Sequence record: OR062524 | Source: Escherichia phage vB_EcoM_3A1_SA_NWU | Strand: one strand, 5' to 3' | Length of the DNA: 64,000 nucleotides | Part shown: piece by piece, positions 1 to 64,000 of the stretch | How positions within the stretch are numbered: the stretch's first letter is position 1 | How the letters are laid out: each line of letters starts with the position of its first letter | Notes under the pieces: model-generated | Seen by the model: only the letters and a program-made list of their open reading frames with translations | Databases searched by the model: none | Told to the model about the DNA's origin: nothing | Translations under genes and position numbers: made by a program

Positions 1-397
1 TGCATTTGTATTCGAAGATAGCATCCATACTCAACACTATAAAACCATGTGCCAAACCAGGTGGAAGCCAGAACTGTGTATGGTGTCGTGCACGAAGAAC
101 AACACCGTCCCAAGCACCGTAAGTAGGACTATCTTTACGTAGGTCTACAGCGAAATCCAATACTTCCCCACTTACACAACGAACAAGCTTACCTTGCGGA
201 TTATTTGTTTGAAAGTGCATTCCTCGCAAAACACCGAAGTTTGATTTAGACATGTTATCTTGAACGAAAGTTTGTCTACCAATGATATCTTCGTATTTTT
301 GTTCATTATATGTTTCTAAAAAGAAACCACGGTCATCTTTATAAACGTCTGGTTTGATAATTACCGCACCTTCAATTTTTGTTTTTTCTACTTTCAT
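1..397 (-). CDS. rmlC: dTDP-4-dehydrorhamnose 3,5-epimerase (RmlC-like); C-terminus cut by window edge
   Basis: Own reverse-strand translation from ATG at 397..395: [32 protein letters not shown]...GMHFQ...[33 protein letters not shown]...[10 protein letters not shown] (cupin RmlC signature). ATG overlaps rmlA stop (ATGA). Confidence 0.75.
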
Positions 398-1272
398 TTT
401 CCCTCCGCTAATTTGAGTAGGTATTGCCCGTACTCTGTTTTCTTCAGTGAGTTTCCATGGTAGACCAAAGTCTCTAAAGAAATCCACCCTTTTTTGAAAG
501 CAATTTCTTCCAGGCACGCAATCTTCAATCCTTGACAGTTCTCAATAGTCTGCACGAATTGACCAGCTTCCATCAGACTGGCGTGTGTTCCTGTGTCAAG
601 CCAAGTAAATCCTCGTCCGAGAACTTCTACTTGTAACTTCCTGTCTTCGAGGTAGCTGCGATTGATATCGGTGATCTCCAGTTCTCCACGCGCGGAAGGG
701 GTTACTTCTAATGCACGTTGAATAACAGAGTTATCATAGAAATACAAACCTGTGACAGCATAATCTGATTTAGGATTTTCAGGTTTCTCTTCAATAGAAA
801 TAACTTGACGATTACTCCCAAATTCAACCACACCGAATCGTTCAGGATCTTTCACCAAACACCCGAAGATACAAGCTCCGCCCCAAACATCTACCATCTC
901 ACTAGCGTTAATCAGTAGTTTACCAAAGCTTTGTCCGAAGAATAGGTTGTCACCTAAAATAAGAGCAACAGAGTCTTCTCCGATAAAATCTTTACCGATG
1001 ATGAAAGCGTCCGCAAGACCTCGTGGCTCGGATTGGATTGCGTAAGTGAGTTTTATCCCAAACATAGACCCATCTCCAAGAAGATGCTCAAAGTCTTCCT
1101 GATCGCCTGGTGTGGTGATGATTAAGATATCCTTAATGTCAGCCAACATCAATACCGATAAGGGGTAGTAGATCATGGGTTTGTCATACACAGGGAGCAA
1201 TTGCTTGCTCACACTGCGTGTTACCGGATGAAGGCGGGTTCCACTTCCTCCCGCCAAAATAATACCTTTCAT
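394..1272 (-). CDS. rmlA: glucose-1-phosphate thymidylyltransferase (RmlA)
   Basis: 292 aa; N-terminal [18 protein letters not shown]...[18 protein letters not shown] is the classic RmlA nucleotidyltransferase signature. Confidence 0.9.
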
Positions 1273-1280
1273 AACCCTCC

Positions 1281-2273
1281 TTAAATCTTCTTACTCCACC
1301 ATTGAGGGTTGTTTAAGTACCATTCAATCGTTGAGTAGAGATCTTGTTCAAATGTAGAGTTTGCACTCCAACCCAGTTCAGACTCTATTTTAGAAGGATT
1401 GATTTCATAACGCAAGTCATGTCCTTTACGATCTTCAACAAAAGTTATCAAGTTGGAAGAAGGGTAGGTTCCTGCTTCTGGATGTACAGCATCCATGTAG
1501 TCACAAACCATATAGATGATCTCCATATTGGTTTTGGGATTACGTGTTCCAACATTATACGTTTGACCTGGTTCTCCACCTGTTGCCACTTGAAGAATAG
1601 CTCGCGCATGATCCTCAACAAAAAGCCAGTCTCGCACCTGATCGCCTTTACCATACACCGGAATCTCTTTATTCGTCAAGATACTTGTGATGATTTTTGG
1701 GATCAGCTTTTCTGGATGTTGATAAGGTCCAAAGTTATTGGAGCAGTTGGTTATCACAACAGGTAAACCGTAGGTACGGTACCAAGCTTTCACAAGATGG
1801 TCAGATGCTGCCTTAGACGCACTGTACGGGCTTGAAGGGGCATAAGCTGTCTCTTCGGTAAAGGGAACGCCAGAGTCTGCCATATCGCCGTACACTTCGT
1901 CTGTGGAGACATGTACGAACATCTTAAGTTTATTTTTTGGGAGGAGCCTTGCAGCTTCCAATAAATTGTATGTACCAATAATATTGGAGTCGATGAAAAC
2001 TCGTGGATTCTTGATAGAATTATCCACATGACTCTCTGCCGCTAAGTGAATGATGAAATCGGGATTGCACTCTACTACTAAACTTTTGACCTGGGTTTCG
2101 TTTGCCAAATCTGTTATGCTTAGTTTAACGTGAGTGATATCGCCTACATTCTCAATATCTGCTGCATAGCCCATCTTATCAACGACAAAAACTTCGTTAT
2201 TGGGATCTTGACAAAGAGAGCGCACCACGGCACTCCCAATAAAACCAAGACCACCTGTTACCAGATAGCGCAT
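1281..2273 (-). CDS. rmlB: dTDP-glucose 4,6-dehydratase (RmlB)
   Basis: 330 aa; Rossmann GGLGFIGS, catalytic YSASK motif, short-chain dehydratase length. Confidence 0.9.
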
Positions 2274-2282
2274 CAGTTCTCC

Positions 2283-2609
2283 TTACCAGACATGTTGAGA
2301 AATAATAGTTTCCGTTTTAATGTTATATTTTTCAAGTAGCTTTGCATAGGCTTCTTTTGCATTCTCATTCAATTGCTCAAGATCTACAGCTATGCTTCCT
2401 TCTCCGCCTTCTAAATCAAGGCCATATATGCAATAAGACTCATCCGCATCGTAGAAAGGAGAGATGCGGCTTAAGTCAAGACCTTCTTGTAAGAACCAGT
2501 TAAAATCTCCGTCAAATTCTTCTTCAATTCTAGGATCTTCTCCTACAGCCTCTTCCCACTTATTAAAAGGTGCACCCTGTAACATACGCCATTCGATATC
2601 AATACCCAT
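2283..2609 (-). CDS. hypothetical protein (108 aa)
   Basis: ORF track; same strand as neighbours, tight spacing. Confidence 0.5.
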   Translation of the reverse strand: MGIDIEWRMLQGAPFNKWEEAVGEDPRIEEEFDGDFNWFLQEGLDLSRISPFYDADESYCIYGLDLEGGEGSIAVDLEQLNENAKEAYAKLLEKYNIKTETIISQHVW

Positions 2610-2763
2610 TTTTCATCTCCTCCTCTTCTTGCGCAGCTTTAATAATTGCTTCATAAATATCGTAAGCAATGCCTCCACAACATCTAGCTTCGAAAGCTAT
2701 TGCTTCTGCAATGTGATCTGTTAATTCTCGTGGAATGCGAACATACTCTTTTTCACTCTCCAT
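2599..2763 (-). CDS. small hypothetical protein (54 aa, below ORF-track cutoff)
   Basis: Own translation MESEKEYVRIPRELTDHIAEAIAFEARCCGGIAYDIYEAIIKAAQEEEEMKNGY; start overlaps stop of upstream small ORF. Confidence 0.3.
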   Translation of the reverse strand: MESEKEYVRIPRELTDHIAEAIAFEARCCGGIAYDIYEAIIKAAQEEEEMKNGY

Positions 2764-2905
2764 CTTCTACCTCCAACCCTTCTTTTTCAAAGACTACTAC
2801 TCGTCCCTCACCATGACAATTCAGGCAAGGAAATGTTACCATAATTTCCACTTCCATCTGTCCCGTCCCACCGCACACAGGACAAAAAATAAGTTTTTCA
2901 GCCAC
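2753..2905 (-). CDS. small zinc-ribbon protein (50 aa), GTG start
   Basis: Own translation VAEKLIFCPVCGGTGQMEVEIMVTFPCLNCHGEGRVVVFEKEGLEVEDGE; two CxxC pairs; AAGGAGG just upstream; TAGTG stop/start overlap with upstream gene. Confidence 0.35.
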   Translation of the reverse strand: MAEKLIFCPVCGGTGQMEVEIMVTFPCLNCHGEGRVVVFEKEGLEVEDGE

Positions 2906-3114
2906 TATTCCTCCTTAATTATTTCAAATTTGGCAACACCATTTACAATAATATGACCACAAGACATAACTCCTAGCCAAGGATCGCCGTTTTTCTTCAG
3001 GCGTTTACCGAATACATCACAAAAACCATTCTTCATTTCAGAGGCTTCATAAGAAGCCCCTTTATCAAAAACGTCTTTGAATGTGTCGATTATACCAACA
3101 CATTTCAAAATCAT
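2905..3114 (-). CDS. hypothetical protein (69 aa)
   Basis: ORF track; overlaps nrdB stop by 4 nt. Confidence 0.45.
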   Translation of the reverse strand: MILKCVGIIDTFKDVFDKGASYEASEMKNGFCDVFGKRLKKNGDPWLGVMSCGHIIVNGVAKFEIIKEE

Positions 3115-4199
3115 TCGAAGTCAAGCTCCTCATCATCAGAGAGATCTTTGTTAGCTGAATTCAATTTGTAGTTAGTTAACTGAATCTCTTGGGCTGCTGA
3201 CTGAATCAAATCAGGATTCAACCATTTTTCCATCCAAGCTAAAGGGCTATGTTTAGGTGCTTTAAACTTGGCTTTCATTTTCAATCGACGATAAATAGGA
3301 GCAGCATTGAAATAAACCCACTGTTTAGACAATTCGGCGTTAAGACCTACAATAAAACGACCTTCACTAAACAGGTAGTCACACCACTGTTCCTCTTGTT
3401 CAACAACAGTGTCGAGGATCAAAGTCAACTCTTCAATATTGTCTTCGTAAATTTTACGCCAAATTGGGTCATGCATCAATGCATCAATTACAGCATAATC
3501 CATCTTAACATGCAAGATTTCATCTAGCATAATTTTCTGGATCAGTTTACAAGCCCCAACAAACAGTTGTTGTTCTGCCATAGCAAAAGTAGCAGAGAAG
3601 GAAGATATAAACTGAATACCTTCTAATCCAATCAGGGCTACCATCCCTTTAAGAATCAGCAGTCGAAGTTCATCGTTAGCTTCAATCAATCCTAGAGCAT
3701 ACTTATGACCAGCTTCTTCCAACTGACCCATGATATCAGCAATGATACCCATACGATTGAAAATTTTATCATTAATCATAATCTGATTGATGACTTCGAT
3801 TGGATCTGGAGTACATTGACGGATTATTTCAGAATACGTTAACGCATGGAGAACTTCCATTTCACTCTGCTTCATCATCATAGCACAGGCTTCATTGTTA
3901 CTCAAGAATGGAGAGAACAAAGTGATGATTGATTTTGCAAGAGAATCATTTTCCCATTGGAACGATAAGTTTTTAATCATAACATCATAATTGTTTTTAG
4001 AACAAGCTACGAAATCTTTACGTGTCTGATCCAGATTGACTTCATTCTCATCCCAATCTTGTGCTTTTTGAAGTTTGTAGAGTTTGTGCATCTCTGGATA
4101 AGTTACGTTAACAGAATCAAAAATCCCTAATTGTTCCCCTAAAAATACTGGATATTTTCCTGTTTTGTAAACTTCATTGTGTAAATTAATTGCTGCCAT
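3111..4199 (-). CDS. nrdB: ribonucleotide reductase class Ia small (beta) subunit
   Basis: 362 aa; ferritin-like R2 length and acidic C-terminal tail (DDEELDFE); immediately follows nrdA. Confidence 0.85.
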   Translation of the reverse strand: MAAINLHNEVYKTGKYPVFLGEQLGIFDSVNVTYPEMHKLYKLQKAQDWDENEVNLDQTRKDFVACSKNNYDVMIKNLSFQWENDSLAKSIITLFSPFLSNNEACAMMMKQSEMEVLHALTYSEIIRQCTPDPIEVINQIMINDKIFNRMGIIADIMGQLEEAGHKYALGLIEANDELRLLILKGMVALIGLEGIQFISSFSATFAMAEQQLFVGACKLIQKIMLDEILHVKMDYAVIDALMHDPIWRKIYEDNIEELTLILDTVVEQEEQWCDYLFSEGRFIVGLNAELSKQWVYFNAAPIYRRLKMKAKFKAPKHSPLAWMEKWLNPDLIQSAAQEIQLTNYKLNSANKDLSDDEELDFE

Positions 4200-4213
4200 T
4201 TAAAATTCTCCTC

Positions 4214-4235
4214 AATAAAAAGGGGCCGAAGCCCC
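4214..4235 (-). terminator. hairpin GGGGCUUCGGCCCC plus U5 between nrdA stop and nrdB RBS
   Basis: Plus-strand text aataaaaaggggccgaagcccc; on minus strand a GC stem with UUCG loop followed by TTTTT, then GAGGAG RBS and nrdB ATG. Confidence 0.55.
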
Positions 4236-4243
4236 TAGTTTCA

Positions 4244-6484
4244 TCACATCTTGCAAGCTTCACAACCACCATCAGAATCTTCTTGTGCTAAAGAATCTGC
4301 TGATTTTGTTCTACTATTAAGGTAATACAATGACTTGCCACCCAATCTAGCAAAATTCAGAATAAACTGCATCTCGGCTTTCACTGATAAACGTCCACCT
4401 ACCAATTTAGAATAATCTAGCCAAGAATCACAAGAAATTCCTTGGTCCGTAAACTTGGTAAAGATACCATACATTTCTGCAAGATCTTTAGCCGGAGTAT
4501 CCCAGGCGGATTGGTAGAACATTTTCAGTTTTTCGTAGTCTGGAACAATAAATAATACACTACCTTTCTGACTTTGTTTATACATAATAGTATCACGAAC
4601 AGGGTACAGAGAGTTAGTAGTATTGCTTACCAAACTGCTGGACTCATTAGGTGCAATAGCAGCCAAGACACTATTACGGATACCACCTTGTTCAATGATT
4701 TCAGCACGTAAACCTTCCCAGTCCATTTTAAGATCAAAGTTACCGACACTATCTACTGCTTTAGCATAGGTGTCAATTGGTAGCCAACCTTGAGGCCATT
4801 TGGTCTTATCGATCCATTCTGCATTACCTTTTTCCTTAGCCAGACGCAAAGAGGCTTTTGCCAACCAAAAGTAATGACGTTCTGCAAGTTCATGCATTAA
4901 TTTTTTAGCATAATCATCTGAATAATTTACAAAATTACTTGCCAAGTAATGTGCTAAGTTTGTAATGCCTACACCAATAGATCTACGTGCTTTAGCAGTT
5001 ATTTCGTTATGTTTAAATGGATAATCCATTGTTTCAATAACGTTGTCAATTGTCAATACAGTGTAGTATGCAACATCCTCATATTCTTCAGGTAATACAC
5101 GACCAGCAACAATAGAAGATAAGAAACATAAAGCCAATTCTTGATCTTCTGTATTTTCACCAGTAAAGAGATCCGGCATACTGTGGAAAGCTTTAGTTGG
5201 TAAGAAGATCTCTTGACACAGGTTTGATTGATACACCGTATCCAAGAAAGGTGTATGGTTGTTAACGTTGTCAGCAAAGAACATGTAAATACGTCCTGTT
5301 TCTGCACGTTGAACAATAATCTCTGTAAGAAGATCACGAGCCTTGACGAATTTTTTCTTAATGCGACGTCGGCTTACTTTGTCATAAACTGCATCAAACT
5401 CTTCTTCACTTTTATACAAAGCTTCATAAAGTTCAGGAGCATCATCACAACTAACTAACATCCAGTCTTCGTTTTTAGCTGCTCGACGCAAGAACGAACG
5501 GTTAACAACAATAGAATAATCCAGTTTGTCTACTCGTTTATCTATAGGTGTTGTTGGATTCTTCAGTCGAATCAGATCGTCGAAGTCTGGTTCAAGTATG
5601 GTAAAGGTAACTGTAGCACTACCTCCACGACTTGCTTGCTTTGAAGCTCCAACACTATCTTCCATCCATTTCAGATACGGAAGAAGACCACCATGAATAA
5701 TACGATTATTCTTAACACCTTGACCTGTGGCACGAGTTTGAAGATTAACACCAATACCTGCGTTATTCAACGTATACTCATGAGCTAAGTAATTAGCAAT
5801 GGCTAAAGACTCTGCCGTATCGTCTGCACGGAATAAACAACAAGACGCACTTCCTTTGATTGGAGTTCGTAGAGTTGTCAGATACGGCGATGGCAGATTA
5901 ATCTTAAGATCGCTAACATAAGTATAAAGTTTTTTAATATCTTCTATACGGCGTTCTTTTGGTTGGATCTCCATAACCTTCATTGCGATACCAATGAAAA
6001 GAAACTGTGGAGACTCATGCACCACATCGTTTACTGCATCTCGAATAAGATATTTATCTACCATCTGACGTAAAACAGAATAACCATAAGTTAGATTTTT
6101 ATTATGCTTTACAATCTTACCGATTTCTTTGATCTCTTCATCGGTATAATCCATTTTAGCCCAATGTCCACGTTCTACCATATCATGATAAAAGGTATTC
6201 AGTGAAGGGATACTGTGGTATCCCCCATGAGCCTGTTTGTAAATCATACCCAGAAGAAGTCTTCCTGCCATATCACTGTAAGCTTGTGTTTTCTTGTCAA
6301 TACACGCTGCAATCATTGCTTTATGCAGATCACGTGTAGACACACCGTCATAACACCGCTTCACAGCTTCTAATTCAATTTCAGACCAGTTTAGTTTACC
6401 TGCTGCAAATTCAGACCACTTACGAAGTTTTTCTGGATTAAACTCCTCTGTCTTACCATTAGATTTAGTTACAAAACGAATCAA
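4244..6484 (-). CDS. nrdA: ribonucleotide reductase class Ia large (alpha) subunit
   Basis: 746 aa; N-terminal ATP-cone-like region, C-terminal redox Cys pair (GGCEACKM). Confidence 0.9.
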   Translation of the reverse strand: MIRFVTKSNGKTEEFNPEKLRKWSEFAAGKLNWSEIELEAVKRCYDGVSTRDLHKAMIAACIDKKTQAYSDMAGRLLLGMIYKQAHGGYHSIPSLNTFYHDMVERGHWAKMDYTDEEIKEIGKIVKHNKNLTYGYSVLRQMVDKYLIRDAVNDVVHESPQFLFIGIAMKVMEIQPKERRIEDIKKLYTYVSDLKINLPSPYLTTLRTPIKGSASCCLFRADDTAESLAIANYLAHEYTLNNAGIGVNLQTRATGQGVKNNRIIHGGLLPYLKWMEDSVGASKQASRGGSATVTFTILEPDFDDLIRLKNPTTPIDKRVDKLDYSIVVNRSFLRRAAKNEDWMLVSCDDAPELYEALYKSEEEFDAVYDKVSRRRIKKKFVKARDLLTEIIVQRAETGRIYMFFADNVNNHTPFLDTVYQSNLCQEIFLPTKAFHSMPDLFTGENTEDQELALCFLSSIVAGRVLPEEYEDVAYYTVLTIDNVIETMDYPFKHNEITAKARRSIGVGITNLAHYLASNFVNYSDDYAKKLMHELAERHYFWLAKASLRLAKEKGNAEWIDKTKWPQGWLPIDTYAKAVDSVGNFDLKMDWEGLRAEIIEQGGIRNSVLAAIAPNESSSLVSNTTNSLYPVRDTIMYKQSQKGSVLFIVPDYEKLKMFYQSAWDTPAKDLAEMYGIFTKFTDQGISCDSWLDYSKLVGGRLSVKAEMQFILNFARLGGKSLYYLNSRTKSADSLAQEDSDGGCEACKM

Positions 6485-6500
6485 CTTCTCCTCCCTATTA

Positions 6501-6755
6501 TTAATGCATATTCAAAACATCTACATCATAACCGAACTTCATTTCATTAAAAAGTCCATTAGCATATAGAAAACCTTCAAAATGAGTTATGTCATCAAAC
6601 CCTTTTGCTTTTGCTCGACGGTCTGCTTCTTGTCTTTTAGGAGATAAACGTTTTGAAGTGTCTAGAATTACAGTTACATTACAACCAACAGTTTCATCAA
6701 AATAGACTTCGATTTCACAGCCTTCATATTTATTATCAGTCATTGTCCCTCTCAT
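6501..6755 (-). CDS. hypothetical protein (start more likely second ATG at 6743)
   Basis: ORF track; GAGGG RBS precedes the internal ATG. Confidence 0.45.
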   Translation of the reverse strand: MRGTMTDNKYEGCEIEVYFDETVGCNVTVILDTSKRLSPKRQEADRRAKAKGFDDITHFEGFLYANGLFNEMKFGYDVDVLNMH

Positions 6756-7195
6756 TGATTAGTATCATCTGCTTTCGCAGGATCATAAGAGTTACCGAAA
6801 TCATCCATCTTAATATGTGACGCACCCCAACCTGTAAATTCTTCATCACCAAAATGAAAAATATCATTTTCTTGATAGATTCGTTTAAAACCACAATTAG
6901 GTGAAACAGGGAAAGTGAAAAGCGTTGTATTTGCAAACACTACTCGCTTATCGTTATTGCTTCGGATATTCACATTACGCTCAACAGAATAGTGTGAATC
7001 TTCAGCCATACCCAGCATTACAAGCGACGCTCTAATAACAGCATTTTGTTTCTCGTGTGGGATATTGCCATTGTGTTTATTTGATTCTAGTTTCCAGATA
7101 GGGGTAGACATTACAGTAGACATGCTTACGGTAGCCCAAGTTGTAGTATTTACTAATGACATATTTTCTCCTTCATTTTGAATGGGAGGACTCAC
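6752..7195 (-). CDS. hypothetical protein (likely start ATG at 7162; track start is GTG)
   Basis: ORF track; GAAGGAG RBS 5 nt before internal ATG; promoter at 7217..7244 upstream. Confidence 0.5.
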   Translation of the reverse strand: MSPPIQNEGENMSLVNTTTWATVSMSTVMSTPIWKLESNKHNGNIPHEKQNAVIRASLVMLGMAEDSHYSVERNVNIRSNNDKRVVFANTTLFTFPVSPNCGFKRIYQENDIFHFGDEEFTGWGASHIKMDDFGNSYDPAKADDTNQ

Positions 7196-7216
7196 CTCCT
7201 CCCAGTATTGTGCTAT

Positions 7217-7244
7217 ATTATACTAAAACTAATACTAAAGTCAA
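7217..7244 (-). promoter_or_regulatory. sigma70-like promoter TTGACT-N16-TATAAT
   Basis: Reverse complement reads TTGACTttagtattagttttagTATAAT. Confidence 0.55.
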
Positions 7245-7260
7245 TAACTATTTAAACAGA

Positions 7261-8259
7261 TCACCATTTAGTATGATTTGTTAAAAGTTGACGATGTTGA
7301 ATCCAGCCTTTGAAATTGCCAGACCAAAACTTACCATTACGATCTACATGGGTAATACCTGGTTCCCAAGAGTTAAAATCCCAAGGAGCATTGATAAACA
7401 AATCTTCAAAACAGTTCTCTCCATATTGTTCGCATGTTTCTTGCATTGGAGTGGCTTGATGTTCAAACGGAGAAGCATGAACCTTGCGCCCAGTCAGCAA
7501 GCGACCATAGATATCTAAAGCTTTATCTTTAGTTGCATTTAAACGACGATAGCTAACCTGTGCACAACACGAAGCTGAAATAGCTTTGGCTTCTTCCAAA
7601 GTAAGCACAACGACTTCTCCAGATTCATTTTGAACGTAGTATCCACCAAAAACAAAATGATCGTCACCTTCTGTGCCAATAGTATCATAGAAATGGTCTA
7701 CATAAGGTGTGTGCCATTGCCCTGGTTTCAGCACTTCTGGTGTAGATCCTTCATACTCTTTGTGCATCTCTTTAGCCAAAGCTTCGATAGTAGGATCGGC
7801 TTCTTTGTCATCACGTAGCCACCAGAAATTTTCATATTCTGTTGCTGTCAGAACTGTTTTAATTCGTTGGAAAGGTTCCAGAAGACGGTTTGCAACTTGT
7901 TTGTGGTACCCTGCCAAAGAAAATTCTTCTGCAAAACGTGCTGCACTAAGCGCGGCAAGATCCCACCACTCTTGAGCAGTATAACCTGCATCAATAAGAG
8001 CGTCATGATCAACACCTTTATCCTGCATACCAGGTTGGTTAGCCCCAAAACGATAAGGACGAGCAGGTTGATTTCGCACCATTTCAATCAGTGTTTTAAC
8101 AGGTATAGCACGGCTAGAAGCAGCATTACGACTGAACAGGCGGTGAGTCATCAATTCTGAATGAATAATACGTGGATATTCTAGTTCAAAAGTTACAATC
8201 TCTTTTCCGTCTTCAGTGATGGAATGCGCAATAATACTAGCCGAAATCTGTTTTGTCAT
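7261..8259 (-). CDS. ThyX-like protein (flavin-dependent thymidylate synthase family, variant motif)
   Basis: 332 aa; THRLFSRNAASSR matches ThyX RHRxxSxxxxSxR spacing with R->T at first position; HASPFEH element. Confidence 0.5.
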   Translation of the reverse strand: MTKQISASIIAHSITEDGKEIVTFELEYPRIIHSELMTHRLFSRNAASSRAIPVKTLIEMVRNQPARPYRFGANQPGMQDKGVDHDALIDAGYTAQEWWDLAALSAARFAEEFSLAGYHKQVANRLLEPFQRIKTVLTATEYENFWWLRDDKEADPTIEALAKEMHKEYEGSTPEVLKPGQWHTPYVDHFYDTIGTEGDDHFVFGGYYVQNESGEVVVLTLEEAKAISASCCAQVSYRRLNATKDKALDIYGRLLTGRKVHASPFEHQATPMQETCEQYGENCFEDLFINAPWDFNSWEPGITHVDRNGKFWSGNFKGWIQHRQLLTNHTKW

Positions 8260-8268
8260 TTTTTCTCC

Positions 8269-8877
8269 TTAGTTTTTAAAATTGTTCAAAGTGTTAAAAA
8301 CATCCAAACATGTTAGCCACTGATCTTCTAAACCTGTGATCACAACATTTGGTTTTTTCTTTAGTTCTTCTAGATGGTTATCTTTATAAGGCGTATTAAA
8401 ATATATTTTAACCACTTCATCTGGAAAATATAGTAGGTTATCAGCCCTGTCATCTATTGCTATATCACAAGGCAATAAGTATTTTTCTTTCGTAGCAAAA
8501 AAGCCGTTGCCAGATCCTTTGCTAAAATCAATCGTATCTAATGTTCTTAAAACATGCTTATGTTTAGAACTTAAGTGACCACCTTTTGTCACACTCGCGA
8601 TCAAAAGATTGCTACCTTTCCTTGAAACATACTTTAAGAAATCTGGCATACCTGGAACAAAACCCATTGTATCGTAGAGATGAGGATTATCCAGAAATCC
8701 GTAAGGATCTATGTTGAACTCTTCCCTGAAACCAGGAAAATAGTTGGTAAGATCATAATCTGCATTTTTTGTGAATGTGTCGATTTTAACACCAAGGCCA
8801 CTAATCTTATTCAACCATTCTAACCAAGCAACATCTAACGGAGCCACAACTAAATCCCAATCACATACTATCTGCAT
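8269..8877 (-). CDS. HAD-superfamily hydrolase, putative 5'-deoxyribonucleotidase
   Basis: 202 aa; N-terminal VCDWDLVV resembles HAD motif I DxDxV. Confidence 0.45.
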   Translation of the reverse strand: MQIVCDWDLVVAPLDVAWLEWLNKISGLGVKIDTFTKNADYDLTNYFPGFREEFNIDPYGFLDNPHLYDTMGFVPGMPDFLKYVSRKGSNLLIASVTKGGHLSSKHKHVLRTLDTIDFSKGSGNGFFATKEKYLLPCDIAIDDRADNLLYFPDEVVKIYFNTPYKDNHLEELKKKPNVVITGLEDQWLTCLDVFNTLNNFKN

Positions 8878-8896
8878 AAAACCTCCTCTCTCTTTT

Positions 8897-8924
8897 AGTA
8901 TAGTTATCTTATACTAACTTTCAA
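8897..8924 (-). promoter_or_regulatory. sigma70-like promoter TTGAAA-N16-TATACT
   Basis: Reverse complement TTGAAAgttagtataagataacTATACT, followed by GAGAGGAGG RBS and the ATG of the 8269..8877 gene. Confidence 0.45.
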
Positions 8925-9489
8925 TTTCCTGCAATAGGATTTTGACTATTTGTTTACGGCGTTTTGCTACTGTGCTTTCAGGTTCTATTTTACGCTTCTT
9001 CAGCCATGCTTTATCTTTCTTAGCTCTACACAAAGCTATCGCTTCTTTTTCAGCTTTTGCTTCTTCAAAAGATATGCCTTGCTTGTCTGCATAAGCAAGA
9101 ATAGAGTTGCACAATTTACAAACCATTCGCAAATCTTCTTCTTTCACATAGATCAAACGGAAAACAAAAAGAGGAATATCATCAAAACATTGAAGTTGTT
9201 TTGCTGCGTGAATATGATCCACTTGGAAGTCTTTCATTCCTCCTCTATGTCCACATATTTCGCACTCACAATTCCAAACTTGTTTTGGTTTTCCAGTTTT
9301 CTTATCTAGTATTACATTGCCGTCTTTATCTACGCGATCAACTTTAAAACGCCTTGCATTGATAACCTTAATTTTATTAGGGTGTCTCATCCATGCTTTT
9401 CTAAAACATCCCCTAAGATAAGTATAAAATTCCGCTTGTGTTTTCCAGGGTGTTCCTTCACCCCACATTATTTTTGGTTCACCTGCCAA
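8914..9489 (-). CDS. HNH endonuclease-like protein (TTG start in track)
   Basis: 191 aa; CECEICGH...VDHIH...CKLCN fits a zinc-bound HNH core. Confidence 0.45.
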   Translation of the reverse strand: MAGEPKIMWGEGTPWKTQAEFYTYLRGCFRKAWMRHPNKIKVINARRFKVDRVDKDGNVILDKKTGKPKQVWNCECEICGHRGGMKDFQVDHIHAAKQLQCFDDIPLFVFRLIYVKEEDLRMVCKLCNSILAYADKQGISFEEAKAEKEAIALCRAKKDKAWLKKRKIEPESTVAKRRKQIVKILLQEIES

Positions 9490-9537
9490 TATTGCTCACC
9501 TTTTTAGCTGTATATTCCCCTGGTGGGATATTGTGTT

Positions 9538-9567
9538 TAAAAAACAAAAGGCGGTCTAACCCCGCCT
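9538..9567 (-). terminator. intrinsic terminator (hairpin AAGGCGG..CCGCCTT plus T-run)
   Basis: Reverse complement aaggcggggttagaccgccttttgtttttt between the 9657 and 9489 genes. Confidence 0.6.
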
Positions 9568-9656
9568 TGCACATTGTTTCTGGAATAGTCAAAGTTAGTA
9601 AAAGTTTATCACCTTTTCGGTTGAATATTTTATAAACTTCTCCTGCTCCATATTGT

Positions 9657-10058
9657 TTAGTATTGCTCGCCACTAATACGTTCCTTAAGTTGTTTAATAG
9701 CTTCGATTGCATCTACATAAGAAGAGTTATACATGTGTTTCAGTGCCACTCGGATTAAAGGATCTTTTGTGAAGAAATCAATAAGAAGCATAGCTTGATC
9801 ATGTTTAGCTGCATTTGTCATAGATGGATAATTTTCACGAACCATATACGTGTTATTTTGCATAAGGGTTCTTTCTAGTTCGATACAATGAATAGCTTTA
9901 TCTAGGTTAATCTGACGTTCACCTTTAATACGTGTTGCGTATTTTGCCAATTTGCAAAAACAAGGTGTGCCACCAACCAAATAAGCTAGTTCAATAGGTT
10001 GCATTGCCATTTTTGTGTAGTGATCACCGTCAACCTGATTATCAAAAGCATTAGACAT
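9657..10058 (-). CDS. hypothetical protein (133 aa)
   Basis: ORF track. Confidence 0.5.
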   Translation of the reverse strand: MSNAFDNQVDGDHYTKMAMQPIELAYLVGGTPCFCKLAKYATRIKGERQINLDKAIHCIELERTLMQNNTYMVRENYPSMTNAAKHDQAMLLIDFFTKDPLIRVALKHMYNSSYVDAIEAIKQLKERISGEQY

Positions 10059-10314
10059 AATTTTCCTCCTGAATTCCTACTGCGCCTTCTTCTGGGTAAT
10101 CTGTGTAATAAGCTACCCTACCTTGATAGATAACATCACCATCATCATTGTAGATTGCTGTATCTTCTTGAATTGTTATTTTAACGTCAAGTAAATCTGG
10201 GTCTTTCTCGATGGTATAGTTTAAACCTAACATTTCAAACAGTTCGAAAATTTCGTTACCTGTTAATGTAATGCTCATATTTCCTCCTTTTATTGTGGTT
10301 AGCAGAGTATACAC
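10051..10314 (-). CDS. hypothetical protein (true start probably ATG at 10278)
   Basis: Track start at 10314 lies upstream of the -10 element; internal ATG at 10278 has AAGGAGG RBS. Confidence 0.5.
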   Translation of the reverse strand: MYTLLTTIKGGNMSITLTGNEIFELFEMLGLNYTIEKDPDLLDVKITIQEDTAIYNDDGDVIYQGRVAYYTDYPEEGAVGIQEENYV

Positions 10315-10334
10315 TAATATAAAATTTTTGTCAA
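10306..10334 (-). promoter_or_regulatory. sigma70-like promoter TTGACA-N17-TATACT
   Basis: Reverse complement ATTGACAaaaattttatattagtgTATACT directly after a terminator hairpin. Confidence 0.6.
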
Positions 10335-10358
10335 TAAAAAAGGGAGCAATAAGCTCCC
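10333..10358 (-). terminator. intrinsic terminator (GGGAGC-loop-GCTCCC plus T6)
   Basis: Reverse complement cagggagcttattgctcccttttttattg just after the stop of the 10365..11324 gene. Confidence 0.65.
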
Positions 10359-10364
10359 TGATTA

Positions 10365-11324
10365 TTAGATTCCAATAATAGTTGCTGCTCGTTTATCTTT
10401 GGATCTGGTGTTTGCTCTACTACGTGACAAACCTCCACAAGATTCACAACGAATGATATCGAAAGAACTTACCGCAGTGTGGTATTGCTTACCAGTAACA
10501 ACGTGAACATGATCACTGCCGCAACGAGAACAACGGACTTTCTCATCTGGGTAATAAGCGGATAAGTTAGGATGCTGTGGAATCCACGGAAGGATTTTCA
10601 TATACAAATCACGGAGTGAAACAACATCACCGTCATTGTAAATCTGCATACGTTCAAAAGCATCACGATCACCTTCACAACATGCTTTCCATAAAGGGAA
10701 CCCCTCGTTATCCAGTTTTTCACTTTCTGTTTCGAAATATGCTCCCATTTCTTTAAGGGAGTTGGAAGGAAGTGCAAATTGTTTCTTAGCTGCCTTCAAT
10801 GTATCAACAACTACATAATTAGAAGGAGGAGCCATATCGTGATATGCAAATCGTTGGTTAATGTATGCACGGTCAAACTTATATCCGTTGTGTGCCACAA
10901 CTACATCTGCCTCATTCAGAAGGTTCCAAAGATCTTGGCAAAGCTCCCAATCATCTGTATGATCAATATCAAAAAGAGGATAAGAAGACAAGTTCTTACC
11001 TTCCACTTCACCAGTATACAGGTCGGCAGAAGAGTAAGATAACAAATAACCCCTACGAATTACTTGATCTGGAGAAATGAAGGCTTTGAATCGACGGAAA
11101 GTATATGCAATCTCTGGTGCAGTTTCAACATCAATAATTTTAATAACTGGTTGTTTCTTTTTAACTGGCTCTTGTTTACTTGCTCCGAATCGTGCAAGGA
11201 AATCGTTCACTGTGCTTTTTCTTGTTGGACTACCTAAAACAATTGCTGCAATATTGCGAGAAGACATACCCTCTGCACTCATACTAAGGATATCTGCTTT
11301 CTGCTCTTCTGTTAATCTGCTCAC
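10365..11324 (-). CDS. DEDD-type 3'-5' exonuclease with N-terminal HTH and C-terminal zinc finger
   Basis: 319 aa; IDVETAP...HNGYKFD exonuclease motifs; N-terminal helix-turn-helix-like segment; C-terminal CSRCG...CESCGG. Confidence 0.5.
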   Translation of the reverse strand: MSRLTEEQKADILSMSAEGMSSRNIAAIVLGSPTRKSTVNDFLARFGASKQEPVKKKQPVIKIIDVETAPEIAYTFRRFKAFISPDQVIRRGYLLSYSSADLYTGEVEGKNLSSYPLFDIDHTDDWELCQDLWNLLNEADVVVAHNGYKFDRAYINQRFAYHDMAPPSNYVVVDTLKAAKKQFALPSNSLKEMGAYFETESEKLDNEGFPLWKACCEGDRDAFERMQIYNDGDVVSLRDLYMKILPWIPQHPNLSAYYPDEKVRCSRCGSDHVHVVTGKQYHTAVSSFDIIRCESCGGLSRSRANTRSKDKRAATIIGI

Positions 11325-12010
11325 TCTGCCTCCTGTTGCGAGATGTATGACTGAAGCATACTCTCAAATGTTGTATCGTCATTATCCCAGCGTTTCATGT
11401 ATACCAACTGGAAAATTGTTTCTATCCATTCATCTGTTGTCATATGGACTTCTTCTCCATCCCAAGAAGTAAAATTAACACCATCTGGGAACCATGAGTA
11501 GTAAGTATCTTTAACTGTTTGGAAAAGTTCTGCTTGAGTTTTACAAGCTGAAAGAAGATTAAAACAAGTAATATCTCCGAACTTAATATCAAAATCTTGA
11601 TAAGGTCGGATACTATCTGTTTTATCTCCCATTAGCATCTGATATGCTAACCAGTAACTGCCCCAACCTTTAACTTCTTTCTTTTTACCTTTATCTACGA
11701 TCCATATGTCGCCAATAGACTCGTCAATAAGAATTATATCTGGATTTTTAAATACTCCATCCTCTTTGTAGAAATTAAAAAGGATACTAGGAGTATGTAA
11801 ACTATCTTTATCTATAGATACAACGATATAAGAAAATTTACCCGTCCTTTTATAATCTTTATAACCTTGGAAACCATACTTCTCTAACTCATCATCAGCT
11901 TCTATTACAGTAACAACATCACCATTGTGGAACTCCACAAGATAATCTTTGGTTTCTGAAAGCTGGAGTGGTTTGATATCTAATCGTTCAGATTTATATT
12001 CTACAGGCAT
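11321..12010 (-). CDS. hypothetical protein (229 aa from first ATG; frame stays open 147 codons further upstream)
   Basis: ORF track; own translation of upstream in-frame region shows protein-like sequence including GVIGVGKT (P-loop-like) and no ATG/GTG/TTG. Confidence 0.5.
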   Translation of the reverse strand: MPVEYKSERLDIKPLQLSETKDYLVEFHNGDVVTVIEADDELEKYGFQGYKDYKRTGKFSYIVVSIDKDSLHTPSILFNFYKEDGVFKNPDIILIDESIGDIWIVDKGKKKEVKGWGSYWLAYQMLMGDKTDSIRPYQDFDIKFGDITCFNLLSACKTQAELFQTVKDTYYSWFPDGVNFTSWDGEEVHMTTDEWIETIFQLVYMKRWDNDDTTFESMLQSYISQQEAE

Positions 12011-12451
12011 TTTGAAGGCGTGTCTGAAAGTTTTTCCTACGCCAATAACTCCGCAATATTTTTCTAAACGTAGATGTTTTAGAATACCTAAGACTTTTGT
12101 TTTAGCTGCTTGGAAGGTGTGTCCGATATCTTCTGGCGGATATTGCTTATCAATGATTTCGAACTCTTCCTTTGTGAAGGGACGTTTGTTTTTGGAGGCT
12201 CTTTCTGCATTTGTATCTCCTAGCCAACCTCCAATTTTAGTCTTGCTTTTACCCCAAAACTCTGTCTTATTTTTAAATTCCTTTTGAGCACCTGAAGGGA
12301 TGTGCTTCGCAATGATTGTTCTTTTCTCTAATGCAGACGCTGCTTGGAAAGCGATCTGATCATAATCAATTGCAGCTATTGTTTCTTCGTTGACATATAA
12401 ATGAAGATCTTCAGGTTTAATTAAAATATAACCGCTAATATTTCCCCCTAA

Positions 12452-12661
12452 TTATTCATCGTCATCCTCTGTTGAGAATGTTTTAGTATACGGACATTGA
12501 CGACTTTTCGGGATTGCTATAACTTCATCTTGGTTAGCGTTAGAATAGTAGCAATATTTTGTGTTGCCATTAACTTCAGAATCAGACAAGATTAAAGTAA
12601 TTTGACCTGCTGCTACTGTGAAACTAAAAGCTAAAAGAACGACTGTCAGAATCTTTTTCAT
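12452..12661 (-). CDS. small secreted or lipoprotein-like protein (69 aa)
   Basis: N-terminal MKKILTVVLLAFSFTVAAGQ signal-peptide-like; AGGAGG RBS. Confidence 0.5.
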   Translation of the reverse strand: MKKILTVVLLAFSFTVAAGQITLILSDSEVNGNTKYCYYSNANQDEVIAIPKSRQCPYTKTFSTEDDDE

Positions 12662-12670
12662 AACGCCTCC

Positions 12671-12700
12671 TAAAAAGCCTACCTCATTAAGTAGGTAGGC
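12671..12700 (-). terminator. hairpin (GCCTACCTAC..GGTAGGC) plus U5 in leader, overlapping the promoter start region
   Basis: Reverse complement gcctacctacttaatgaggtaggcttttt followed by AGGAGG RBS. Confidence 0.45.
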
Positions 12701-12729
12701 ATAATATCATAACTAATCCCGCAAGTCAA
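12701..12729 (-). promoter_or_regulatory. sigma70-like promoter TTGACT-N17-TATTAT
   Basis: Reverse complement TTGACTtgcgggattagttatgaTATTAT. Confidence 0.5.
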
Positions 12730-12733
12730 GAAC

Positions 12734-13612
12734 TTATTTAAGGATTGTTGCTTTGGTTAAATCTTCCATCAGACCTCGAATCTCATTGAAGCACAGAAGG
12801 ACTGAAGCTTCAATACTACCTTCTTCGTCTGCAAAATATTTCGGAAAACGTAGTTTAGAAAGTTTAAACTCTTTATCCACTACAAAATCTACAACACCGT
12901 CATATTCAAGACCGATTGCAACAACATCTTTACCATCTTCTTTTAGTTCGACAGCTTTAGACTCGTATAGAGATTCTTTACTCCAAACAACAACGCCCTC
13001 GCTATCCTCCATTTTGATATAATTTCCGAGAGTAATACGATCTGCTTCGTGATTCTCCAGCAATTCACCAAAACCTTTTACAATAGCTTCTTCGTGCACA
13101 CTAAAACCTACCGAAGGGAAAGTCCCCAGGACGGAACGGAGGAAAGAAGTAATCTCTTCTGCAACCTTTTTACTTCCATTAAGAACATAAAGAAGATTCG
13201 TAGTTTTATCCAAGACAACATAGTTAAAGAAATCTTCAGGTTCTGTTTCAGGCAATAGTGCAAATTCAATATCTTCTTTCATTGCTTTGACTACTTCTTT
13301 ATCGACATAAAACTCTTTACCTTCGCTCTCCATGTCCTGACGCATTTCTTCTAGACGTTCATTCAGAATACGTTTAACTTTCTTTTTATCTACCTTCTTC
13401 ACAGATTGACCTACATTAAGCAGTTCAAGATCTGAAAACTCTTTTACAAATTTAGAGTCATCTTCGAAACGAACAAGACCGATAGTGTGTGACTGGGAGC
13501 CTTCTGCTGTTACAAATTCCAGAGGAATATCTGTAATGCTGTTAAGGGATGCTACAGAAGCATTGTCACCAACAACCATAGGCAGAGCGGATTTAAAAGA
13601 TTTTACAAACAT
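12734..13612 (-). CDS. RdgC-like recombination-associated protein
   Basis: 292 aa; segment LLPETEPEDFFNYVVLDKTTNLLYVLNGSKKVAEEITSFLRSVLGTFPSV parallels the E. coli RdgC core as recalled from memory. Confidence 0.5.
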   Translation of the reverse strand: MFVKSFKSALPMVVGDNASVASLNSITDIPLEFVTAEGSQSHTIGLVRFEDDSKFVKEFSDLELLNVGQSVKKVDKKKVKRILNERLEEMRQDMESEGKEFYVDKEVVKAMKEDIEFALLPETEPEDFFNYVVLDKTTNLLYVLNGSKKVAEEITSFLRSVLGTFPSVGFSVHEEAIVKGFGELLENHEADRITLGNYIKMEDSEGVVVWSKESLYESKAVELKEDGKDVVAIGLEYDGVVDFVVDKEFKLSKLRFPKYFADEEGSIEASVLLCFNEIRGLMEDLTKATILK

Positions 13613-13668
13613 GTTTCCTCCTATTTAATACATCTCACATTACCGCCCATAAAGGGCGGCTTACAACA

Positions 13669-14394
13669 TTACTTATTAATAATACCTGCAATATTAGGTT
13701 TGACAAAGGTCGATGGTTTCATGATCTTACCTTTATCATCAAAGAACACATACACTTTCTGTTTTTCATTATAAACAGCATGAACACCAGTGTATGCCCC
13801 TTCTGGACGATTGGCATTTCGTTCTTCAATTGCAGCGCATTCTTGTGCAATGGCTGAATCGATATCCGAAGTTTTCCAAGTTTTCAGCAACTGTTGTTTA
13901 GTTGGATACTTGGAATCATTACTTTTCAATACCTCTTTAATAACTTTCTTTTCTGGATATTTTGAACGGATTAGAGTGTCACGAGACATACGCATAATAC
14001 CAGCAGCCATTAGTGCCATTTGAACTGGCTCTGTAAATGTTTGTTCCAAAGCATCAAAATCAGTATACACAGTTGGAGTAAAAACATCGCCTACAGCATA
14101 GTCCAAGAAATTCATCGTATGTTCTTCACCAAAGAACATGTAGGTCAGATAACTGGATACTACAAAAATATCCGCTGCTGCATCCAAGAGTTCTACATGA
14201 TCGTTTACTTTCGCGGCTGTTTCATACTCTTTAAGCTCTTCACGAACGAATCCGATTTGGGACATAAATAGCTCTTGAGTGAATTCAGGTTGTTCACCAC
14301 CTCGTGCTTTAGCATTCCAATCAATCACGTGCTTCGCTGCATTTTTGAAAAATTCAGTATCGAACTTAATATCTTTAAAAAAATTCTCGATCAT
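13669..14394 (-). CDS. putative MazG-like nucleoside triphosphate pyrophosphohydrolase
   Basis: 241 aa; REELKEYETAAKVNDHVELLDAAADI resembles the EExxE...D metal-binding helix of all-alpha NTP pyrophosphatases. Confidence 0.35.
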   Translation of the reverse strand: MIENFFKDIKFDTEFFKNAAKHVIDWNAKARGGEQPEFTQELFMSQIGFVREELKEYETAAKVNDHVELLDAAADIFVVSSYLTYMFFGEEHTMNFLDYAVGDVFTPTVYTDFDALEQTFTEPVQMALMAAGIMRMSRDTLIRSKYPEKKVIKEVLKSNDSKYPTKQQLLKTWKTSDIDSAIAQECAAIEERNANRPEGAYTGVHAVYNEKQKVYVFFDDKGKIMKPSTFVKPNIAGIINK

Positions 14395-14403
14395 TATAAC
14401 TCC

Positions 14404-14586
14404 TTATTTAAAATAGCTTTCTAGAAAGTTGCTAATATTTACTACAGTCTCACCCATGTAAATTCCTGCGAAACCGAAAACAAGCATACGTGGAATATTG
14501 AAATACCATTTATCCGCTGGAAAAGATGCCAGAATTACAATAGCAATTGCTATCAGCATCATAAGAATTGTTGCTAAAATTATCAT
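14404..14586 (-). CDS. small membrane protein (60 aa from internal ATG; track gives 14404..14664)
   Basis: Hydrophobic MIILATILMMLIAIAIVILASF; GGAGG RBS; ATG overlaps stop of upstream ORF (ATGA). Confidence 0.45.
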   Translation of the reverse strand: MIILATILMMLIAIAIVILASFPADKWYFNIPRMLVFGFAGIYMGETVVNISNFLESYFK

Positions 14587-14777
14587 AAAAATGCCTCCAA
14601 GTATTTTGAACAATGATAAGCTAAGAAACAAGAAACTACCGCATACCCAACTCCAGACATACATGAATCAATCACAACACATACGGTTCTTTTCTTTGAA
14701 TTCTTAGGAAAGTTTTCCGAAGCATTCATACAATAAAAAGAAAGTACACTGAAAACGATTAAAATGGCTAAGAACAT
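14583..14777 (-). CDS. small membrane protein (64 aa)
   Basis: Hydrophobic N-terminus MFLAILIVFSVLSF; AAGGAGG RBS directly after ligase stop. Confidence 0.45.
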   Translation of the reverse strand: MFLAILIVFSVLSFYCMNASENFPKNSKKRTVCVVIDSCMSGVGYAVVSCFLAYHCSKYLEAFL

Positions 14778-14786
14778 TTTTCCTCC

Positions 14787-15914
14787 TTACTCTGCTGGTT
14801 CCCAAGTGCCTGGGATCATTTCTCGAATACGAACACCAACAGGTTTTGTTGGAATACCTTCATCTGAAAATTCTTCATACTCTATTTCAACGAACTGATT
14901 AATCAAGGTAGAAGCATTCTCTGCTTTACGATAATTGATAGTCTCATGAGCATCTTTACGCATTAAGAATTCGACTACTTTACCATTTTCCATCTCACCT
15001 GTCAACACTCCATCGCCATTTTTATCGCTTTTTGAATTTGTTACTTTAACTTCAAGGGTGTGGCGAGGCTTACGTTTAATAACGTCATAAGAACGTTTAT
15101 CAAATTCGTAAACTCCGTGAGCATTACGATATACTACACCTTCAGCTTTCTCAAGTAAAGCTTTTTCATAGAAAGCGTCAAACTGCTCTTGGTTTTCAAT
15201 ATACTCTGTATGAACTACACAAATAAGCTCGTCAAGACCATAATCTTCAACTACTGCCTTAAGAGCAGCAAGAGCATCAACACGTTTTTCAAACGGTAGA
15301 CCTGGAACTGGAATATCGTATACGTAATAATTCAGCAAAGGTGTATTTGCATTATGCTTCTTCCAGGCACTGTTAATTTGTTGCAGACTAAGGACACCTA
15401 ACCCAGCAAACACTTCACCATCAAGAGGATGACCAACAACTTCACTAATAAAGTTTGGAATACCTTTCCAATGAGGTGGCAGGTTATACACTTCCCCAGC
15501 TTTTGATAAACACTCCCCTTTCATGTTAATCATAGAACGTAACCCGTTCAATTTGTATTGTGCATAACCAGGGAACACAACCCTTTCAGGATAATCTTTA
15601 TAATCCTGGCATTTCATTGGTGTAGAAGGAACATGGTTTTCAGCTTCTTCTTTTGTTTTATAATAGCCATTCTTTAACTGTTTTGTCCATTTGGCAAAAG
15701 CTTCAAGTTCAGCTTGTTCTTCCGGTGTTGTTTCATTGGAACGACCAATGTTTTTTGCTTCTGCTGTATAAGATTTTTCTGTGATTTTTCCACCTACCCT
15801 TCCATGAGCTACAGTAACAACTGCACCATCTGTATACACTGTCCACTGTTTAAGTTTTCCTTTTGAATCTTTACCATACAGCGTTTGATTTGTTTGTTGC
15901 ATTAGTCCTCCCAT
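14787..15914 (-). CDS. ATP-dependent polynucleotide ligase (probable DNA ligase) with KxNGxR motif I
   Basis: 375 aa; motif I KLNGLR, III LDGEVF, IV EGVVYR, V VIKRK; C-terminal OB-like region. Confidence 0.6.
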   Translation of the reverse strand: MGGLMQQTNQTLYGKDSKGKLKQWTVYTDGAVVTVAHGRVGGKITEKSYTAEAKNIGRSNETTPEEQAELEAFAKWTKQLKNGYYKTKEEAENHVPSTPMKCQDYKDYPERVVFPGYAQYKLNGLRSMINMKGECLSKAGEVYNLPPHWKGIPNFISEVVGHPLDGEVFAGLGVLSLQQINSAWKKHNANTPLLNYYVYDIPVPGLPFEKRVDALAALKAVVEDYGLDELICVVHTEYIENQEQFDAFYEKALLEKAEGVVYRNAHGVYEFDKRSYDVIKRKPRHTLEVKVTNSKSDKNGDGVLTGEMENGKVVEFLMRKDAHETINYRKAENASTLINQFVEIEYEEFSDEGIPTKPVGVRIREMIPGTWEPAE

Positions 15915-16123
15915 TTAAAAACTGAAATTTTCAATCTGTTACACACTTCATCCAAATCTGCGTCGAGTAACGTTGTAGATGTTGCCAACATGTAATCAAT
16001 GCTTGTGAAACCTTGCCCTTTGGCATAGTCAAGCATATCGTCATACATATCTTCAATATCACTGTCATCAAAAGTAGCTATAAAATCCTCATCTCCGCTA
16101 CGAACATAAAATGCAGTACTCAT
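15902..16123 (-). CDS. small acidic protein (73 aa)
   Basis: ORF track; D/E-rich sequence. Confidence 0.45.
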   Translation of the reverse strand: MSTAFYVRSGDEDFIATFDDSDIEDMYDDMLDYAKGQGFTSIDYMLATSTTLLDADLDEVCNRLKISVFKWED

Positions 16124-16311
16124 TCTTCTTCATCCCAAGATTCAAAAGCACAACAATCATCGGTTTCTATAATACCAACACGTCCGCAGGTATTGCAAGT
16201 GATTTTATCTCCGTAGAATAAATAATTTTTATCACCCTCTGTGTTTACAGTTATGTCATTACTACCACAAGGGCAAGTCAGCCAACCAACAACAACGATA
16301 TCTTTTTTCAT
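16120..16311 (-). CDS. small zinc-ribbon protein (63 aa)
   Basis: CPCG...CNTCG motifs. Confidence 0.45.
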   Translation of the reverse strand: MKKDIVVVGWLTCPCGSNDITVNTEGDKNYLFYGDKITCNTCGRVGIIETDDCCAFESWDEEE

Positions 16312-16320
16312 AATCCCTCC

Positions 16321-16647
16321 TTAAGCGTTCAGTTCGTTGTTGAGTTCGTAAATCTCTTCTTGAAGAGCATCAATCTCTTCCTCCAAACGGGAGATCTCTT
16401 CTTTTAGATATACCATTTCGGATTCTTTCTCTTCTAATTCATTTTCAAATTTTACTTTATTAGCCTCATTTTCATAATGCAGTTCAGCGTAATCATCACG
16501 CATTTGTTCAATAAGATGAATCAGAGACAAGATATAATTGTCTCCCGTTTCATCACGCCACTCTTCACCGTGACGGAGAACGGTAATTCGTCCAGTATCT
16601 TCATCTAAAATTGTCTCATATTTACGATCATCTGTATAAATCTGCAT
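16321..16647 (-). CDS. coiled-coil protein (108 aa)
   Basis: Heptad-rich C-terminal half (EISRLEEEIDALQEEIYELNNEL). Confidence 0.45.
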   Translation of the reverse strand: MQIYTDDRKYETILDEDTGRITVLRHGEEWRDETGDNYILSLIHLIEQMRDDYAELHYENEANKVKFENELEEKESEMVYLKEEISRLEEEIDALQEEIYELNNELNA

Positions 16648-16656
16648 TATTTCTCC

Positions 16657-17061
16657 TTATTGAAGTTTAAGTGAACCACGAAGACGTTTCTCTTGCTGAT
16701 CACGGATATATTGTGGAACCTCGTGAATTGAATCATTACCGTGCCTATTTTCAACAATTAAAGAGATAACTTGATAACCAAACTCTTCAGCAAGAGCTAG
16801 ATAAGGTTTAAGTTCTTTCTCTGTGGTTGAAGTATTAGAAACAATAATCTTGTTAAGATTAGATGCCATAGCATCACGAACAATACCCTGACACCATGCG
16901 TGTGCTTTACCTACATTTTCTGGCTTCCAATCGTAAACACCACTCTCTGTGTAATGATATTGATCTGCCTCACAGATAGGCCAATAACCTTCAGAAATAA
17001 TTTCTGCTACTGTAGATTTACCAGCACCTGAAACGCCACGTAAAATGATAAGTTGTTTCAT
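16657..17061 (-). CDS. polynucleotide 5'-kinase (T4 Pnk kinase-domain-like P-loop protein)
   Basis: 134 aa; ILRGVSGAGKST P-loop, EADQYH and SNTS segments align with T4 Pnk kinase motifs as recalled. Confidence 0.6.
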   Translation of the reverse strand: MKQLIILRGVSGAGKSTVAEIISEGYWPICEADQYHYTESGVYDWKPENVGKAHAWCQGIVRDAMASNLNKIIVSNTSTTEKELKPYLALAEEFGYQVISLIVENRHGNDSIHEVPQYIRDQQEKRLRGSLKLQ

Positions 17062-17994
17062 TTATCCTCCAAAAAAGTTTTCGATTTTTTCACGTCGCTC
17101 TTGCTGATTTAAAGCAGCCCATTGAGTCTTCGTAAAATTATTTCGAATCCATTCTAATAAAGCGTAATATTCTTCGTCAACAATTTGTTTGGCATTTTTC
17201 GGATTATCCCAAATCAGATCCCACTTTTTATCTCCACCGCGCATAAGAAACTTCTTAGTAAGATAGTGTGGTGATTTAATTTTTAAAAGTAAGTTGAACG
17301 GATAGTTTGTTTCACGAACTACAAACCCTTCGTGTTTACAATGTTTAGACATTTCAACAACATCTGAAAACTTAACCATTGGATAAACTTCAGGACGCTT
17401 AAATTTGGTGACAGAAGCAATTCCATCAAGAGCACCTTCAGGTAACATAAAACTTGTCCCATCAGGGTTTTGAATTCTGGCACCAATTAAGTATGCACCT
17501 GGTTCTTCTTCGACAATATGCGGATCAGAAGGATCACAGATTTCAAAAAGGAAAGTTGCTTTTGCACTCTCTGTCCATTTGATGAAATGTTCTATGTCAT
17601 CACACTCTGAAACAATATGATTCTTTGCAATACTTGCAAAATCTGATTCAAGGCTTCCTGTTGTCGATACAATAAGTTGACCTTTATATACACCTACAGA
17701 GGCCATAAAACCATTTACTTTACGAACCACATCTACAAGTTCATCCGCTGGTAGATCTGTGCCATTCTCAAAATGATTAAAAATCTTAGTGAAAGGCCAA
17801 ATAACAACATTGTCATCAGCGTCAACAACGATTCCGCGACATTCCAGAAGACGAGAATCAATGCCCCATAAGTTATCCCAGAAAACTTTGTTCTTATACT
17901 TAAGAACAGATAGACCAGAATACTCTCCTTCTTTATATGTTTTCTTATGAACTAAACCTTTTTCAACCAAATCGTCGCAGTTAAATTTAGCCAC
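17062..17994 (-). CDS. RNA ligase-like nucleotidyltransferase
   Basis: 310 aa; motif I KVNGF, IV EGFVVR, V LLKIK; sits between kinase and phosphoesterase with 1-nt gaps. Confidence 0.6.
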   Translation of the reverse strand: MAKFNCDDLVEKGLVHKKTYKEGEYSGLSVLKYKNKVFWDNLWGIDSRLLECRGIVVDADDNVVIWPFTKIFNHFENGTDLPADELVDVVRKVNGFMASVGVYKGQLIVSTTGSLESDFASIAKNHIVSECDDIEHFIKWTESAKATFLFEICDPSDPHIVEEEPGAYLIGARIQNPDGTSFMLPEGALDGIASVTKFKRPEVYPMVKFSDVVEMSKHCKHEGFVVRETNYPFNLLLKIKSPHYLTKKFLMRGGDKKWDLIWDNPKNAKQIVDEEYYALLEWIRNNFTKTQWAALNQQERREKIENFFGG

Positions 17995-17995
17995 A

Positions 17996-18547
17996 TTACT
18001 CTCCTTTGATTATTTTGTGATGGTCTACAGTCACGATATCTCGTTTACTCATCATAGAAATTATCTCATCAAAATGCAAGATTTTTCCATGTGCATCCCA
18101 ACCCACATCTAACATTTTACCATAAGCTTCATCAGGGAAAGATCCGTGGGAATGCCCGTGTAGCATGATTGATCCACGACCTTGTTTATTCCAGGAGGCC
18201 ATAGGGTAATGGCTTAAGACGAAGAACAGCTTCTGATATTTCACTTCGTCATAATACACCACTTCTCCATACTCTGCAAGCACTTCTCGGTGTTTGCTGT
18301 AATCATGGTTCCCAACACAGTAGGTGATATCTCCTTGAAGACGAGAAGCAATTTTACGGGTATCTTCTTCAGTTCCGAAACAGAAGTCGCCCAAATGCCA
18401 CATCTTAACACCAGGAGTAGTAGCACATTTGTTCCATGCTTCGATCAAGGCTTCTGTCATGTGGTCCATATCTTCCCACGGACGATATTCAGGAGCAAAC
18501 TCTCGAATACGTTTATGCATAAAATGCAAATCGCTTGTAATAAACAT
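17996..18547 (-). CDS. calcineurin-like metallophosphoesterase
   Basis: 183 aa; DLHF, GDFCFG, GNHD, HGHSH motifs. Confidence 0.8.
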   Translation of the reverse strand: MFITSDLHFMHKRIREFAPEYRPWEDMDHMTEALIEAWNKCATTPGVKMWHLGDFCFGTEEDTRKIASRLQGDITYCVGNHDYSKHREVLAEYGEVVYYDEVKYQKLFFVLSHYPMASWNKQGRGSIMLHGHSHGSFPDEAYGKMLDVGWDAHGKILHFDEIISMMSKRDIVTVDHHKIIKGE

Positions 18548-18903
18548 TAGTATAATCCCTCGCTAAATAATTCATGGTCGTGACCATTACGCTCATGGTC
18601 GATCTGGTCAGCATTTTCCGCGATGATGTAAGCATCCGCACGACTCCACCAATTGTAATACTGATCGATAAAGCCTTGATTATCTGGTGTGCACAAAGTT
18701 TTGTTGATTACACCTGCTTCTTTCAACACGTTTAACTGTGCATATAGTACAGGATTTGCATGTCGAACACAAGGAATAATTAACTCTTCACCATTATTCA
18801 AAATATACTTATTTGCAGCACAGACGATAACACGTTGCGCATAATGACCCTCACCCATCCAGGTAAGAGGTTGGTAACAAATATTGTTTTCAATACCACT
18901 CAT
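18547..18903 (-). CDS. hypothetical protein, first gene of the RNA-repair operon
   Basis: 118 aa; stop overlaps phosphoesterase start (TAATG). Confidence 0.5.
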   Translation of the reverse strand: MSGIENNICYQPLTWMGEGHYAQRVIVCAANKYILNNGEELIIPCVRHANPVLYAQLNVLKEAGVINKTLCTPDNQGFIDQYYNWWSRADAYIIAENADQIDHERNGHDHELFSEGLY

Positions 18904-18909
18904 TGTTTC

Positions 18910-19053
18910 CTAATCCTCCTCTCTTAAGTTATCCTCGAAAAAACTAGTGTCTGGAAGTAAAAGATCATTACTTGTGTCGGGCCAATCCTCTTCTTCTCGG
19001 TAGATAAAGTAACCTTCGTCCTCTTCTTGTTCCGACCAAACCGAATGATGCAT
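18910..19053 (-). CDS. small highly acidic protein (47 aa, unannotated)
   Basis: Own translation MHHSVWSEQEEDEGYFIYREEEDWPDTSNDLLLPDTSFFEDNLREED; AAGGAG RBS. Confidence 0.35.
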   Translation of the reverse strand: MHHSVWSEQEEDEGYFIYREEEDWPDTSNDLLLPDTSFFEDNLREED

Positions 19054-19062
19054 GTTCTCTCC

Positions 19063-19407
19063 TTAGTAGTGCACACGAATCATTTTAATACCATAACGCA
19101 GCATGGATTCTTTTGCAAGCATGAATTTATCCCCAGCGGCGGGATTAGAAGTATGCACGAAAATGGTAGGTGAACCAAAGCAAGGTTTACCAAACGCCAG
19201 AAGTTCTTCCAGGTACAGGAAAACATCATACCCATCTTGGTCTGACTCCATACCTAAATCATTGTCAAAAGACCACTCGGTTACTCTTCGATACAGTTTA
19301 GCAGGATCGTTGAGAAAGGCCATAGCTTCTTGTGACGTTTTAAACCAAATTGCATCCTCCTGTCCATAGTCGGCTGGGTTCCGCATATCATCTATCCAAA
19401 CTTTCAT
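19063..19407 (-). CDS. hypothetical protein (114 aa)
   Basis: ORF track. Confidence 0.45.
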   Translation of the reverse strand: MKVWIDDMRNPADYGQEDAIWFKTSQEAMAFLNDPAKLYRRVTEWSFDNDLGMESDQDGYDVFLYLEELLAFGKPCFGSPTIFVHTSNPAAGDKFMLAKESMLRYGIKMIRVHY

Positions 19408-19417
19408 ATAACCTCCT

Positions 19418-19888
19418 TTAAGCTGGCATGATTAAAAAAGAACTTTCCACTTCAAAATGCCAATCATCAACAAGCCCTGGTTCCCAATCCTTCTCTTCAT
19501 GGAAAGAGCAAATCCAACGGTACATACCTGGCGGTGTATTCTCAACATCTTCTGGCAACCCATAATCCAAAGCTGTCTTACCGTTCTCTGTAAAACTAGG
19601 ATGGAGATTAGGAGCCTTCAGTACAGAAACCATACCTCCAACATCCACAGCTACGATCCACTCTGTCATGTATGGGCTGTCATATTGAGGCTCATCAGAA
19701 CCTACCTCAACAGCCTCTGTGCGTAAGATGATAATAGCCTGCTCTGTGATTGGGGCTTTGACAATATAACCGTGGTCCTCAAAAAGATCGATAACCTCGA
19801 ACTCATCGCCGTTTTCGACACCATAACTCTTATTCAAAGAGATAAACTTCGGGTTATCATCGTAAGCTTTAGTTACTTTAATTCTCAT
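19418..19888 (-). CDS. hypothetical protein (156 aa)
   Basis: ORF track. Confidence 0.5.
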   Translation of the reverse strand: MRIKVTKAYDDNPKFISLNKSYGVENGDEFEVIDLFEDHGYIVKAPITEQAIIILRTEAVEVGSDEPQYDSPYMTEWIVAVDVGGMVSVLKAPNLHPSFTENGKTALDYGLPEDVENTPPGMYRWICSFHEEKDWEPGLVDDWHFEVESSFLIMPA

Positions 19889-20109
19889 TTTTCCTCCTTC
19901 ACTTTAACCTCAAATTCTACAGGATTACCCTCAATGTAAAAACACTGATACTCTGCCTTATCATCATCATCACGAGGCCAAGTTACCAAGGAGTTATAGC
20001 AATCTTCTGGTGCTTTGAAGATGGTTTTAGTCTCCACAGTAACATTCCCATTAAGTGTTGCCAATACCACCCACCCAGCTACAGGGATCATAGTGCCTCC
20101 ACTTTCCAC
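19885..20109 (-). CDS. hypothetical protein (74 aa)
   Basis: ORF track; 4-nt overlap with neighbour. Confidence 0.45.
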   Translation of the reverse strand: MESGGTMIPVAGWVVLATLNGNVTVETKTIFKAPEDCYNSLVTWPRDDDDKAEYQCFYIEGNPVEFEVKVKEEK

Positions 20110-20270
20110 GTTTTACCATTATCAACCAAGGTTTTTGCTACAGCATACTCCTTCCCATTAATAATGAAATAATAAACTATAAAAGATTTTCCGATTGTTA
20201 CTGTCTTAGTAACCTCTACACGTTTAACACCTTGCATGTATTTCGCCTTACCGGAATAAAGTAAAATCAT
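20088..20270 (-). CDS. hypothetical protein (60 aa)
   Basis: ORF track. Confidence 0.4.
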   Translation of the reverse strand: MILLYSGKAKYMQGVKRVEVTKTVTIGKSFIVYYFIINGKEYAVAKTLVDNGKTWKVEAL

Positions 20271-20548
20271 TTTGCATTCCTCTTATTGTTGATAACATCC
20301 ATAGTAGTATATGGTTTATTAGTGCCATGATATTCCAGAATCATTGGAGAGCCTTCTTGCACTACTTCAAAAATACCATAAACAGAACTTTCAGCAAATA
20401 CCATTTGCTTCGTGCCTTCATCGTTTACAACGAGAGAAAACTTCTTGCCTGTCCCGTTGAGGATCTCGTATTTCTTGCCAGCAGTGAATAATCCAGAGTA
20501 CCACTCGTTATCTGTTGCTTTTACACACTTCAGGAAAGTCTTGATCAT
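20267..20548 (-). CDS. hypothetical protein (93 aa)
   Basis: ORF track. Confidence 0.45.
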   Translation of the reverse strand: MIKTFLKCVKATDNEWYSGLFTAGKKYEILNGTGKKFSLVVNDEGTKQMVFAESSVYGIFEVVQEGSPMILEYHGTNKPYTTMDVINNKRNAK

Positions 20549-20898
20549 TTCTTTTTGCTCCTCTTTTTAGATTTCTCATACAAACCTAACACAGCCGCTT
20601 CTTTTGCACAAGTAGGAACCGAAGTCATTCCCCTTCTTTTTGCTTCTGGTAGTTGCAAAGTCCATATTCCCCACCAATAAATTTGGTCTGCCGTGAGTGG
20701 TTCAGCCATTGGATCTGCCTCCTGCTCCTCAAGACGTTGCAACGCTTCTTCAATCTTCTCGATTGGTGTGTCAAAGACGAATGCCTCCGTATCAAATTTA
20801 TCTTTCTTAGGAACTGATTTGGCTACTTTGAGAACCTCGTTTTTCGGTTTCTTAGTAACGTTCTTTGGCTTTGATAACTTCTTCGGTGTTTTCGCCAC
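20545..20898 (-). CDS. lysine-rich putative DNA-binding protein (117 aa)
   Basis: K-rich N- and C-termini. Confidence 0.45.
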   Translation of the reverse strand: MAKTPKKLSKPKNVTKKPKNEVLKVAKSVPKKDKFDTEAFVFDTPIEKIEEALQRLEEQEADPMAEPLTADQIYWWGIWTLQLPEAKRRGMTSVPTCAKEAAVLGLYEKSKKRSKKK

Positions 20899-21091
20899 TT
20901 ACTACCTCCATACGATCTAAAAAGTCATTCACAAATCTCCAGTAACGTTGACCTGTTCTAAGATCTTCATAGATAACCACAGGATCAAACACTTTAGATA
21001 TTCCGGCAGGTTTTGGAAATTCCACTACCGTATATAAACCACCTTTTGCTACACAAGAATAGGTTACGCCTGTAATTGGATAGTTGCTCAT
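20852..21091 (-). CDS. hypothetical protein (79 aa)
   Basis: ORF track. Confidence 0.4.
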   Translation of the reverse strand: MSNYPITGVTYSCVAKGGLYTVVEFPKPAGISKVFDPVVIYEDLRTGQRYWRFVNDFLDRMEVVSGENTEEVIKAKERY

Positions 21092-21282
21092 TTCTTTACG
21101 TACTCCATGATTGGGGTATGGTCGCCAGTAAGCGTAACACGGCTGTAGGACACATCTTGTGTCTTCAGTGTATCAATCCACTCTAAGAAGTGTTCTTTCG
21201 CTTCTGTGTAGTTCTGTGTGCCTTTAACAACGTGTATACCATCTAGAGTTACACGGAATACCATTTGAATAACGTCTTTCAT
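21088..21282 (-). CDS. hypothetical protein (64 aa)
   Basis: ORF track. Confidence 0.4.
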   Translation of the reverse strand: MKDVIQMVFRVTLDGIHVVKGTQNYTEAKEHFLEWIDTLKTQDVSYSRVTLTGDHTPIMEYVKK

Positions 21283-21395
21283 TTCTTACCTCCTTTGTTG
21301 TCAAAATAACTTACCAGAACATCGTGAACCACACACATGGCAAAAATCAGAACAATTGTTGTCAGGACTGGATTCTCACTAATTAGTGCTATCAT
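21279..21395 (-). CDS. tiny membrane protein (38 aa from internal ATG; track gives 21279..21476)
   Basis: GGAGGTGG RBS before internal ATG; hydrophobic core LTTIVLIFAMCVV. Confidence 0.35.
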   Translation of the reverse strand: MIALISENPVLTTIVLIFAMCVVHDVLVSYFDNKGGKK

Positions 21396-21702
21396 CTTTA
21401 ACCACCTCCAATTGCCTTTCGAGTTTGACTTTGTTTGAGAACTGATAATGACACAACTTACATTGCATGTCAACAATCTGATCGTGATTTAACCCTACAA
21501 TTTTAACTTCCTTTGCACCATCCCATTCCAAATACTCAAAGCCATCCAAATGAGTACTCTTGTCCAACAAAAATGCTATCTGCTGCCATTCGATCTGAAT
21601 GTCATTTAAATGATATGCTGCACAGAAGATATCCTCGTAGTAAAAGACGATCATTGTCATTGCTTCGTCCAGCACAACTACCTCTTGTCTTGTAAATCTC
21701 AT
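21379..21702 (-). CDS. hypothetical protein (107 aa), first gene of the leftward unit
   Basis: ORF track. Confidence 0.5.
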   Translation of the reverse strand: MRFTRQEVVVLDEAMTMIVFYYEDIFCAAYHLNDIQIEWQQIAFLLDKSTHLDGFEYLEWDGAKEVKIVGLNHDQIVDMQCKLCHYQFSNKVKLERQLEVVKDDSTN

Positions 21703-21956
21703 TCTAGCCTCCTAAACGCGTCTCTGACGCACTTTTTATATATAAGATGATAAATCACCTTACCTAGTAAGTGAACTTGCTCTACGAGCCTCTTATGAAG
21801 CTTATGTTATAGGCTATACTATTGCTACCTGTTTAAGCAAGGTTTTTGCACACAGAAAATAATTTTAATAAAACTTTTGACTTTTGTGTTCGAAGTATGC
21901 TACCCTAGAAATCTATTAACGAGCGCAGCGAGTTAAGGTTTTAGGTTGTTGATGTA

Positions 21957-21988
21957 GTACTCTGTACTCAAGTACTGTACTCCGTACT
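21957..21988. repeat. five GTACT repeats within 32 bp
   Basis: gtactctgtactcaagtactgtactccgtact. Confidence 0.8.
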
Positions 21989-21994
21989 AGATTA

Positions 21995-22028
21995 ATAATT
22001 ATTAAATATTAATAATAAATAATTATTA
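21995..22028. repeat. AT-rich block with two copies of the 10-bp palindrome AATAATTATT
   Basis: aataattattaaatattaataataaataattatt. Confidence 0.8.
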
Positions 22029-22122
22029 GATCTAACAAACAGGTACAGTGTATCAGAACTGGTACGTACAGATCAACTTCTATCAATTAAAAATAAAATA
22101 ATAAATTATTATAAATAATACT

Positions 22123-22136
22123 TGATCTATAGATCA
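22123..22136. repeat. perfect 14-bp palindrome TGATCTATAGATCA
   Basis: Directly visible, 45 bp upstream of the first rightward gene. Confidence 0.85.
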
Positions 22137-22182
22137 GTATGAAGTACAGTACGGAACATCTTAACAAGAATGGAGGTGTGCA

Positions 22183-22368
22183 ATGATTAGCGAGAATCCG
22201 TGCAAATGGCATCATGTACCTATTAAAGATTGTATGTCTTGTAATCCACGTTCTATTTATAACATTGCATCTTATGACGATGACAATGTGTTAGACGATG
22301 ATGAAGGCTGGGAGGATTTAGATTGGACTGGTTATGAAACCAAAAAGGATAAAATTATTCCTAGTTGA
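22183..22368 (+). CDS. hypothetical protein (61 aa)
   Basis: GGAGGTG RBS. Confidence 0.5.
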   Translation: MISENPCKWHHVPIKDCMSCNPRSIYNIASYDDDNVLDDDEGWEDLDWTGYETKKDKIIPS

Positions 22369-22405
22369 CTTAAGATATCCTTCGTGCTAAACTAGAAGTG
22401 AGGAG

Positions 22406-22657
22406 ATGCCGATCACTCCCCATTTGGGGTTCGAAGGATATATGCAAAATAGTTTTTATTTTAGGTGCCGTGCTTGTAATAGGCATTTGACAAACCACTC
22501 CAGACGTGATAAAAATGGAGTCATCAAGGAATCAGACCTCTGTTCTATTTGCACAGGTTTGGCTTTTGATGATAGTCCCGAAAGGGTTTATCAGCATCAA
22601 TGTATAACAGACGTTCTCGTGTCAAACTTGGTAGAGGACGAACAACTAACAGATTAG
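22406..22657 (+). CDS. small zinc-finger protein (83 aa)
   Basis: GAGGAG RBS; CRACNRH...CSICTG. Confidence 0.5.
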   Translation: MPITPHLGFEGYMQNSFYFRCRACNRHLTNHSRRDKNGVIKESDLCSICTGLAFDDSPERVYQHQCITDVLVSNLVEDEQLTD

Positions 22658-22665
22658 GAGGAACA

Positions 22666-22914
22666 ATGTCTCTATTAGAAAAACACGTGTTTGAAGATGG
22701 TAACGGCAATGCAGTTTTTCTTTTCCATCCAGAAAAATACACATCTGAAAACAATGGTACAACTTCTATTGTAATCACTAAAGATGTTAAAGTTATTGAT
22801 TTCTTGGCTCTGATGCGAGGGATGGATCTTGAAATTAACACTTTTAACGCAGAAGCTTTGGTTGTTGCTCTTCTGGAAAAGAAAGATAGTGAAGAAGTAG
22901 CAGAATATGCTTAA
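22666..22914 (+). CDS. hypothetical protein (82 aa from ATG with AGGAGG RBS; track gives 22600..22914)
   Basis: Internal start MSLLEKHVFEDGNGN preceded by ttAGGAGGaacaATG. Confidence 0.45.
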   Translation: MSLLEKHVFEDGNGNAVFLFHPEKYTSENNGTTSIVITKDVKVIDFLALMRGMDLEINTFNAEALVVALLEKKDSEEVAEYA

Positions 22915-22921
22915 ATAACTA

Positions 22922-22951
22922 TTGACAAACGTATCCTTCATATGTTAGGAT
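22922..22951 (+). promoter_or_regulatory. possible sigma70-like promoter TTGACA-N18-TAGGAT ahead of tRNA cluster
   Basis: attgacaaacgtatccttcatatgttaggat; weak -10. Confidence 0.3.
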
Positions 22952-22964
22952 ACGTTCATCAAGT

Positions 22965-23154
22965 GTGGTAACAGGGTCGTTGACTTTTGTTAAGAGGGGC
23001 TTGCACTGCGGTAGTGTTAGAGACTACTTCTTCAGAGGTTAGCTACCAAAGAGGAAAAGGAATAGTCTCGGCTCAAGAACTTTTACGCTGAAAGTTGGGC
23101 TTGGTCTTAGAGAATGTAGCGGTTCTCTACAATCGTCAGCGTCTCTGTTACCAC
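22965..23154 (+). ncRNA. candidate structured RNA or processing leader immediately 5' of first tRNA
   Basis: 10-nt terminal pairing gtggtaacag (22965..22974) with ctgttaccac (23145..23154) encloses about 170 nt with internal hairpins; no ORF. Confidence 0.3.
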
Positions 23155-23160
23155 ATTTAT

Positions 23161-23235
23161 GGCCCTGTAGCTCAATGGGAGAGCTGTCGGCTCATAACCG
23201 ATAGGTAGCTGGATCGAAACCAGCCAGGGCCACCA
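23161..23235 (+). tRNA. tRNA-Met (anticodon CAU), CCA encoded
   Basis: Manual fold: acceptor GGCCCTG/CAGGGCC, anticodon loop CTCATAA, T-arm GCTGG-ATCGAAA-CCAGC. Confidence 0.8.
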
Positions 23236-23237
23236 AA

Positions 23238-23312
23238 GTCTTTATGGTGTAATGGATAGCACAGGAGTCTTCTAAACTCTTAGTCAAGGTTCGATTCCTT
23301 GTAAAGACACCA
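23238..23312 (+). tRNA. tRNA-Arg (anticodon UCU), CCA encoded
   Basis: Manual fold: acceptor GTCTTTA/TAAAGAC, anticodon loop CTTCTAA, T-loop TTCGATT. Confidence 0.75.
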
Positions 23313-23508
23313 GAACATTTTAACATGAATTAGCTCAAGTGATTTGAACCCACTACTGATCATGGTGGCAGAGAATGAGGCAAGTATGTCAGACATTATA
23401 AACAAAGGCCACGGTTATATTAGAAGACATAAATGCTCGAAGAGCACCGTTCGTGGAGAACGGGGGTTGGTGGAGTCACCATTCATGGTAAAATGTTTTA
23501 AAAAACTA

Positions 23509-23538
23509 TTGACAACAAACATTATTTTATGTTAGATT
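23509..23538 (+). promoter_or_regulatory. possible internal promoter TTGACA-N18-TAGATT before tRNA-Ser
   Basis: ttgacaacaaacattattttatgttagatt, about 10 nt before tRNA start. Confidence 0.35.
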
Positions 23539-23546
23539 ATAAGTAT

Positions 23547-23637
23547 GGAAGGGCAAATCGATGTGGCGACGAAAACGGTCTTGAAAACCGCCGAGCTTGA
23601 AAGAGCCTTGGGAGTTCGACTCTCCCTCCTTCCGCCA
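23547..23637 (+). tRNA. tRNA-Ser (anticodon UGA), long variable arm, CCA encoded
   Basis: Manual fold: acceptor GGAAGGG/TCCTTCC, anticodon loop CTTGAAA, T-arm GGGAG-TTCGACT-CTCCC. Confidence 0.75.
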
Positions 23638-23642
23638 GATTA

Positions 23643-23728
23643 GGTAGATTGGTGAAATGGTAGCCACGACAGTTTGCTAAACTGTAGTCGGAAACGGCGT
23701 GTAGGTTCGAGTCCTACATCTACCGCCA
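23643..23728 (+). tRNA. tRNA-Ser (anticodon GCU), long variable arm, CCA encoded
   Basis: Manual fold: acceptor GGTAGAT/ATCTACC, anticodon loop TTGCTAA, variable-arm hairpin with GAAA loop. Confidence 0.75.
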
Positions 23729-23858
23729 AGTTCTTTTTAATGTAGCTTACTTTAGCAGAGTAAATCTTCGGCAAGTGGCGGTAACCACTTTACCGATACC
23801 TCATAGTTAGTGGTGTGAACACTGGCTATTTTAAAAAGAATTTAAATATTAGTATTTA

Positions 23859-23946
23859 GGTGAGTTAATTCCGTAGGGGTAGCGGGGCAGACTGTAAATC
23901 TGTTATCATTGCGATTCGGGTGGTTCGACTCCATCACTCACCACCA
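23859..23946 (+). tRNA. tRNA-Tyr (anticodon GUA), class II, atypical 5-nt connector before D-stem
   Basis: Acceptor GGTGAGT/ACTCACC 7/7, anticodon loop CTGTAAA, T-loop TTCGACT, CCA encoded. Confidence 0.6.
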
Positions 23947-23952
23947 AATTAA

Positions 23953-24038
23953 GATGAGTTGGCTGAATGGTTTAAGCGGCGGACTGTTAATCCGTGTTCG
24001 AAAGAACAATATAGGTTCGAATCCTATACTCATCGCCA
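23953..24038 (+). tRNA. class II tRNA (long variable arm) with anticodon GUU (nominally Asn); identity uncertain
   Basis: Acceptor GATGAGT/ACTCATC, 3-bp D-stem, anticodon loop CTGTTAA, variable hairpin GTTC-GAAA-GAAC, T-arm ATAGG-TTCGAAT-CCTAT, CCA encoded. Confidence 0.55.
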
Positions 24039-24045
24039 GAATTAT

Positions 24046-24122
24046 GGACTTGTAGAGTTAAGGTAAACCCCCAGTCGCCAATAGGCTTCTGGAATTGCAG
24101 GTATCGAATCCTGCCGAGTCCC
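24046..24122 (+). ncRNA. tRNA-like element with intact acceptor pairing but no canonical anticodon arm
   Basis: GGACTTG...CGAGTCC acceptor pairing and T-arm-like GCAGG-tatcgaat-CCTGC (8-nt loop); no 5-bp/7-nt anticodon hairpin found by hand. Confidence 0.3.
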
Positions 24123-24128
24123 AGCATT

Positions 24129-24203
24129 GCTCCTATAGTATAATGGCTATTACAACGGTTTTGTAATCCGTGGATCTCTGTTCGATTCAGTGTGGGAGCA
24201 CCA
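24129..24203 (+). tRNA. tRNA-Thr (anticodon UGU), CCA encoded
   Basis: Acceptor GCTCCTA/TGGGAGC, anticodon loop TTTGTAA, T-loop TTCGATT. Confidence 0.65.
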
Positions 24204-24519
24204 ACACAACATTAAGAGCACTGTGATTGATCGTCGTATCCTGTGCACAAGGTCTGCTCGAAAGACAGTGTTCTTAGTATTGTGTTGATCACAAAAAGAG
24301 TCACCCGAAACTTGACCGGAGTAGGGTTGGATGGGGCAAAATGAGAAGCGGCTCTCCCATCGACAGCAACGAAGAATAATATTTGACTTTGGTTTTGTAT
24401 TATTTTAAGTTAGCTTACCGAACGTAGGGCTAGTCACCCAACGGGATACTCGTCACTGTCCCAATCAATAAAAGTCTTGACAACAAATAGTAAAATGTAG
24501 TATAGTAAATATATATGGC
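24204..24519 (+). ncRNA. 315-nt non-coding spacer with long-range pairing; candidate stable RNA
   Basis: aagagcactgtg ... acagtgttctt pairing, repeated agtcaccc(g/a)aac motif; no ORF or tRNA fold. Confidence 0.25.
24477..24506 (+). promoter_or_regulatory. sigma70-like promoter TTGACA-N18-TATAGT before tRNA-Gly
   Basis: cttgacaacaaatagtaaaatgtagtatagt. Confidence 0.4.
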
Positions 24520-24593
24520 GTTCTTGGTGTAGCGGTAGCATTCCGTCCTTCCAAGTCGGCGGCACGAGTTCGATCCTCGTAGAACGCTCCAAA
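24520..24593 (+). tRNA. tRNA-Gly (anticodon UCC), CCA encoded
   Basis: Acceptor GCGTTCT/AGAACGC, anticodon loop CTTCCAA, T-arm ACGAG-TTCGATC-CTCGT, discriminator U. Confidence 0.75.
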
Positions 24594-24689
24594 TTATTTA
24601 ATAAAGGGTTGCCAGAAAACTTTCTCTTTTACTCATGGTTTTCTCCTTCTCTCACACTTCTTCTGGTTGCCCTTCATTAAATGATTTAT

Positions 24690-24765
24690 TGGTTTGTAGT
24701 GTAGTCCGGTAGCACACGACACTTTGACTGTCGTAGGTTTGGTTCAAATCCAGACAGACCAGCCA
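24690..24765 (+). tRNA. tRNA-Gln (anticodon UUG), U1-A72, CCA encoded
   Basis: Acceptor TGGTTTG/CAGACCA, anticodon stem CGACA/TGTCG with loop CTTTGAC. Confidence 0.75.
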
Positions 24766-24858
24766 TATAACAAAGGTGAGTCACTACCTTAAGTGTGAAG
24801 TTAAAAACGAGGAGCCGCCGAACACTTTCTTTTGCGGTGTACCTTTAGAATGTTATCA

Positions 24859-24935
24859 CGGGACGTAGCACAGCTTGGTAGTGCGCTCGCTTTGGGAGCG
24901 AGAGGTCGAGTGTTCGAATCACTCCGTCCCGACCA
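24859..24935 (+). tRNA. tRNA-Pro (anticodon UGG), CCA encoded
   Basis: Acceptor CGGGACG/CGTCCCG, anticodon stem CTCGC/GCGAG loop TTTGGGA. Confidence 0.8.
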
Positions 24936-24941
24936 ATTAAA

Positions 24942-25015
24942 TGTTTCGTAGTTCAATGGTAGAACCCACGACTGATAATCGTGAGACACAAGTTCGATTC
25001 TTGTCGAAACAACCA
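24942..25015 (+). tRNA. tRNA-Ile (anticodon GAU), CCA encoded
   Basis: Acceptor TGTTTCG/CGAAACA, anticodon stem CACGA/TCGTG loop CTGATAA. Confidence 0.75.
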
Positions 25016-25017
25016 GT

Positions 25018-25077
25018 TTCCCGTTAGACTTACAGGATAAGAGTTCCACAGCTTATTGTGATGCTGGTTCGAATCCA
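25018..25077 (+). ncRNA. tRNA-like element (good acceptor and T-arm, degenerate anticodon arm)
   Basis: TTCCCGT...ACGGGAT pairing, T-arm GCTGG-TTCGAAT-CCAGC, no canonical anticodon hairpin. Confidence 0.3.
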
Positions 25078-25094
25078 GCACGGGATACATAATA

Positions 25095-25173
25095 GCGGGA
25101 TAGAGGAGTCTGGTCGTCCTCGCCAGTTTCATATGCTGGAGATCATCGGTTCAAATCCGATTCCCGCCTCCAA
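25095..25173 (+). tRNA. tRNA with CAU anticodon (second Met-type or lysidine-Ile), A1/C72 mismatch, CCA encoded
   Basis: Acceptor AGCGGGA/TCCCGCC, anticodon stem CCAGT/GCTGG loop TTCATAT. Confidence 0.65.
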
Positions 25174-25287
25174 ATATCGCTTGCCAGCGGTATCTTTGAA
25201 GACCTTGCCTGGTTCCTTCTAAGATGGAGGGGTGCGACTCCTTAACGCACAATTATAATAAAGCATTTCAACTTAACAGTATTTACT

Positions 25288-25312
25288 AGCCTCCTTATTG
25301 GAGGCTTTTTGC
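25288..25312 (+). terminator. intrinsic terminator closing the tRNA cluster
   Basis: agcctccttattggaggcttttt. Confidence 0.7.
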
Positions 25313-25329
25313 TATCTATTGAATAAAAC

Positions 25330-25358
25330 TTGACTTATTATTTTTTATATGTTAAGAT
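25330..25358 (+). promoter_or_regulatory. sigma70-like promoter TTGACT-N17-TAAGAT
   Basis: cttgacttattattttttatatgttaagat, followed by AGGAGG RBS. Confidence 0.5.
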
Positions 25359-25379
25359 AAAGTTTAGGAGGATTTTATT

Positions 25380-25676
25380 ATGCCTAAACTAAAACGTGGT
25401 CGTGGAAGACCAACAGCCGAAATGCAACAGATCTACGCAATGGATGCGGCGCAAGCAAGTGTAAAAGAATTATTTGCAGAGCATTATTTAGAAGCTATGC
25501 GATATATTGTTGAACTTGTTAATGATAAGGATGCAGCAAAACCTCTCCGCTTCCAAGCAGCTAAAGCTATTAAAGAGCAAGTAGAAGAATGGTTAGAAGA
25601 ACATTATGAAGCTATGGAAGAAGAAACTCCTGCCGTGCAGAATACAGATGACGTTCCTAAAAAGATCGTAATCTAA
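25380..25676 (+). CDS. small DNA-binding-like protein (98 aa), possible small terminase or regulator
   Basis: N-terminal KRGRGRP AT-hook-like motif; two hairpins downstream. Confidence 0.5.
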   Translation: MPKLKRGRGRPTAEMQQIYAMDAAQASVKELFAEHYLEAMRYIVELVNDKDAAKPLRFQAAKAIKEQVEEWLEEHYEAMEEETPAVQNTDDVPKKIVI

Positions 25677-25726
25677 TCCCTCTCCTCTCTTGGGGCTTTG
25701 CCCCCTCCTCCTTGTTATTTTTAACA

Positions 25727-25760
25727 CCCCTCTCCGAAAGGTTAGGGGCTTTTTTATTTT
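25727..25760 (+). terminator. terminator-like hairpin plus T-run after the 25380 gene
   Basis: cccctctccgaaaggttaggggcttttttatttt; preceded by a second hairpin ggggctttgcccc at 25692..25704. Confidence 0.45.
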
Positions 25761-25766
25761 TAATGC

Positions 25767-25796
25767 TTGCAATTGTATATACTTTTGTGATAAGAT
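25767..25796 (+). promoter_or_regulatory. possible promoter TTGCAA-N18-TAAGAT
   Basis: cttgcaattgtatatacttttgtgataagat. Confidence 0.35.
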
Positions 25797-25817
25797 CAGA
25801 TATGAGGAGGATAAAAT

Positions 25818-25988
25818 ATGCGCAATTTTGTAGTTAAAAATGATTTTAACCGTTCTTCTTATCATAAAGATAAAAAGAATGATTACACACGGGCTTGGAA
25901 CTTGGAGGAAGAACTTTATGATGACAGAGAAGACGTGGGAAGAGATCCTAGCGGAGGCTCAACCGATGGAAGTGAAGAAGATAGTTAA
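25818..25988 (+). CDS. small charged protein (56 aa, below ORF-track cutoff)
   Basis: GAGGAGG RBS 7 nt upstream; own translation MRNFVVKNDFNRSSYHKDKKNDYTRAWNLEEELYDDRED... Confidence 0.3.
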   Translation: MRNFVVKNDFNRSSYHKDKKNDYTRAWNLEEELYDDREDVGRDPSGGSTDGSEEDS

Positions 25989-26055
25989 CAACGCCCCTTC
26001 TCTTCCTAAAATAAAATTTTATGAGGAAGTAGAAGATAATGAATCTAAAGACTAA
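25918..26055 (+). CDS. alternative small ORF (45 aa) overlapping the previous in another frame
   Basis: GGAGGAAG RBS then ATGATG; translation MMTEKTWEEILAEAQPMEVKK... Only one of the two overlapping frames is likely real. Confidence 0.25.
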   Translation: MMTEKTWEEILAEAQPMEVKKIVNNAPSLPKIKFYEEVEDNESKD

Positions 26056-26431
26056 AACTGTATTAGGTTTTGTTTTAATTGTTGTTCTTATTCTTGCCGG
26101 AATGTTTGCTTATAACAAGATACATGAGTCTGGCTACAAAGATGGTGTTGCCTATCAAGCGCAATTATATCAAGCAGCCCAAGCAAAAGCAAAACAGGAT
26201 TTTGATGTTCTTCAAAAAAGAGCAGATGAAGAAAGAGCATTATTAAATACCCAAATAAACAACTTGTCTAAAAACAATGCACAATTAAAAGCAGATTTAG
26301 AGAAGAAGAAACAAACGATCAATGAGGATACAACGAATTATGCAAAAACTAATTCTGGCAGTATGTCTTGCTTTGCCCCTAATGATGACGGGTTGTTCAT
26401 CATCAACAAAAGTTTCCCCAGTTCTTATTGA
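26039..26431 (+). CDS. i-spanin (Rz-like inner-membrane spanin)
   Basis: 130 aa; N-terminal TM helix VLGFVLIVVLILAGMF then long coiled-coil periplasmic domain. Confidence 0.6.
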   Translation: MNLKTKTVLGFVLIVVLILAGMFAYNKIHESGYKDGVAYQAQLYQAAQAKAKQDFDVLQKRADEERALLNTQINNLSKNNAQLKADLEKKKQTINEDTTNYAKTNSGSMSCFAPNDDGLFIINKSFPSSY

Positions 26432-26666
26432 TGAGTGTAAGGCTGTAGCCATAGAAAAGGTTAAAGGTCCAGATTCGGATTTGATGGATAAAGTATCGAC
26501 ACCTGTGCCATACACTAAAAATCAAATTGCAAAAGGGGTTAGTAGATCTGAAGTTGTTAACAACCAAACTCAAAACAACGCTCTTTGGGAGCAAGATAGA
26601 CGAAAGGTTTTAGGTTTACAAACATATATTAAAACACTGCAAGAAAAAGGTATTATTGCTGAATAA
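26322..26666 (+). CDS. o-spanin (Rz1-like outer-membrane lipoprotein), overlaps i-spanin in another frame
   Basis: Lipobox LMMTGC after hydrophobic signal; probable start at ATG 26340. Confidence 0.55.
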   Translation: MRIQRIMQKLILAVCLALPLMMTGCSSSTKVSPVLIDECKAVAIEKVKGPDSDLMDKVSTPVPYTKNQIAKGVSRSEVVNNQTQNNALWEQDRRKVLGLQTYIKTLQEKGIIAE

Positions 26667-26675
26667 GGAGGGAAT

Positions 26676-28751
26676 GTGGCAAAGAAAAAGGCAGCAGGTA
26701 GTTTAGCTGGAGTAGATATTGAAGTAAAGGCTCAACCAGGTAAACAGACTCTTGCAATGGATTTAATGCCAGAAGTTATGATTTATGGTGGTGCCGCTGG
26801 ATGTGTTTCTGCTGAAACGGAATATCTTACAAAAGATGGTTGGAAACAGATTAGTGAATATTCGGGAGAGGATATTTACCAATACAACCCTAAGAATAAG
26901 CGTTTAGAATTGGTAACACCTTACTTTGTAGAATACGATTTAAATGGAGATAATCTATACAGAATAACAAATGGTGTAGGATTGTTCCAAGAACTTAGTA
27001 TGGAACACCGTTTTGTATTCTATAAGAAAAAGAAATCAAAGAAACATTTCGAGATTCTTGTAGGAGATCTTATTGCATTACAGCAAATAGGAAAACCCCT
27101 GCAAGGTTATGTAGAAAATCCATTCGGTAAACGTGTTCCTTTTAACATACCTGGTAAAAAGAGCACTTACTTAAAAATACACGAGGTTATTTCAACAGAT
27201 GATAAGAAATATTGTTTTGAGACTCCAAGCAGCTATATTGTCTTTAGACGTGGCGATCACTGCTTCGTTACTGGGAATAGCGGCAAGTCTCGTCTGCTAT
27301 TGCTGAAAGCTTTAAAATACGCCTACAAAGACCCTTTGTTTGGTGGAATACTTTTCCGTAAGAACACCACTGCTCACCGTAAACCAGGTGGTCTGTTTAC
27401 AGAAGCAAAACGTTTGTATCTTCCTTTACAACCGCACGTAAAAGAAAGTACAATGGATATCATTTTTGAAGCCACTGGCGGCGGAACCCTCAAATTTGAC
27501 CATTTGGAAAACGATAACGTAACCGCAGAAACAAACCATCAGGGTACACAGTATTCAATGGTAGGTTTTGACGAGTTAACCCACTTCACACAGTATGAAA
27601 TGCTCTATCTTCTGGGACGTATGCGTTCAGAATCAGAAACAAGCTTCATGTTGTGCACATGTAACCCCGATGCAGATAGTTGGGTTTTGAATTGGGTACT
27701 ACCTTATCTCGATGAGGGCGGTTATCCTAGAGAAGATATGTGTGGTAAACAAAAATATTTCATCATTGTTAACGATGAACCTGTTTTTGCTGACACACCT
27801 GAAGAACTGAAAGAAAAATATCCAGAAAACTGTTTCATGGAAAACCCTAATACAGGGGAGACAGTTGTTATTGAACCACAAACTTTCGTATTTATCGGTG
27901 GGACAATATTTGATAACCCAGAATTGATTAGGCTTAACCCTAATTATTTAGCACAGCTTAAATCACAAACAGCAATCAAAAGAGCACAACTCTTGGACGG
28001 CTGTTGGTTTGCACGTATACAGAAAGAGTCTTTCTTCCAACGTGAATGGTTGCATAAGATATCTTATAAAGATGTTCCTAATAATCTTAAACTAATGCGA
28101 GCATGGGATAAAGCTGTTTCAGTTCCTACAGAAACTTATCGTTATCCAGACTATACAACATCTGTCAAAATGGGTAAAGACCAAGATGGTAATATCTACA
28201 TCTTTGGTGACTATGATTATGATGCTGTGGATGAGAAAAGTAAAATTTTCGGAAGGTTTCGAAGATTACCTGGGGAAAGGGATAACCTGATTCTAAATCA
28301 ATGTAAGATTGATGGACCAGAAGTTACAGTAGTTCTTCCTAAAGACCCATCTGGTGCTGGGACAATAGAATATACAGAGTCTGCAAAGAAACTTATTCTA
28401 GAGGGTTTTGTTGTTAAACCAGATGCTATGCCAGGCAACAAGAAAAAGCTTCAGCGTTTTATGCCTTTTAGTAGTGCGTGTCAAAACGGTTTTGTTTATA
28501 TTGTTGAAGATTCTTTCCCTAATGTGGAAACTTTAACCCACTTTTATAAAGAATTGGAATCTTTCAATGGTGAAAGATCTACAGCCACTATTAAAGATGA
28601 CATTCCCGATGCTGCTGCTTCTTGTTTCAATACTCTGTCAAAAGAGAATACTTTCAAAGCAGTAGCTATCCCTGCAACAACAAATGCTCCTACAGGATAC
28701 AGTAGAATGAACAGCGGATTTCACCAACCGTATAGTGTCCGTAAAAGATAA
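26676..28751 (+). CDS. terminase large subunit containing a mini-intein in the Walker A loop
   Basis: 691 aa; GTG start with AAGGAGGG RBS; YGGAAG | C...(159 aa)...TGN | SGKS; removing the insert gives GAAGSGKS (GxxxxGKS). Confidence 0.6.
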   Translation: MAKKKAAGSLAGVDIEVKAQPGKQTLAMDLMPEVMIYGGAAGCVSAETEYLTKDGWKQISEYSGEDIYQYNPKNKRLELVTPYFVEYDLNGDNLYRITNGVGLFQELSMEHRFVFYKKKKSKKHFEILVGDLIALQQIGKPLQGYVENPFGKRVPFNIPGKKSTYLKIHEVISTDDKKYCFETPSSYIVFRRGDHCFVTGNSGKSRLLLLKALKYAYKDPLFGGILFRKNTTAHRKPGGLFTEAKRLYLPLQPHVKESTMDIIFEATGGGTLKFDHLENDNVTAETNHQGTQYSMVGFDELTHFTQYEMLYLLGRMRSESETSFMLCTCNPDADSWVLNWVLPYLDEGGYPREDMCGKQKYFIIVNDEPVFADTPEELKEKYPENCFMENPNTGETVVIEPQTFVFIGGTIFDNPELIRLNPNYLAQLKSQTAIKRAQLLDGCWFARIQKESFFQREWLHKISYKDVPNNLKLMRAWDKAVSVPTETYRYPDYTTSVKMGKDQDGNIYIFGDYDYDAVDEKSKIFGRFRRLPGERDNLILNQCKIDGPEVTVVLPKDPSGAGTIEYTESAKKLILEGFVVKPDAMPGNKKKLQRFMPFSSACQNGFVYIVEDSFPNVETLTHFYKELESFNGERSTATIKDDIPDAAASCFNTLSKENTFKAVAIPATTNAPTGYSRMNSGFHQPYSVRKR
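26802..27278 (+). other. putative mini-intein (159 aa, Cys1 ... Asn159, +1 Ser)
   Basis: Starts CVSAETEYLT, internal SMEH (block-B-like), ends ...GDHCFVTGN followed by SGKS. Confidence 0.5.
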
Positions 28752-28753
28752 TT

Positions 28754-28782
28754 GTTGACAAAAGTCACTTTAAAGTGTATTA
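28754..28782 (+). promoter_or_regulatory. sigma70-like promoter TTGACA-N17-TATTAT
   Basis: ttgacaaaagtcactttaaagtgtattat, 70 nt before portal GTG start. Confidence 0.55.
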
Positions 28783-28852
28783 TAACTAGATAGGTGAGGT
28801 TGTATATAATACAGCCTTGCCTTAACGATTTTATACCTGACTGGAGGAACAA

Positions 28853-30418
28853 GTGTCAACAGGAAAAAGAACGTACACTAAAAAGTCAGAATACTGGGAC
28901 AAAGGTGCTGCAAATAAAGCTGCTCTCTCTCCAACAAAAGAGGCAGAGAAAGAGAAAACGTTACTCCTGTCACCTGAAATAGGAACGATCGGATTAAACT
29001 CAATCAAAGCATTTACGAATTTCATGCAACCTTATGAGACTCGTTTCCCAGAATGTATTCGAACTTTTAAAGAGATGGGTGAAGACCCTGATGTAGCTAC
29101 TGCTCTTGATGCTACGTATATCTTTGTAGATAGAGCATTCTTTGATTTTAAGATAAAATACAATGTAAGCTCGGCAAAGTCAAGAAAAGCTGCTAAGTTT
29201 ATCGATTATATGTTACGTAATATGCAAGCACCTCTACGTCAATATGTTAGATCACTTTTGACATATAAGCAATACGGGTTTGCATTCGCAGAAAAAGTTT
29301 ATGAGTTGGATGAAGATCCTAAGAGTCCTTACTTTGGGTATTGGCGATTAACTAAGCTGGCTTTTAGACCACAAGATACTCTTCACATGGCTCAACCTTT
29401 TACATATTCGGCAGACGGACGTTCTATCTTGTCTGTTAACCAGAATATCACCAATACAATGTTAGCCCCAGGTAATACAACTTTAGAAACTGGTATTAAA
29501 GAAATTCCTTTCAGTAAAGTTTTATTTGTTGGTAGCAACATTACAGAGAATAACCCACTAGGAGTTAGTCCGCTTTTAGCTGTATATCGTAGCTGGCGTG
29601 AAAAATCTCTTATTCAGGAATTTGAGGTTATTGGGGTATCTAAAGATTTAGGCGGTATGCCAGTTCTTAAGGTTCCAAGTGACATTCTAAACAGGGCATC
29701 TTTAGATCCTGCTGGGGATGAAGCACAATCTCTTCGAGTTCTCCAAGCCAACATCGCTAACCTGCACTCTGGTGAGCAAGCCTACATGGTATTGCCTTCA
29801 GACGTTTATGAAGGTACAGTGATGCGTCAATACGATCTTGTATTCCAAGGTGTTGATGGCACGGGTAAACAGTTTGACACTCAAGCACTAATCAAACAAC
29901 GCAAACTGGATATTTATAACCGCTTTGGTGCGGGTGTGTTGATTATGGGTGATGGTGATGCAGGAAGTTTTGCGCTTTCTGACAACAAACAAACACTATT
30001 GTCTCATTTTATTGAGCGAGATGTAGATATTGTTGTAGAAGCTATAAACTCTCAACTGATCCCTCAAACACTACGACTAAACAATATCTTCCTTTCTGAT
30101 GAAGATATGCCTAAGTTTGTCAGTGGTGAAATGGGTGATCCTGATATTGAAGTAAATGCTAAAGCTATTCAGCAGTTGGTAGCCTCTGGTGCAATACCTT
30201 TAACCCCAGAAGTTATTAACGAGTTCCTTGAAAAAATTGGTTTTGAATATCGCATCCCTGACGATATTGTTGCCAATAAAGAGAAATTCTTTGAATTCAT
30301 GGATAACTATATGCCTGACAAAACTTCACGATCAGGAGATGGTTTAGCTACAGCAGGGACTGGAACATCTGATACTGTTTCTGCTTTAGATCCTTCAGCA
30401 CAAAACCTGTCGAATTAA
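28853..30418 (+). CDS. portal protein (putative)
   Basis: 521 aa; GTG start with GGAGG RBS; position directly after terminase; size typical. Confidence 0.55.
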   Translation: MSTGKRTYTKKSEYWDKGAANKAALSPTKEAEKEKTLLLSPEIGTIGLNSIKAFTNFMQPYETRFPECIRTFKEMGEDPDVATALDATYIFVDRAFFDFKIKYNVSSAKSRKAAKFIDYMLRNMQAPLRQYVRSLLTYKQYGFAFAEKVYELDEDPKSPYFGYWRLTKLAFRPQDTLHMAQPFTYSADGRSILSVNQNITNTMLAPGNTTLETGIKEIPFSKVLFVGSNITENNPLGVSPLLAVYRSWREKSLIQEFEVIGVSKDLGGMPVLKVPSDILNRASLDPAGDEAQSLRVLQANIANLHSGEQAYMVLPSDVYEGTVMRQYDLVFQGVDGTGKQFDTQALIKQRKLDIYNRFGAGVLIMGDGDAGSFALSDNKQTLLSHFIERDVDIVVEAINSQLIPQTLRLNNIFLSDEDMPKFVSGEMGDPDIEVNAKAIQQLVASGAIPLTPEVINEFLEKIGFEYRIPDDIVANKEKFFEFMDNYMPDKTSRSGDGLATAGTGTSDTVSALDPSAQNLSN

Positions 30419-30446
30419 AAATATTTAATATTTTTTAATTTTTCTA

Positions 30447-30475
30447 TTGACAAAACAACAAATATCCTGTAGACT
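30447..30475 (+). promoter_or_regulatory. sigma70-like promoter TTGACA-N17-TAGACT
   Basis: attgacaaaacaacaaatatcctgtagact. Confidence 0.5.
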
Positions 30476-30511
30476 AAGATTTATGGGATATCTGTTTTTA
30501 AGAGGTTTCAA

Positions 30512-30991
30512 ATGGAACTCAATAAAGATACACTGTGGGAACTCTTCAAAACCTTCGCTGGTTTTAAAGAGAATTCTGAATCCCAACAAGATTCTATACC
30601 ATCTCAAAAACCTGAAACTTTAGTCAAACAAAATAAATTTGATGAAGAAAAGATGCAGGTTATTGAGGTCTTGTATTGTCCACCTGAAGAAGACGATCTC
30701 CACGGAGAGCGCATGTCTGATTTGGAAATCAGGAAGATGGTTGACAACTTCAATGAGAATATTACCAACATTAGTGGTAATCTTGGTCACATGAAGAACA
30801 CCGATAAATTTTCTCCAATTAAAGCTTGGGTAAATGAAGTCGATTGTTACATTGGTGACGAACTCGTTGTGGAAGGAACTCCCCTCGTTAAAATCCAATT
30901 CAACGACCCTGAATTATATCAAGCTCGTAAAGACGGCGTTCTTAAAGGTTTGAGTATAGGCGCAATGGGCGTTAAAGTCAAGAAGGACTAA
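30512..30991 (+). CDS. putative prohead protease
   Basis: 159 aa; C-terminal LKGLSIGAMG resembles the GxSIGF segment of HK97-family prohead proteases as recalled; sits between portal and scaffold. Confidence 0.4.
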   Translation: MELNKDTLWELFKTFAGFKENSESQQDSIPSQKPETLVKQNKFDEEKMQVIEVLYCPPEEDDLHGERMSDLEIRKMVDNFNENITNISGNLGHMKNTDKFSPIKAWVNEVDCYIGDELVVEGTPLVKIQFNDPELYQARKDGVLKGLSIGAMGVKVKKD

Positions 30992-30993
30992 TC

Positions 30994-32109
30994 GTGGCAA
31001 ATACATATTTAACTAACGTAGACTTTTCAGGAAAAGCTACGGAAGAGTCACTAGGTGCTCATATTGCTTACACTTTTGATTTTCAAGGTGGAGCGGCATC
31101 TGGTTATAATACCCCCCTTTTATTTAAGTCAGACGGATCTCCAGACATAACTTTTGAAAAGTTAGAAGCTCTCACTAAAATGGGAGAAGATGTTACAGAG
31201 TTACGTAAAAGCTATATTCAACAAGTGATGGATCGCATCTCTGAAAAAGTGCGTGAAAAATTTGAAGCTGGTTGGGATTGGGTTTACGTTATTGATGCTG
31301 ACTTCGATGCGAACGTTGCAATTTTCTGTTCAGATAACGGTATGTTCTCTGTTGGCTTTAAAGTTGACGGACTGAATGTTGAAGTTGAAGAGGTTGCTAA
31401 ACCTGTTGTTCGTGTTACTGATTATCAAGTTGTTGATGGTGATGTAATGATCTCCATTGATTTCTTTGAGGACGTTTTAGACGATGCTTTGAGTAATCTC
31501 GTTAAGAGTTCCTTGAAACAAAGTCAAGTTAAAGATTATTTAGTGAAAGCTCACGCTAAAGCTAATACAAACTCTGTGGATGCAGAGGCTAACCCCGCAG
31601 GTGATAAATCTGCAAACACAACTGGAATCAATAAAGGAGAAACCCCTTTGGAAAATATCAACAAAGAAGAATTCCTGAAATCTGCTGAATTCCAAGAACT
31701 GATGAAAGCACAGATCGCTGAAGCTGTAGAAAAAGCAGCCGCAGATGCACGTGCAGCCGCAGAACTTGAAGCACAGGAAAAAATTGCTAAGGCAGAACAG
31801 GAAGCAGAAGAACTTCGTAAAGCTGAACAAGCTCGTATCGAAGAAGAATATACAACTGTTGTTAAATCCTATTCTTTCGTAGAAGAAGACAAAGTTGAAG
31901 CTCTCGTTAAATATCTGGTAGACAATAAAGATATCGCTGAAACTATCGTCAAAGCATTCGAAAAAGCACGTGCAGAAGTGGACGCAGTTAAGAAAGAATT
32001 TGGAACAGAACGTGGTGTTGATGTGATCAATACTCAACCTGTAGCTAAATCTTCTTCTGAACTGATTAGTCAGAAAGCTGCTGAACTTAAAAAAGCCCAG
32101 AAACAATAA
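30994..32109 (+). CDS. scaffolding protein (putative)
   Basis: 371 aa; GTG start; C-terminal Ala/Glu/Lys-rich coiled coil. Confidence 0.55.
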   Translation: MANTYLTNVDFSGKATEESLGAHIAYTFDFQGGAASGYNTPLLFKSDGSPDITFEKLEALTKMGEDVTELRKSYIQQVMDRISEKVREKFEAGWDWVYVIDADFDANVAIFCSDNGMFSVGFKVDGLNVEVEEVAKPVVRVTDYQVVDGDVMISIDFFEDVLDDALSNLVKSSLKQSQVKDYLVKAHAKANTNSVDAEANPAGDKSANTTGINKGETPLENINKEEFLKSAEFQELMKAQIAEAVEKAAADARAAAELEAQEKIAKAEQEAEELRKAEQARIEEEYTTVVKSYSFVEEDKVEALVKYLVDNKDIAETIVKAFEKARAEVDAVKKEFGTERGVDVINTQPVAKSSSELISQKAAELKKAQKQ

Positions 32110-32128
32110 TCTTAGGAGATTAAATTAA

Positions 32129-32527
32129 ATGGCTAAAGGAATTACTTTATCTAACTCTCGCCAGGAATTCGGACACCTGGTTCTGGGTGGAGTGTTTAGC
32201 TCTGACCTTGGACACTGTGTACGTGAAGTTAACCTGGTTAAAACAGCAACCATGAAAATTGGTTCTATCCTGAAAGCTGACAACACTGAAGCTGCTAAAG
32301 CTGAAGCTGCCGATGCTGCTAAAGTTCTGATTTGGACTGATGCTCTGTTCGGTATTGATGATGTAGCAGTAGGTGACACTTTCACCGCAGTTGTTGGCGT
32401 ACGTGATCTTACTCTGAACCGCTTTGCAGTATACTACAAAGATGGCTCCCTGGTAGATGACGCTGGCGTAGCAGCACTGGAAACACATGATCTGAAACTG
32501 ACCGAAAAAGTCGTTTTCACTTCTTAA
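32129..32527 (+). CDS. head decoration protein (putative, lambda gpD-like position)
   Basis: 132 aa; immediately upstream of capsid gene; shares its distinct codon usage. Confidence 0.45.
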   Translation: MAKGITLSNSRQEFGHLVLGGVFSSDLGHCVREVNLVKTATMKIGSILKADNTEAAKAEAADAAKVLIWTDALFGIDDVAVGDTFTAVVGVRDLTLNRFAVYYKDGSLVDDAGVAALETHDLKLTEKVVFTS

Positions 32528-32548
32528 TTTTAATAGGAGATTAATATA

Positions 32549-33550
32549 ATGCCAGCAGTAATTTTAGATCAGGTTGTAGATTTCAGCCCTATGATCGAAC
32601 TTCAGGATTCCCCTGATACACTGATTGCCAGCCTGAATCTGTTCAGTGTTGACTATCATTCAACTACCGCTATTGAAATCGGTAAAGAAAAAGCTGAAGA
32701 TGCTCTGATCTCCGCTCGTGAGCGTGGTGGTGAGCGTAACTTCCTGACCATGAAAAATCCAGAACTGAAAGCGTTCCGCATTCCGTTCTTCCCTCTGGAT
32801 AAAAACATCAAAGCTCAAGATATTCAATCTTTCCGTAGTTTTGCAATGGCAGGAATCAATGACTCTCTGCGCACAGACGCTGAAGTTGTTAACCGCTATA
32901 TGTCCCAGATTCTGCGTGACGTAGCAAAAACCAAAGAAAAAATCTTTGCAGAAGCAGTTATGGGTCGTGCCTATAACGGCGTAGGTGGTGCAGCTAACTC
33001 TGCATACAACTGGTATACCGAATGGGGTGCTACCCAGAAATCTGTTGCTGTAGACTTTGCTTCTACCACTGTTTCTCCAGCAGCCACTATCGAACAAGAA
33101 GCTCGTGCTTACATCATCGATACTAAACAAGATGGCTCTACCGCTACCCGTATCGTAGCTCTGTGTTCTCGTGAGTTTTTCGCATCTCTGGTTAACTCTC
33201 CATTTGTTCGCCAGGCATATCAGTATTTCCAGGGAACTCCTAACCTTCTGCGTGACCGCCTTAGCGGTAACATGGATGTTCAGGTGTTCGAATGGAACGG
33301 TGTAACTTACATTGAAGATATCCACGGTAACATCCCTGCTGGTGAAGCATATGTTCTGCCTATGGGTATCGAAGGTATGTTCCAGGCGCACTACGCTCCT
33401 GCGGATACTCCAGAACTGGCTAACACCCAGGCTCGTGAACTGTATACCTTCATGATCAGCCAGCACCGCACTATTCAGCTTCAGTCTGAATTCTCGCTGC
33501 TCGCAGTTAACACCCGTCCAGAACTGGTAGTTAAACTGACTACGGCTTAA
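32549..33550 (+). CDS. major capsid protein
   Basis: 333 aa; highly expressed-type codon usage; C-terminal region (..NTQAR..) recalls lambda gpE-type capsid proteins; followed by terminator. Confidence 0.65.
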   Translation: MPAVILDQVVDFSPMIELQDSPDTLIASLNLFSVDYHSTTAIEIGKEKAEDALISARERGGERNFLTMKNPELKAFRIPFFPLDKNIKAQDIQSFRSFAMAGINDSLRTDAEVVNRYMSQILRDVAKTKEKIFAEAVMGRAYNGVGGAANSAYNWYTEWGATQKSVAVDFASTTVSPAATIEQEARAYIIDTKQDGSTATRIVALCSREFFASLVNSPFVRQAYQYFQGTPNLLRDRLSGNMDVQVFEWNGVTYIEDIHGNIPAGEAYVLPMGIEGMFQAHYAPADTPELANTQARELYTFMISQHRTIQLQSEFSLLAVNTRPELVVKLTTA

Positions 33551-33570
33551 TAGAACTCTGTTAATATTAG

Positions 33571-33604
33571 AGGCTCGTCCGTGATGGGCGAGCCTTTTCT
33601 GTTT
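33571..33604 (+). terminator. terminator-like hairpin plus T-rich tract after capsid gene
   Basis: aggctcgtccgtgatgggcgagccttttctgttt. Confidence 0.5.
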
Positions 33605-33634
33605 ACAATAAGAGTTTACAACGAGGAGATTGAT

Positions 33635-33979
33635 ATGTCAAACCCAGAATTGAAACGTTACTTTAGTTATCACGAAATGATTCGTGATTTCGAATCGCTT
33701 TCACCACTGATCGATGCTGATAAAACATTAGTATCTGCGCCACCAATGTCTTTCTATCTGAAAGATGGTCGTATTGCATTAGGTGGAAACTTCATTCACT
33801 TCCTCACGCGTTTGAGAGAAGAAACAGGTATTCTTGTGCATCCTTTTGCAAGTGAAGAACACATGGGTTACTATCTTGTAAGTTACGAAGACTATGCACC
33901 TGTAAAAATCAAAGAAGAAGTTTTAAAAGTAGAAGCGGTAGACACTCCAGCTAAAAAACGTTCCCTTCGTAAAAAATAA
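33635..33979 (+). CDS. hypothetical head/neck protein (start at third Met of track ORF 33581..33979)
   Basis: GGAG RBS before ATG 33635; track start lies inside the terminator. Confidence 0.45.
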   Translation: MSNPELKRYFSYHEMIRDFESLSPLIDADKTLVSAPPMSFYLKDGRIALGGNFIHFLTRLREETGILVHPFASEEHMGYYLVSYEDYAPVKIKEEVLKVEAVDTPAKKRSLRKK

Positions 33980-33988
33980 GGTGGGCTT

Positions 33989-34537
33989 ATGCTGAATGCG
34001 GTAGAGTTGGCACCACTGATCCGAATTCTTGTTTATAACCCTTCTCAAGAAGTATTGCCAGATGCAATGCTGATTCAGATCGTCCAAACTTGGATTGATA
34101 TTATAGGGAATGAAGATAAGGATAAGTGTGCAGTATTGTGGAACAGCTTGATTTCTGTTTTAGAGTATTTATGGAACAACGATGTTCTTAACAACAGTAC
34201 TCAAACAGGAGGAGCTATGTCCCGCAGAGAAAAGATGGGTGAAGTCGAAGTTGAAGTTAAATTTAACAACGGTCAAGTCACTTATAAATCTCCGTGGGAA
34301 GATATTTATCATAACTATTTAAATGGTCTTATGGTGATCCCTGGGTGCACGGCAGGACGAGGAGCAACCAGCAAAGTTCTTATTGGCGGTGTGGATGCTC
34401 GTGAGATTGATCGAGTAAACAGCGATCCTAACTCTGTAAATGGTCTTGGTAATGTTGCAAGTGTTGATCGTAATACACGCAACGTTAATTATTTGCGAAA
34501 TTACGGACCTGTTTCTTTTTATCGTAGGGACAAATAA
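33989..34537 (+). CDS. putative head-tail connector protein
   Basis: 182 aa; position between capsid and sheath. Confidence 0.4.
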   Translation: MLNAVELAPLIRILVYNPSQEVLPDAMLIQIVQTWIDIIGNEDKDKCAVLWNSLISVLEYLWNNDVLNNSTQTGGAMSRREKMGEVEVEVKFNNGQVTYKSPWEDIYHNYLNGLMVIPGCTAGRGATSKVLIGGVDAREIDRVNSDPNSVNGLGNVASVDRNTRNVNYLRNYGPVSFYRRDK

Positions 34538-35025
34538 TGGAAAGTGAGATCTTACCAGGTGACGATACAGATTGGGAAACCATTATCAAAAAGATGATGG
34601 ACCTTGAACAAGTTCAAATCGAAGCTGGTTTTTTAACAAACAAAAGGCATCCTGAATCAGATCTCACTATTCCTGCAATAGCAGCTATTCAACAATATGG
34701 TAATGAAACAAATAACATACCTGCTCGCCCTTTTATAACAGATGGTGCTGTTATCTCACAGAACGATATCGCTAAAAAGATGAAGCAGGTGTTTGCAAAT
34801 TACTTAATGAATAATGTCGGGTTAGCTGTTTTTGAGCCTATAGCGAGAGCCTCTAGAGAAGGAATAGCTCAAGCGATTGCAATGCAACGTTATCGTCCTT
34901 TATCTCCTGTGACAATTAAGATACGACAAGATAAAGGCAACTATTCTAATCATATCTTAATAGATACGGCACACATGATAAATGCAATCGAAACAAAAAT
35001 CACAAAAAGCAAGTCTAAAAAATAA
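34537..35025 (+). CDS. putative head-tail joining protein
   Basis: 162 aa; TAATG coupling with upstream gene. Confidence 0.4.
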   Translation: MESEILPGDDTDWETIIKKMMDLEQVQIEAGFLTNKRHPESDLTIPAIAAIQQYGNETNNIPARPFITDGAVISQNDIAKKMKQVFANYLMNNVGLAVFEPIARASREGIAQAIAMQRYRPLSPVTIKIRQDKGNYSNHILIDTAHMINAIETKITKSKSKK

Positions 35026-35037
35026 CTTGCATAAACT

Positions 35038-35487
35038 TTGTTTTTGATGTATACTAAAAAGGAGATACAAGTGTTACTAGATCAATTTACTCTCCTTGAT
35101 CTAACTGAATATCAAGGTCGTAGACGAGTCTACAAAGAGGCTGTTGGTTCAGTTATTGCTAACTTAGAAAGTAGTGTAGAATATGAACCATTTACTATTG
35201 AAGCTGCAAGCTTACAACCGATATCTGGTAAAACACTGAATGCACTACCTGAAGGTTACAGATCTAAGGCTCAATATAGTTTCTGGACTAAAACAGAAAT
35301 GAGGGGGTTACAACAAGGAACAGAACAGTTATCAGATCAGATATTGATAGATGGTAAATGGTATTCTGTTTATTCCCTTAAAGATTGGACCAGAACATCT
35401 TTCTTAGTCCATCATCACTGTGTTGCAATATTAGACGATCAAAACAACTCCTGGTCTTATGGAACAGAAGGAGGAAACTTTGGCTAA
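35038..35487 (+). CDS. putative neck/tail completion protein (alternative GTG start at 35071)
   Basis: AAGGAGA RBS before in-frame GTG. Confidence 0.4.
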   Translation: MFLMYTKKEIQVLLDQFTLLDLTEYQGRRRVYKEAVGSVIANLESSVEYEPFTIEAASLQPISGKTLNALPEGYRSKAQYSFWTKTEMRGLQQGTEQLSDQILIDGKWYSVYSLKDWTRTSFLVHHHCVAILDDQNNSWSYGTEGGNFG

Positions 35488-36118
35488 TATTTACCAACAA
35501 ATAGAAGCATACGAAAATGCCATCTACTTAAATATAGGTGGCTTCCTTCAAGAATTAGTGGGGTTGCCAGTCTATGTTATGGATAAGCCATTCATTAAAC
35601 CGGATACTCCTTACCTAGCACTACGTATTATCACTTCCAGCGATTCTGGAGGTTGGTCTTACCGAAGTTCTATTCAAAATGATATGTATTCCTACGAGAT
35701 GGATAATACCTACGAGATTGAACTTGTAGCCTATCGTGGAAGACCTACCACTTTGATGAGCTATGTTCTGGCTGCTCTCCGTGGTGCAGAGGAATTAAAA
35801 TACAAACATCTCTATTCTAAAGGTCTTGGTTTTTTAGGAGCCTCTAATATAGCTCAAGCCAATACAATTGTAGACGGAGATAAGACTGAATTAAGAGCGC
35901 GTATGGTTATGACGTTCAACACTCGTATGAGTATTGAAGATATTGCTACTACACCAATAGAAGCAATCAACATGCACATCCGTTCATTCAGAGATAGTTA
36001 CAATGATCCTATCCCTTTAGATTTAATTCTAAACAGGGTTTATGCAATTACTTTGGTTCCAGGCGAATACTCGTCAGTCAATCAAAATGGATCATTATTT
36101 AACAACCCTACCGAATAA
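35459..36118 (+). CDS. putative neck/tail terminator protein
   Basis: 219 aa; overlaps upstream gene by 29 nt. Confidence 0.4.
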   Translation: MEQKEETLANIYQQIEAYENAIYLNIGGFLQELVGLPVYVMDKPFIKPDTPYLALRIITSSDSGGWSYRSSIQNDMYSYEMDNTYEIELVAYRGRPTTLMSYVLAALRGAEELKYKHLYSKGLGFLGASNIAQANTIVDGDKTELRARMVMTFNTRMSIEDIATTPIEAINMHIRSFRDSYNDPIPLDLILNRVYAITLVPGEYSSVNQNGSLFNNPTE

Positions 36119-36152
36119 ACTCATTGGAATTAAGTTTCTAACAGGAGCATAA

Positions 36153-37526
36153 ATGGCAACTTTTCGTGAAAAGGTAGCAACCGTAACTTTACTGTATGGT
36201 GCTACATCAATTCGTGAAACCCAGTTCGATATTCCCCTGATCCTTACAGGTCAGAACGTAACTGGCGAAGCGATTCAATATTACTCTTCTTCCGATGCAC
36301 TTTTGGAAGCAGGTTATGGATTAAATGATCCAGCGTATATTATGGCAGTCAAACTGTTTAATGGTTTGTTCCCACCAGATCAAGTCATGGTTGGTAAGCG
36401 TGAAGTTACAAACTTTACTCTAACTCCAATCGTAGAAGATAGTGCAACTTACACAATTACCATCAAAAATGGTACCAAGAAAAAAGAATTTAAATTCATT
36501 GCTGATGACACTGCAACTGCACAAGAGATTGTAGTTGGTCTGACTGAAATGATCAATGCAGATCTTGTTTATGGCCCACTGTTTACAGTGGCTAACAACG
36601 GCGCTGCAATGACTTTCACTCCAGTAGAAGGTAAGTTTGGTTCTATTGACAGCACAGGTTTCACTCAAGAAACTGTCTATGCTAATGCTATTACGGAAGA
36701 TATTGCTGCTCTGCATGATATTGATAGTAGCTGGTTCTGGACCCTTTCAGATTCCCATGAAACAGAAGATGTTCTAGCTTTGGCTGCATGGGTAGAAGAG
36801 AATGATAAAGTTTACTTCTTCTCTAGCTCTGAACCTGGAATTAAAACGAAAGCAGAAGACAACGTTCTGGAACGACTGAATGACCTCGGTTATAATAACA
36901 CTTGCTTTGCTTTGTGGATGACAGATGCAGATTCTGTATTCCCAGAAGCAGCAGTTGTTGGTGCAATCTGTTCTCGTCAACCTGGTTTGACTACTCTTCA
37001 CGGTAAAACACTGGTAGGTGTAGAGATCGAGAAACTGGATCAGACTTCGGAAAACAATATTGTTCAACAGAACGGTAACATCTATCGTAAAGAGCATGGA
37101 ACTCTGTTCTATCGTGACGGATTGATGGTTAGCGGTTTCTTTGTTGACTATGTTGTTCATGCTTTGTGGTTTAAAGCTCGCACAGAAGAATCACTGTTTA
37201 CACTGTTTAAACAACAGTCTATGCTGGGTGGTGGTGTTCGTGCTACTTCAAACGGTCTGGCTTTGATTCGACAAGCTGTTCTGGCTAACCCGATCCAAGT
37301 AGGTATCCTCAACGGTTCCATCGCTAATGAAGTTGTTACTTCTGAAGAGACTGGTTTGCGTGTCGATCTGAAACCTATAGTTTATATTCCTTCTCGTGCT
37401 GATATGACCGATGCGCAAATCAATGCTCGTCTGGTTGATGGGATGAAGATTGAATATGTTTACGCTGGCTTCTTCCATTACGTTAAAGTTCAGGTCAACG
37501 TCCTGACTAACCGTACTGCAAACTAA
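36153..37526 (+). CDS. tail sheath protein (putative)
   Basis: 457 aa; position before tube gene; followed by hairpin. Confidence 0.55.
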   Translation: MATFREKVATVTLLYGATSIRETQFDIPLILTGQNVTGEAIQYYSSSDALLEAGYGLNDPAYIMAVKLFNGLFPPDQVMVGKREVTNFTLTPIVEDSATYTITIKNGTKKKEFKFIADDTATAQEIVVGLTEMINADLVYGPLFTVANNGAAMTFTPVEGKFGSIDSTGFTQETVYANAITEDIAALHDIDSSWFWTLSDSHETEDVLALAAWVEENDKVYFFSSSEPGIKTKAEDNVLERLNDLGYNNTCFALWMTDADSVFPEAAVVGAICSRQPGLTTLHGKTLVGVEIEKLDQTSENNIVQQNGNIYRKEHGTLFYRDGLMVSGFFVDYVVHALWFKARTEESLFTLFKQQSMLGGGVRATSNGLALIRQAVLANPIQVGILNGSIANEVVTSEETGLRVDLKPIVYIPSRADMTDAQINARLVDGMKIEYVYAGFFHYVKVQVNVLTNRTAN

Positions 37527-37531
37527 TACGG

Positions 37532-37555
37532 CGGGGGGTTAAGCCCCCGTTATCA
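37532..37555 (+). terminator. GC hairpin (CGGGGG-loop-CCCCCG) with weak U tract after sheath gene
   Basis: cggggggttaagcccccgttatc. Confidence 0.4.
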
Positions 37556-37573
37556 AAATAAAGAGGATCTATA

Positions 37574-38053
37574 ATGGATAAAATGCTTACTGGCGTAATG
37601 GCCTACGACCCATCTCAAGTTATCCTTTCATTAGGTGGTTGGGAACCGTGGGGTTTTGCGGCTGATACTAAAATCGTTATTGCTAAATCTAACGATATTA
37701 TCAACCCTTACTCAGGGACTGATGGGGACGTTTCATTAGCTTTGAGTCGTAACCGTTTGGGAACACTCACAATGTCTTTGCAACGCACATCTCCAGCTAA
37801 CGAAGTACTTGCAACATATGCACAAACAATGTATTCTACTCGTCAAGTAGCATTCAGTGTTTACTTGGAAGACCCACGTGGCTATTACATTAGCACGATT
37901 GGATGGATTCAAAGTCAGCCTGAAGATACTATTGGCGAAATGATTACAGAGAACCAATGGGTTATTGGTCTTAAAGATGCAAGCCTTCTGCGTAATGAAG
38001 TTGGTGTAGGTTTGAGCACCCTTAACTCAATCTCTGCTCTGACAATTCAATAA
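37574..38053 (+). CDS. tail tube protein (putative)
   Basis: 159 aa; between sheath and chaperone; followed by terminator. Confidence 0.55.
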   Translation: MDKMLTGVMAYDPSQVILSLGGWEPWGFAADTKIVIAKSNDIINPYSGTDGDVSLALSRNRLGTLTMSLQRTSPANEVLATYAQTMYSTRQVAFSVYLEDPRGYYISTIGWIQSQPEDTIGEMITENQWVIGLKDASLLRNEVGVGLSTLNSISALTIQ

Positions 38054-38061
38054 TAAATAAA

Positions 38062-38082
38062 GGGCAGAAATGCCCTTTTTAT
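38062..38082 (+). terminator. intrinsic terminator after tube gene
   Basis: gggcagaaatgcccttttt. Confidence 0.65.
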
Positions 38083-38098
38083 CATTAGAGAGGAAAAT

Positions 38099-38581
38099 AT
38101 GTCACAAGAACAAGATAACACAATTCAAAAATATGCTCGACCAGAAGAAGTAGTTGAGATTCCGTTAGATGGAAACAGATCTGTTACTTTCCGTATTATG
38201 AAGTGGAGTCCATCTAAAGTGTTTGACAGGATTCCAGAATTAGGTAGTGTTCTGGTTGTTCCTATGACTATGTATAGCACAGCAACAATGTCCGCAGACG
38301 AAGACCTTGAGTCACGTATTGCTATGGCACTGATCCAACTTTTTGCAGGTTTGGAAGAAAAGAATTTAACTGTCTTTTTGCGTAAAATTTTAGATGAGGT
38401 TTATACTCAAGACGGTTATAACGTTGCAGAAAATTTTGATGAATTATTTATGGCTCACCCAGAACTAGTGTTAGATCTTACGGCTAAAGTTCTGGAGGTA
38501 AACTACGGCCCTTTTTTCAAACGAGGTTTCGGAAAACTGTTCACACAGCTTCAGGCGATGACGAGTTTAGCAGCAAATTAA
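38099..38581 (+). CDS. tail assembly chaperone (short, in-frame product)
   Basis: 160 aa; between tube and tape measure; contains slippery heptamer near 3' end. Confidence 0.55.
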   Translation: MSQEQDNTIQKYARPEEVVEIPLDGNRSVTFRIMKWSPSKVFDRIPELGSVLVVPMTMYSTATMSADEDLESRIAMALIQLFAGLEEKNLTVFLRKILDEVYTQDGYNVAENFDELFMAHPELVLDLTAKVLEVNYGPFFKRGFGKLFTQLQAMTSLAAN

Positions 38582-38847
38582 CACCTGCGATTGAACATGC
38601 TATCGACACAGCAACGAAAACCCTTACTTTGAAGTGGTATGAGGTTATTCTTTGCAAAGTCGTTAAAGATACCTCGGAAACACTGAAAACATTGGATAAC
38701 TACGGTGTAGATTATCTTTTAAAACTATATGAGTATTTAACATACGAAGAGTATGTTGAAGCCATGTATGTTAAAGACACTTCAATAAAGAGAAAACATC
38801 AAAACCAGACAAATAAAATGTCAGATTTGTTTAAGAAACTTGTTTAA
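38099..38847 (+). CDS. tail assembly chaperone, predicted -1 frameshift fusion product
   Basis: Zero frame 38099..38517 joined to -1 frame 38518..38847; the track ORF 38629..38847 would otherwise need a TTG start with no RBS. Confidence 0.5.
38512..38518 (+). other. -1 programmed ribosomal frameshift slippery site T_TTT_TTC
   Basis: Heptamer in correct register with the zero frame; the -1 frame is open from 38518 to 38847. Confidence 0.55.
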
Positions 38848-38867
38848 TCCAACACGAGGAACATACT

Positions 38868-40856
38868 TTGTTAGAAATTAACGCCTCCAAAATTAGTAAC
38901 GTGGTTACGTTTAAGGTGGACAAGAACAGTCTCAAGGAAGCAAAAGATGCCGTGTTGAGTGTTCAGAAGTTTGCAAATAAAATGCAACCCACTATGAACA
39001 TGACCAAGTTTAGACAACAAATGAAAGAGATTGAGCGTGAACTTAAGAAAGCTCAAACTCAAAGTCAAAAACCTATGCGAGCACCTACTCCCGCTGGAGC
39101 GGGTGCTCCTGTAGGAGGATCTGGTAGACCTAGAACTCCTAAAACCCCGCAAGGAAGAGAAGAAGAAAAAGCTCGTAAAGCTGCTGAACGCGAAGCTAAA
39201 GCAGCAGCACGTAGGGAAGATTTAGGTAATCTTCGTTTGCAGAACTTTAACTACAGAGCAAGAGCATTTAGTAAAGCCAGTCCTGGCGCTATGCAAGAAG
39301 CTAGAGATGTTATGGGTAAAGCTGTAGAGCAATACAAAAAGGGTGAAATAACTCTTCAACGTATGAACCAAGCTCTTGCTCACCAGTTGGATGCTTTACG
39401 CAGATCGCATCGTGAAAAGAATGCTGAAATAGAAGACGAGGTTCGCGGTCGTCGCCGTATTCGTAGAGAGTTAGAAGCAGAAGCTAAAATGCGTATACGT
39501 ATGCGAAATCGTGAACTTAGAGATATAGAACGCAACCGTAAGCGTGAATTAGCTCAACAAAAACGTGATCGTGATCGTAGATATGGACAATTAAAAGAAG
39601 GTGCAGCAGGTCTTAATCCACGTATGATTGCATCCTCTTTGATAGGTGCTGGGCTGTTTGCAGGTGGTTCTGTAGTTGGTAACACGTTGATGAATACTAA
39701 CGAAAGAATTAAACTTGTAAGCCGTGGTGCTGAAAACGTTCAGACAAACGCCAACGCTATTTTGGCAATGACAGCTTGGGGTGAACAGAACGGTGTAGAC
39801 TCTGCAAATATTATTAAATCAATAGATAATATTAAAGACGTTCGTGAACGTCTTGGTAATACAGTTTTAGCTGCAAAGTGGAATGAGAAAGAAGGGAAGT
39901 GGAAAGGCGGTGATAATGGCATAACTGACATTATGAACTTGTTTGGATGGAATCCAGAACAGCTTAAACCTTTACAGAACGATCCTTTAGCTTTTATTCA
40001 GGCTACTGTTAATGAAGGTGAGCGTCGAGGTATGAACTCTGCTCAAATCGGGCGACTTCTTGAAAACCTTGGTGATGACCTTATGCACTACCAACGTATG
40101 TTTAGTAAAAACGGCGAAGGGTATAATGAAGTATTGAAAATGCTTCAAAGAACAGGTGCAACATTAACTCAAGAACAAATAGATGCTTCTAAAGAGTTTA
40201 CTCGTTTTGCTGCAACAGTTCAGCTTGTAGGTCAAGGTATGCAGAACCATTTCTTAGAAGGTTTTGTAAAAGCATTACCTAAAGATGATTCTTGGTTGGA
40301 TAACGTTAAAGTGCTAGATCAGTTCGCCAAAGATTTAGGTGAAGAACTCGGTAAGACAACAGTTCAATTAGGAGGTTTTGCTAAAGAATTGGGAGATGGT
40401 TTCGGATCTTTTACCAATTGGCTTAAAGAAACATTCCCAGATACATTCGGAGACAACACAGATCCTAATAAATCTATGGCACAAAAAGCATACGAGGCAA
40501 CGCAAAGTGGAGACAGCAATCCTGTAGCAGATTGGTTGTACAATTTAACAGGTATTGATACACAAGATATTGGTCGTATGTGGAGAGGAGAACAAACAAG
40601 GACACGTGCTTTTGGATTTGGTAATCCTCTTGAAGATTTACGTGAATCAGCCTATACACCTAACGTAAGTTTGGCTCGTAATCAACCTGTTGTTGAGAAT
40701 ACGGTAGCAATACCAAGTGATCTTATCAAAGTTACGATCAGCCCTTCTTCAGAGTTTGGAAATATTCTTGATGCAAGAATTCAAAATAGCGGAAATAGCA
40801 TTTTCCAACGTTTGTCTCTTTCAACTCTAAGTGGACAATCTAACACTGGTGGTTAA
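38868..40856 (+). CDS. tape measure protein (putative), TTG start
   Basis: 662 aa; N-terminal charged coiled coil, Gly-rich hydrophobic segment; position after chaperone. Confidence 0.55.
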   Translation: MLEINASKISNVVTFKVDKNSLKEAKDAVLSVQKFANKMQPTMNMTKFRQQMKEIERELKKAQTQSQKPMRAPTPAGAGAPVGGSGRPRTPKTPQGREEEKARKAAEREAKAAARREDLGNLRLQNFNYRARAFSKASPGAMQEARDVMGKAVEQYKKGEITLQRMNQALAHQLDALRRSHREKNAEIEDEVRGRRRIRRELEAEAKMRIRMRNRELRDIERNRKRELAQQKRDRDRRYGQLKEGAAGLNPRMIASSLIGAGLFAGGSVVGNTLMNTNERIKLVSRGAENVQTNANAILAMTAWGEQNGVDSANIIKSIDNIKDVRERLGNTVLAAKWNEKEGKWKGGDNGITDIMNLFGWNPEQLKPLQNDPLAFIQATVNEGERRGMNSAQIGRLLENLGDDLMHYQRMFSKNGEGYNEVLKMLQRTGATLTQEQIDASKEFTRFAATVQLVGQGMQNHFLEGFVKALPKDDSWLDNVKVLDQFAKDLGEELGKTTVQLGGFAKELGDGFGSFTNWLKETFPDTFGDNTDPNKSMAQKAYEATQSGDSNPVADWLYNLTGIDTQDIGRMWRGEQTRTRAFGFGNPLEDLRESAYTPNVSLARNQPVVENTVAIPSDLIKVTISPSSEFGNILDARIQNSGNSIFQRLSLSTLSGQSNTGG

Positions 40857-40863
40857 TAAAATA

Positions 40864-40886
40864 CCTCGCTTCGGCGGGGTTTTTTC
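40864..40886 (+). terminator. intrinsic terminator (UUCG-loop hairpin plus T6)
   Basis: cctcgcttcggcggggtttttt. Confidence 0.65.
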
Positions 40887-40893
40887 GTTTCCC

Positions 40894-40923
40894 TTGACAC
40901 GAAGTTTCTATATGTGTTACAAT
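40894..40923 (+). promoter_or_regulatory. sigma70-like promoter TTGACA-N18-TACAAT
   Basis: cttgacacgaagtttctatatgtgttacaat. Confidence 0.5.
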
Positions 40924-40982
40924 AATCAATATGGGAAGATCTTGCATCTTCCTTTTGGCATTATCATTACTACGAGGTTATC

Positions 40983-41684
40983 ATGGCAGCAATGACTCCA
41001 CAACAGTCGGTGAGAGCCGTCTATAAGGCAGAACAGGAAATCAACTCTACCGAGAATAAAAATACCTCGGCATCTACTGTAAAGGGTGATAATGGTTTCT
41101 GCATTTTAGCAAGTGTTTATAATAGTTCAAGTGATCAATACATTCAAAACTTTAAAGCAATTACTTTCGATTCGGTCCCTGAAGTAGGTGTAACTCGTGA
41201 GGCAGATGTTACAAGTTTTCCAGTAGAATCAGGATCGGATGTAAGTGACCACGTTCAAATAAAAAACAACAGATTTAAACTTTCAGGTATAATTACCGAA
41301 ACACCAATTCGGCTTATGCGAGATCAATTATACAGTGCAGGTGTAAATGGGGCAAGGATTTCTCAAGCAATAGAATATCTAGATCAAATATTTGAGTCAA
41401 GACAACCAATAGTTCTTTTGACAGAACATAGGACTTTTGAAAATGTTATTCTCAAAGGCTACTCTTATGATTATAAATCTGAATTTGCTATGCAATTTGA
41501 TTTAGAGTTCGAACAAATCCGTCTAGTCTCTAAAGCCACTACTAACGCTATTGCTGTAAAAACAGCACCAAATAAATCGACGGGTGGTGATGTGAAAGGT
41601 CAAGTTGCTTCGAATGGTCCTAAGTCAGATATTACAGTAAGAACTGCTGAAGCTACTAATACCCCAACAAACAACGGAGGTTAA
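40983..41684 (+). CDS. baseplate/tail protein (putative)
   Basis: 233 aa. Confidence 0.4.
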   Translation: MAAMTPQQSVRAVYKAEQEINSTENKNTSASTVKGDNGFCILASVYNSSSDQYIQNFKAITFDSVPEVGVTREADVTSFPVESGSDVSDHVQIKNNRFKLSGIITETPIRLMRDQLYSAGVNGARISQAIEYLDQIFESRQPIVLLTEHRTFENVILKGYSYDYKSEFAMQFDLEFEQIRLVSKATTNAIAVKTAPNKSTGGDVKGQVASNGPKSDITVRTAEATNTPTNNGG

Positions 41685-41686
41685 TA

Positions 41687-42100
41687 GTGACAACTTATTC
41701 TAAAACAACAAGATCTACAAGTAATACAGGCTACAGTGCAGTTTATCTAGAGGACCATTCTACTTATTTTGCATGGTATCTGAAAACTGAAGAGTATCCT
41801 GATCAAACATATACAGTTACATTGGATGGAGTTGATTATGACATTCGTTTAAGGTGGAACACTAGGGACGAGTCTTGGCAATGTCAGATTGGATTATCTG
41901 GAGATGATCCAAGTATAAGTTTCAAAGTTACAAATGGTTTAGATCTTCTTAAACCTTATAAATATCTTGAAAGTGTGCCAGATGGTCAATTGTATATAGT
42001 AGATACAGTTAAGATTAATGGTCGTCCTGGGTATACAACTACAGGTCGAGATAAACGTTTTGTATTGGTTTATATTGATAACAAACCTAATCAGGCGTAA
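41687..42100 (+). CDS. baseplate/tail protein (putative), GTG start
   Basis: 137 aa; GGAGG RBS. Confidence 0.4.
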   Translation: MTTYSKTTRSTSNTGYSAVYLEDHSTYFAWYLKTEEYPDQTYTVTLDGVDYDIRLRWNTRDESWQCQIGLSGDDPSISFKVTNGLDLLKPYKYLESVPDGQLYIVDTVKINGRPGYTTTGRDKRFVLVYIDNKPNQA

Positions 42101-42109
42101 GGAGATAAT

Positions 42110-43120
42110 ATGGCAGAAAGAGAGTATACAAAAGCTCCTGCCCCTAATTTAAACAGGGCATACAAATTATTAATTGGTTCTGCCACAAACACAATACAGA
42201 AGAGAACTAAGAACTCGGCATTTAAATCTACAGTAGATTTGGATACCAAGTTAGGAACAACAGAAAAATCCTCTTCTAATTTGTATTTGTTGCAAGACCA
42301 TCAAATAACCTTCAGTATTAAGAAAGATAATAACAAAGATCCTAACCAAGCAGAGATTGTAGTTTATAACCTTTCGGATGATACTGTTAACTATATAAAC
42401 CGTGGTATCCGAAATAACTTGGCTGTTGCTTTAGCGGTAGGATACGAAGGTGAAGAGTTGGTTATGGTCTTCAAAGGAACTATCCAGTGGGTTAGTGATA
42501 CTTTTGACTCGGTAGACAGGAAAACCACTTTACACTGTTTGGATGGCGGTATTAACATTGCAGAAGCAAGAACAAGCCGCAGTTATCCAAAAGGAACTAA
42601 AATCAAACGTGTTGTGACAGATTTGGTAAAGGATTTAGGAACTACAGAAGGTAATATACACGTAGATAATGATCAAACCTTATCCTCAGCAACAGCTATG
42701 TGTGGAAACACTTCACATTACCTAGAACATATTTGTAAAAGTATTGATCACAATGTGTCAATACAAGATGGATCTGTTTATGTCACTCCTCGTTCACAAA
42801 TGTCTAGTGCACGTAGCGCCTACATTAGCCCTGAAACTGGTCTGATAGGAAGTCCAGAACCATTCCACAACGATATAAAACCTACTAAAAAAGTTACCAA
42901 GTCATCTAAGAAGGCAAAGAAACCTACAGATGGTGTTAAATTCAAATGCCAAATGAATGGTGCAATATTACCAGAAAAAACAATCTGGTTAAAAAGCCGA
43001 GATTATGATGGTCCATTTAAAGTTGTTTCTGTTTCTCACAATGGTGATAAAGAGGGTAAAGAGTGGGTTACTGAAGTGGAGTGTGTATCCGTGTCTGAAA
43101 TAATGACTAAGGAGAAATAA
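42110..43120 (+). CDS. baseplate hub-type protein (putative)
   Basis: 336 aa; precedes spike gene. Confidence 0.4.
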   Translation: MAEREYTKAPAPNLNRAYKLLIGSATNTIQKRTKNSAFKSTVDLDTKLGTTEKSSSNLYLLQDHQITFSIKKDNNKDPNQAEIVVYNLSDDTVNYINRGIRNNLAVALAVGYEGEELVMVFKGTIQWVSDTFDSVDRKTTLHCLDGGINIAEARTSRSYPKGTKIKRVVTDLVKDLGTTEGNIHVDNDQTLSSATAMCGNTSHYLEHICKSIDHNVSIQDGSVYVTPRSQMSSARSAYISPETGLIGSPEPFHNDIKPTKKVTKSSKKAKKPTDGVKFKCQMNGAILPEKTIWLKSRDYDGPFKVVSVSHNGDKEGKEWVTEVECVSVSEIMTKEK

Positions 43121-43854
43121 TGGATGCATTAAATTTTGTCACAGCAATGCGTGGCTTAATGACAGAACAATTAGCAGAAGTCCATACAGCCCTGCCAGTC
43201 CGTGTGACTGGCGTTAATTATGGTGCTAAAACTGTCACTTTAGAATCTATTGTTAAAAACACACGATCTAGTGAAGATGAAATAGATTACCCTACTTTTG
43301 AAGATGTTCCTTTTATGGTTAATGGGGGTGGGACAGGAAGAATCTCATTCCCTATTAAAGCTGGCGATTTAGGAACTGTTATATTTTCTGAAAGAGATCC
43401 TTCTAATGCACTGCAAACTAGTGGAGAAACCTCTTCATCATCCACTTTTATGCAGCCTTGTGGATTATACCCTATTTGTTTTATTCCCAAAATAGCTACA
43501 GGAACAGATTCAACAGAAGCTGTAGATTCTGAAAAGGTAGTTATTTCTAATAACAAAAACACGTACGCTTCTTTCGACCCTACAGGTAATATTTCAATAT
43601 GGAATAGTCAAGGGATGAAAATAGATATTACTACCTCTGGTATTACTATTACAGATGGCACAGGGACTTTGGATCTAAAAGGTGGTAATTTAACTTTCAA
43701 AGGCGGCGTGGCAGATATCAATGGTCTTAAAATAGATCAGAACGGTTTGATGACAGATGGTAATGGCATCGGATTCCATACTCACACGCACACGGTTCGT
43801 AACATTCAGAGCGGTAGCTCAAGTGCCGAGTCCTTAAAACCAACAGGAGCCTAA
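43120..43854 (+). CDS. baseplate central spike protein with His-rich tip (HTHTH)
   Basis: 244 aa; C-terminal GIGFHTHTHTVRNI resembles metal-binding HxH apex motifs. Confidence 0.45.
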   Translation: MDALNFVTAMRGLMTEQLAEVHTALPVRVTGVNYGAKTVTLESIVKNTRSSEDEIDYPTFEDVPFMVNGGGTGRISFPIKAGDLGTVIFSERDPSNALQTSGETSSSSTFMQPCGLYPICFIPKIATGTDSTEAVDSEKVVISNNKNTYASFDPTGNISIWNSQGMKIDITTSGITITDGTGTLDLKGGNLTFKGGVADINGLKIDQNGLMTDGNGIGFHTHTHTVRNIQSGSSSAESLKPTGA

Positions 43855-43855
43855 C

Positions 43856-44482
43856 ATGGGAATCCCTTTTGACTTAAAACTTGGACCAAACAACGACCTC
43901 ATCATGGATGATGGGGATTTGGTCCTCACTACAACCAGAACAGAAATTGCAGCACAAACTCTTGGGATAACTCTGAACACGTATCGTGGGGAGTGGTTTT
44001 TAAATACTAACTTCGGTGTTCCTTACTTACAAGAGATTATTGGTGTTGCTAGAAAGAAAGATATTGTAGACAGAATATTTTTAGCAGAGATTGCCAAAAA
44101 CGTTTACATAGATACAATAAACAGTTATAAATCTGCTTATGACATGGATCAACGTTATTACTCAATGACAGTTATGGTCACAGTTGGAGCAGATACAGTA
44201 ACATCTATATTCAATACTCAACCTTCTGAAGAGTTTATTTACCCTGAAGCTGGTGAAGACAATGCAGCGATCATTTGTGAAGCTTACAGTATTGTTGAGA
44301 ATTCGAATAGACTTTATCGCTTTATCAACTTTGTTGGTTTGCCACGTGATACCTACTCTACTTGGTGGAATGAATGGTCTACAGAGTCAGCAGTGGAAAG
44401 AATCATGGTTAACGAAAAAGGTGATGCATTAGCTACAAACAATAATTTCGGTATAACAGCTATGACAGGAGTAGAAGAGTAA
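43856..44482 (+). CDS. baseplate protein (putative)
   Basis: 208 aa; position. Confidence 0.4.
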   Translation: MGIPFDLKLGPNNDLIMDDGDLVLTTTRTEIAAQTLGITLNTYRGEWFLNTNFGVPYLQEIIGVARKKDIVDRIFLAEIAKNVYIDTINSYKSAYDMDQRYYSMTVMVTVGADTVTSIFNTQPSEEFIYPEAGEDNAAIICEAYSIVENSNRLYRFINFVGLPRDTYSTWWNEWSTESAVERIMVNEKGDALATNNNFGITAMTGVEE

Positions 44483-44955
44483 TGGCAGATTTAACTACGA
44501 TCAAAATTTCTGATCTTACACAAACAACCTCTGTGTCTGATACAGATTTCTTTGTAACAGATCAGGCTGGAATAACAAAGAAAACTTCTTTGAAAGTGCT
44601 GTTGAGTGGTGCAGGGGTAACTAGAAACCGTCTGAATGCACGGGGAACAGTAACTAGCACCTTGGCATTAGATATTAGTTCGGCAGAATATTTTTCAGCA
44701 ACTTTATCTTCTGCAACGTGCACAATTAGTTTTACTAATATTCCAGTAGCAACAAATGCAGTTTTAAACTTTACTTTAGCTTTGCGTCAAGGAAGTGGTG
44801 CAAATAAAGTCGTATGGCCTTCTTCTGTAAAATGGAGTTTTGGTCGTTCCCCAGTTTTGAGTTATCGTCAAGGTGCAACAGACACTTTTGAGTTTATCAG
44901 TTATGATAATGGAGCAACTTGGACAGGTAGCTTAGTTTTAGCAGGAGTTATTTAA
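44482..44955 (+). CDS. small tail-fibre-like protein with conserved N-terminal anchor motif
   Basis: 157 aa; N-terminus ISDLTQTTSVSDTDFFVTDQ resembles that of the 50002 gene. Confidence 0.4.
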   Translation: MADLTTIKISDLTQTTSVSDTDFFVTDQAGITKKTSLKVLLSGAGVTRNRLNARGTVTSTLALDISSAEYFSATLSSATCTISFTNIPVATNAVLNFTLALRQGSGANKVVWPSSVKWSFGRSPVLSYRQGATDTFEFISYDNGATWTGSLVLAGVI

Positions 44956-47831
44956 TGTCAAGAGTTAAGCACAATATTGACAACACGTTTCAGTTGATTG
45001 AAGGGTTGGTTCAGTTTTTGGAAAGAAATACTGGGCTTACCATAGATCCTACGGTTCAGCATTACATTATCAACCCACAAAACGTATTGGCGAACAACAG
45101 ACACTTTATTAACTGGACAGCGCAGGAAGGGCAACCAAACGGTGACGCTACTACCGAAGGTCAATCTGTGCTTATCACTGGTTTTGCTTATGCATATTTG
45201 GCTACAGGGGATAAAAAATATCTTGAATCTGCCGAGAAGTATTGGCAAGCCTATATAGATCACTTCTTCGGGGGCCAACCTATTCCTGATCCTCCGGCTA
45301 AATATCGTCCCAACTGGATCATCAATGGTAAAGAACCACGTTTAGCACATTACCCTCTCACAGATGATGGGTATCCTACGCACGGTGGGTTCAAAGGTAG
45401 CATGATGACTTGGATTAACGGAAGGACTGTTATTCCTAAAGGTGCGCCACACTGGGGAGAATACTTAGATAAAGCTTGGTTTGCTTTCAATGGTAATCTT
45501 GGTTGGAACTCTGTTAACGCAACAGTGTATGCAACTAACCCAGATGGTTCAACCAACTGGAAAGAATATGGAGATCAGTGGGACGTTGAATGGATTATAG
45601 ACCGTCTAGGACGTAAAGTTGATTGGGATGGTAACATTTTATCTACTGGTCATAGCTTTGCAGAATATGGAACAGTGCAACTTAAAAACGCTTCTGTGAA
45701 CGGTGACTATAAATTCAACTACGCTACATGCAACCCTGTAGAACACGGTGGGTATCTACTTAAACGTAATGAGATGTGGCATAACCGTCCTGTAAACGTT
45801 CCGGTAGAGTTAGGTTATCAAGATAATGCTTCCGATGCTGAAACGTGGTGGTGTGATGCAAACTACTTGATGTATCAGATCACAGGAGAGAGAAAATACT
45901 GGCTTTGCTGGCAATCTTCTTTATTGTTGTGTCAAGACTACTCAAACATCGATATGTTTGATAAATTCTTCCGTAGATCTACGACAGCAATAATTCCTTT
46001 TACAGATGGTATCTCGTATGATTACTCATACCCATCTACAGCAATACCTAAATATTCTCGTGACGAATTAGGATACACAGTAATTCGCCAAGATGTTTCA
46101 GCACAAACAACTCTAGAACAACAGGCAGTTTGGTTCAGAGTAGATCAGAATTCAAAACTGTGTATTGAGTTTCAAGGTGTAGATGATGCAGGGGAAGGTG
46201 TTCTTTTCCGTCCAGAGCTAGAATTAAGCAAAACTAAGAGTGAAACAGACACAGTGACATATCGTTGTGGCTTACCTCTTGGTGCAGCTAATATGACTAA
46301 GATGGATATACCTTTATCTAGTTTTATGCGCACCGAACCTCCTGGAGGTGGTGTATATATTATTGCTGAACCCAGAATTATTGTTGACTGGGGAAGCAAT
46401 ACTGTGATACAATATAAATATGCAACTGGTATTGCTGGGACAAATAGTGATCAGATAGTTTCTGCTAATATGGATTCAGATGGTGGTTTTACTGTTGGGT
46501 TTTGGTTAACACCAACTAAAACAGCCAATTTAAAATCTATTACGTATCGTTCATACACAGATGATTTTAACATCACTATTACGGATTCCGCAGGTTGGAG
46601 ATGGTGGGCCATGTTAGAAAAAACAAATTCTGCATGGGTTACTAAAGCTTTAAGTCCTGCCGATTTCAAATTAAGTACTTGGCAACCTAATCACGAAGAC
46701 ACAGAGGCAAAACCTTCGTCAATAAACCTGACTGCTGTTGATCAGATCAATATTGCATTGGATTCTGAACCTGCAAATGGCTTAACAGGGGCAATCGATT
46801 TTTATTGCGTTAACGATATCCCATCTTTGTATTCTTCAGCCACTGGTGATGATTACACAATGTATTTCAGGGTTACAGTTTCATCTGAAAATCCTTATAC
46901 AGCAAAACTTGGAGATTGTACAATACTGGACTACAAACTTAACAGTTTGAATTATACTCCAGGAATCATTCCATTTTCCAATATCAGTGATCCTAACACA
47001 GCCTTATATGACGGTTGGCGTGGTATTCCTTACCCAGGTTATCAATACCCATCCTTATATTGTTTTAAAGGGAGAGATATTGATTGGGTTCGTATGAACA
47101 ACAGTATAGACTTTTTATATGATTCACAAATGTGGTTTTATAATAAGTTTGCTCCTGTGATGCCTGGACCAATGGCACAAGCTTATGTTTGGGATCGTTG
47201 GGATGCTCATAAATATGGAAACAAAAATGAGTTCACAATGTATCATTGGAACGATAAAGCTTGGGATGGTTATGAAGCACGAGCATTCTTCTGTGCGTGT
47301 CATACGGTATACGAACTAAAGCGACGAGGAGCCGAAGTTCCTGAAAAACTTTTAACAGTTTGTAAAAACTGGATCAACTACCTGAAGTGGTTCCAAGATA
47401 ACAACGAAGGAAGAACACCAACAATATTTTATCCCAACGGAGAAGTGGCTGCGCCTGTAGATGACTTTACAAGTCACATGTCTGCGCTCTTTATGGCGGG
47501 ATGTGCTATAATGGGGATGGCTGGATATGATTCAGAAATCCCTAACATTAAAATAGTAGCAGACCGCTGTTTTGAACTTATTCAGGAAAACTATATTGTT
47601 CTTGGTCCTAATCACGTTATGAATGGTTGTTGGAGTGCTGCTCCTAGACCAGACAGTGATAACGGAGTCTTCTTTGGCTTCCACGCTGGAGAGTTGTTAC
47701 GTGGTTTTGGGTTGTATGCTTTATACAAAAAACTTAATCCCCAAAATGCATTACCTGTTTTGGATTCGAGCAATATTCCTGCACTTACTGTTTTGACAAT
47801 GGCAAACATTAGTGTGGACGTTACCGAGTAA
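44955..47831 (+). CDS. large tail-associated protein with glycosidase-like region
   Basis: 958 aa; segment GFAYAYLATGDKKYLESAEKYWQAY has the flavour of alpha/alpha-toroid glycosidases or epimerases. Confidence 0.35.
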   Translation: MSRVKHNIDNTFQLIEGLVQFLERNTGLTIDPTVQHYIINPQNVLANNRHFINWTAQEGQPNGDATTEGQSVLITGFAYAYLATGDKKYLESAEKYWQAYIDHFFGGQPIPDPPAKYRPNWIINGKEPRLAHYPLTDDGYPTHGGFKGSMMTWINGRTVIPKGAPHWGEYLDKAWFAFNGNLGWNSVNATVYATNPDGSTNWKEYGDQWDVEWIIDRLGRKVDWDGNILSTGHSFAEYGTVQLKNASVNGDYKFNYATCNPVEHGGYLLKRNEMWHNRPVNVPVELGYQDNASDAETWWCDANYLMYQITGERKYWLCWQSSLLLCQDYSNIDMFDKFFRRSTTAIIPFTDGISYDYSYPSTAIPKYSRDELGYTVIRQDVSAQTTLEQQAVWFRVDQNSKLCIEFQGVDDAGEGVLFRPELELSKTKSETDTVTYRCGLPLGAANMTKMDIPLSSFMRTEPPGGGVYIIAEPRIIVDWGSNTVIQYKYATGIAGTNSDQIVSANMDSDGGFTVGFWLTPTKTANLKSITYRSYTDDFNITITDSAGWRWWAMLEKTNSAWVTKALSPADFKLSTWQPNHEDTEAKPSSINLTAVDQINIALDSEPANGLTGAIDFYCVNDIPSLYSSATGDDYTMYFRVTVSSENPYTAKLGDCTILDYKLNSLNYTPGIIPFSNISDPNTALYDGWRGIPYPGYQYPSLYCFKGRDIDWVRMNNSIDFLYDSQMWFYNKFAPVMPGPMAQAYVWDRWDAHKYGNKNEFTMYHWNDKAWDGYEARAFFCACHTVYELKRRGAEVPEKLLTVCKNWINYLKWFQDNNEGRTPTIFYPNGEVAAPVDDFTSHMSALFMAGCAIMGMAGYDSEIPNIKIVADRCFELIQENYIVLGPNHVMNGCWSAAPRPDSDNGVFFGFHAGELLRGFGLYALYKKLNPQNALPVLDSSNIPALTVLTMANISVDVTE

Positions 47832-47839
47832 GGGGTAAA

Positions 47840-49993
47840 ATGAAACAAGCTATATTTACTGTCACGCGAGACAAGAGAGTAAATGCGAGTTCATTTAACT
47901 ACACGACTGTTGACGGAACAGCAGTCGCTGGTAGAGATTATATTGCAAAATCGGGAACACTTGTGTTCCCTGATGATGCTGATTCTGCTACTATTGTGGT
48001 TGAAGTATTTGAACGACCAAAGAACTCAATAGATCTTAACTTCTCCCTCCAAGTTTCAGGGATTAGTCAAAATAACATGATGGTTGAAACAACCATCAAT
48101 TGTATTATAACTACTATCCAAGAAAATACTACTCCAATAACTTGGACTACAAAAGACGTTAAAATGTTCTCTCCTATGTATTGGACAATAGATTCTCAAG
48201 CAACGGAAAGTTGTTCTATTGTATCTCATGGAGACTCTTTTACTGCAAGATTTGTAAACAGAACAACAGCAGGTTTGGCAGGGGTTATCTGGAGTACAGT
48301 TGACAAATATGACCATAAAGGTGTTGGGTATTTGCCTCACACAGATTTAAGTTCAGAGAAACTTTGGTTTAAAATGGAAATTAGTCAAAACATGCCAGGT
48401 TTTAAAGAAGAACCTTTGGTGCCGACTTTGACTGTAACTCTCCTGGATAAAAGTGTTCATTATGTCAGTTTAGGATTCTACGCTTCAGATATTTCAGAAG
48501 ATGGTAAAACAGCCACAATAAAGTTAGATTTTGGTAATATCTTTTCTGGCCCTAATAATGATATTCCTTTGGATATGAGTGCTGTAGATAATATTTTCTT
48601 CTCTTTGATTACAGCAAGGTATGAAGAAATAGAAGAGGTTGTACCTATTGGCAGTCAAGAGGCTTGGTTTACTTTCACTCTTCTTGAACCTACCTCTGGT
48701 TATAGTATGATGAAAGTCAGCAACCTTGTCCAGCCTGAACATGATATTCGCATGTGCACATCTTATGATGATATGTATAACCTGACTCCAGAGAGAGTTA
48801 TTTATAATACATATGCACTAGGTTATCGTGGAATGATTAACCATTACAACGGAATGTCTCACTATTATGAGTTCTCATGGAACGGAACATCTTGGGCTTT
48901 AAATAGATCTGTCTTCCTGAATCCAGCTACAGAAGCTTGGCTAAATAGTTTCCATTCTATAGCGAACGAGAAGGGTTACACAATAATGAACTCTTTAAGT
49001 TTTGAGTTGATGAGCACAGTTTGTCCTGTTGAATGGGTCCAGCATGATTGGAACGATGCTCTTGCAGCAACAGGGTATAAGCCTCCTAGTTACGTGTTGT
49101 CTCCAACTATTGACGAAGGCATGGAATATTTGCAAAATGTTATTAACAAAATAGCATCTATTTCTCAAGCTAACAATATTCCAGTCGTCATTCAAATTGG
49201 TGAACCTTGGTGGTGGTATAATACAGCAAGTAAAATGCCTTGTATATATGATTACACTACCAAACTAGCATTCAATACAGAAACAGGCTTATTTGCACAA
49301 GATGCAGGAACAATAGATAATTATAAAACAGGAACACCGTTTGACGAATACTATGCATTTTTGTCTCGTAAACTAGGATTAAGAGTTACAAAGTTTGCAA
49401 TAGACACTAGAGCAACTTATCCAGGAGCTAAAGTAACATTGCTTCCGTTCTTACCGTCAATTATTGGCAACGGTTTGATGGAGAAAGTTAACTTTCCGTC
49501 TGATTACTACATTCCTGAAACTTTTGATTTTTACTGTTCAGAGTGTTACGACTGGCTTCTGGAAGGTAAAATGATGAAAGCATTCGATGCAATTACCATA
49601 CCACATGAAAAATTAGGTTTTGAGTATTCTGATATTCACTATCTTTCGGGTTTTGTTCCAGATGCTACTCTTGCACCTTTGTATGGCTTCGATCCTGAAT
49701 CAAACTACCGTACGTATCTTTGGAAAATGATTATAGGTAATATAGTGTTGAACGCCAATAAGTTCAATGGGCTTACACAATATATATGGGCCTATCCTCA
49801 AATAATGCATGATTCCATCACGGTAGTTAATTCTCAATCCCAAGTTTTCTATATGGGTAATGTGCCTTTGAATTGTTATTTGCAAGATATCACTCTTAAA
49901 CAAGCAAATGTTGAGATTGCTACCATAAGTGGAATTACATTAGCTACTAAATCTGGAGAAGATTTAGTAACAACACAAAAATTTTATATATAG
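47840..49993 (+). CDS. tail-associated protein with N-terminal Calx-beta-like domain
   Basis: 717 aa; N-terminal FTVTRDKRVNASSFNYTTVDGTAVAGRDYIAKSGTLVFPDDADSATIVVEVFE fits the Calx-beta pattern. Confidence 0.4.
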   Translation: MKQAIFTVTRDKRVNASSFNYTTVDGTAVAGRDYIAKSGTLVFPDDADSATIVVEVFERPKNSIDLNFSLQVSGISQNNMMVETTINCIITTIQENTTPITWTTKDVKMFSPMYWTIDSQATESCSIVSHGDSFTARFVNRTTAGLAGVIWSTVDKYDHKGVGYLPHTDLSSEKLWFKMEISQNMPGFKEEPLVPTLTVTLLDKSVHYVSLGFYASDISEDGKTATIKLDFGNIFSGPNNDIPLDMSAVDNIFFSLITARYEEIEEVVPIGSQEAWFTFTLLEPTSGYSMMKVSNLVQPEHDIRMCTSYDDMYNLTPERVIYNTYALGYRGMINHYNGMSHYYEFSWNGTSWALNRSVFLNPATEAWLNSFHSIANEKGYTIMNSLSFELMSTVCPVEWVQHDWNDALAATGYKPPSYVLSPTIDEGMEYLQNVINKIASISQANNIPVVIQIGEPWWWYNTASKMPCIYDYTTKLAFNTETGLFAQDAGTIDNYKTGTPFDEYYAFLSRKLGLRVTKFAIDTRATYPGAKVTLLPFLPSIIGNGLMEKVNFPSDYYIPETFDFYCSECYDWLLEGKMMKAFDAITIPHEKLGFEYSDIHYLSGFVPDATLAPLYGFDPESNYRTYLWKMIIGNIVLNANKFNGLTQYIWAYPQIMHDSITVVNSQSQVFYMGNVPLNCYLQDITLKQANVEIATISGITLATKSGEDLVTTQKFYI

Positions 49994-50001
49994 GAGTAAA
50001 A

Positions 50002-51858
50002 ATGTCAACTACAATTACTAATTTACCCGAAACATCAAAAGTTAATGATTCTGATTACCTGGTTTTAGACCAACCTGATAAGACTGTTAAAAGCACAGTT
50101 TCCAACTTTCTTACTGACACTGGGGTGGTTTTAGCCACCCAGTTGAAAGATACAGATGGAGCAGATTTAATAGGACATAGAAACGCTACGGTTGGCACTA
50201 CTCTGGATTCAATTGCAGTCCACTCAGATCAATTTTCTACTATTCAGGAATGGGCATCATACCCAGCAAAGCACAAAACTTTAGCAGGCGGAACATATAC
50301 TCTGGACTCTACTCTTAGTGTGGAATGTGAATCACTGACCACTGAGGGTGTAGTCACTATAAATGCTTCTGGTTCATTCATCGCTATGTACTTTGGTACA
50401 AATCAGCGAGATTTACTAACCACTATTAGCTCTAATATTTCAAAAGGAATAACCAGTCTCTCTGTTGATGGTGTTCAGGAAGGAGATACTCTATGCTTTT
50501 ATAATCCTTCGGATTTTTCATGGTCTGGATACCGTAATTATTATCGTAGTGGAGAGTTTGTTAAGGTTGTTAGGTATTCGAATGGGATTGCATACTTCAA
50601 TGGGGGAACTAAAGCCGAATACCCATCAGGAACTCAAGTTTATAAACTAAAAACAAAAAAAGTTTCTGTCAGTGGGACTTTTATATTTAATTTTCCTTCA
50701 TATGATAAAACCGCCATGGGCATGCAATTCGAGCAGATAGCTGATAGTAACTTTGACAATCTCGTTGTCACATCTCACACTGCACCTTATGCTGCTCAGT
50801 TTAAACGTTGTTTCAATCTTACTGGCAAGGGAATGCGTCTTACACAGGAGTCTCCTTCTGTAAGTTTTGGCTTAGAATATGGCTGCTATATCTGCAATAG
50901 CCAGAATATTGATTTTGAAGGTATATTCTGTGCGGAGCGACACGCAGTAACTGTGACTGGTAATAATGAAATTTGCGGTATTGTTAACCGATCTATTAGT
51001 GTTAACGCCAGTGGTGGAGGTGCAATCATGACTACTGGACAGGGTGGGGTAGCGGCAGCAGACTGGCACGGAAACACCGAGAAGTGTAGGTATGGTGGAT
51101 ATATTCAGGGTCTTGCTTGTGGGGGTTCTAAAAACAGTGCATCTGGTGCCCATATTGACCACATACCTAATACTCCGGCATGGCCTAACATACTTGCTAC
51201 GGAACTGAAATCAATAGAGTTTGATTTAAGTGATATCCATGTTACCGGGGTGGGTGATCCATCTTCAGTGAACAGAGGTTGTATTGACTTTGGTGGTAAC
51301 TCTACCGCATTCGGAACTAATACCGTAGATCCTGGAACGCTGAACCTTTCGGGGGCCGTTATTGATTCTCCTGCAAGCGTATTGATTGAGATAAGAAACA
51401 GGGGTTCAGTAGCTGCTCACACCATAAATCTTAATGGAGTTACCGCCAATGCAGAGAGCGGTAAGCACACAGTCAGGATTGCGCCGGTTGGGGATGGTAT
51501 TTCTCCTTCAGATGTTTACATGGCAGGGTTTAAGATGCCTGCTGGTAGTATCTCACAGATAAACAATTTAGCATCAGTAAACGTACATGGGGTGTCCAAA
51601 AAAGGTAGATCTTCTATAACCATACCAAGTGGGTCCAGTTCTGCGGAGTTAACTATTCCTCTCGATTCTACTGTACTTGGTGCACCGAAATCGGTTCAAT
51701 TCAACCAGTCTGGTCTTGTTCCAGCATCGCAAGCAAGGGTTGTATTCTCTGAACGGACTTCGTCATCAACCGAGTTACGGGTTATCGTGGCGACAGCTAA
51801 CGGCAATACACTCTCAGCGGACCTTACTATACCGTTCTCATGGCGTGCAGATTGGTAA
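50002..51858 (+). CDS. tailspike-like protein (beta-helix) with fibre anchor N-terminus
   Basis: 618 aa; N-terminal anchor motif, Gly/Asn-rich repetitive beta-strand segments. Confidence 0.45.
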   Translation: MSTTITNLPETSKVNDSDYLVLDQPDKTVKSTVSNFLTDTGVVLATQLKDTDGADLIGHRNATVGTTLDSIAVHSDQFSTIQEWASYPAKHKTLAGGTYTLDSTLSVECESLTTEGVVTINASGSFIAMYFGTNQRDLLTTISSNISKGITSLSVDGVQEGDTLCFYNPSDFSWSGYRNYYRSGEFVKVVRYSNGIAYFNGGTKAEYPSGTQVYKLKTKKVSVSGTFIFNFPSYDKTAMGMQFEQIADSNFDNLVVTSHTAPYAAQFKRCFNLTGKGMRLTQESPSVSFGLEYGCYICNSQNIDFEGIFCAERHAVTVTGNNEICGIVNRSISVNASGGGAIMTTGQGGVAAADWHGNTEKCRYGGYIQGLACGGSKNSASGAHIDHIPNTPAWPNILATELKSIEFDLSDIHVTGVGDPSSVNRGCIDFGGNSTAFGTNTVDPGTLNLSGAVIDSPASVLIEIRNRGSVAAHTINLNGVTANAESGKHTVRIAPVGDGISPSDVYMAGFKMPAGSISQINNLASVNVHGVSKKGRSSITIPSGSSSAELTIPLDSTVLGAPKSVQFNQSGLVPASQARVVFSERTSSSTELRVIVATANGNTLSADLTIPFSWRADW

Positions 51859-51877
51859 ATATTTATACTAAAAACTA

Positions 51878-51900
51878 AGGCCTCAAACTGGGCCTTTATT
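51878..51900 (+). terminator. terminator-like hairpin (AGGCC-loop-GGCCT) plus T-rich tract
   Basis: aggcctcaaactgggcctttatt. Confidence 0.4.
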
Positions 51901-51927
51901 TATACATATAAGTAAGGAGAACGCACC

Positions 51928-52170
51928 ATGAGAAAGTTTTTAATCGGAATGTTTTGTACTTATCCAAACAACAAAATCAGTTCTACTAAAGTGTGGAACG
52001 CACTGGGAATGCTAACCATGACAGGCATGTTTATCTTTTTAGGAATAGAAAAAGAAATTCCTGAATGGATGGGTTGGGCTTTTGTTTTCATGATAACCCC
52101 TTCTCGCCTCATGAAAAATCTTATTGATTTACGTTGGGGCAGATCACAATCTACCAAAGAGGATGACTAA
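51928..52170 (+). CDS. small two-TM membrane protein (holin-like topology)
   Basis: 80 aa; two hydrophobic helices, charged C-terminus RSQSTKEDD; AAGGAG RBS. Confidence 0.45.
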   Translation: MRKFLIGMFCTYPNNKISSTKVWNALGMLTMTGMFIFLGIEKEIPEWMGWAFVFMITPSRLMKNLIDLRWGRSQSTKEDD

Positions 52171-53657
52171 TGGACGAATATGGTTTGACAGATGCGGGAT
52201 TTGTAATCCCGACTTTTGACGATGTTCTAAACAATTATATGACAGCAGTAAAAAACACATTTGGTGCAGATGCAGCCACTTCGGAAGATACTGTGATCGG
52301 ACAACTGTTTAGAATAATTGCATACACAGATTATACATTGTGGGAAGGTATGCAAGGTGTTTATAATACTCAAACACTGGATGGTGCAGAAGGTATTTAT
52401 CTTGACGAAATCTTTTCTAAACGCGGTTTCTATCGAGCAGGGGCAGCAGCAAGTACAGGTTATGCCTATGTTAAGAGTAATAACAAAGCAGCTTGGACTT
52501 ATGAGTTAGGCACGGATATTTACTTCAACTCTGATAGTGATATGAACTACTATGTTAGCACACCAACTATGTTGAATGCTAAGATTGCAGCTTATCAAAT
52601 CTCTCGTGCTAATGCAACTGCTACAGGTGTTCCAAATATTACTTTTTATGCACAAAGTGCGGTAGACGGAGGACTAAACAGTAAAACACTTGCACCTGGT
52701 TCTTCTACATTTATAACAGATCTTGAAACTTTTATCAAGGCGAATTTAACAGAAGCTGATCGTAGTCTTGTATTTTCTGATTCGGGTAACTTATCAGTTG
52801 GTTTTACTTCTTTAACCAGTGATACGCCAGTGGGACTGGTAACTCCCATTAAATTTTATGCTAGTGTTCCGGTTGGAACCAAGTGGAGTGAGATTCCGGT
52901 AGTTGCAGCAGAGAAAGGATACAATCCTGTTGGTGTGGAGTCTATTACAGGGATATCTTCTACCTTTACAGGTTATCTTGACAGTGGTAACTTCTATTCA
53001 TTTTCTCCTGGTCGAGATGTTGAGACAGACGCAGAATTCCGCTCTCGTTTCAATGACAACGTTGATGAAGCTAACGCAGGGACACGAGCAGCTATTGTGA
53101 AAGCTCTGCTACTTACAGATGGTGTTACTAAGGTGAAGATTTATGATAACCCTACGTTACATGATCAAGAACATGCTCCAGCTATGACTTTCCAGACTAT
53201 AGTTTATGGAGGGAGTGCTGAAGAAGTTGCTGAAGTTATTTACAAAACTAAACCAATCAACAGTTTGACACATGGAACAACCAACATAACTGTTACAACA
53301 GAAGACGGAGGACAAGAAATTATTCGTTTTTCTCCTGGTGCTTCTGCTACGTATTCCGTAAAACTTGTTTATCAAACTGTCAACGGAACAACTTTAAGTG
53401 GAACAGAAAAACAAAACATCGTAGAAGCTTTACAAAACCTGCAAGCTTACTTTGAGTTAGGTTCTTCAGTAACGAACGATCAAATCAAAGGTGTTATTTA
53501 TGCAGCACTTGCTTTTGGACGCTTGACTTCTCTTCGTGTTTATGTTAAACTTAATACTGAGGATGACAGTAAATATACAGAGAATAATATAGTTCCTGCT
53601 TATAATGTTGTCCCTTCTTTTGACCTTGATAACATTTCTTACGAGTATGGAGTGTAA
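52170..53657 (+). CDS. baseplate J-like protein
   Basis: 495 aa; N-terminal DEYGLTDAGFVIPTFDDVL pattern typical of baseplate J family. Confidence 0.5.
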   Translation: MDEYGLTDAGFVIPTFDDVLNNYMTAVKNTFGADAATSEDTVIGQLFRIIAYTDYTLWEGMQGVYNTQTLDGAEGIYLDEIFSKRGFYRAGAAASTGYAYVKSNNKAAWTYELGTDIYFNSDSDMNYYVSTPTMLNAKIAAYQISRANATATGVPNITFYAQSAVDGGLNSKTLAPGSSTFITDLETFIKANLTEADRSLVFSDSGNLSVGFTSLTSDTPVGLVTPIKFYASVPVGTKWSEIPVVAAEKGYNPVGVESITGISSTFTGYLDSGNFYSFSPGRDVETDAEFRSRFNDNVDEANAGTRAAIVKALLLTDGVTKVKIYDNPTLHDQEHAPAMTFQTIVYGGSAEEVAEVIYKTKPINSLTHGTTNITVTTEDGGQEIIRFSPGASATYSVKLVYQTVNGTTLSGTEKQNIVEALQNLQAYFELGSSVTNDQIKGVIYAALAFGRLTSLRVYVKLNTEDDSKYTENNIVPAYNVVPSFDLDNISYEYGV

Positions 53658-53659
53658 AA

Positions 53660-54289
53660 ATGGCAGTGAGTGTTGACCATGTAACAACTTGGGCCAGTAT
53701 CAATGAAGATGTTAAAAACCTTCTGATTGAAGATTTTAAATCTTCTCCTAACATTGTCAAGCTCCTCTACATCGTATCCAGTGAAAAGCAAAAGATAGAT
53801 CAGGCAATGATCTATCTTGCTAAACACCGCTTGATCTCTACAGCCACAGGCAAATACTTAGATATTCTAGGGGAAGAAATGGGGATCGAACGTAATGGCT
53901 CTGATGATGAAGAGTATAGAACAATATTAAAAATCAGGGCTTACCGCGTAGCCTCATCGGGGACTCGTGGTGACATAATTGATATCTTCGCCCGTTTCAC
54001 AGGAACAGAACGTGAAACGCTTAATACTTACGTAGGTTTGAATAAAACCTTCGATGTGTTTTTCTACAACCTGTGTCTTCAATCTGATCAAGCTTTAGAG
54101 CAGTTGCTAAGTGTTTTCCCTATTATTAGTAGCTACCGTCTTGGAGCAAAAGCAGGATCAGCTTTTGGTTTTAGTTCTTATTATGCTACCAAACCGCCTC
54201 ATGGTATTGGTGGTTTAGGTTCCCTGTACATGGAATCTACTGGGGATGAAACAGGACGCATGTGTACGCTTCTCAAGCAAATAGATTAA
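53660..54289 (+). CDS. baseplate/tail protein (putative)
   Basis: 209 aa. Confidence 0.4.
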   Translation: MAVSVDHVTTWASINEDVKNLLIEDFKSSPNIVKLLYIVSSEKQKIDQAMIYLAKHRLISTATGKYLDILGEEMGIERNGSDDEEYRTILKIRAYRVASSGTRGDIIDIFARFTGTERETLNTYVGLNKTFDVFFYNLCLQSDQALEQLLSVFPIISSYRLGAKAGSAFGFSSYYATKPPHGIGGLGSLYMESTGDETGRMCTLLKQID

Positions 54290-54298
54290 GGAGTTTAA

Positions 54299-55360
54299 AT
54301 GGCGAAGCCAATATATTATCCTGACTGGGCTACACAAACTGTAACGCTCCCAGGAACTTTAAACACAAACAAAATTAGACCTAAAGAAACCATCCGCACA
54401 GTTGGTATGGATTATGGTCAAATCATGACTTGCGAAGAAATGAACTGGATTCTTAATAATATCGGTTTATGGATTCGCTATTTGGTGGATGACTTTCTTC
54501 CAACTTTACCTGATACTTACTTGCCTTTAGTTGGAACTAAGATTACAATGGCAGGTGATGCTACTGGTGAGGCTACTTGGAATGGTAATAAAGAAGTTAC
54601 TTTATCTATCCAAGTTCAAGATAACAGTCATAATCACTTGTCGGCAAACATTACAGATGCCACTAGTTCAACAGTAACACCAAACGTGTTGGTAAAACGT
54701 GATGCGGGTGGTGCTATTTATGGTGGTGATGTTTATGTTAACGGTACTTCCACAACAGATCCTGCGACACTGTTTTTCAAAAACTTTGCAGGACAAACTA
54801 ATGGTGAGATTTCTGCCGAATACCAAAGTGGAGGTCAGCTTTATATTTATCGTAGAAATCCTAGCACAGGTAGTGTATCAGCAGGTGTTCGTTTATATGA
54901 TGCAGGTTATGTTCTAATAGACAGTCCAAGATCAAACAGTGGACAAGATACTTCTAACGGAAATGCTTTAGTTCGCTTAGATTATCTGAATTCTCGTTTG
55001 ACTTCTCTTCAGAACACATTGCAGACGAATATTAATACTGTTCAAAACAACCTGAATAGTGTTAACAGCAACCTCTCTTCCCGTATAAACAATGTAGAAA
55101 GTAATCATCAAAGTCAGATTACAAACAACTACAATTATGCTAACGGAACCTTTGTAAGAGATATTCGTTACACTAGCCAAGGTGTGTATTATCCACCAGG
55201 GAACGAAGTTTCTTGGACTTATATCTGTTCTTCTGGTTATGTTCTTTCTGGTATTATTGTCCAGGAAACAGGGCGTAGTTCTGCGGATAACATCGGTGGG
55301 GTTTATTTCAAACGCCTCCAGCGCAACGTTAACGGAAACTGGTACGATATCGGAGGCTAA
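54299..55360 (+). CDS. tail fibre protein (putative)
   Basis: 353 aa; Asn/Ser-rich coiled-coil segment. Confidence 0.45.
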   Translation: MAKPIYYPDWATQTVTLPGTLNTNKIRPKETIRTVGMDYGQIMTCEEMNWILNNIGLWIRYLVDDFLPTLPDTYLPLVGTKITMAGDATGEATWNGNKEVTLSIQVQDNSHNHLSANITDATSSTVTPNVLVKRDAGGAIYGGDVYVNGTSTTDPATLFFKNFAGQTNGEISAEYQSGGQLYIYRRNPSTGSVSAGVRLYDAGYVLIDSPRSNSGQDTSNGNALVRLDYLNSRLTSLQNTLQTNINTVQNNLNSVNSNLSSRINNVESNHQSQITNNYNYANGTFVRDIRYTSQGVYYPPGNEVSWTYICSSGYVLSGIIVQETGRSSADNIGGVYFKRLQRNVNGNWYDIGG

Positions 55361-55906
55361 ATGATATTTACAAATTTTAAAAGATATATTCCCGAAGATC
55401 CCGAACTAAAAGAATTGGTAGAAGTAGAGAACATTCTTTTTCTTCGTTGCGATCAAGGTTACGATTGGTATGATTTACGTAGCACAGGATTCAATAACGA
55501 TAAAATGAAAGTCGTTTTTGACGATCAAAATCGTATTGTGTTTTGGAACACTGATCCTACATTACTTTGCCCTGAAGATCTTTCTATAGCACAAGTGGAC
55601 TTTAATATAGACACTTTTGAGGATATTAGAAACAAGGTTCTGGATTTAGAAACTTTGACTCTTAAGGATAAAGAGTATTCCCGTGAAGAGTTGATGACAC
55701 AAGCTAGTGCAAAAATTCGCTCTTTACAAGAAACAGCGGTAGCACTTATAACACCTTTACAGTATGCTAAAGATTTAGAAATGGCTACTGAAGATGAATT
55801 AGCTTATCTTAAAAATCTTCAAGTTTATGTGGTTAAACTAAACCGTGTTCCGCTTCAAAAAGACTATCCTTACACTATAGATTGGCCTACATTACCAACG
55901 GAATAA
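55361..55906 (+). CDS. tail fibre assembly/chaperone-like protein (putative)
   Basis: 181 aa; follows fibre gene with 0-nt gap. Confidence 0.35.
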   Translation: MIFTNFKRYIPEDPELKELVEVENILFLRCDQGYDWYDLRSTGFNNDKMKVVFDDQNRIVFWNTDPTLLCPEDLSIAQVDFNIDTFEDIRNKVLDLETLTLKDKEYSREELMTQASAKIRSLQETAVALITPLQYAKDLEMATEDELAYLKNLQVYVVKLNRVPLQKDYPYTIDWPTLPTE

Positions 55907-55915
55907 GGGATCATT

Positions 55916-56251
55916 ATGGAATTTCAAGAAGCATGGGGACTTGCAAAGGATGCAATAATCCCTTTAATCGGAGTCATCTGGTTCTTTTTCAAACAAAAAA
56001 TGGATAAATTCGGCTCTGATCTTGAGGAAATGGAGGAGAAAAGTCGAGAGCTAGAGAAGAAGTTGGTCTTTGTTGAATCAACTTATGCAACTAAAGCCGA
56101 ACTTACCCAGATGCTAAATCAAATTAACTCTACATTAATGGCAAATAATAACACTCTTGAGCAAAAAATTGAAAAGATTATGGACCTCAAGAATGCGACT
56201 ATCCAAATGATGCTAGATGACATAGTTAAACGTACACAGAATAAGGGGTAA
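55916..56251 (+). CDS. hypothetical protein with N-terminal hydrophobic segment
   Basis: 111 aa; IIPLIGVIWFFF. Confidence 0.4.
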   Translation: MEFQEAWGLAKDAIIPLIGVIWFFFKQKMDKFGSDLEEMEEKSRELEKKLVFVESTYATKAELTQMLNQINSTLMANNNTLEQKIEKIMDLKNATIQMMLDDIVKRTQNKG

Positions 56252-56254
56252 TTA

Positions 56255-59200
56255 ATGGCAACATTCCCAACGTATCCAGCAACGTCTCTTGAACAGGGCG
56301 TAGATCTGGTTATTTTCTCGTCCAATCAACTTCATGATGTTATTAATGGAAGTGCGACAGAAAGTATTGAGACAGAATCAGGGTTGATACCAACCCTGAG
56401 AAAAGCCCTTGTTGATAACTTTTTCTTTAAAAGCCCATTGGATTGGGCGCAAGGCACAAATGAAACGGTTTTTAACCAACTACGTTATTTTCAGAATGGG
56501 GTATTGAGCGGTTATTATTATGCTCCTAATGCTACATTGGTAAACCCAATCCCTATGCAAGGTACTCCAGTAGGAGATAACAACTGGGTATTGTGGGGAT
56601 TGAAGACAGAACAATTGGCAACAGAAGTCACACCTTGGGTATATTCTGGTGCAACTGGTTATGAAACAGTAATCAGTCCTCCTTACATCTTTGATAGTGC
56701 TATTGTTACGATCAATGGTGTTATTCAGGTTCTGGGGGAAGCTTTCCGTATAGAAGATAGTAAGATCATCTTATCTGAACCTTTGGGACACGATCCTGCA
56801 ACAGGACTGCCAAACAAGCTTTTCGCTTATATTGGTAAAATCGTAGCTTCAGCAGATACAGATCCTAATCTAGAGAACCGTCTTGTTAGTTTAGAAACAA
56901 AAACGGAAGAACTAACAGAAAGCATGGATAAAGTCCCTCTGCAAACTATTGCTCGTAAATATGGTTTGTTAGATGATGAGGTGGCTTACGCAACAGCAGG
57001 TCAATCGTTAACAGGGATTAAAGCTCTGTATGATCCGGTAGCACAGTCTTCCTACACATTACCTCCTAACATCACAGGAACTTTAACATCTTTGTCTGTT
57101 TCTGGAGTAATGACTTATTCTGGAGGGTCTGTAGATCTTTCTGCACTAGCTGTTGAACGTGGACAGTTTGTCCATTTGCCTACAAGCTTTGGTAATAACG
57201 TAACTCTGACAGCTAAAAATCAGACGATTGGACGTGGTGCTGGTCGTTATCGTTGGGCTGGAAGTTTACCAAAAAGTATTTTGGCCTCCGATACATTGGA
57301 GACAAGCGGTGGATTAGGTCCAAATGCATGGGTTCTGACCAATACAGAAGGACTGTTAACCCCTCGTGGTGGAACATACAACGATTTATTCGATGTTGTC
57401 TACTTATCAGAATTTGCTAACAACACAACAACATATACCACACCAGAAGCAGCTTTCCAGGCGGCACTGTTAGCAGCAAAAGCTTCGAAAAGCAAGATTC
57501 TCGATGCTTACGGTTGCGATATGACTTTCACGACAAGCTCTTTTGATATTCAAGGTATCACTTTGCGTGGGGGTGTGTTCCGTGGTCAACGCGACTATCG
57601 TGTGCAAAATGCTACAGTAGAAGGCACAACTTTCCGTAACTCTCGTGTTATGTATTGGGGTGGTGCTGTGCGCATGTTCGATTGTTTGTGGGACGGTGCT
57701 CCTCGCGCAGGTCAAGTTGGTAGCTTGGTATTCCAAGGCAACCCAATATCAGGTACTTTTGAAATTGATAACTGTACTTTTAAAAATGGGTTGTATGGCA
57801 TCCTTCAACAAGGAACAGGGGAACCAGTAACACGTGGTGTCTTCCGTAACCTTACCTTCATGGACATGCAAGGTGATGCAATAGAACTGAACGTCATCAA
57901 TAAACATTATGACGATGGTTGTGTGATTGAGAATATTTACCTGTCTAATATCGATGGGACTAACGCTCCTATTCCTCTGTCCAACTGGGGTATCGGTATC
58001 GGTGTAGCTGGTAAAGGACCATATGGTTACGGAATCCCTGATGATCAATATTGCAAGAATATTACAATTCGTAACGTTTTTGCAAAACGTTGTCGTCAGA
58101 TTGTCCACGTAGAAGTTGGTCGTAATATCTCTATCGAAAACATTCATGGCGATCCAGACCAGACCGTATCTGTTGGGACAGGTTTGGCAACTGGCGCAGT
58201 TGTAATGTATGGAAGTAAAGATTTTACGATTGACGGTGTTTACGGAGAGCCTAAAACAGACGGTAGCACACTTGCAAGTAATATCCGTATGATTTATTTG
58301 GAGTGGGGAACTAATGCAGTTCTGGACGAAGAGGGTAATCCGGTAGTTCCGGCACAGGGTAGACCTTCAAACCCATGCTTTAACTATTCTGTTCGTAACA
58401 TTCACACCAAAACTGGGCGTGTTTTTGCGGGAGTTTCCGCTGGGCCAGGTTATGAAAACAGAGTTAGCTTTGAAAATATTCGTTGCGCTGCATTGCAGTT
58501 GTTCGGTATAGCTTCTTGGCTTTCAATGTCTAACATCACCTGTAATATCTTCGATTGTGTTGGTCAACCTGAATCTGGTCCAGGAACATTTTATGATGGA
58601 TTCTTCCGTAGAGAAAAATCTGTTCTTGAAATGGTTAACGTAAACTGTTACCCAGATGGCAAGACGATGGTTACTGGTCGTCCACAGTGGAGCCGTTGCC
58701 GTTACTCGGATATTCATCGTGTCAACTGTAATGTTGAAGCTAATATGTATACCAATATCGCAGGTGGTATTGGAGCTATTGTAGGGACAACGGGCAAAGT
58801 TTATTACTTAGAGCCTAATCCTAGTCGAAACATTGACGGAATGCATTTCCCAACAGGGAAAGAGTTTGACAAAGGTGATATGATAGTCAAGGCGGATAAT
58901 ACGTTCTTCCTTGTAACAACAAGTGGGGCATATATTCCAGATATCCCAGCTTTCGGTATTCGAGCTACACAGGCAGGAGATACCTTCCTGACACAGAACT
59001 TGACTCCTAACGGGACAGCAACAAATGCTTCTTGGTTGTATCATTACCCTCTGTCAGCAGGGACACGTATTCGTATTCCTGGTGCTGGCGTAGGTGGAGC
59101 AGATTTGGACACAGTTATTACTCGTGCACCTTATCAAGATAATGATACGTGGACTAACCCAGTTAAAATAGACATTGCAGATCCAATTGTAACGCCTACA

Positions 59201-59308
59201 AGTGCTGGAGTTAGAATTAAAACCATACCTAATGATTCCAGTAATGTTTCTGTAGGTAATACTGCGGTTATTCGCCCAACGCCAGTAGTAGATGTGCCAA
59301 CAACCTAA
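56255..59308 (+). CDS. large tailspike protein (right-handed beta-helix, probable depolymerase)
   Basis: 1017 aa; repeated Asn/Gly/Val-rich rungs (e.g. GTFEIDNCTFKNG, IRNVFAKRC, ISIENIHG). Confidence 0.5.
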   Translation: MATFPTYPATSLEQGVDLVIFSSNQLHDVINGSATESIETESGLIPTLRKALVDNFFFKSPLDWAQGTNETVFNQLRYFQNGVLSGYYYAPNATLVNPIPMQGTPVGDNNWVLWGLKTEQLATEVTPWVYSGATGYETVISPPYIFDSAIVTINGVIQVLGEAFRIEDSKIILSEPLGHDPATGLPNKLFAYIGKIVASADTDPNLENRLVSLETKTEELTESMDKVPLQTIARKYGLLDDEVAYATAGQSLTGIKALYDPVAQSSYTLPPNITGTLTSLSVSGVMTYSGGSVDLSALAVERGQFVHLPTSFGNNVTLTAKNQTIGRGAGRYRWAGSLPKSILASDTLETSGGLGPNAWVLTNTEGLLTPRGGTYNDLFDVVYLSEFANNTTTYTTPEAAFQAALLAAKASKSKILDAYGCDMTFTTSSFDIQGITLRGGVFRGQRDYRVQNATVEGTTFRNSRVMYWGGAVRMFDCLWDGAPRAGQVGSLVFQGNPISGTFEIDNCTFKNGLYGILQQGTGEPVTRGVFRNLTFMDMQGDAIELNVINKHYDDGCVIENIYLSNIDGTNAPIPLSNWGIGIGVAGKGPYGYGIPDDQYCKNITIRNVFAKRCRQIVHVEVGRNISIENIHGDPDQTVSVGTGLATGAVVMYGSKDFTIDGVYGEPKTDGSTLASNIRMIYLEWGTNAVLDEEGNPVVPAQGRPSNPCFNYSVRNIHTKTGRVFAGVSAGPGYENRVSFENIRCAALQLFGIASWLSMSNITCNIFDCVGQPESGPGTFYDGFFRREKSVLEMVNVNCYPDGKTMVTGRPQWSRCRYSDIHRVNCNVEANMYTNIAGGIGAIVGTTGKVYYLEPNPSRNIDGMHFPTGKEFDKGDMIVKADNTFFLVTTSGAYIPDIPAFGIRATQAGDTFLTQNLTPNGTATNASWLYHYPLSAGTRIRIPGAGVGGADLDTVITRAPYQDNDTWTNPVKIDIADPIVTPTSAGVRIKTIPNDSSNVSVGNTAVIRPTPVVDVPTT

Positions 59309-59314
59309 TGGAAT

Positions 59315-59345
59315 AGAGGGGGAATCCCCCCCCCTCTTCTTCCAA
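59315..59345 (+). terminator. GC-rich hairpin after tailspike gene
   Basis: agagggggaatcccccccctct. Confidence 0.35.
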
Positions 59346-59373
59346 TAGAATGGTCTAATGATAGGAGAGATAA

Positions 59374-61398
59374 ATGAATTTAACAAGACCTAATAGTGCG
59401 ATAGCCGATCTGGTAGAAGCTACTTATCGAAAACGTCGCAGCTTTGAGGCAGGTTTTACATTACGTAATTCCCGTGAAGTTTTGCTGTTAGCAGCAGAAG
59501 GGAATTATTACCAATGGAAAGGAACTTTTCCTAAAGTAGTTCCAGCAAACTCTACGCCAGCCACCACAGGTGGTATTTCTTCCCTTGCATGGCAAAGTGT
59601 TGGGACCGCTGATGATATAGCAATTATCAATGCCAAGTTTACGGCAATGCAGCAACAAATTGATGATCTGTCGGAAACAATACCTGAAGCTGGTAAATCG
59701 GCTTATCAGATCGCACTTGATAATGGTTTTGTTGGAACAGAAGCACAATGGCTTGCCTCTTTGAAAGGGGATACTGGTGCTCAACTCAATATTAAAGGAT
59801 CATTAGCAAGCACTAGTGAACTACCATCCACAGGTAACGTTGCAGGGGATGGTTATATCGTAGGCGATGTAATCTACGCTTGGGATGGTTCTGTTTGGAA
59901 ACTTATTTCTTCTCTTGGACCAGAAGGTAAATCAGCTTACGAGGTATGGTTGGCAGATGGTAATACAGGATCTGTTTATGATTTTCTTACCTCTATAAAA
60001 GGTGATAAAGGCGATGTTGGTCCTACAGGGCCACAGGGAGCACCTGGTGTTAACGCCAACGGTTTTGATTATCGTGGAGATTTGCCTTCTACAAGTAACT
60101 TACCACAACCTAACTCTGAAAACGTAAGCCAAGCTTATTCTATCAGTGGTAATCTTTATGTCTCTAATGGGACAGCTTGGGTCAACATGGGTAATATTGT
60201 TGGTCCTCAAGGTCCACAAGGTGAGGCAGGTAAAGACGGTCTAGATGGAACAGATGGAGATGAAGGGAAATCTGCATATCAAAGTTGGCTGGATGCTGGT
60301 AATGAAGGGACAGAAGTAGATTTTATTGCCTCGCTTAAAGGTCCAAAAGGAGACAAGGGTGATCAAGGAGAGCGAGGTCCACAAGGCGAATTAGGTCCAC
60401 AAGGACCAGTAGGCGCAACAGGATCAGGCTTAGAGATTATCGGGGTTCTGAACAGCGAAGCTGAACTTCCTCCGACTGGAGAAGTAGGTGATGCATATAA
60501 AATTAATAATGATTTGTATGTTTGGGTCCAAGATGCTACGGAATGGATGAATGTTGGCAGTCTCGGAGGAACATCAATTACAGCTAAAGGTCATGTTCCG
60601 AACAGTGAAGCTCTCCCTGTTTACAATAACTATGGTGATGCTTACTTAACTGAAGACACTAGTAATCTTTACATCTATACCTACGATCAAGACACCAATT
60701 CCGCATCTTTTGTTGACATGGGAAGTATTAAAGGCGACAAAGGTGAAAAAGGGGATAAAGGAGATAAGGGTGATCCTGGAACAAACGGAACCAACGGTAC
60801 TGATGGGACCAACGGTAAGGACGGCGCACAGTGGTTTGTAGCAACAACTAATCCAGTCGCAGGAGACGGTGTTATCAATGATTACGCCTTCAATACTACC
60901 ACTGGAGCAGTGTTTAAGAAAACAGATTCTTCTACGTGGACACTTATAGGAACTCTTCCTAGTATACCAGAAGCCCCTCAAGACGGCTTGACGTATGGTC
61001 GTTCTGATGGAAACTGGATCGAAATATCAGGATCAGATCCTACGGAAGCTATAACACCAACTAGAGTTACAGCAGGTTTCATGGAACTTGAAACAACTAC
61101 TGCCAACTCTGGAGCATCTTGGACTCCTTCTGGAACTTCCAATATGTATGTTGTTACAGTAACTGACGCTCTGACAGTTGGAGCATGGCCTGGTGTCACT
61201 GGCTCTACAAAACCTAAAGCGTTTTCAGCAATGATTTATTTGATTCAAGATACAACGGGACACACGGTTACACTAGATGCGTCTTATGGAGCACTAAATG
61301 ATACAGAAATAGCAACTACTGCTAACGCAGTAACAATTTTGCAATTAACGTATCCTGGTGTGGGTGATATCGTGGACATGGTTGTTGTAACACGGTAA
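59374..61398 (+). CDS. collagen-like repeat tail fibre protein
   Basis: 674 aa; multiple Gly-X-Y runs (GDKGDVGPTGPQGAPG; GPKGDKGDQGERGPQGELGPQGPVGATG; GDKGEKGDKGDKGDPGTNGTNGTDGTNGKDG). Confidence 0.6.
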   Translation: MNLTRPNSAIADLVEATYRKRRSFEAGFTLRNSREVLLLAAEGNYYQWKGTFPKVVPANSTPATTGGISSLAWQSVGTADDIAIINAKFTAMQQQIDDLSETIPEAGKSAYQIALDNGFVGTEAQWLASLKGDTGAQLNIKGSLASTSELPSTGNVAGDGYIVGDVIYAWDGSVWKLISSLGPEGKSAYEVWLADGNTGSVYDFLTSIKGDKGDVGPTGPQGAPGVNANGFDYRGDLPSTSNLPQPNSENVSQAYSISGNLYVSNGTAWVNMGNIVGPQGPQGEAGKDGLDGTDGDEGKSAYQSWLDAGNEGTEVDFIASLKGPKGDKGDQGERGPQGELGPQGPVGATGSGLEIIGVLNSEAELPPTGEVGDAYKINNDLYVWVQDATEWMNVGSLGGTSITAKGHVPNSEALPVYNNYGDAYLTEDTSNLYIYTYDQDTNSASFVDMGSIKGDKGEKGDKGDKGDPGTNGTNGTDGTNGKDGAQWFVATTNPVAGDGVINDYAFNTTTGAVFKKTDSSTWTLIGTLPSIPEAPQDGLTYGRSDGNWIEISGSDPTEAITPTRVTAGFMELETTTANSGASWTPSGTSNMYVVTVTDALTVGAWPGVTGSTKPKAFSAMIYLIQDTTGHTVTLDASYGALNDTEIATTANAVTILQLTYPGVGDIVDMVVVTR

Positions 61399-61402
61399 CA
61401 GA

Positions 61403-61428
61403 AGCCCCGAAAGGGGCTTTCTTTTTAT
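61403..61428 (+). terminator. intrinsic terminator
   Basis: agccccgaaaggggctttcttttt. Confidence 0.65.
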
Positions 61429-61439
61429 GGAGGGTTTAA

Positions 61440-64000
61440 ATGTTTCCAATTCCAATATTTACTATTATGACCAGCACTGGTGTCGTTCCTCTGCCAGCAG
61501 GTATTGTTAAAAAAGTAATCACTTTAGATTACCCAGATAATGCTGGTAATTCTAACAGCAGTTTAGCAATTTTGCTTAATGATGGTAGATTGTTTACTCA
61601 AGGCGCAAACCTTTTTGGTGAGATTGCAGATGGAACTCGTAGTGCACGATTCAATAATTTCCACTTAGCTTCTACTGTAGTAGCGGACGTGTTTACCGCA
61701 GATCGTTGTTTTGTTATTAAAACTAACAGTGGGGGATGGCAATATTCAGGATTGACAGCAGGATTGGTAGGATCTATAGCAGCAGGTGGTACGGACGCAT
61801 GTGTAACTACTTGGACCAGCTTTCCATCTGTAATAACAGGGACTATCTCTTTAGCTAATCTTAAAGAGGTTAAGGGAGGATATAACAACACTCTCTGGTT
61901 AATGAATAGTGGTGTTCTTTATGGATCAGGTCAAAACACAGTAGGTAGTTTAGGTGCAAGTACTACTAACGAAGTTTCTACTCCTCGTCAGATAACAAGT
62001 GCAGCAGTTGCTTTTGATGCAGGTTACAACCAATGCTCTTATGTCAACAATGTGGGAACCTTGCGTGTTTGTGGAGCTAGTAAAGGTTTAGCAGGTAATA
62101 ATAACACAACAACAGCTTTTGTCAATGCCAAGATATCCGCTACTGAAACAGTGTATGTCAAAGATTACATCAATACAGTTTCCCAGACAATAGTTGTAGG
62201 AGATACCTCCGGTGGCACGGGTGCAGTAAACTACTTATATGTTAGATCTAATACAGAAACAACCTACACTAAACTGGATACCTTTGCAGCAGGTTTCTCA
62301 ACATGGAAATTTCCACCAAGCCGCCACTCTTTTTTCGTTGGGATCAATAATTCCTTGTGGGCGATTGGTAAGAACTACACTGCAAACTTAGGTTTGGGGT
62401 ATGATTCTGCGAGCGGAGATCCACTTCAAGTGGGAAAACCAGTTAAACCTGAAGGAGTGGGTTCCTGGGATATAAACAAGCTCACAAGCGTTCATACGCT
62501 GAATATGGATGTTACTAACCAATTAGGTTATCAAGGAACCTTTTTCGTTTATAATGGAGATATGTATTATTCCGGTATTTGGAAAGATGGAAAAGCCTCG
62601 TATCTGTTCAATAGTGGTCTAAACTATAATAAATTCACACCAATAGCAAGCTCCGTGATTACGGGTGATATTCTGGCAACTGGCTTAACTACGGATTCTT
62701 TAGGAATTTGTATTGTAGGTGGAACTAAACAGTTGACACATTCTGTTAGCCCAGAAGGAGGTAAACTTTTCAATATTAAATATACTTCTTCTGCCCCTGC
62801 AAACATGACAATATCGTCTACTGGTTTAATGACTTTCCATGCAGAAGGTGGTTTTGATGCAGGTATGACAGCCTTAAACGCTGAAGGAACAACTTTATCA
62901 GATACCTCTGGAGGATATGCTTCAACATTGAGTGTTTACACCCCTAGCTTATCTGCGATGGATGTAGGAACAACACAAACAATGGTAGCAGAAATAACGC
63001 CAACAGGAGCAGCAAGCTTACCTGGCATGGTTGTTGAGTATTTCTCTAATGACCCTACGGTAGCAACAGTTGACCCCGTTACAGGCGTTATTACAGCGGT
63101 TGCTGATGGAGGTTGTCGTATCGGTTGTAGAGCAACTTATCAAGGTGTGGTAACTGCCGAAGATAGTTCTTATCTCACAGTGAATGCTGTGGTGATTGTG
63201 ATGGATTATGATTTGACGCAAGAAACTATTCCGGCGGATGTAAAGGTCAACAGGAGTAACCGTTATGCCAGGGCTTCTGGAGATATCCTTGTACCTACAG
63301 AGAGTTCTGCTCCCGTAGCACCTTTAGAATATGTTGGTACAACTCCACAAGGTAGACGTGTTGTAGCAGCCAACCGTACACATATCTTTATCAACAATAA
63401 CTTGACAACAGCTTCCCCGTGGTTGAAGACGAACTTGACAGTCACAGCATCAACAATCAACTCTCCGGTTGGAACTACGGCTAACACTTACAAGTTAACA
63501 CCTTCTACAACTTCAGGACAACATATTTTATCAGCAGTGAATACAGCTTCTGATATTACAGCAGGTAAGCACTGGGCGGCATCCGTATTCTTGAAGCCAG
63601 ATGGGATCACTAAAGTGAAACTCAAATTGACTTCAGGAGATGAGATTAACGAAGGGACTTATGATCTTGTAGCTGGAACATTTACAGGTGCAGATGCAAA
63701 CATAATCGATATGGGGAATGGTTGGTATCGTGTAATTCTACACAAAGTGACAGTTGCCAAACAAGCATCTATAACCTATGAGATTATAGCTTTGAATGCA
63801 AGTGGATCAGACACTTTCGCAGGAGATGGTACGGCAGGTCTTATTGCTTGGGTTCCACAGCTTGAGATGGGTGATATGACAAATCCAGTTTGGGCGGGGA
63901 CACCATTTGTTTGTTCTTATGCACGAGACACTACCAGTGCTGTTACCTTCACTATTCCTAAGAATGGACATACTGGCGTGGACATTTACCACACTGATGG
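61440..64000 (+). CDS. large fibre/adhesin-like protein with RCC1-like repeats and Ig-like (Big_2-type) segment; 3' end beyond window
   Basis: Not in ORF track (no stop within window); ATG 61440 with GGAGGG RBS; translation MFPIPIFTIMTSTGVVPLPAG...NDGRLFTQGANLFGEIADGTR...; later DPVTGVITAVADGGCRIGCRATYQG. Confidence 0.45.
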   Translation, partial: MFPIPIFTIMTSTGVVPLPAGIVKKVITLDYPDNAGNSNSSLAILLNDGRLFTQGANLFGEIADGTRSARFNNFHLASTVVADVFTADRCFVIKTNSGGWQYSGLTAGLVGSIAAGGTDACVTTWTSFPSVITGTISLANLKEVKGGYNNTLWLMNSGVLYGSGQNTVGSLGASTTNEVSTPRQITSAAVAFDAGYNQCSYVNNVGTLRVCGASKGLAGNNNTTTAFVNAKISATETVYVKDYINTVSQTIVVGDTSGGTGAVNYLYVRSNTETTYTKLDTFAAGFSTWKFPPSRHSFFVGINNSLWAIGKNYTANLGLGYDSASGDPLQVGKPVKPEGVGSWDINKLTSVHTLNMDVTNQLGYQGTFFVYNGDMYYSGIWKDGKASYLFNSGLNYNKFTPIASSVITGDILATGLTTDSLGICIVGGTKQLTHSVSPEGGKLFNIKYTSSAPANMTISSTGLMTFHAEGGFDAGMTALNAEGTTLSDTSGGYASTLSVYTPSLSAMDVGTTQTMVAEITPTGAASLPGMVVEYFSNDPTVATVDPVTGVITAVADGGCRIGCRATYQGVVTAEDSSYLTVNAVVIVMDYDLTQETIPADVKVNRSNRYARASGDILVPTESSAPVAPLEYVGTTPQGRRVVAANRTHIFINNNLTTASPWLKTNLTVTASTINSPVGTTANTYKLTPSTTSGQHILSAVNTASDITAGKHWAASVFLKPDGITKVKLKLTSGDEINEGTYDLVAGTFTGADANIIDMGNGWYRVILHKVTVAKQASITYEIIALNASGSDTFAGDGTAGLIAWVPQLEMGDMTNPVWAGTPFVCSYARDTTSAVTFTIPKNGHTGVDIYHTD

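What the first reader, a model, noticed from the sequence alone, without database searches (positions are those of the whole stretch)
7261..8259. ThyX-like protein with altered signature (THR instead of RHR) and extended length
THRLFSRNAASSR fits the ThyX RHRxxSxxxxSxR spacing except the first Arg, and the protein is about 100 aa longer than typical ThyX. Next to dTDP-sugar genes, a HAD nucleotidase and a MazG-like gene, it may make dTMP or a modified pyrimidine nucleotide.
Basis: partly seen in the sequence, partly recalled or inferred. Interest (0 to 1): 0.5.

Follow-up and report, generated by a model that had tools for sequence, protein, structure and literature searches.

The report
Rearranged ThyX-type phage thymidylate synthase
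This phage gene most likely encodes a flavin-dependent enzyme that makes the DNA building block dTMP; its function is ordinary, but it belongs to a very large, uncharacterised branch of the ThyX family whose sequence modules are in a different order and which lacks several residues thought typical of ThyX.

Summary

The Thr is not a local oddity. It marks a huge subfamily: about 5,000 clusters at 50% identity and more than 1,000 phage genomes. In 137 representatives with a readable motif, the R78 position is Thr in 131 and the Y91 position is Ala in 136.

The extra length has two causes:
- The canonical N-terminal module (helices plus HxSPFEH) lies after the core instead of before it.
- There are two phage-specific insertions and a conserved tail.

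The main catalytic residues are kept (equivalents of H53, S88, R90, R147, R174).

Context points to plain dTMP synthesis:
- The gene sits next to ribonucleotide reductase genes.
- No ThyA was found in a complete genome of the same genus.
- Saccharibacteria have a conserved thyX-dcd-tmk cluster.
- Pseudanabaena carries a chromosomal copy.
- Inteins interrupt its conserved motifs in homologues.

Close relatives carrying the same gene are reported as highly sensitive to restriction systems, which argues against a modified thymine.

Verdict: an ordinary function in an unusual, apparently undescribed ThyX architecture. No activity was measured.

The parts
7261..8259 (-). Gene for the 332-aa permuted ThyX-family protein (ESCO13_00112); the stop codon is 7261-7263
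8264..8269 (-). Ribosome-binding site (AGGAGA) of the gene. It overlaps the stop codon of the upstream NT5C-like gene, so the two genes are tightly packed.
   Evidence: Sequence. Annotated RBS 42643-42648 in KX552041.2.
7726..8217 (-). ThyX core, aa 15-178, collinear with T. maritima ThyX residues 55-203 (strand beta3 through helix alpha7)
   Evidence: hhalign of the family profile against ThyX: aa 19-178 match Tm 59-203; against a canonical profile aa 15-196 match Tm 55-215, prob 88.9, E 2.4e-6. Pfam Thy1 positions 59-190.
8107..8148 (-). ThyX signature in its family-specific form, T38-H-R-L-F-S-R-N-A-A-S-S-R50-A51. Equivalents in T. maritima: R78->T38, H79->H39, R80->R40, S88->S48, R90->R50, Y91->A51.
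   Evidence: Translation. Residue map. Frequencies in 137 representatives: T 131, Ala at the Y91 position 136.
8023..8046 (-). Family-specific conserved loop G72-A-N-Q-P-G77-M78-Q79 (G77 and M78 invariant), in the place of the canonical substrate-recognition loop. Its role is unknown.
   Evidence: Invariant columns in A3, A2 and A5.
7699..7716 (-). Family-specific motif W182-H183-T-P185-Y-V just after the core (H183 and P185 invariant). Its role is unknown.
   Evidence: A3 and A5 invariant columns.
7606..7698 (-). Phage-specific insertion 1 (aa about 188-218, predicted beta-hairpins), absent from cellular homologues
   Evidence: Alignment A5 with the Saccharibacteria, Pseudanabaena and Vulcanimicrobiota proteins. 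Secondary structure of the model.
7456..7599 (-). Relocated ThyX N-terminal module, aa 221-268: two helices (S228, S236-Y237) and H261-A-S-P-F-E-H267. It is homologous to T. maritima residues about 17-59 (S22, S30, H53-E-T-P-F-E58-H59).
   Evidence: hhalign aa 224-283 match Tm 18-75, E 1.6e-5; the C-terminal part alone gives prob 90.4, E 1.4e-6. Pfam Thy1 positions 12-57 match aa 265-309 of the Fpv1 homologue. A canonical ThyX HMM hits this region in 233 of 249 family members and in 0 of 249 shuffled controls. The motif lies after the signature in 115/115 family members and before it in 108/108 canonical ThyX.
7327..7443 (-). Phage-specific insertion 2 (aa about 273-311, includes WExGxTHxDRxG), absent from cellular homologues
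   Evidence: Alignment A5. Lower pLDDT here.
7285..7326 (-). Conserved C-terminal tail W312-S-G-N315-F-K-G-W-I-Q321-H-R323-Q-L (R323 invariant; N315 and Q321 nearly so), with no counterpart in canonical ThyX. It is a candidate replacement for the lost Arg contacts (inference).
   Evidence: Invariant columns in A3, A4 and A5.
8269..8877 (-). Upstream neighbour: HAD-superfamily NT5C-like putative (deoxy)nucleotidase. It is conserved in Stephanstirmvirinae but was not found next to the gene in four distant phage clades.
   Evidence: Pfam NT5C 26.1 bits. PHROG 420. No tblastn hit in L002-L005.
3111..6484 (-). Downstream partners: class Ia ribonucleotide reductase alpha (4244-6484) and beta (3111-4199). 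The thyX-like gene lies beside or near RNR genes in other phage clades too.
   Evidence: ORFs. Annotation. Same linkage in Ccr2, K5, EmilieFrey, MaxBurger and ICP1.
7217..7244 (-). Near-consensus sigma-70-like promoter (TTGACT-16-TATAAT, 11 of 12) in the 65-bp gap after the gene, facing the two small ORFs and the RNR genes
   Evidence: Consensus scan only; not evidence of function.

Best explanation
The gene encodes a functional flavin-dependent thymidylate synthase of the ThyX superfamily. It converts dUMP to dTMP to feed phage DNA replication, working alongside the adjacent phage ribonucleotide reductase.

It belongs to a very large, biochemically uncharacterised ThyX subfamily with a permuted module order. 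The helical module that carries the flavin/folate-site residues (equivalents of S30, H53, T55 and E58 of T. maritima ThyX) lies C-terminal to the catalytic core instead of N-terminal.

Inferred mechanism:
- As in ThyX, reduced FAD takes the methylene from CH2-tetrahydrofolate. dUMP is activated by the R174-equivalent (R149) and held by the equivalents of S88, R90 and R147 (S48, R50, R125). It attacks the flavin-bound carbon, and the flavin then reduces the exocyclic methylene to a methyl group.
- The side of the pocket that in canonical ThyX and PolB binds the sugar-phosphate has been rebuilt: R74, Q75, R78 and E86 become S34, E35, T38 and A46.
- The proposed acid Y91 has been replaced by A51.
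- Family-specific invariant residues presumably take over these roles (G77-M78, K120, H183, R323).

Shown here: homology, fold, module order, residue conservation, genomic context.
Inferred, not shown: FAD binding, substrates, product, oligomeric state, and which residues replace R78 and Y91.
For: Fold:
- The AF2 model has pLDDT 93.9 and pTM 0.91.

Residues:
- Equivalents of H79, R80, S88, R90, R147, N169, R174, S30, H53, T55 and E58 are all present.
- Of these, H39, R50, R125, N144, R149, S236 and H261 are invariant across 65 diverse members.

Permutation:
- There are two non-collinear profile hits: aa 15-196 match Tm 55-215, and aa 224-283 match Tm 18-75, both with E about 1e-5 to 1e-6.
- It is family-wide: 233 of 249 members against 0 of 249 shuffled controls; motif order 115/115 against 108/108.

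Function from context:
- The gene lies beside or near nrdA/nrdB here and in Caulobacter, Pseudomonas, Vibrio and other Escherichia phages.
- tblastn at E<=1 finds no ThyA, canonical ThyX, Dut, FolA, dCMP deaminase or Tmk in a complete Phapecoctavirus genome or in the window.
- In Saccharibacteria the same permuted gene is followed by dCTP deaminase and thymidylate kinase, among ribosomal-protein genes and dnaX. The gene is followed by the dCTP deaminase gene in seven loci; a thymidylate kinase gene follows in all seven (found only by a Tmk query in L069 and L077), and in L043 and L045 the deaminase gene starts more than 1 kb after it.
- In Pseudanabaena it is chromosomal, among cobalamin-synthesis, recO and malic-enzyme genes, and recurs across at least 18 genomes.
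- dUTPase lies within the 6-kb flanks in seven further loci.

Importance of the motifs:
- Inteins interrupt the family at five sites, all inside conserved motifs: the YPRxxH segment, THR, the SSR segment, LRxH, and H|xSPFEH.

Normal thymine:
- BASEL phages Bas61 (77% identical) and Bas54 (54%) carry the gene with the same synteny.
- Their group is reported as exceptionally susceptible to RM systems (PMC8594841).
Against: - No member of this subfamily was found to have been assayed in the literature I could search, so activity is inferred.
- The strict ThyX signature is not met.
- Y91 is always Ala. The Y91A mutant of T. maritima ThyX slows consumption of the flavin carbinolamine more than 100-fold (PMC8316439).
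- The 3'-OH and phosphate ligands described for PolB are replaced. These are PolB R86, E94 and R82; equating them with Tm R78, E86 and R74 is my own offset mapping (PMC5003785).
- The NCBIfam thyX equivalog scores 31.1 bits against a cut-off of 87.9.
- The 3D placement of the relocated module could not be checked.
- I could not scan whole Saccharibacteria or Pseudanabaena genomes, so I have not shown that this is their only thymidylate synthase.
Confidence: 0.8

Rival explanations
1. The enzyme makes a non-canonical pyrimidine nucleotide, for example 5-hydroxymethyl-dUMP: water rather than flavin hydride would add to the exocyclic methylene. In Stephanstirmvirinae this base would then be decorated with rhamnose by the phage's dTDP-rhamnose pathway and glycosyltransferases. 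The NT5C-like and MazG-like enzymes would clear the canonical nucleotides.
For: - The phage encodes RmlABCD and four annotated glycosyltransferases, and has no other C5-modifying enzyme.
- Olsen et al. speculated that rhamnose might glycosylate hydroxymethylated nucleotides (PMC7552041).
- Y91, R78 and E86 equivalents are all changed.
- A nucleotidase-like gene is directly adjacent.
- There is a clade-specific change from AQPEI to ADPTI after the R174-equivalent.
Against: - The same residue changes (T38, A51) are present in the housekeeping copies of Saccharibacteria, which sit in a dcd-tmk cluster, and of Pseudanabaena. Those organisms must make ordinary dTMP.
- The family is present in more than 1,000 phages, most without sugar genes.
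- Bas61 and Bas54 carry the ADPTI variant and the same synteny, yet their group is exceptionally sensitive to restriction systems.
- The NT5C-like neighbour is not conserved outside this clade.
Confidence: 0.06
2. It is a ThyX-fold methylase acting on a different substrate form: UMP as in PolB, dUDP or dUTP, or uracil in a polynucleotide. The sugar-phosphate side of the pocket has been rebuilt, which would allow this.
For: - The residues that contact the phosphate and the 3'-OH in PolB are all replaced. These are PolB R82, H83, R86 and E94; equating them with Tm R74, Q75, R78 and E86 is my own offset mapping.
- There is a new invariant Arg in the tail and new conserved loops.
Against: - The phosphate ligands S88, R90 and R147 and the base ligand R174 are kept.
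- Context with dCTP deaminase, thymidylate kinase, dUTPase and RNR fits a dUMP-to-dTMP step.
- No nucleic-acid-binding domain was detected.
Confidence: 0.08
3. It is a catalytically dead ThyX relic that serves another role, for example binding nucleotide or flavin, or acting as a scaffold for a dNTP-synthesis complex.
For: The canonical signature and Y91 are lost, and it fails the NCBIfam equivalog threshold.
Against: - Most catalytic residues are strictly conserved across about 5,000 clusters.
- Inteins target exactly these motifs.
- It holds a housekeeping position in the small genome of a Saccharibacterium.
- It is the only thymidylate-synthase candidate found in the complete Phapecoctavirus genome examined, although the E. 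coli host has its own ThyA.
Confidence: 0.03

Closest known systems
Thermotoga maritima ThyX (TM0449; PDB 1O26, 5CHP and others), the reference flavin-dependent thymidylate synthase
   Same: - Equivalents of H53, T55, E58, H79, R80, S88, R90, R147, N169 and R174 are present.
- The inferred chemistry is the same.
   Different: - About 18% identity.
- The N-terminal module (Tm 17-59) lies after the core.
- Substitutions: R78->T, Y91->A, R74->S, Q75->E, E86->A.
- Extra conserved loop (NQxGM), a WHxP motif and a GNFxGWxQxR tail.
- 112 aa longer.
PBCV-1 A674R ThyX (PDB 4FZB, 2CFA), a viral ThyX
   Different: It has the canonical module order, which shows in its collinear alignment to T. maritima ThyX, and is about 216 aa long. 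That it carries the canonical RHR...SQRY signature is from my own memory of the sequence, not tested here.
PolB of Streptomyces cacaoi (PDB 4P5A), a ThyX-fold UMP/dUMP C5-methylase
   Different: PolB keeps the residues I map, by offset, to R74, R78, E86, Y91 and the RHR motif (PMC5003785) and has the canonical module order. It is 38% identical to Tm ThyX, whereas this family is about 18-20%.
ThyA-family phage dUMP/dCMP hydroxymethylases and the 5-hydroxy-dCMP synthase (T4 gp42, SPO1 gp29, RB69 gp48)
   Same: They are a functional analogy for the rival reading only: phage enzymes derived from a thymidylate synthase that make modified pyrimidine mononucleotides, which are later glycosylated (PMC13326640).
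   Different: The fold (ThyA) is unrelated, and there is no sequence similarity. Nothing here shows a modified product.

Membership tests
ThyX / Thy1 superfamily (Pfam PF02511) | Score above Pfam's gathering threshold | tested here: met
   33.4 bits against 24.8, aa 22-174 matching profile positions 59-190. Homologues score 26-60 bits.
ThyX / Thy1 superfamily | ThyX three-dimensional fold | tested here: met
   [not shown]
ThyX (flavin-dependent thymidylate synthase, strict sense) | Signature RHRxxSxxxxSxR | tested here: not met
   THRLFSRNAASSR: the first Arg is Thr and all other fixed positions are met. T occurs in 131 of 137 family representatives.
ThyX (strict sense) | NCBIfam equivalog TIGR02170 score above its cut-off | tested here: not met
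   31.1 bits against a cut-off of 87.9.
ThyX (strict sense) | Catalytic and ligand residues H53, S88, R90, R147, R174 | tested here: met
   H261, S48, R50, R125 and R149 by profile alignment. Four are invariant in 65 diverse members, and S48 is at least 90% conserved.
ThyX (strict sense) | Tyr91 (proposed general acid) and the ribose/phosphate ligands R74, R78 and E86 | tested here: not met
   A51 (Ala in 136 of 137), S34, T38 and A46. Roles are taken from PMC8316439 and PMC5003785; the PolB-to-Tm residue numbering is my own offset mapping.
ThyX (strict sense) | Canonical order of modules (N-terminal helices and HxTPFEH before the signature) | tested here: not met
   The module is found after the core. 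The order is 'after' in 115/115 family members and 'before' in 108/108 canonical ThyX.
ThyX (strict sense) | Bound FAD; NADPH- and CH2-THF-dependent conversion of dUMP to dTMP; complementation of thyA | not testable with these tools
   This needs biochemistry or genetics. No assay of any subfamily member was found in the searchable literature.
ThyX (strict sense) | Homotetramer with active sites shared by three subunits | not tested
   Only a monomer was modelled.
ThyX (functional role) | Genomic association with dUMP supply and dTMP use | tested here: met
   nrdAB linkage in phages. A thyX-dcd-tmk cluster in Saccharibacteria, with dUTPase or FolA within the 6-kb flanks in other loci.
ThyA (classical thymidylate synthase and its hydroxymethylase relatives) | Sequence similarity to ThyA | tested here: not met
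   No tblastn match of E. coli ThyA in the window or in a complete Phapecoctavirus genome beyond chance (E 0.77). The fold hits are ThyX only.
PolB-type UMP C5-methylase | ThyX fold plus PolB-specific Loop 1 and Loop 2, with the canonical pocket residues retained | tested here: inconclusive
   [not shown]

The most novel reading that the evidence does not exclude
The permuted ThyX subfamily, which lacks Tyr91 and the 3'-OH and phosphate ligands, may have altered chemistry. In Stephanstirmvirinae (the ADPTI variant) it could deliver a non-canonical pyrimidine such as 5-hydroxymethyl-dUMP. That base would be rhamnosylated by the phage's own dTDP-rhamnose pathway and glycosyltransferases. It would be the first flavin-dependent (ThyX-type) route to a hypermodified DNA base.
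Probability: 0.05. Interest if true: 0.8.

Novelty: new variant of a known kind. Interest (0 to 1): 0.35.

Why it matters
The function is routine: many phages carry their own thymidylate synthase, and many records already label this gene 'FAD-dependent thymidylate synthase'.

What is less routine is that this label rests on a weak partial Pfam match. The protein belongs to a very large ThyX branch found in phages, Saccharibacteria, Pseudanabaena and Vulcanimicrobiota. In that branch:
- a whole active-site module has moved to the other end of the chain;
- residues regarded as conserved or mechanistically important in ThyX (R78, Y91, E86, R74) are systematically absent.

If the branch is active, three things follow:
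- The 'ThyX motif' and the proposed acid role of Tyr91 are not universal, and there is a second structural solution for binding dUMP.
- Annotation models such as the TIGR02170 equivalog miss a major group of thymidylate synthases.
- ThyX-directed inhibitor design and surveys of thyA/thyX distribution should take this form into account.

It also removes one candidate from the list of possible DNA-hypermodification genes in phapecoctaviruses. That leaves their dTDP-rhamnose genes unexplained.

Tried and rejected
- A single-sequence search of PDB sequences found nothing. A profile of close homologues gave only E=1.3 to T. maritima ThyX. Sequence alone was insufficient, so structure prediction and profile-profile comparison were needed.
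- I tested structurally whether the C-terminal part equals the ThyX N-terminal module. A fragment-only AF2 model (aa 197-332) had pLDDT 71 and pTM 0.42, and its Foldseek search gave no hit below E=0.65.
- The afdb50 fold library was not available.
The 5-sequence alignment worked.
- Literature look-ups for the role of the first Arg of RHR mostly failed. Two key papers are not held, and three searches or look-ups returned nothing useful. The role was taken indirectly from the PolB paper.
- I searched for a description of a permuted or divergent ThyX and found nothing relevant. This does not prove that it is undescribed.
- I tested whether the 147-aa ORF downstream (6752-7195) matches the 114-aa 'thymidylate synthase' annotated next to the gene in Pseudomonas phage K5. 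There is no similarity. K5 gp101 has no Pfam or NCBIfam hit, so that label is unsupported.
- I tested whether the NT5C-like, MazG-like and small neighbouring ORFs travel with the gene in distant phage clades. They do not: there were no hits in L002-L005.
- I considered that the long (520-680 aa) family members were informative fusions. They are rejected as such: they carry inteins with HNH or LAGLIDADG endonucleases.
- I considered dCMP as substrate because of the clade-specific Q->D change (ADPTI). I rejected this as unlikely, because the R90 and R174 equivalents are retained and phages with the same variant are restriction-sensitive.
Full report
**What the window is**

Bases 6500-9500 are 100% identical to Escherichia phage ESCO13 (KX552041.2, genus Phapecoctavirus, subfamily Stephanstirmvirinae). 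Window position equals record position minus 34379. The ORF in question is ESCO13_00112. That record annotates it as 'hypothetical protein'. Sister genomes label it 'FAD-dependent thymidylate synthase' or 'thymidylate synthase ThyX'.

**The observation**

- ORF 7261..8259 on the minus strand starts with ATG, has an AGGAG ribosome-binding site 6-7 nt upstream, and encodes 332 aa.
- Residues 38-50 read THRLFSRNAASSR. This is the ThyX signature RHRxxSxxxxSxR with Thr in place of the first Arg.
- Solved ThyX and PolB chains are 216-270 residues long, so the protein is indeed about 100 aa longer.
They lie immediately downstream, after two small ORFs.

**Is it a ThyX?**

By sequence the link is weak:
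- Pfam Thy1 scores 33.4 bits (cut-off 24.8) and covers only profile positions 59-190.
- The NCBIfam thyX equivalog scores 31.1 bits against a cut-off of 87.9.
- A direct search of PDB sequences finds nothing.

By structure the link is clear:
- An AlphaFold2 model built on 65 diverse homologues has mean pLDDT 93.9 and pTM 0.91.
- Every top Foldseek hit is a ThyX or the ThyX-fold methylase PolB.

**The Thr is a family trait**

- The protein has homologues in 1034 phage records: phapecoctaviruses, vequintaviruses, ICP1, pakpunaviruses, N4-like phages, phiCbK-like phages, Flavobacterium and Campylobacter phages, and others.
- In the library of 50%-identity representatives, 4984 clusters match at E<1e-3 and 1607 at E<1e-30.
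- Among the 150 best representatives, 137 have a recognisable signature. In these:
  - the first position is Thr in 131 (Arg in 2);
  - the Y91-equivalent is Ala in 136;
  - the Q75-equivalent is Glu in 125;
  - the R74- and E86-equivalents are small residues.
- The family signature is therefore T-H-R-x-x-S-[RK]-N-x-x-S-S-R-A.

**Why it is longer: a permuted module order**

- The C-terminal half contains VH261-A-S-P-F-E-H267 preceded by ...SASCCAQVSY.... In T. maritima ThyX the matching segments are at the N-terminus (...SAVRAARVSF... and H53-E-T-P-F-E58-H59). I confirmed the recalled T. maritima sequence as identical to PDB 1KQ4.
- Comparing the family profile with a canonical ThyX profile gives two significant, non-collinear matches:
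  - aa 15-196 match Tm 55-215 (probability 88.9%, E 2.4e-6);
  - aa 224-283 match Tm 18-75 (E 1.6e-5; the C-terminal part alone gives 90.4%, E 1.4e-6).
- Two independent checks agree:
  - In the Flavobacterium phage Fpv1 homologue, Pfam's own Thy1 model matches aa 265-309 to profile positions 12-57.
  - A canonical ThyX HMM hits the C-terminal part at HMM positions about 14-30 to 50-75 in 233 of 249 family members, and in 0 of 249 shuffled controls.
- The HxSPxEH motif lies after the signature in 115/115 family members and before it in 108/108 canonical ThyX.
- An N-terminal beta-strand (aa 6-14) still precedes the core. I therefore cannot say whether this is a strict circular permutation or the relocation of one module.
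- I could not verify the 3D position of the module. A fragment-only model was poor and gave no significant match.
- The remaining extra length comes from two insertions (aa about 188-218 and about 273-311) that are absent from cellular homologues, and from a conserved tail, WSGNFxGWxQxRQ, with an invariant Arg323.

**Active-site bookkeeping**

Retained:
- H79->H39, R80->R40, S88->S48, R90->R50, R147->R125, N169->N144, R174->R149.
- In the relocated module: S30->S236, H53->H261, T55->S263, E58->E266.

Seven of these are invariant across 65 sequences that share as little as 38% identity with the query.

Replaced:
- R74->S34, Q75->E35, R78->T38, E86->A46, Y91->A51.

Roles according to the literature:
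- The PolB structure paper reports contacts that, by my offset mapping to Tm numbering, place R74 and Q75 at the nucleotide phosphate and R78 and E86 at the ribose 3'-OH. R90 and R174 hold the uracil carbonyls (PMC5003785).
- According to Bou-Nader et al., R174 activates dUMP. S88 and Y91 hydrogen-bond the flavin carbinolamine. Y91A slows the step more than 100-fold (PMC8316439).

The base-recognition and activation residues are therefore kept. One wall of the sugar-phosphate pocket and the proposed acid have been replaced throughout the family. Family-specific invariant residues presumably take over (G77-M78, K120, H183, P185, R323). This last point is inference.

**What it does**

The context argues for plain dTMP synthesis.

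In phages:
- The gene lies beside or near ribonucleotide reductase genes here, in the Caulobacter phage Ccr2, in the Pseudomonas phage K5, in ICP1, and in the BASEL phages EmilieFrey and MaxBurger.
- In EmilieFrey a thymidine kinase gene lies two genes upstream.
- N4-like roseophages carry the N4 gp30 homologue two ORFs from a dCMP deaminase gene (PMC2784036). That ORF29 and N4 gp30 belong to this subfamily is inferred from the N4-like tblastn hits, not tested.
- A complete Phapecoctavirus genome (nieznany) and the window contain no homologue of ThyA, canonical ThyX, dUTPase, DHFR, dCMP deaminase or thymidylate kinase at E<=1. This is the only thymidylate-synthase candidate found there.

In cellular genomes:
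- A scan of one genome per species found 458 relatives.
- In the complete 1.04-Mb genome of a Saccharibacterium (CP011211.1), the permuted gene is followed directly by a dCTP deaminase-like gene and then thymidylate kinase. The cluster sits between ribosomal protein genes and dnaX.
- The gene is followed by the dCTP deaminase gene in seven Saccharibacteria-type loci. A thymidylate kinase gene follows in all seven, though in L069 and L077 it was found only with the E. coli Tmk query, and in L043 and L045 the deaminase gene starts more than 1 kb after the thyX gene. One of these loci also has a DHFR gene alongside.
- In Pseudanabaena the gene is chromosomal, among cobalamin-synthesis, recO and malic-enzyme genes, and recurs in at least 18 genomes.
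- These cellular proteins (275-286 aa) share every family motif, including THR...SSRA and the relocated HxSPxEH.
- Organisms that use this form as a housekeeping gene in a dTTP-pathway cluster must be making dTMP with it. I could not scan their whole genomes, so I have not shown that they lack a second thymidylate synthase.

Inteins:
- The 520-680-aa family members carry inteins with HNH or LAGLIDADG endonucleases. They are inserted at five different sites, all within the conserved motifs: after the His of YPRxxH, after THR, inside SSR, after LRxH, and after the His of HxSPFEH.
- From general knowledge, inteins typically home into catalytically critical segments of replication and nucleotide-metabolism enzymes. 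This fits the relocated motif being functionally important.

**The modified-base idea**

Arguments for it:
- Phapecoctaviruses encode RmlABCD and four annotated glycosyltransferases.
- Olsen et al. speculated that rhamnose might decorate hydroxymethylated nucleotides (PMC7552041).
- The loss of Y91, the adjacent nucleotidase-like gene, and a clade-specific change from AQPEI to ADPTI after the R174-equivalent could be read in that direction.

Arguments against it:
- The Thr and Ala changes are shared by the housekeeping copies.
- Most phages with the gene have no sugar genes.
- The NT5C-like neighbour is not conserved outside this clade.
- EmilieFrey (Bas61, 77% identical, ADPTI, same synteny, same subfamily, also with a dTDP-sugar pathway) and MaxBurger (Bas54, 54%, ADPTI) belong to the group the BASEL study describes as 'exceptionally susceptible' to restriction-modification systems, 'despite a putative dTDP glycosylation machinery' (PMC8594841).

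I put this reading at about 5%.

**Novelty**

- As a gene it is already annotated in many genomes as a ThyX-type thymidylate synthase, and its likely function is routine.
- The following were not described in any paper I could search: the permuted order, the family-wide loss of R78, Y91, E86 and R74, the new conserved motifs, and the use of this form as a housekeeping enzyme in Saccharibacteria and Pseudanabaena. I also found no biochemical test of any member. The searchable library lacks most subscription journals, so this is not proof of novelty.
- I file it as a new variant of a known kind. It is of modest interest to ThyX enzymologists and to annotation, and of low interest as a phage DNA-modification lead.

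**Verdict**

- Confidence that this is an active dUMP-to-dTMP flavoenzyme is about 0.8.

Noticed in passing
Homologues P0128, P0136, P0143, P0151, P0157, P0170, P0187, P0201, P0214, P0218, P0219, P0221, P0224, P0238, P0247, P0259, P0263 (equivalent window aa 33/34, 40/41, 48/49, about 151/152, 261/262): Family members of 520-680 aa carry inteins with HNH or LAGLIDADG homing endonucleases. The inteins sit at five different insertion sites, each inside a conserved motif of the permuted ThyX. The ESCO13 copy has no intein.
   Followed up: partly
L056:6004-8248 (Candidatus Saccharibacteria GW2011_GWC2_44_17, CP011211.1); also L043, L045, L069, L071, L077, L083: A gene cluster of permuted thyX, dCTP deaminase-like gene and thymidylate kinase sits in Saccharibacteria genomes among ribosomal-protein genes and dnaX. 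In L043 and L045 the deaminase gene starts more than 1 kb after the thyX gene. L077 also has a DHFR homologue next to it.
   Followed up: partly
L080:5995-6822 and at least 17 other Pseudanabaena loci: Pseudanabaena species carry a short (275 aa) chromosomal copy of the permuted ThyX among housekeeping genes (cbiC, a precorrin methylase, recO, malic enzyme). This suggests it is their cellular thymidylate synthase. Whole genomes were not scanned for thyA or canonical thyX.
   Followed up: partly
window 394-2273 (rmlA, rmlB), continuing upstream of the window in ESCO13 (rmlC, rmlD at record 33046-34448); four glycosyltransferase genes in phage nieznany, L008:38806-41950: The phage carries a complete dTDP-rhamnose pathway inside its DNA-metabolism region, plus a block of four glycosyltransferases next to the primase and DNA polymerase genes. 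The target of this glycosylation machinery is unknown. Related phages are restriction-sensitive, so a DNA target is doubtful.
   Followed up: partly
window 7217-7244 (minus strand): A near-consensus sigma-70-type promoter (TTGACT, 16 nt, TATAAT; 11 of 12) lies in the 65-bp gap between the thyX-like gene and the next ORF. The RNR genes may therefore have their own host-polymerase promoter.
   Followed up: no
window 6752-7195 and 6501-6755 (minus strand): Two small ORFs (147 or 136 aa, and 84 aa) always sit between the thyX-like gene and nrdA in Stephanstirmvirinae and Vequintavirus. They have no Pfam or NCBIfam hit (PHROG 15711, unknown function). The longest ORF starts at a GTG at 7195, but ESCO13 annotates an ATG start at window position 7162.
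   Followed up: partly
L005:4962-5306 (Pseudomonas phage K5 gp101): A 114-aa protein directly downstream of the K5 thyX-like gene is annotated 'thymidylate synthase'. It has no Pfam or NCBIfam match and no similarity to the ESCO13 neighbour, so the label looks like an annotation error.
   Followed up: yes
L007:16883-17539 (phage nieznany), compared with window 4200-4243: Phage nieznany has an HNH homing endonuclease gene inserted between nrdA and nrdB. In ESCO13 the two genes are only 44 bp apart. Another free-standing HNH gene lies at window 8914-9489, two genes upstream of the thyX-like gene.
   Followed up: no
window aa 153-158 of the ORF (nt 7786-7803); alignments A1 and A6: Enterobacterial myophages (Phapecoctavirus, Justusliebigvirus, Vequintavirus and relatives with at least 54% identity) have A-D-P-T-I where the rest of the family, ICP1 and canonical ThyX have A-Q-[PW]-E-I, just after the R174-equivalent. 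The functional meaning is unknown.
   Followed up: partly
L002:3995-5080 (Flavobacterium phage Fpv1): The Fpv1 homologue has an extra insertion of about 50 aa directly after the LR (R174-equivalent) motif, and an HNH endonuclease gene that overlaps its start.
   Followed up: no
window 13669-14394 (minus strand): The MazG-like protein is 241 aa, but only residues 34-85 match the pyrophosphohydrolase profile (PRA-PH, 28 bits). The rest is uncharacterised.
   Followed up: no

What the first reader, a model, noticed from the sequence alone, without database searches (positions are those of the whole stretch)
11321..12661. Two ORFs in one frame separated by a single TAA; downstream gene has a 147-codon start-less upstream extension
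From the TAA stop of the 69-aa signal-peptide ORF (12452..12454) the frame stays open for 147 codons with protein-like composition (including GVIGVGKT) and no ATG, GTG or TTG, then reaches the annotated ATG at 12010. Chance occurrence in AT-rich DNA is very unlikely. Options are a nonsense mutation or pseudogene, a sequencing error, programmed stop-codon read-through, or a non-canonical start.
Basis: seen in the sequence. Interest (0 to 1): 0.55.

Follow-up and report, generated by a model that had tools for sequence, protein, structure and literature searches.

The report
Phage exonuclease gene starting at ATT
The "start-less extension" is the real front end of a phage DNA-repair/replication nuclease whose gene begins with the rare, weak start codon ATT, so most database records cut off its first 143 residues; this is a known kind of oddity, kept across a whole phage group.

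Summary
On the minus strand, the TAA at 12454..12452 ends a 69-aa signal-peptide ORF. The same frame then stays open for 147 codons with no ATG, GTG or TTG until the ATG at 12010.

The window is a Phapecoctavirus (phAPEC8-like coliphage). The extension is not a relic, an error or a read-through region. It is the N-terminal 143 residues of a 372-aa flap-endonuclease-family 5'-3' exonuclease. It holds invariant residues (D25, F55, R139) and the first strands of the fold.

Translation most likely starts at ATT 12439..12437. A strong Shine-Dalgarno sequence (AGGGGG) lies four bases upstream, the same geometry as other genes in the window.

Every relative with at least 49% identity (18 distinct start contexts) has ATT, ATC, ATA or CTG at this site. 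Relatives at 43% identity or less have ATG, GTG or TTG there. In relatives the upstream ORF often lies in another frame, or is a different gene.

GenBank record ESCO13 already annotates the 372-aa ATT-start product. Most other records give the truncated 229-aa product. This is a new member of a known kind (infC/pcnB-type near-cognate starts), of modest interest.

The parts
11321..12439 (-). Full-length flap-endonuclease-family 5'-3' exonuclease CDS: 372 codons from ATT 12439..12437 to stop TGA 11323..11321
12437..12439 (-). Proposed initiation codon ATT (AUU), read as fMet
   Evidence: It is the only start-like codon at Shine-Dalgarno distance. Relatives carry ATT, ATC, ATA or CTG at the homologous codon in the close clade, and ATG, GTG or TTG in more distant ones. 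In L015 an in-frame TAA lies directly before the homologous ATC. ESCO13 (KX552041.2) annotates its CDS from this ATT.
12444..12449 (-). Shine-Dalgarno sequence AGGGGG, four bases (AAAT) before the ATT
   Evidence: Duplex energy with the anti-SD is -9.3 kcal/mol. The median for 63 window genes is -8.8, and their most common spacing is the same.
12011..12436 (-). The 'start-less extension' (residues 2-143): first strands of the nuclease fold, catalytic D25 (12367..12365), D27, F55, and the R139 half of the FRxxxxPxxYK motif
   Evidence: Invariant and near-invariant columns in the 44-sequence alignment A1. Differences from relatives fall mostly at codon position 3, for example 16/9/65 at positions 1/2/3 against L018, with pN 0.09-0.26 against pS 0.65-0.81. 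pLDDT is 89-98 across this part.
12008..12010 (-). ATG used as the start in most GenBank records; it is internal Met144
   Evidence: No Shine-Dalgarno sequence upstream (+0.4 kcal/mol). It splits the conserved TFRHAFK-M-PVEYKSER motif. Records with the 229-aa call.
12452..12661 (-). Separate upstream gene: 69-aa protein with an N-terminal signal-peptide-like segment. Its TAA (12454..12452) lies 12 nt before the ATT
   Evidence: phrog_4641, E 7e-27. It has its own SD, AGGAGG-CGTT-ATG. It is conserved in relatives but sits in varying frames relative to the nuclease.
12677..12729 (-). Promoter-like site (TTGACT-17-TATTAT, 12729..12701) directly followed by a hairpin plus T-run (12700..12677), upstream of the 69-aa ORF
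   Evidence: Consensus scans only. The hairpin is annotated as a terminator in ASO2A and Schickermooser.
10365..11324 (-). Downstream DnaQ-like 3'-5' exonuclease gene. Its GTG start overlaps the nuclease stop (GTGA). A terminator-like hairpin follows at 10359..10341
   Evidence: ORF list. Homologous genes in related loci carry PF13482. Terminator scan.

Best explanation
The region encodes one intact 372-aa flap-endonuclease-family 5'-3' exonuclease. Translation begins at the near-cognate codon AUU (window 12439..12437, minus strand), four bases after a strong Shine-Dalgarno sequence and 12 nt after the stop of an unrelated small upstream gene. The initiator tRNA would read AUU as fMet, as it does in E. 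coli infC and pcnB.

Gene finders allow only ATG, GTG and TTG. They therefore fall back on internal Met144 (ATG 12010) and report a 229-aa fragment that lacks catalytic D25.

Shown here: the extension is coding, conserved and part of the fold; the SD and ATT have the geometry of real starts in this phage; the whole clade keeps a near-cognate codon at this site.

Inferred: the weak codon is kept by selection to hold synthesis of a potentially harmful nuclease low, possibly helped by coupling to the upstream ORF and possibly sensitive to IF3.
For: 1. The extension belongs to the protein.
- phrog_107 exonuclease matches residues 14-371.
- D25, F55 and R139 are invariant across 44 homologues.
- The AF2 model has pLDDT 95.9, with strands 16-25 and 127-137 inside the extension.
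- The profile aligns the FR..YK..R, EADD, DKD and GDxxDN motifs with the Taq 5' nuclease.

2. Purifying selection acts on the extension. Third-position differences dominate, and pN is far below pS.

3. Start geometry. AGGGGG-AAAT-ATT gives -9.3 kcal/mol, against a median of -8.8 and the same modal spacing for 63 window genes. ATG 12010 has no SD.

4. Comparative evidence.
- All 18 distinct start contexts with at least 49% identity carry ATT, ATC, ATA or CTG after a strong SD (-9.3 to -13.0). None has an SD-backed canonical start.
- Relatives at 43% identity or less carry ATG, GTG or TTG at the homologous codon (M/V/L-G-Y...).
- The near-cognate clade is monophyletic, with several codon switches inside it.
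- L015 has TAA immediately before its ATC.

5. ATT, ATC, ATA and CTG are exactly the four near-cognates measured at 1-2% of AUG in E. coli (bioRxiv 10.1101/063800). AUU starts are established for infC and pcnB, and AUU was 6-8 times weaker than AUG in a reporter (PMC3592434).

6. ESCO13 (KX552041.2 / YP_009786567.1; UniRef100 A0A1Q1N971, n=12) already annotates this exact 372-aa ATT-start product.
Against: - There is no experimental evidence (proteomics, ribosome profiling or toeprint) for this or any related phage.
- Near-cognate starts are weak, so the amount of product is unknown.
- Three of the four codons encode Ile. Conservation of that codon alone could reflect an amino-acid constraint if translation began upstream by an unknown route. 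Only L015 (stop directly upstream) and the homologous canonical starts argue directly against this.
- The loci are phylogenetically related, so 18 contexts are not 18 independent tests.
- The selective reason (low expression, IF3 sensing) is inferred, not tested.
- The window protein itself gets no Pfam PF02739 hit.
Confidence: 0.85

Rival explanations
1. Programmed read-through of the TAA: ribosomes translating the 69-aa ORF continue and make a fusion of about 445 aa carrying the nuclease.
For: In the window the two ORFs share a frame and are separated by one stop. The same holds in 9 of 17 related contexts. One database protein (P0005, 444 aa) looks like such a fusion.
Against: P0005 is an artefact: its DNA has TAG, which the gene caller read as Q. 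In 8 of 17 contexts the upstream stop is out of frame with the nuclease. L015 has two in-frame stops, TAG and TAA. In L023 and L024 the upstream gene is a methyltransferase or an HNH endonuclease. More distant homologues start at this exact position with ATG, GTG or TTG. A signal peptide fused to a DNA nuclease makes no functional sense (inference).
Confidence: 0.02
2. Pseudogene or nonsense mutation: an ancestral longer gene was broken, and only the 229-aa product from ATG 12010 (or nothing) is made.
For: Most GenBank annotations give the 229-aa product.
Against: The extension is under purifying selection across sequences whose synonymous sites are saturated. It holds invariant catalytic residues and core strands. 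ATG 12010 has no SD and splits a conserved motif. The 69-aa ORF is an independent family. A 229-aa fragment would lack D25 and two core strands.
Confidence: 0.02
3. A non-canonical start, but at a different codon inside the extension: for example ATT 12427 or 12421, or a leaderless or internal site before D25.
For: Several ATT, ATA and ATC codons lie between 12439 and the D25 codon. Nothing experimental fixes the N-terminus.
Against: These codons lie 15 nt or more from the SD, or have weak SD energies. Only the ATY/CTG directly after the SD is conserved in position in all 18 contexts and aligns with the canonical starts of the sister clade.
Confidence: 0.05
4. Initiation at the ATT is driven mainly by termination-reinitiation. 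Ribosomes finishing the upstream ORF, 12 nt away, restart at the weak codon, so nuclease output is tied to upstream ORF translation. This is a variant of the best explanation, not exclusive of it.
For: In all 17 related contexts an upstream ORF stops 1-18 nt before the near-cognate start, whatever that ORF is. In an infC-like junction, coupling about doubled AUU-initiated expression (PMC3592434).
Against: Tight gene packing is the norm in this phage, so proximity is not specific. The strong SD suggests that de novo 30S binding is possible. No structure sequesters the site in a significant way (fold z-score -1.26).
Confidence: 0.25
5. Sequencing or assembly error at the TAA or at a lost start codon.
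For: None beyond the oddity itself.
Against: There are 64 phage genomes from many laboratories with the same sequence at 98.9% identity or more, plus many metagenomic contigs with the same architecture.
Confidence: 0.005

Closest known systems
E. coli infC (IF3) and pcnB: chromosomal genes initiated at AUU
   Same: A near-cognate AUU start sits behind a functional Shine-Dalgarno sequence, close behind the stop of an upstream cistron (infC: UAA GGU AUU). The weak codon limits expression (PMC3592434; bioRxiv 10.1101/063800).
   Different: This is a phage nuclease gene. The codon varies among AUU, AUC, AUA and CUG across the clade. IF3-dependent autoregulation, which defines infC, has no obvious counterpart here and was not tested.
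Flap endonuclease / 5'-3' exonuclease family (T5 D15 FEN, T4 RNase H, E. coli ExoIX, Pol I 5' nuclease; Pfam PF02739)
   Different: The protein is larger (372 aa), with insertions in the N-terminal half (about residues 39-100). It scores below the Pfam threshold: no hit for the window protein, and 26-28 bits against a cut-off of 34.3 for distant homologues. The Asp equivalent to T5 D68 appears to be replaced (GVIGVG), by my own reading of the alignment. Activity is untested.
Homologous exonuclease of Vequintavirinae and related phages (rV5-like CarlMeissner bas48_0204, Cronobacter PBES02, Klebsiella Iguana)
   Same: Orthologous gene in the same neighbourhood, with the N-terminus at the homologous position (M/V/L-G-Y-P...).
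   Different: These use canonical ATG, GTG or TTG (about 9, 7 and 12 of 28 loci, by my own count of the listing) and are annotated full length.
ESCO13_00118 (AQM50955.1 / YP_009786567.1), GenBank KX552041.2
   Same: Identical 372-aa product annotated from the same ATT, with a ribosome-binding site feature.
   Different: This is an annotation only. The genome announcement does not mention it (PMC5374246), and most sister records do not follow it.

Membership tests
FEN / 5'-3' exonuclease superfamily | PIN-like FEN fold | tested here: met
FEN / 5'-3' exonuclease superfamily | Conserved metal-binding carboxylates and the FR..YK..R basic motif | tested here: met
   D25, R139, Y148, K149, E180, D182, D183, D210, K211, D212, D272 and D275 are invariant in A1. 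The motifs align with the Taq 5' nuclease. D25 and R139 lie in the unannotated extension.
FEN / 5'-3' exonuclease superfamily | Pfam PF02739 match above the gathering score | tested here: not met
   The window protein has no PF02739 hit at E<=1. Distant homologues score 25.9-28.3 bits against a cut-off of 34.3. PHROG 107 'exonuclease' is matched at 1e-55.
FEN / 5'-3' exonuclease superfamily | 5' nuclease activity on flaps or nicked DNA | not testable with these tools
   Needs biochemistry.
Genes with near-cognate (AUU-class) initiation codons (infC, pcnB type) | No in-frame canonical start upstream of essential residues, with an upstream in-frame stop bounding the ORF | tested here: met
   There is no ATG, GTG or TTG between TAA 12452 and the D25 codon. 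The same holds, or the only canonical codons lack an SD, in all 18 clade contexts.
Genes with near-cognate (AUU-class) initiation codons (infC, pcnB type) | Shine-Dalgarno sequence at functional spacing before the near-cognate codon | tested here: met
   -9.3 kcal/mol, with spacing equal to the mode of window genes. Relatives give -9.3 to -13.0.
Genes with near-cognate (AUU-class) initiation codons (infC, pcnB type) | Start codon restricted to the functional near-cognate set across homologues | tested here: met
   Only ATT, ATC, ATA and CTG are seen. This is the same four-codon class measured in E. coli.
Genes with near-cognate (AUU-class) initiation codons (infC, pcnB type) | Direct demonstration of initiation (N-terminal Met peptide, toeprint, initiation profiling) | not testable with these tools
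   No data found in the literature searches.
Genes with near-cognate (AUU-class) initiation codons (infC, pcnB type) | IF3-dependent discrimination or regulation of the start | not testable with these tools
   Needs genetics or in vitro translation.
Programmed stop-codon read-through | The two ORFs are kept in the same frame, with a single stop, across relatives | tested here: not met
   Frame offset is 0 in 9, 2 in 7 and 1 in 1 of 17 contexts. L015 has two in-frame stops. The upstream gene differs in L023 and L024.
Pseudogene | Relaxed constraint on the disrupted part | tested here: not met
   Differences by codon position are, for example, 16/9/65, and pN is far below pS in the extension.

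The most novel reading that the evidence does not exclude
The near-cognate start is a selectively maintained regulatory device. An entire phage clade keeps its FEN nuclease behind an AUU, AUC, AUA or CUG codon, so that synthesis responds to IF3 availability or to upstream-ORF translation during infection. This would be a viral analogue of infC-type control, and changing the codon to AUG would harm the phage.
Probability: 0.2. Interest if true: 0.6.

Novelty: new member of a known kind. Interest (0 to 1): 0.33.

Why it matters
It corrects a widespread annotation error. Most of the 64 Phapecoctavirus records, along with Justusliebigvirus records and many metagenomic gene calls, list a truncated nuclease that lacks a catalytic aspartate. 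Some also add a spurious 40-aa ORF inside the missing part.

It also gives a natural evolutionary example of a weak start codon being kept. The codon has changed several times, but only among the four near-cognates known to work in E. coli. That makes selection for weak initiation directly testable by swapping the codon in a tractable coliphage.

Tried and rejected
- Pfam on the extended protein gave nothing useful.
- A single-sequence PDB search gave no hits. The profile search gave only a weak Taq hit (E 0.075). Fold comparison was needed to place the protein.
- Rfam found no known RNA element in 11000..13800.
- RNA folding around the start showed no significant structure (z-score -1.26). 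There is therefore no support for a read-through or frameshift stimulator, or for a sequestered SD.
- The 444-aa 'fusion' protein P0005 looked like support for read-through, but it is a gene-caller artefact with TAG read as Gln.
- A scan of the window for other SD-backed near-cognate starts found none. The other hits are ATT codons lying directly before an ATG.
- dN/dS ratios could not be computed for most pairs because synonymous sites are saturated. Raw pS, pN and codon-position counts were used instead.
- Literature searches found no paper that discusses this start codon.
- I considered a phage-encoded special initiator tRNA, because the window holds two tRNA(CAU) genes. I did not pursue it.

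Full report
**Observation.** On the minus strand, a 69-aa ORF (12661..12452, MKKILTVVLLAFSF...) ends at TAA 12454..12452. The same frame then runs for 147 codons (12451..12011) without ATG, GTG or TTG, reaching the ATG at 12010 and a stop at 11323..11321. With the window's own codon usage, the chance of such a run is about 1.1e-3. The longest run inside 27 long window genes is 109 codons. Among 67 long open frames in the window, this is the longest start-less upstream extension.

**Origin and existing annotation.** The window is 100% identical to Escherichia phage vB_EcoM_Schickermooser. It is at least 98.9% identical to 64 Phapecoctavirus records (phAPEC8-like, Stephanstirmvirinae) across this region, which rules out a sequencing error. 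Most records annotate a 229-aa 'putative exonuclease' from ATG 12010. This holds for phAPEC8, Ro121lw, ASO2A, ESCO25, phAPEC8_ev052, the Schickermooser RefSeq record and EF1-1. They leave a 441-bp gap, and some fill it with a 40-aa ORF in another frame.

**What the extension is.**
- The frame from the TAA onward matches PHROG 107 'exonuclease' over residues 14-371 (E 1e-55). The extension alone matches at 5e-7.
- By tblastn, 900 phage records cover at least 80% of the extended frame.
- In a 44-sequence alignment, D25, F55 and R139 are invariant. D27, A34, E38, H46, S49, G50, T59, L73, N77, K113, G133 and F138 are near-invariant. All of these lie upstream of Met144.
- The annotated ATG splits the family motif TFRHAFK-M-PVEYKSER.
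- An AlphaFold2 model of the 372-aa protein has mean pLDDT 95.9, with core strands 16-25 and 127-137 inside the extension.
- A profile search aligns FR..YK..R, EADD, DKD and GDxxDN with the Taq 5' nuclease.
- Against seven relatives at 75-86% identity, differences in the extension fall mostly at third codon positions (for example 16/9/65). pN is 0.09-0.26 against pS 0.65-0.81.

The extension is therefore translated and essential. A 229-aa product would lack a catalytic aspartate and part of the fold.

**Where translation starts.**
- The sequence after the upstream stop reads TAA-TT-AGGGGG-AAAT-ATT-AGC-GGT-TAT.
- The ATT at 12439..12437 follows an SD with -9.3 kcal/mol of pairing to the anti-SD. 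The median for 63 window genes is -8.8, and they share the same modal spacing. The 69-aa ORF itself uses AGGAGG-CGTT-ATG.
- ATG 12010 has no SD (+0.4 kcal/mol).
- No other SD-backed near-cognate start exists in the 64-kb window.

**Comparative test.** I collected related loci from GenBank, IMG/VR and Logan/ENA assemblies. For each, I scored every in-frame start-like codon before the D25 equivalent.
- Every locus with at least 49% protein identity (18 distinct start contexts) has ATT, ATC, ATA or CTG 23-25 codons before D25. Each follows an SD of -9.3 to -13.0 kcal/mol.
- Any canonical codon in that interval has essentially no SD (-3.5 or weaker).
- Every locus at 43% identity or less has ATG, GTG or TTG at the homologous codon (M/V/L-G-Y-P, against I-S-G-Y or I-G-Y).
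- In L015, an in-frame TAA lies directly before the ATC.
- A neighbour-joining tree shows the near-cognate clade as monophyletic, with several switches among the four codons.
- These four codons are exactly the near-cognate class that initiates at 1-2% of AUG in E. coli (bioRxiv 10.1101/063800).
- AUU starts are established for infC and pcnB. AUU was 6-8 times weaker than AUG in a reporter, and about twofold stronger when coupled to an upstream cistron (PMC3592434).

**Rivals.**
- *Read-through* fails. The upstream stop is in frame with the nuclease in only 9 of 17 contexts. L015 has two in-frame stops. In L023 and L024 the upstream gene is a methyltransferase or an HNH endonuclease. The one apparent fusion protein (P0005, 444 aa) has TAG in its DNA, and the gene caller read it as Gln.
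- *Pseudogene* fails on selection and structure.
- *RNA elements:* no Rfam family or significant RNA structure lies at the junction.
- *A different non-canonical start inside the extension* cannot be excluded without proteomics, but it lacks SD support and positional conservation.
- *Termination-reinitiation* from the upstream ORF (stop 1-18 nt upstream in all contexts) may contribute. It is compatible with the main explanation.

**Likely operon.** The order on the minus strand is as follows:
- promoter-like site 12729..12701;
- hairpin 12700..12677;
- 69-aa ORF;
- exonuclease (ATT 12439 to TGA 11321);
- 3'-5' exonuclease, with its GTG start overlapping the nuclease stop (11324);
- terminator-like hairpin 10359..10341.

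The promoter and terminator calls are consensus matches only.

**Novelty.** The exact 372-aa ATT-start product is already annotated for phage ESCO13 (KX552041.2, ESCO13_00118; YP_009786567.1; UniRef100 A0A1Q1N971, n=12). The genome announcement does not mention it (PMC5374246). I found no paper discussing it. The mechanism is a known kind. What appears undescribed is that the whole clade keeps a near-cognate start at this gene.

**Verdict.** This is an ordinary gene with an unusual but known type of start. It is a useful annotation correction and a modestly interesting case of a conserved weak start. Confidence in the ATT start is about 0.85. The selective rationale (low or regulated nuclease expression) is inference.

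Noticed in passing
window 12088..12210 (-): A 40-aa ORF annotated as 'hypothetical protein' in phAPEC8 (phAPEC8_00121) and Ro121lw lies inside the exonuclease's unannotated N-terminal part, in another frame. It is almost certainly a spurious call made to fill the gap.
   Followed up: partly
L016 1501..2835 (Logan SRR30397360 contig), protein P0005: The protein database holds a 444-aa 'fusion' of the small ORF and the nuclease. The DNA has an in-frame TAG, which the gene caller translated as Gln (an alternative code was applied). It is a database artefact, not a natural fusion.
   Followed up: yes
L004 (ECGD1, Justusliebigvirus) 697..1731; proteins P0001-P0036: Relatives are also mis-started. 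ECGD1 is annotated from an internal GTG that removes D25. Many metagenomic gene calls begin at SD-less TTG, GTG or ATG codons 9-33 codons downstream of the SD-backed ATT or ATC.
   Followed up: yes
loci L005-L009, L046-L069 (sister clade, 37-43% identity): Where the orthologue uses a canonical start, TTG and GTG predominate. By my own count of the listing, there are about 12 TTG and 7 GTG against 9 ATG in 28 loci, which are not independent. This suggests a general preference for weak initiation of this nuclease.
   Followed up: partly
window 23161..25172 (+): A cluster of 10 tRNA genes (Met, Arg, Ser, Asn, Thr, Gly, Gln, Pro, Ile-GAT, Met). Two have a CAU anticodon. By my own reading, neither has the three G:C pairs of an initiator anticodon stem, and the second (25094..25172) seems to have an A1-C72 mismatch. 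Whether either affects initiation at non-AUG codons is unknown.
   Followed up: no
window 19882..20172 (+): The second-longest start-less open frame in the window (96 codons, with a canonical start only 2 codons from the end). The translation is low-complexity, and the frame lies antisense to the SD region of a minus-strand gene. It looks non-coding.
   Followed up: partly
window 12677..12729 (-): A good sigma-70-like promoter match (TTGACT-17-TATTAT, with TG) abuts the 5' arm of the hairpin that others annotate as the terminator of the RdgC-like gene. A transcript starting there would begin inside or just before the hairpin.
   Followed up: no
window 11321..11324 (-): The nuclease stop and the GTG start of the downstream DnaQ-like 3'-5' exonuclease overlap as GTGA. 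This suggests that the two nuclease genes are translationally coupled.
   Followed up: no
GenBank records: Records labelled Campylobacter phage (A150, B15), Acinetobacter phage ABPW7 and Klebsiella phage ZCKP1 are 77-99% identical to coliphage genomes in this region. Their host labels may not reflect distinct phage lineages.
   Followed up: no

What the first reader, a model, noticed from the sequence alone, without database searches (positions are those of the whole stretch)
14787..15914. Second ligase with Asn in place of the usual Asp in motif I (KLNGLR)
Both ligases in this window carry KxNG rather than canonical KxDG in motif I. This 375-aa protein has the full motif set I, III, IV, V and an OB-like C-terminus, so it could be the replicative DNA ligase or a second RNA ligase. 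Two ligases within 3 kb is unusual.
Basis: partly seen in the sequence, partly recalled or inferred. Interest (0 to 1): 0.5.

Follow-up and report, generated by a model that had tools for sequence, protein, structure and literature searches.

The report
Phage DNA ligase with motif-I asparagine
This is the ordinary, already annotated ATP-dependent DNA ligase of a phAPEC8-like E. coli phage; its asparagine in place of the textbook aspartate is a common natural variant that is also found in the well-studied African swine fever virus ligase.

Summary
The minus-strand ORF 14787-15914 encodes a ligase whose motif I reads KLNGLR (Asn codon AAC at 15546-15548). The neighbouring Rnl1-type RNA ligase reads KVNG, aligned to T4 Rnl1 K99-EDG. 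The interpretation that this is unusual does not hold.

- The window is a Phapecoctavirus, and the protein is 100% identical to a RefSeq "ATP-dependent DNA ligase". The true start is probably the second ATG (15902), giving 371 aa.
- It is a DNA ligase, not a second RNA ligase. It passes Pfam DNA_ligase_A_M, carries motifs I, III, IIIa, IV and V plus an OB domain with motif VI, and all top-50 structural matches are DNA ligases.
[quoted passage not shown] That enzyme also has Asn in motif I (KRNG, Asn153) and is active.
- Asn is common in this family: 108 of 121 close homologues and 54 of 144 distant representatives, with at least 25 N/D switches.
- Asn tends to go with loss of the canonical Arg-Phe in motif VI.
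- The N-terminal domain is WGR-like and is shared with the ASFV ligase domain that was published as a "novel fold".
- It is the only full-size DNA ligase annotated in a 99.3%-identical relative's genome.
- The second ligase belongs to an RNA-repair trio. This DNA-ligase/RNA-ligase linkage recurs in at least one related genus.

Low interest.

The parts
14787..15902 (-). ATP-dependent DNA ligase gene: 371 codons plus stop. The maximal ORF reaches the upstream ATG at 15914.
   Evidence: ORF listing. 100% identical to the ESCO13 protein annotated 'ATP-dependent DNA ligase'. Pfam PF01068 36.3 bits against a cut-off of 26.2. PHROG_114 E 2.4e-74. AF2 model pLDDT 95.2.
15907..15911 (-). Shine-Dalgarno GGAGG, 4 nt upstream of the second ATG (15900-15902). 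This ATG overlaps the upstream gene's TAA stop (TAATG).
   Evidence: Sequence read directly. The RefSeq annotation of ESCO13 places an RBS and the start here.
15618..15902 (-). N-terminal DNA-binding domain (aa 1-95): a WGR-like beta-sheet plus long helix, homologous to the ASFV ligase NTD.
15726..15755 (-). Conserved loop KNIGRSNETT (aa 50-59): an insertion relative to canonical WGR domains. It corresponds to the DNA-contacting beta7-alpha3 loop of AsfvLIG.
   Evidence: N51, G53 and N56 are invariant in 105 and in 52 homologues. It aligns with AsfvLIG 'KNLGKKNATT'. It is absent from 2ra8 in the alignment. The DNA contacts of this loop are taken from PMC6344480.
15063..15617 (-). Adenylyltransferase (nucleotidyltransferase) domain, aa 96-280.
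   Evidence: Pfam DNA_ligase_A_M covers aa 99-282 of the 375-aa form. Secondary structure from the model.
15537..15554 (-). Motif I KLNGLR. K117 is the predicted AMP-accepting lysine. N119 (AAC, 15546-15548) stands in place of the canonical Asp.
   Evidence: K117, G120 and R122 are invariant.
15408..15425 (-). Motif III LDGEVF (D161 and E163 invariant).
15384..15386 (-). Leu173, a nick-site residue equivalent to AsfvLIG Leu211 and human LIG1 Phe635.
   Evidence: Alignment to AsfvLIG 'KPLQWI'. L173 and Q174 are invariant in close homologues. Among 150 representatives the position is L in 121 and F in 25. The ASFV/human equivalence is from PMC6344480.
15312..15329 (-). Motif IIIa YYVYDI (Y195 invariant; predicted to stack on adenine).
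   Evidence: The role is inferred from general knowledge of the family.
15123..15143 (-). Motif IV EGVVYRN (E254 and G255 invariant).
15066..15083 (-). Motif V VIKRKP (K276 and K278 invariant).
14790..15062 (-). OB-fold domain, aa 281-371.
   Evidence: The AF2 model shows a beta-barrel-type strand pattern. The profile aligns through to AsfvLIG residue 411 and Chlorella virus ligase residue 300. Weak Pfam DNA_ligase_OB_2 hit.
14820..14852 (-). Motif VI PTKPVGVRIRE. T352/K353 (14844-14849) occupy the positions of AsfvLIG Leu402/Gln403 and human LIG1 Arg871/Phe872.
   Evidence: The family profile 'gvPTKPVGvglRe' aligns with AsfvLIG 'GIPLQARAVGFRE' (399-411).
17062..17994 (-). Context: the other ligase, an Rnl1-type RNA ligase (motif I KVNG).
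   Evidence: Pfam RNA_lig_T4_1 E 2.9e-15. PHROG_562 E 8.5e-70. Alignment to T4 Rnl1 K99.
16657..17061 (-). Context: P-loop kinase resembling polynucleotide kinase.
   Evidence: Pfam AAA_33 E 3.5e-10. PHROG_505 polynucleotide kinase E 1.2e-7. The RefSeq note cites a pseT domain.
17996..18547 (-). Context: calcineurin-type metallophosphoesterase, the presumed RNA 3'-end-healing partner.
   Evidence: Pfam Metallophos E 3.1e-5 (24.9 bits, cut-off 21.5). PHROG_547 E 6.5e-56.

Best explanation
The gene encodes the phage's own ATP-dependent DNA ligase, a three-domain enzyme of the type solved for African swine fever virus.

Inferred mechanism, by homology:
1. Lys117 of motif I attacks ATP to form ligase-AMP. 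The OB domain's motif VI assists this step.
2. The WGR-like N-terminal domain, the adenylyltransferase domain and the OB domain close as a clamp around nicked duplex DNA.
3. AMP is passed to the 5'-phosphate of the nick.
4. The 3'-OH attacks and seals the nick.

The motif I Asn119 does the job of the canonical Asp: it positions the metal-water shell and packs against motif VI under the nick. It is one member of a co-varying nick-site set, Asn119/Leu173/Thr352/Lys353. The ASFV ligase has Asn153/Leu211/Leu402/Gln403 and human LIG1 has Asp570/Phe635/Arg871/Phe872. In this set the Asp-Arg salt bridge has been given up.

It is the only full-size DNA ligase annotated in a 99.3%-identical relative of this phage. 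It sits in a DNA-replication and recombination gene block, so it most likely seals Okazaki fragments and repair or recombination nicks in phage DNA.

Shown here: identity, domain architecture, motif registration, and the frequency and covariation of Asn. Inferred: catalysis, substrate and in vivo role.
For: - Identity: the region is 100% identical to E. coli phage 10C3 and 99.3% identical to ESCO13 and Schickermooser (Phapecoctavirus), where the gene is annotated 'ATP-dependent DNA ligase'.
- Family: Pfam DNA_ligase_A_M above its cut-off, PHROG_114 E 2.4e-74, and every NCBIfam hit is a DNA ligase.
- Fold: AF2 pLDDT 95.2. The Foldseek top hits are the AsfvLIG-DNA catalytic complexes (E 4e-24 to 2e-22, TMq 0.77-0.79 over about 404-423 columns), followed by T4, Lig E, Chlorella virus, archaeal and human DNA ligases. 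No RNA ligase appears in the top 50.
- Profile search: the profile matches AsfvLIG at E 6.9e-24 from the NTD through motif VI.
- Catalytic residues: K117, R122, D161, E163, Y195, E254, K276 and K278 are invariant in 105 homologues.
- Asn tolerated: AsfvLIG has Asn153 in KRNG and is an active ligase (PMC6344480). Trl1 uses KxNG, with the Asn contacting the waters of the catalytic metal (PMC6379707).
- Asn common: 108 N vs 13 D among close homologues and 54 N vs 90 D among 30-50%-identity representatives. At least 25 parsimony switches on a rough tree.
- Covariation: among close homologues the best partner of the N/D position is residue 352 of motif VI (N with T in 104 of 108; D with L in 11 of 13). 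In the wide set, Arg at 352 pairs with Asp 20:1, Phe at 353 pairs with Asp 62:11, and Lys at 353 pairs with Asn 32:15.
- Only ligase: the full Schickermooser annotation lists no other full-size DNA ligase. It does list the phage's own PolA-type polymerase, a DnaB-like helicase/primase and a UvrD helicase.
- Neighbours: a DnaQ-like exonuclease subunit, a phrog_107 exonuclease, an RdgC-like protein and a MazG-like pyrophosphohydrolase.
Against: - No biochemistry exists for this protein or, as far as I could find, for any close homologue. ATP use, DNA specificity and the in vivo role are inferred.
- The host's NAD-dependent LigA could serve replication, in which case the phage enzyme might be repair- or recombination-specific. 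The ASFV homologue is described as a base-excision-repair ligase.
- The covariation between motif I and motif VI is not corrected rigorously for phylogeny. The D-class among close homologues may be a single clade.
- The residue equivalences rest on sequence alignment plus the published ASFV/human comparison, not on a superposition I computed.
- The 'only ligase' statement rests on the annotation of a 99.3%-identical relative, not on a profile scan of every ORF.
Confidence: 0.88

Rival explanations
1. It is a second RNA ligase, or a ligase whose preferred substrate is an RNA-containing nick, working with the adjacent RNA-repair genes rather than on phage DNA.
For: It lies 1.1 kb from an Rnl1-type ligase, a kinase and a phosphoesterase. 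Its N-terminal domain is WGR-like, and a review describes WGR as functioning in RNA binding in other proteins (PMC7470946). Some DNA ligases of the small NT-OB type accept RNA-splinted substrates (my own knowledge, not tested here).
Against: There is no match to any RNA-ligase family in Pfam, PHROGs, NCBIfam or PDB. All 26 profile hits in PDB and all top-50 fold hits are DNA ligases. It has an OB domain with motif VI, which Rnl1-type ligases lack. The homologous ASFV domain binds duplex DNA (PMC6344480). Three small ORFs separate it from the RNA-repair trio, and downstream lie DNA-metabolism genes.
Confidence: 0.05
2. The Asp-to-Asn change marks a crippled or inactive ligase: a pseudo-enzyme or a mere DNA-nick binder.
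For: Alanine substitution of the motif I Asp is severely damaging in Chlorella virus ligase, as cited in PMC6035275. Asn cannot form the Asp-Arg salt bridge seen in human LIG1 (PMC6344480).
Against: All other catalytic residues are invariant. Asn is the majority state among close homologues and was gained or lost at least 25 times across the family. AsfvLIG with Asn153 is active, and mutants carrying N153D together with L402R/Q403F were less active than wild type. Trl1 uses KxNG. This is the only full-size DNA ligase annotated in a 99.3%-identical relative, a phage that encodes its own replisome.
Confidence: 0.03
3. It is a dedicated repair or recombination ligase. For example, it may seal nicks left by host nucleases or base-excision repair, possibly tolerating mismatches as the ASFV enzyme does. 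Okazaki-fragment joining would then be left to host LigA.
Against: The phage encodes its own polymerase, helicase/primase and 5'-3' exonuclease, and no other ligase. The ASFV authors concluded that the four residues matter for complex assembly and efficiency rather than for fidelity as such. Replication and repair roles are not mutually exclusive.
Confidence: 0.25

Closest known systems
African swine fever virus DNA ligase (AsfvLIG, NP419L; PDB 6imj/6imk/6iml/6imn)
   Same: Both have the same three-domain order: mixed alpha/beta N-terminal DNA-binding domain, then adenylyltransferase, then OB. The full-length fold match has TM 0.78, and the profile matches at E 6.9e-24 from the NTD to motif VI. 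Both have Asn in motif I (KRNG vs KLNG), Leu at the human Phe635 position, a conserved KNxGxxNxTT DNA-contact loop, and no Arg-Phe in motif VI.
   Different: Sequence identity is only about 20%. The ASFV NTD is about 25 residues longer at its N-terminus. Motif VI has Thr-Lys here and Leu-Gln in ASFV. The host is a bacterium rather than an animal. The ASFV enzyme is biochemically characterised as error-prone; nothing is known for this one.
Minimal NT-OB ATP-dependent DNA ligases (Lig E, e.g. 4d05/6gdr; Chlorella virus ligase 2q2t)
   Same: The catalytic core is shared, with motifs I-VI aligned end to end (profile E 8e-20 and 3e-16; Foldseek E 1e-16 to 1e-18).
   Different: Those enzymes lack an N-terminal DNA-binding domain and carry the canonical KxDG. 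NCBIfam Lig E model: 55.7 bits against a cut-off of 200.
Bacterial NT-OB_2 ligases with an annotated N-terminal WGR domain (delta-proteobacteria, Planctomycetia, a third Prochlorococcus ligase; Williamson & Leiros 2020, PMC7470946)
   Same: A WGR-type domain is fused N-terminally to an NT-OB_2 ligase core.
   Different: In the phage and ASFV proteins the WGR signature is too divergent to pass Pfam, and carries an inserted KNxGxxNETT loop. One homologue reaches 19.4 bits against a cut-off of 22. The relationship to those bacterial ligases was not tested here.
T4 DNA ligase (gp30, 6dt1) and the T4 Rnl1 + Pnkp RNA-repair pair
   Same: T4 is a large myophage that carries its own ATP-dependent DNA ligase and also an Rnl1 with end-healing enzymes. 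The core fold matches (Foldseek E 5e-18).
   Different: T4 ligase has an all-helical DNA-binding domain and KxDG. Here the healing functions are split into a separate P-loop kinase and a metallophosphoesterase.
Fungal tRNA ligase Trl1 (KxNG motif I)
   Same: It provides a precedent for a functional Asn at the third position of motif I; the Asn contacts the hydrated catalytic metal (PMC6379707). This is relevant to both ligases of the window.
   Different: Trl1 is an RNA ligase with a different C-terminal domain and no OB domain or motif VI. It is not a relative of the DNA ligase beyond the shared superfamily core.

Membership tests
ATP-dependent DNA ligase (covalent nucleotidyltransferase superfamily; Pfam PF01068 DNA_ligase_A_M) | Score above the family's curated threshold | tested here: met
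   36.3 bits against a gathering score of 26.2, covering profile positions 1-204 of 204. PHROG_114 'ATP-dependent DNA ligase' E 2.4e-74.
ATP-dependent DNA ligase | Motif I lysine in a Kx(D)GxR context | tested here: met
   KLNGLR, with K117, G120 and R122 invariant. It aligns to KLDGIR of Lig E and KRNGVR of AsfvLIG. The third residue is Asn, not Asp. This variant is documented in AsfvLIG.
ATP-dependent DNA ligase | Motifs III, IIIa, IV and V with their conserved acidic, aromatic and lysine residues | tested here: met
   LDGEVF, YYVYDI, EGVVYRN and VIKRKP. D161, E163, Y195, E254, G255, K276 and K278 are invariant in 105 sequences.
ATP-dependent DNA ligase | C-terminal OB domain carrying motif VI | tested here: met
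   The model shows an OB-type strand pattern. The profile aligns PTKPVGVRIRE with AsfvLIG PLQARAVGFRE and runs to the C-terminus of Chlorella virus ligase.
ATP-dependent DNA ligase | ATP-dependent self-adenylylation and sealing of 3'-OH/5'-PO4 nicks in duplex DNA | not testable with these tools
   This requires purified protein.
ASFV-type ligase (NTD-AD-OB, PDB 6imj family) | N-terminal mixed alpha/beta DNA-binding domain homologous to the AsfvLIG NTD | tested here: met
ASFV-type ligase | The four 'unique' nick-site residues Asn153, Leu211, Leu402 and Gln403 | tested here: inconclusive
   Asn119 and Leu173 match. Thr352 and Lys353 differ from Leu402/Gln403, but like them they replace the canonical Arg-Phe.
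RNA ligases Rnl1-Rnl6 | Match to an RNA-ligase family model or fold, with a clade-specific C- or N-terminal module instead of an OB domain with motif VI | tested here: not met
   No RNA-ligase family was matched in Pfam, PHROGs or NCBIfam for this protein. No RNA ligase appears among the 26 PDB profile hits or the top 50 fold hits.
WGR domain (Pfam PF05406), for the N-terminal domain only | Score above the Pfam gathering threshold | tested here: not met
   The window protein gave no hit even at E up to 10. One homologue's NTD reached 19.4 bits against a cut-off of 22, E 0.0012.
WGR domain, for the N-terminal domain only | WGR fold (antiparallel sheet packed on one long helix) | tested here: met
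Lig E (NCBIfam NF006592 / PRK09125) | Score above the NCBIfam cut-off | tested here: not met
   55.7 bits against a cut-off of 200. The window protein also has an extra N-terminal domain.

The most novel reading that the evidence does not exclude
The two features published as unique to the African swine fever virus ligase are in fact hallmarks of a very large family of bacteriophage DNA ligases, of which this gene is a typical member. Those features are its 'completely novel' N-terminal DNA-binding domain and its non-canonical nick-site residues headed by the motif I Asn. More than 3,000 50%-identity representative clusters score below E 1e-10.

The domain is a divergent WGR (DNA-break-sensing) fold with an inserted KNxGxxNETT loop. 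Within the family, the motif I Asp/Asn state co-evolves with the motif VI residue that lies against it under the nick. The two alternative solutions are Asp with Arg-Phe and Asn with Thr/Leu-Lys, and they may differ in nick-site rigidity and mismatch tolerance.
Probability: 0.55. Interest if true: 0.4.

Novelty: already known. Interest (0 to 1): 0.2.

Why it matters
As a finding, it matters little. The gene is a correctly annotated phage DNA ligase, and the Asn is a frequent, functional variant of motif I. It signals neither a new ligase class nor a pseudo-enzyme.

Three side results have modest value:
- They give an evolutionary home (tailed phages) and a fold assignment (WGR-like) to the ASFV ligase domain that has been proposed as a virus-specific drug target.
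- They offer a natural panel of Asp/Arg-Phe versus Asn/Thr-Lys ligases. This panel could be used to test how the residues under the nick set ligation efficiency and fidelity, which is of interest for engineered ligases.
- They are a reminder that 'KxDG' should be read as 'Kx(D/N)G' when scanning for ligases.

Tried and rejected
- phmmer of the window Rnl1 against all PDB sequences found nothing at E up to 1. I therefore checked the registration by BLASTP against T4 Rnl1, whose sequence I recalled and then verified as 100% identical to T4 rnlA.
- Weak Pfam hits of the NTD to RNase_H, NAD_binding_4 and CdvA (E 0.009-0.11, far below their cut-offs) were dismissed as noise.
- A literature search for the Chlorella virus ligase Asp29 mutagenesis papers did not retrieve them. 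I found only a secondary citation in PMC6035275.
- A search for a characterised ligase of this phage family ('R2D ligase', Cronobacter phage CR9) found nothing in the library.
- A search for 'AsfvLIG' together with 'bacteriophage' gave one irrelevant paper. I therefore could not find a prior statement that phage ligases share the ASFV NTD, but the library is incomplete.
- I considered that Asn might be a sequencing error or a strain-specific mutation. This was rejected because Asn is conserved in 108 of 121 close homologues.
- I considered that the 65-aa ORF labelled 'DNA ligase' in Schickermooser (gp046, outside the window) might be a second ligase. It is too short for any ligase domain, and I did not analyse it.
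- I could not inspect side-chain contacts in the AF2 model because coordinates are not exposed. The Asn119-Thr352 proximity is therefore inferred from the ASFV and human structures as described in PMC6344480.
Full report
**What the window is.** Bases 14000-19000 are 100% identical to Escherichia phage vB_EcoM_10C3_SA_NWU. They are 99.3% identical to phages ESCO13 and Schickermooser, which belong to genus Phapecoctavirus (phAPEC8-like myophages of about 150 kb). In those records the ORF in question is annotated 'ATP-dependent DNA ligase'. The translated ORF is 100% identical to the ESCO13 protein.

**Check of the observation.**
- A 375-codon ORF lies at 14787-15914 on the minus strand.
- The DNA reads CAA TAC AAA TTG AAC GGG TTA CGT = QYKLNGLR, with the Asn codon AAC at 15546-15548.
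[quoted passage not shown] A family profile gives the same alignment.
- Lys, Gly and Arg of the motif are invariant in 105 homologues.
- Motifs III, IIIa, IV, V and VI are present, with their catalytic residues invariant.
- The other ligase in the window (17062-17994) does carry KVNG. BLASTP aligns it with K99-EDG of T4 Rnl1. I verified that T4 sequence as 100% T4 rnlA.
- One correction: the first ATG (15914) lies within the upstream gene and has no ribosome-binding site. The second ATG (15902) follows GGAGG and overlaps the upstream stop as TAATG. RefSeq and nearly all homologues give 371 aa. I use 371-aa numbering below.

**What the protein is.**
- Pfam DNA_ligase_A_M is matched above its gathering score across the whole model. 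PHROG_114 (ATP-dependent DNA ligase) scores E 2.4e-74. Every NCBIfam hit is a DNA ligase, although none reaches a family-specific cut-off.
- An AlphaFold2 model built on 105 homologues is very confident (pLDDT 95.2, pTM 0.85).
- The best Foldseek matches in the PDB are the catalytic DNA complexes of the ASFV ligase: E 4e-24 to 2e-22, TM 0.77-0.79, with 404-423 aligned columns spanning all three domains.
- Next come T4 ligase, Lig E, a Rhizobium phage ligase, Chlorella virus ligase, and archaeal and human ligases. There is no RNA ligase in the top 50.
- A profile of the family matches the ASFV ligase at E 6.9e-24, from residue 74 of its N-terminal domain to residue 411 in motif VI.
- The protein is therefore a DNA ligase with the architecture N-terminal DNA-binding domain, adenylyltransferase domain, then OB domain. 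It is not a second RNA ligase.

**The asparagine.** The ASFV ligase paper (PMC6344480) names four 'unique' residues around the nick:
- Asn153, which is the motif I residue and corresponds to human LIG1 Asp570.
- Leu211, corresponding to Phe635.
- Leu402 and Gln403, corresponding to Arg871 and Phe872 in motif VI.

In human LIG1, Asp570 and Arg871 form a salt bridge under the nick. The ASFV enzyme is active with Asn. Mutants carrying N153D together with L402R/Q403F were less active than wild type.

By the alignments, the window protein has Asn119, Leu173, Thr352 and Lys353 at these four positions. Fungal tRNA ligase Trl1 is a second precedent. Its motif I is described as KxNG, with the Asn contacting the waters of the catalytic metal (PMC6379707).

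**How common Asn is.**
- Among the 120 best homologues (at least 45% identity) plus the query, the third residue of motif I is Asn in 108 and Asp in 13.
- Among 150 cluster representatives at about 30-50% identity, it is Asp in 90 and Asn in 54.
- On a rough neighbour-joining tree of 139 of these, parsimony needs at least 25 Asn/Asp changes. Shuffled tips need 42 on average.
- Asn is therefore a frequent and repeatedly exchanged state. It is not an oddity of this phage.

**Covariation.**
- In the close set, the column sharing most information with the Asn/Asp column is residue 352 of motif VI. Asn goes with Thr in 104 of 108, and Asp goes with Leu in 11 of 13. This is the position equivalent to ASFV Leu402 and human Arg871.
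- In the wide set, Arg at 352 occurs with Asp 20 times and with Asn once.
- Phe at 353 goes with Asp 62:11, and Lys at 353 goes with Asn 32:15.
- This fits two alternative packings under the nick: Asp with Arg-Phe, or Asn with uncharged/Lys residues.
- I have not corrected this for phylogeny beyond counting about 9 independent changes of the Arg state, so I regard it as suggestive.

**The N-terminal domain.**
- The NTD profile alone finds the ASFV ligase at E 3.2e-6 and 2ra8 at E 0.035.
- Pfam WGR is not matched by the window protein. One homologue with 'EWGRVGGK' reaches 19.4 bits against a cut-off of 22.
- Relative to canonical WGR, the ligase domains carry an inserted, nearly invariant loop KNxGxxNETT. 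In the ASFV structure this is the DNA-contacting beta7-alpha3 loop.
- The ASFV paper and a 2020 review describe this domain as unique or a completely novel fold. The same review notes that bacterial NT-OB_2 ligases with annotated WGR domains exist (PMC7470946).
- Yutin and Koonin (PMC2806865) had already placed the ASFV ligase among bacterial and phage ligases.
- So the general kinship is known. I did not find the specific points (shared NTD, WGR fold, shared Asn/Leu) stated anywhere, but the searchable library is incomplete.

**Role in the phage.**
- The complete annotation of Schickermooser lists no NAD-dependent ligase and no other full-size DNA ligase. There is only a 65-aa ORF with that label, outside the window.
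- The same annotation lists a PolA-type polymerase, a DnaB-like primase/helicase, a UvrD helicase and ribonucleotide reductases.
- Downstream of the ligase lie a MazG-like pyrophosphohydrolase, an RdgC-like protein, a phrog_107 exonuclease and a DnaQ-like polymerase exonuclease subunit.
- I therefore infer that this is the phage's ligase for Okazaki fragments and for repair and recombination nicks. A repair-only role, with host LigA serving replication, cannot be excluded.

**Two ligases within 3 kb.**
- The second ligase is flanked by a P-loop kinase resembling polynucleotide kinase (16657-17061) and a metallophosphoesterase (17996-18547).
- Together these form an RNA end-healing and sealing set like T4 Pnkp plus Rnl1. 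Ten tRNA genes lie 5 kb away.
- In the rV5-like phage HdK5, homologues of both ligases again lie 2.5 kb apart.
- Both proteins are found in the same phage groups (Escherichia, Pseudomonas, Klebsiella, Vibrio and Cronobacter myophages).
- The arrangement recurs in at least one related genus and is not unusual.

**Verdict.** This large phage family shares the supposedly unique N-terminal domain and nick-site residues of the ASFV ligase, and that domain is WGR-like.

Noticed in passing
window 16657-18547 (minus strand): Three adjacent genes look like a split RNA-repair system: a metallophosphoesterase (17996-18547), an Rnl1-type RNA ligase (17062-17994) and a P-loop polynucleotide-kinase-like protein (16657-17061). 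The phosphoesterase is calcineurin-type rather than the HAD phosphatase of T4 Pnkp.
   Followed up: partly
homologues P0129, P0164, P0176, P0183, P0192 (700-730 aa); the insertion point corresponds to window 15540-15545: Several family members carry an insertion of about 330-350 aa exactly inside motif I, reading KL(D/N)G|CF…VHN|CR. This has the hallmarks of an intein: Cys at position 1, a C-terminal His-Asn, and a +1 Cys.
   Followed up: partly
window 11321-12439 (minus strand): The phrog_107 exonuclease gene is open for 372 codons, and the homology covers aa 10-367. There is no ATG, GTG or TTG before codon 144. An ATT at 12437-12439, preceded by GGGGGA (12443-12448), is the probable start, and ESCO13 RefSeq annotates it so. 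Schickermooser annotates only the last 229 codons.
   Followed up: partly
window 15900-15914: The maximal ligase ORF starts at an ATG that lies within the upstream 73-aa gene. The likely start is the second ATG, which has GGAGG upstream and a TAATG stop/start overlap suggesting translational coupling.
   Followed up: yes
window 23161-25172 (plus strand): There is a cluster of ten tRNA genes (Met, Arg, Ser, Asn, Thr, Gly, Gln, Pro, Ile, Met). It lies just after the point near 22 kb where GC skew and gene orientation switch from the minus to the plus strand.
   Followed up: partly
L002 (NC_048196.1) 15760-15957, outside the window: A 65-aa ORF (gp046) is labelled 'DNA ligase' in RefSeq. It is far too short for any ligase domain, so this is probably an annotation artefact.
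   Followed up: no
search hits (e.g. MG065650.1, OP562383.1, MH252123.1): Records named Campylobacter, Acinetobacter or Klebsiella phage are 97-99% identical to these E. coli phapecoctaviruses across the region. The host labels may be unreliable, or the host range may be broad.
   Followed up: no
window 18547-18903 (minus strand): A 118-aa protein directly upstream of the phosphoesterase matches only a PHROG of unknown function (phrog_839, E 4e-47). It overlaps the phosphoesterase start by one base, so it may belong to the RNA-repair unit.
   Followed up: no
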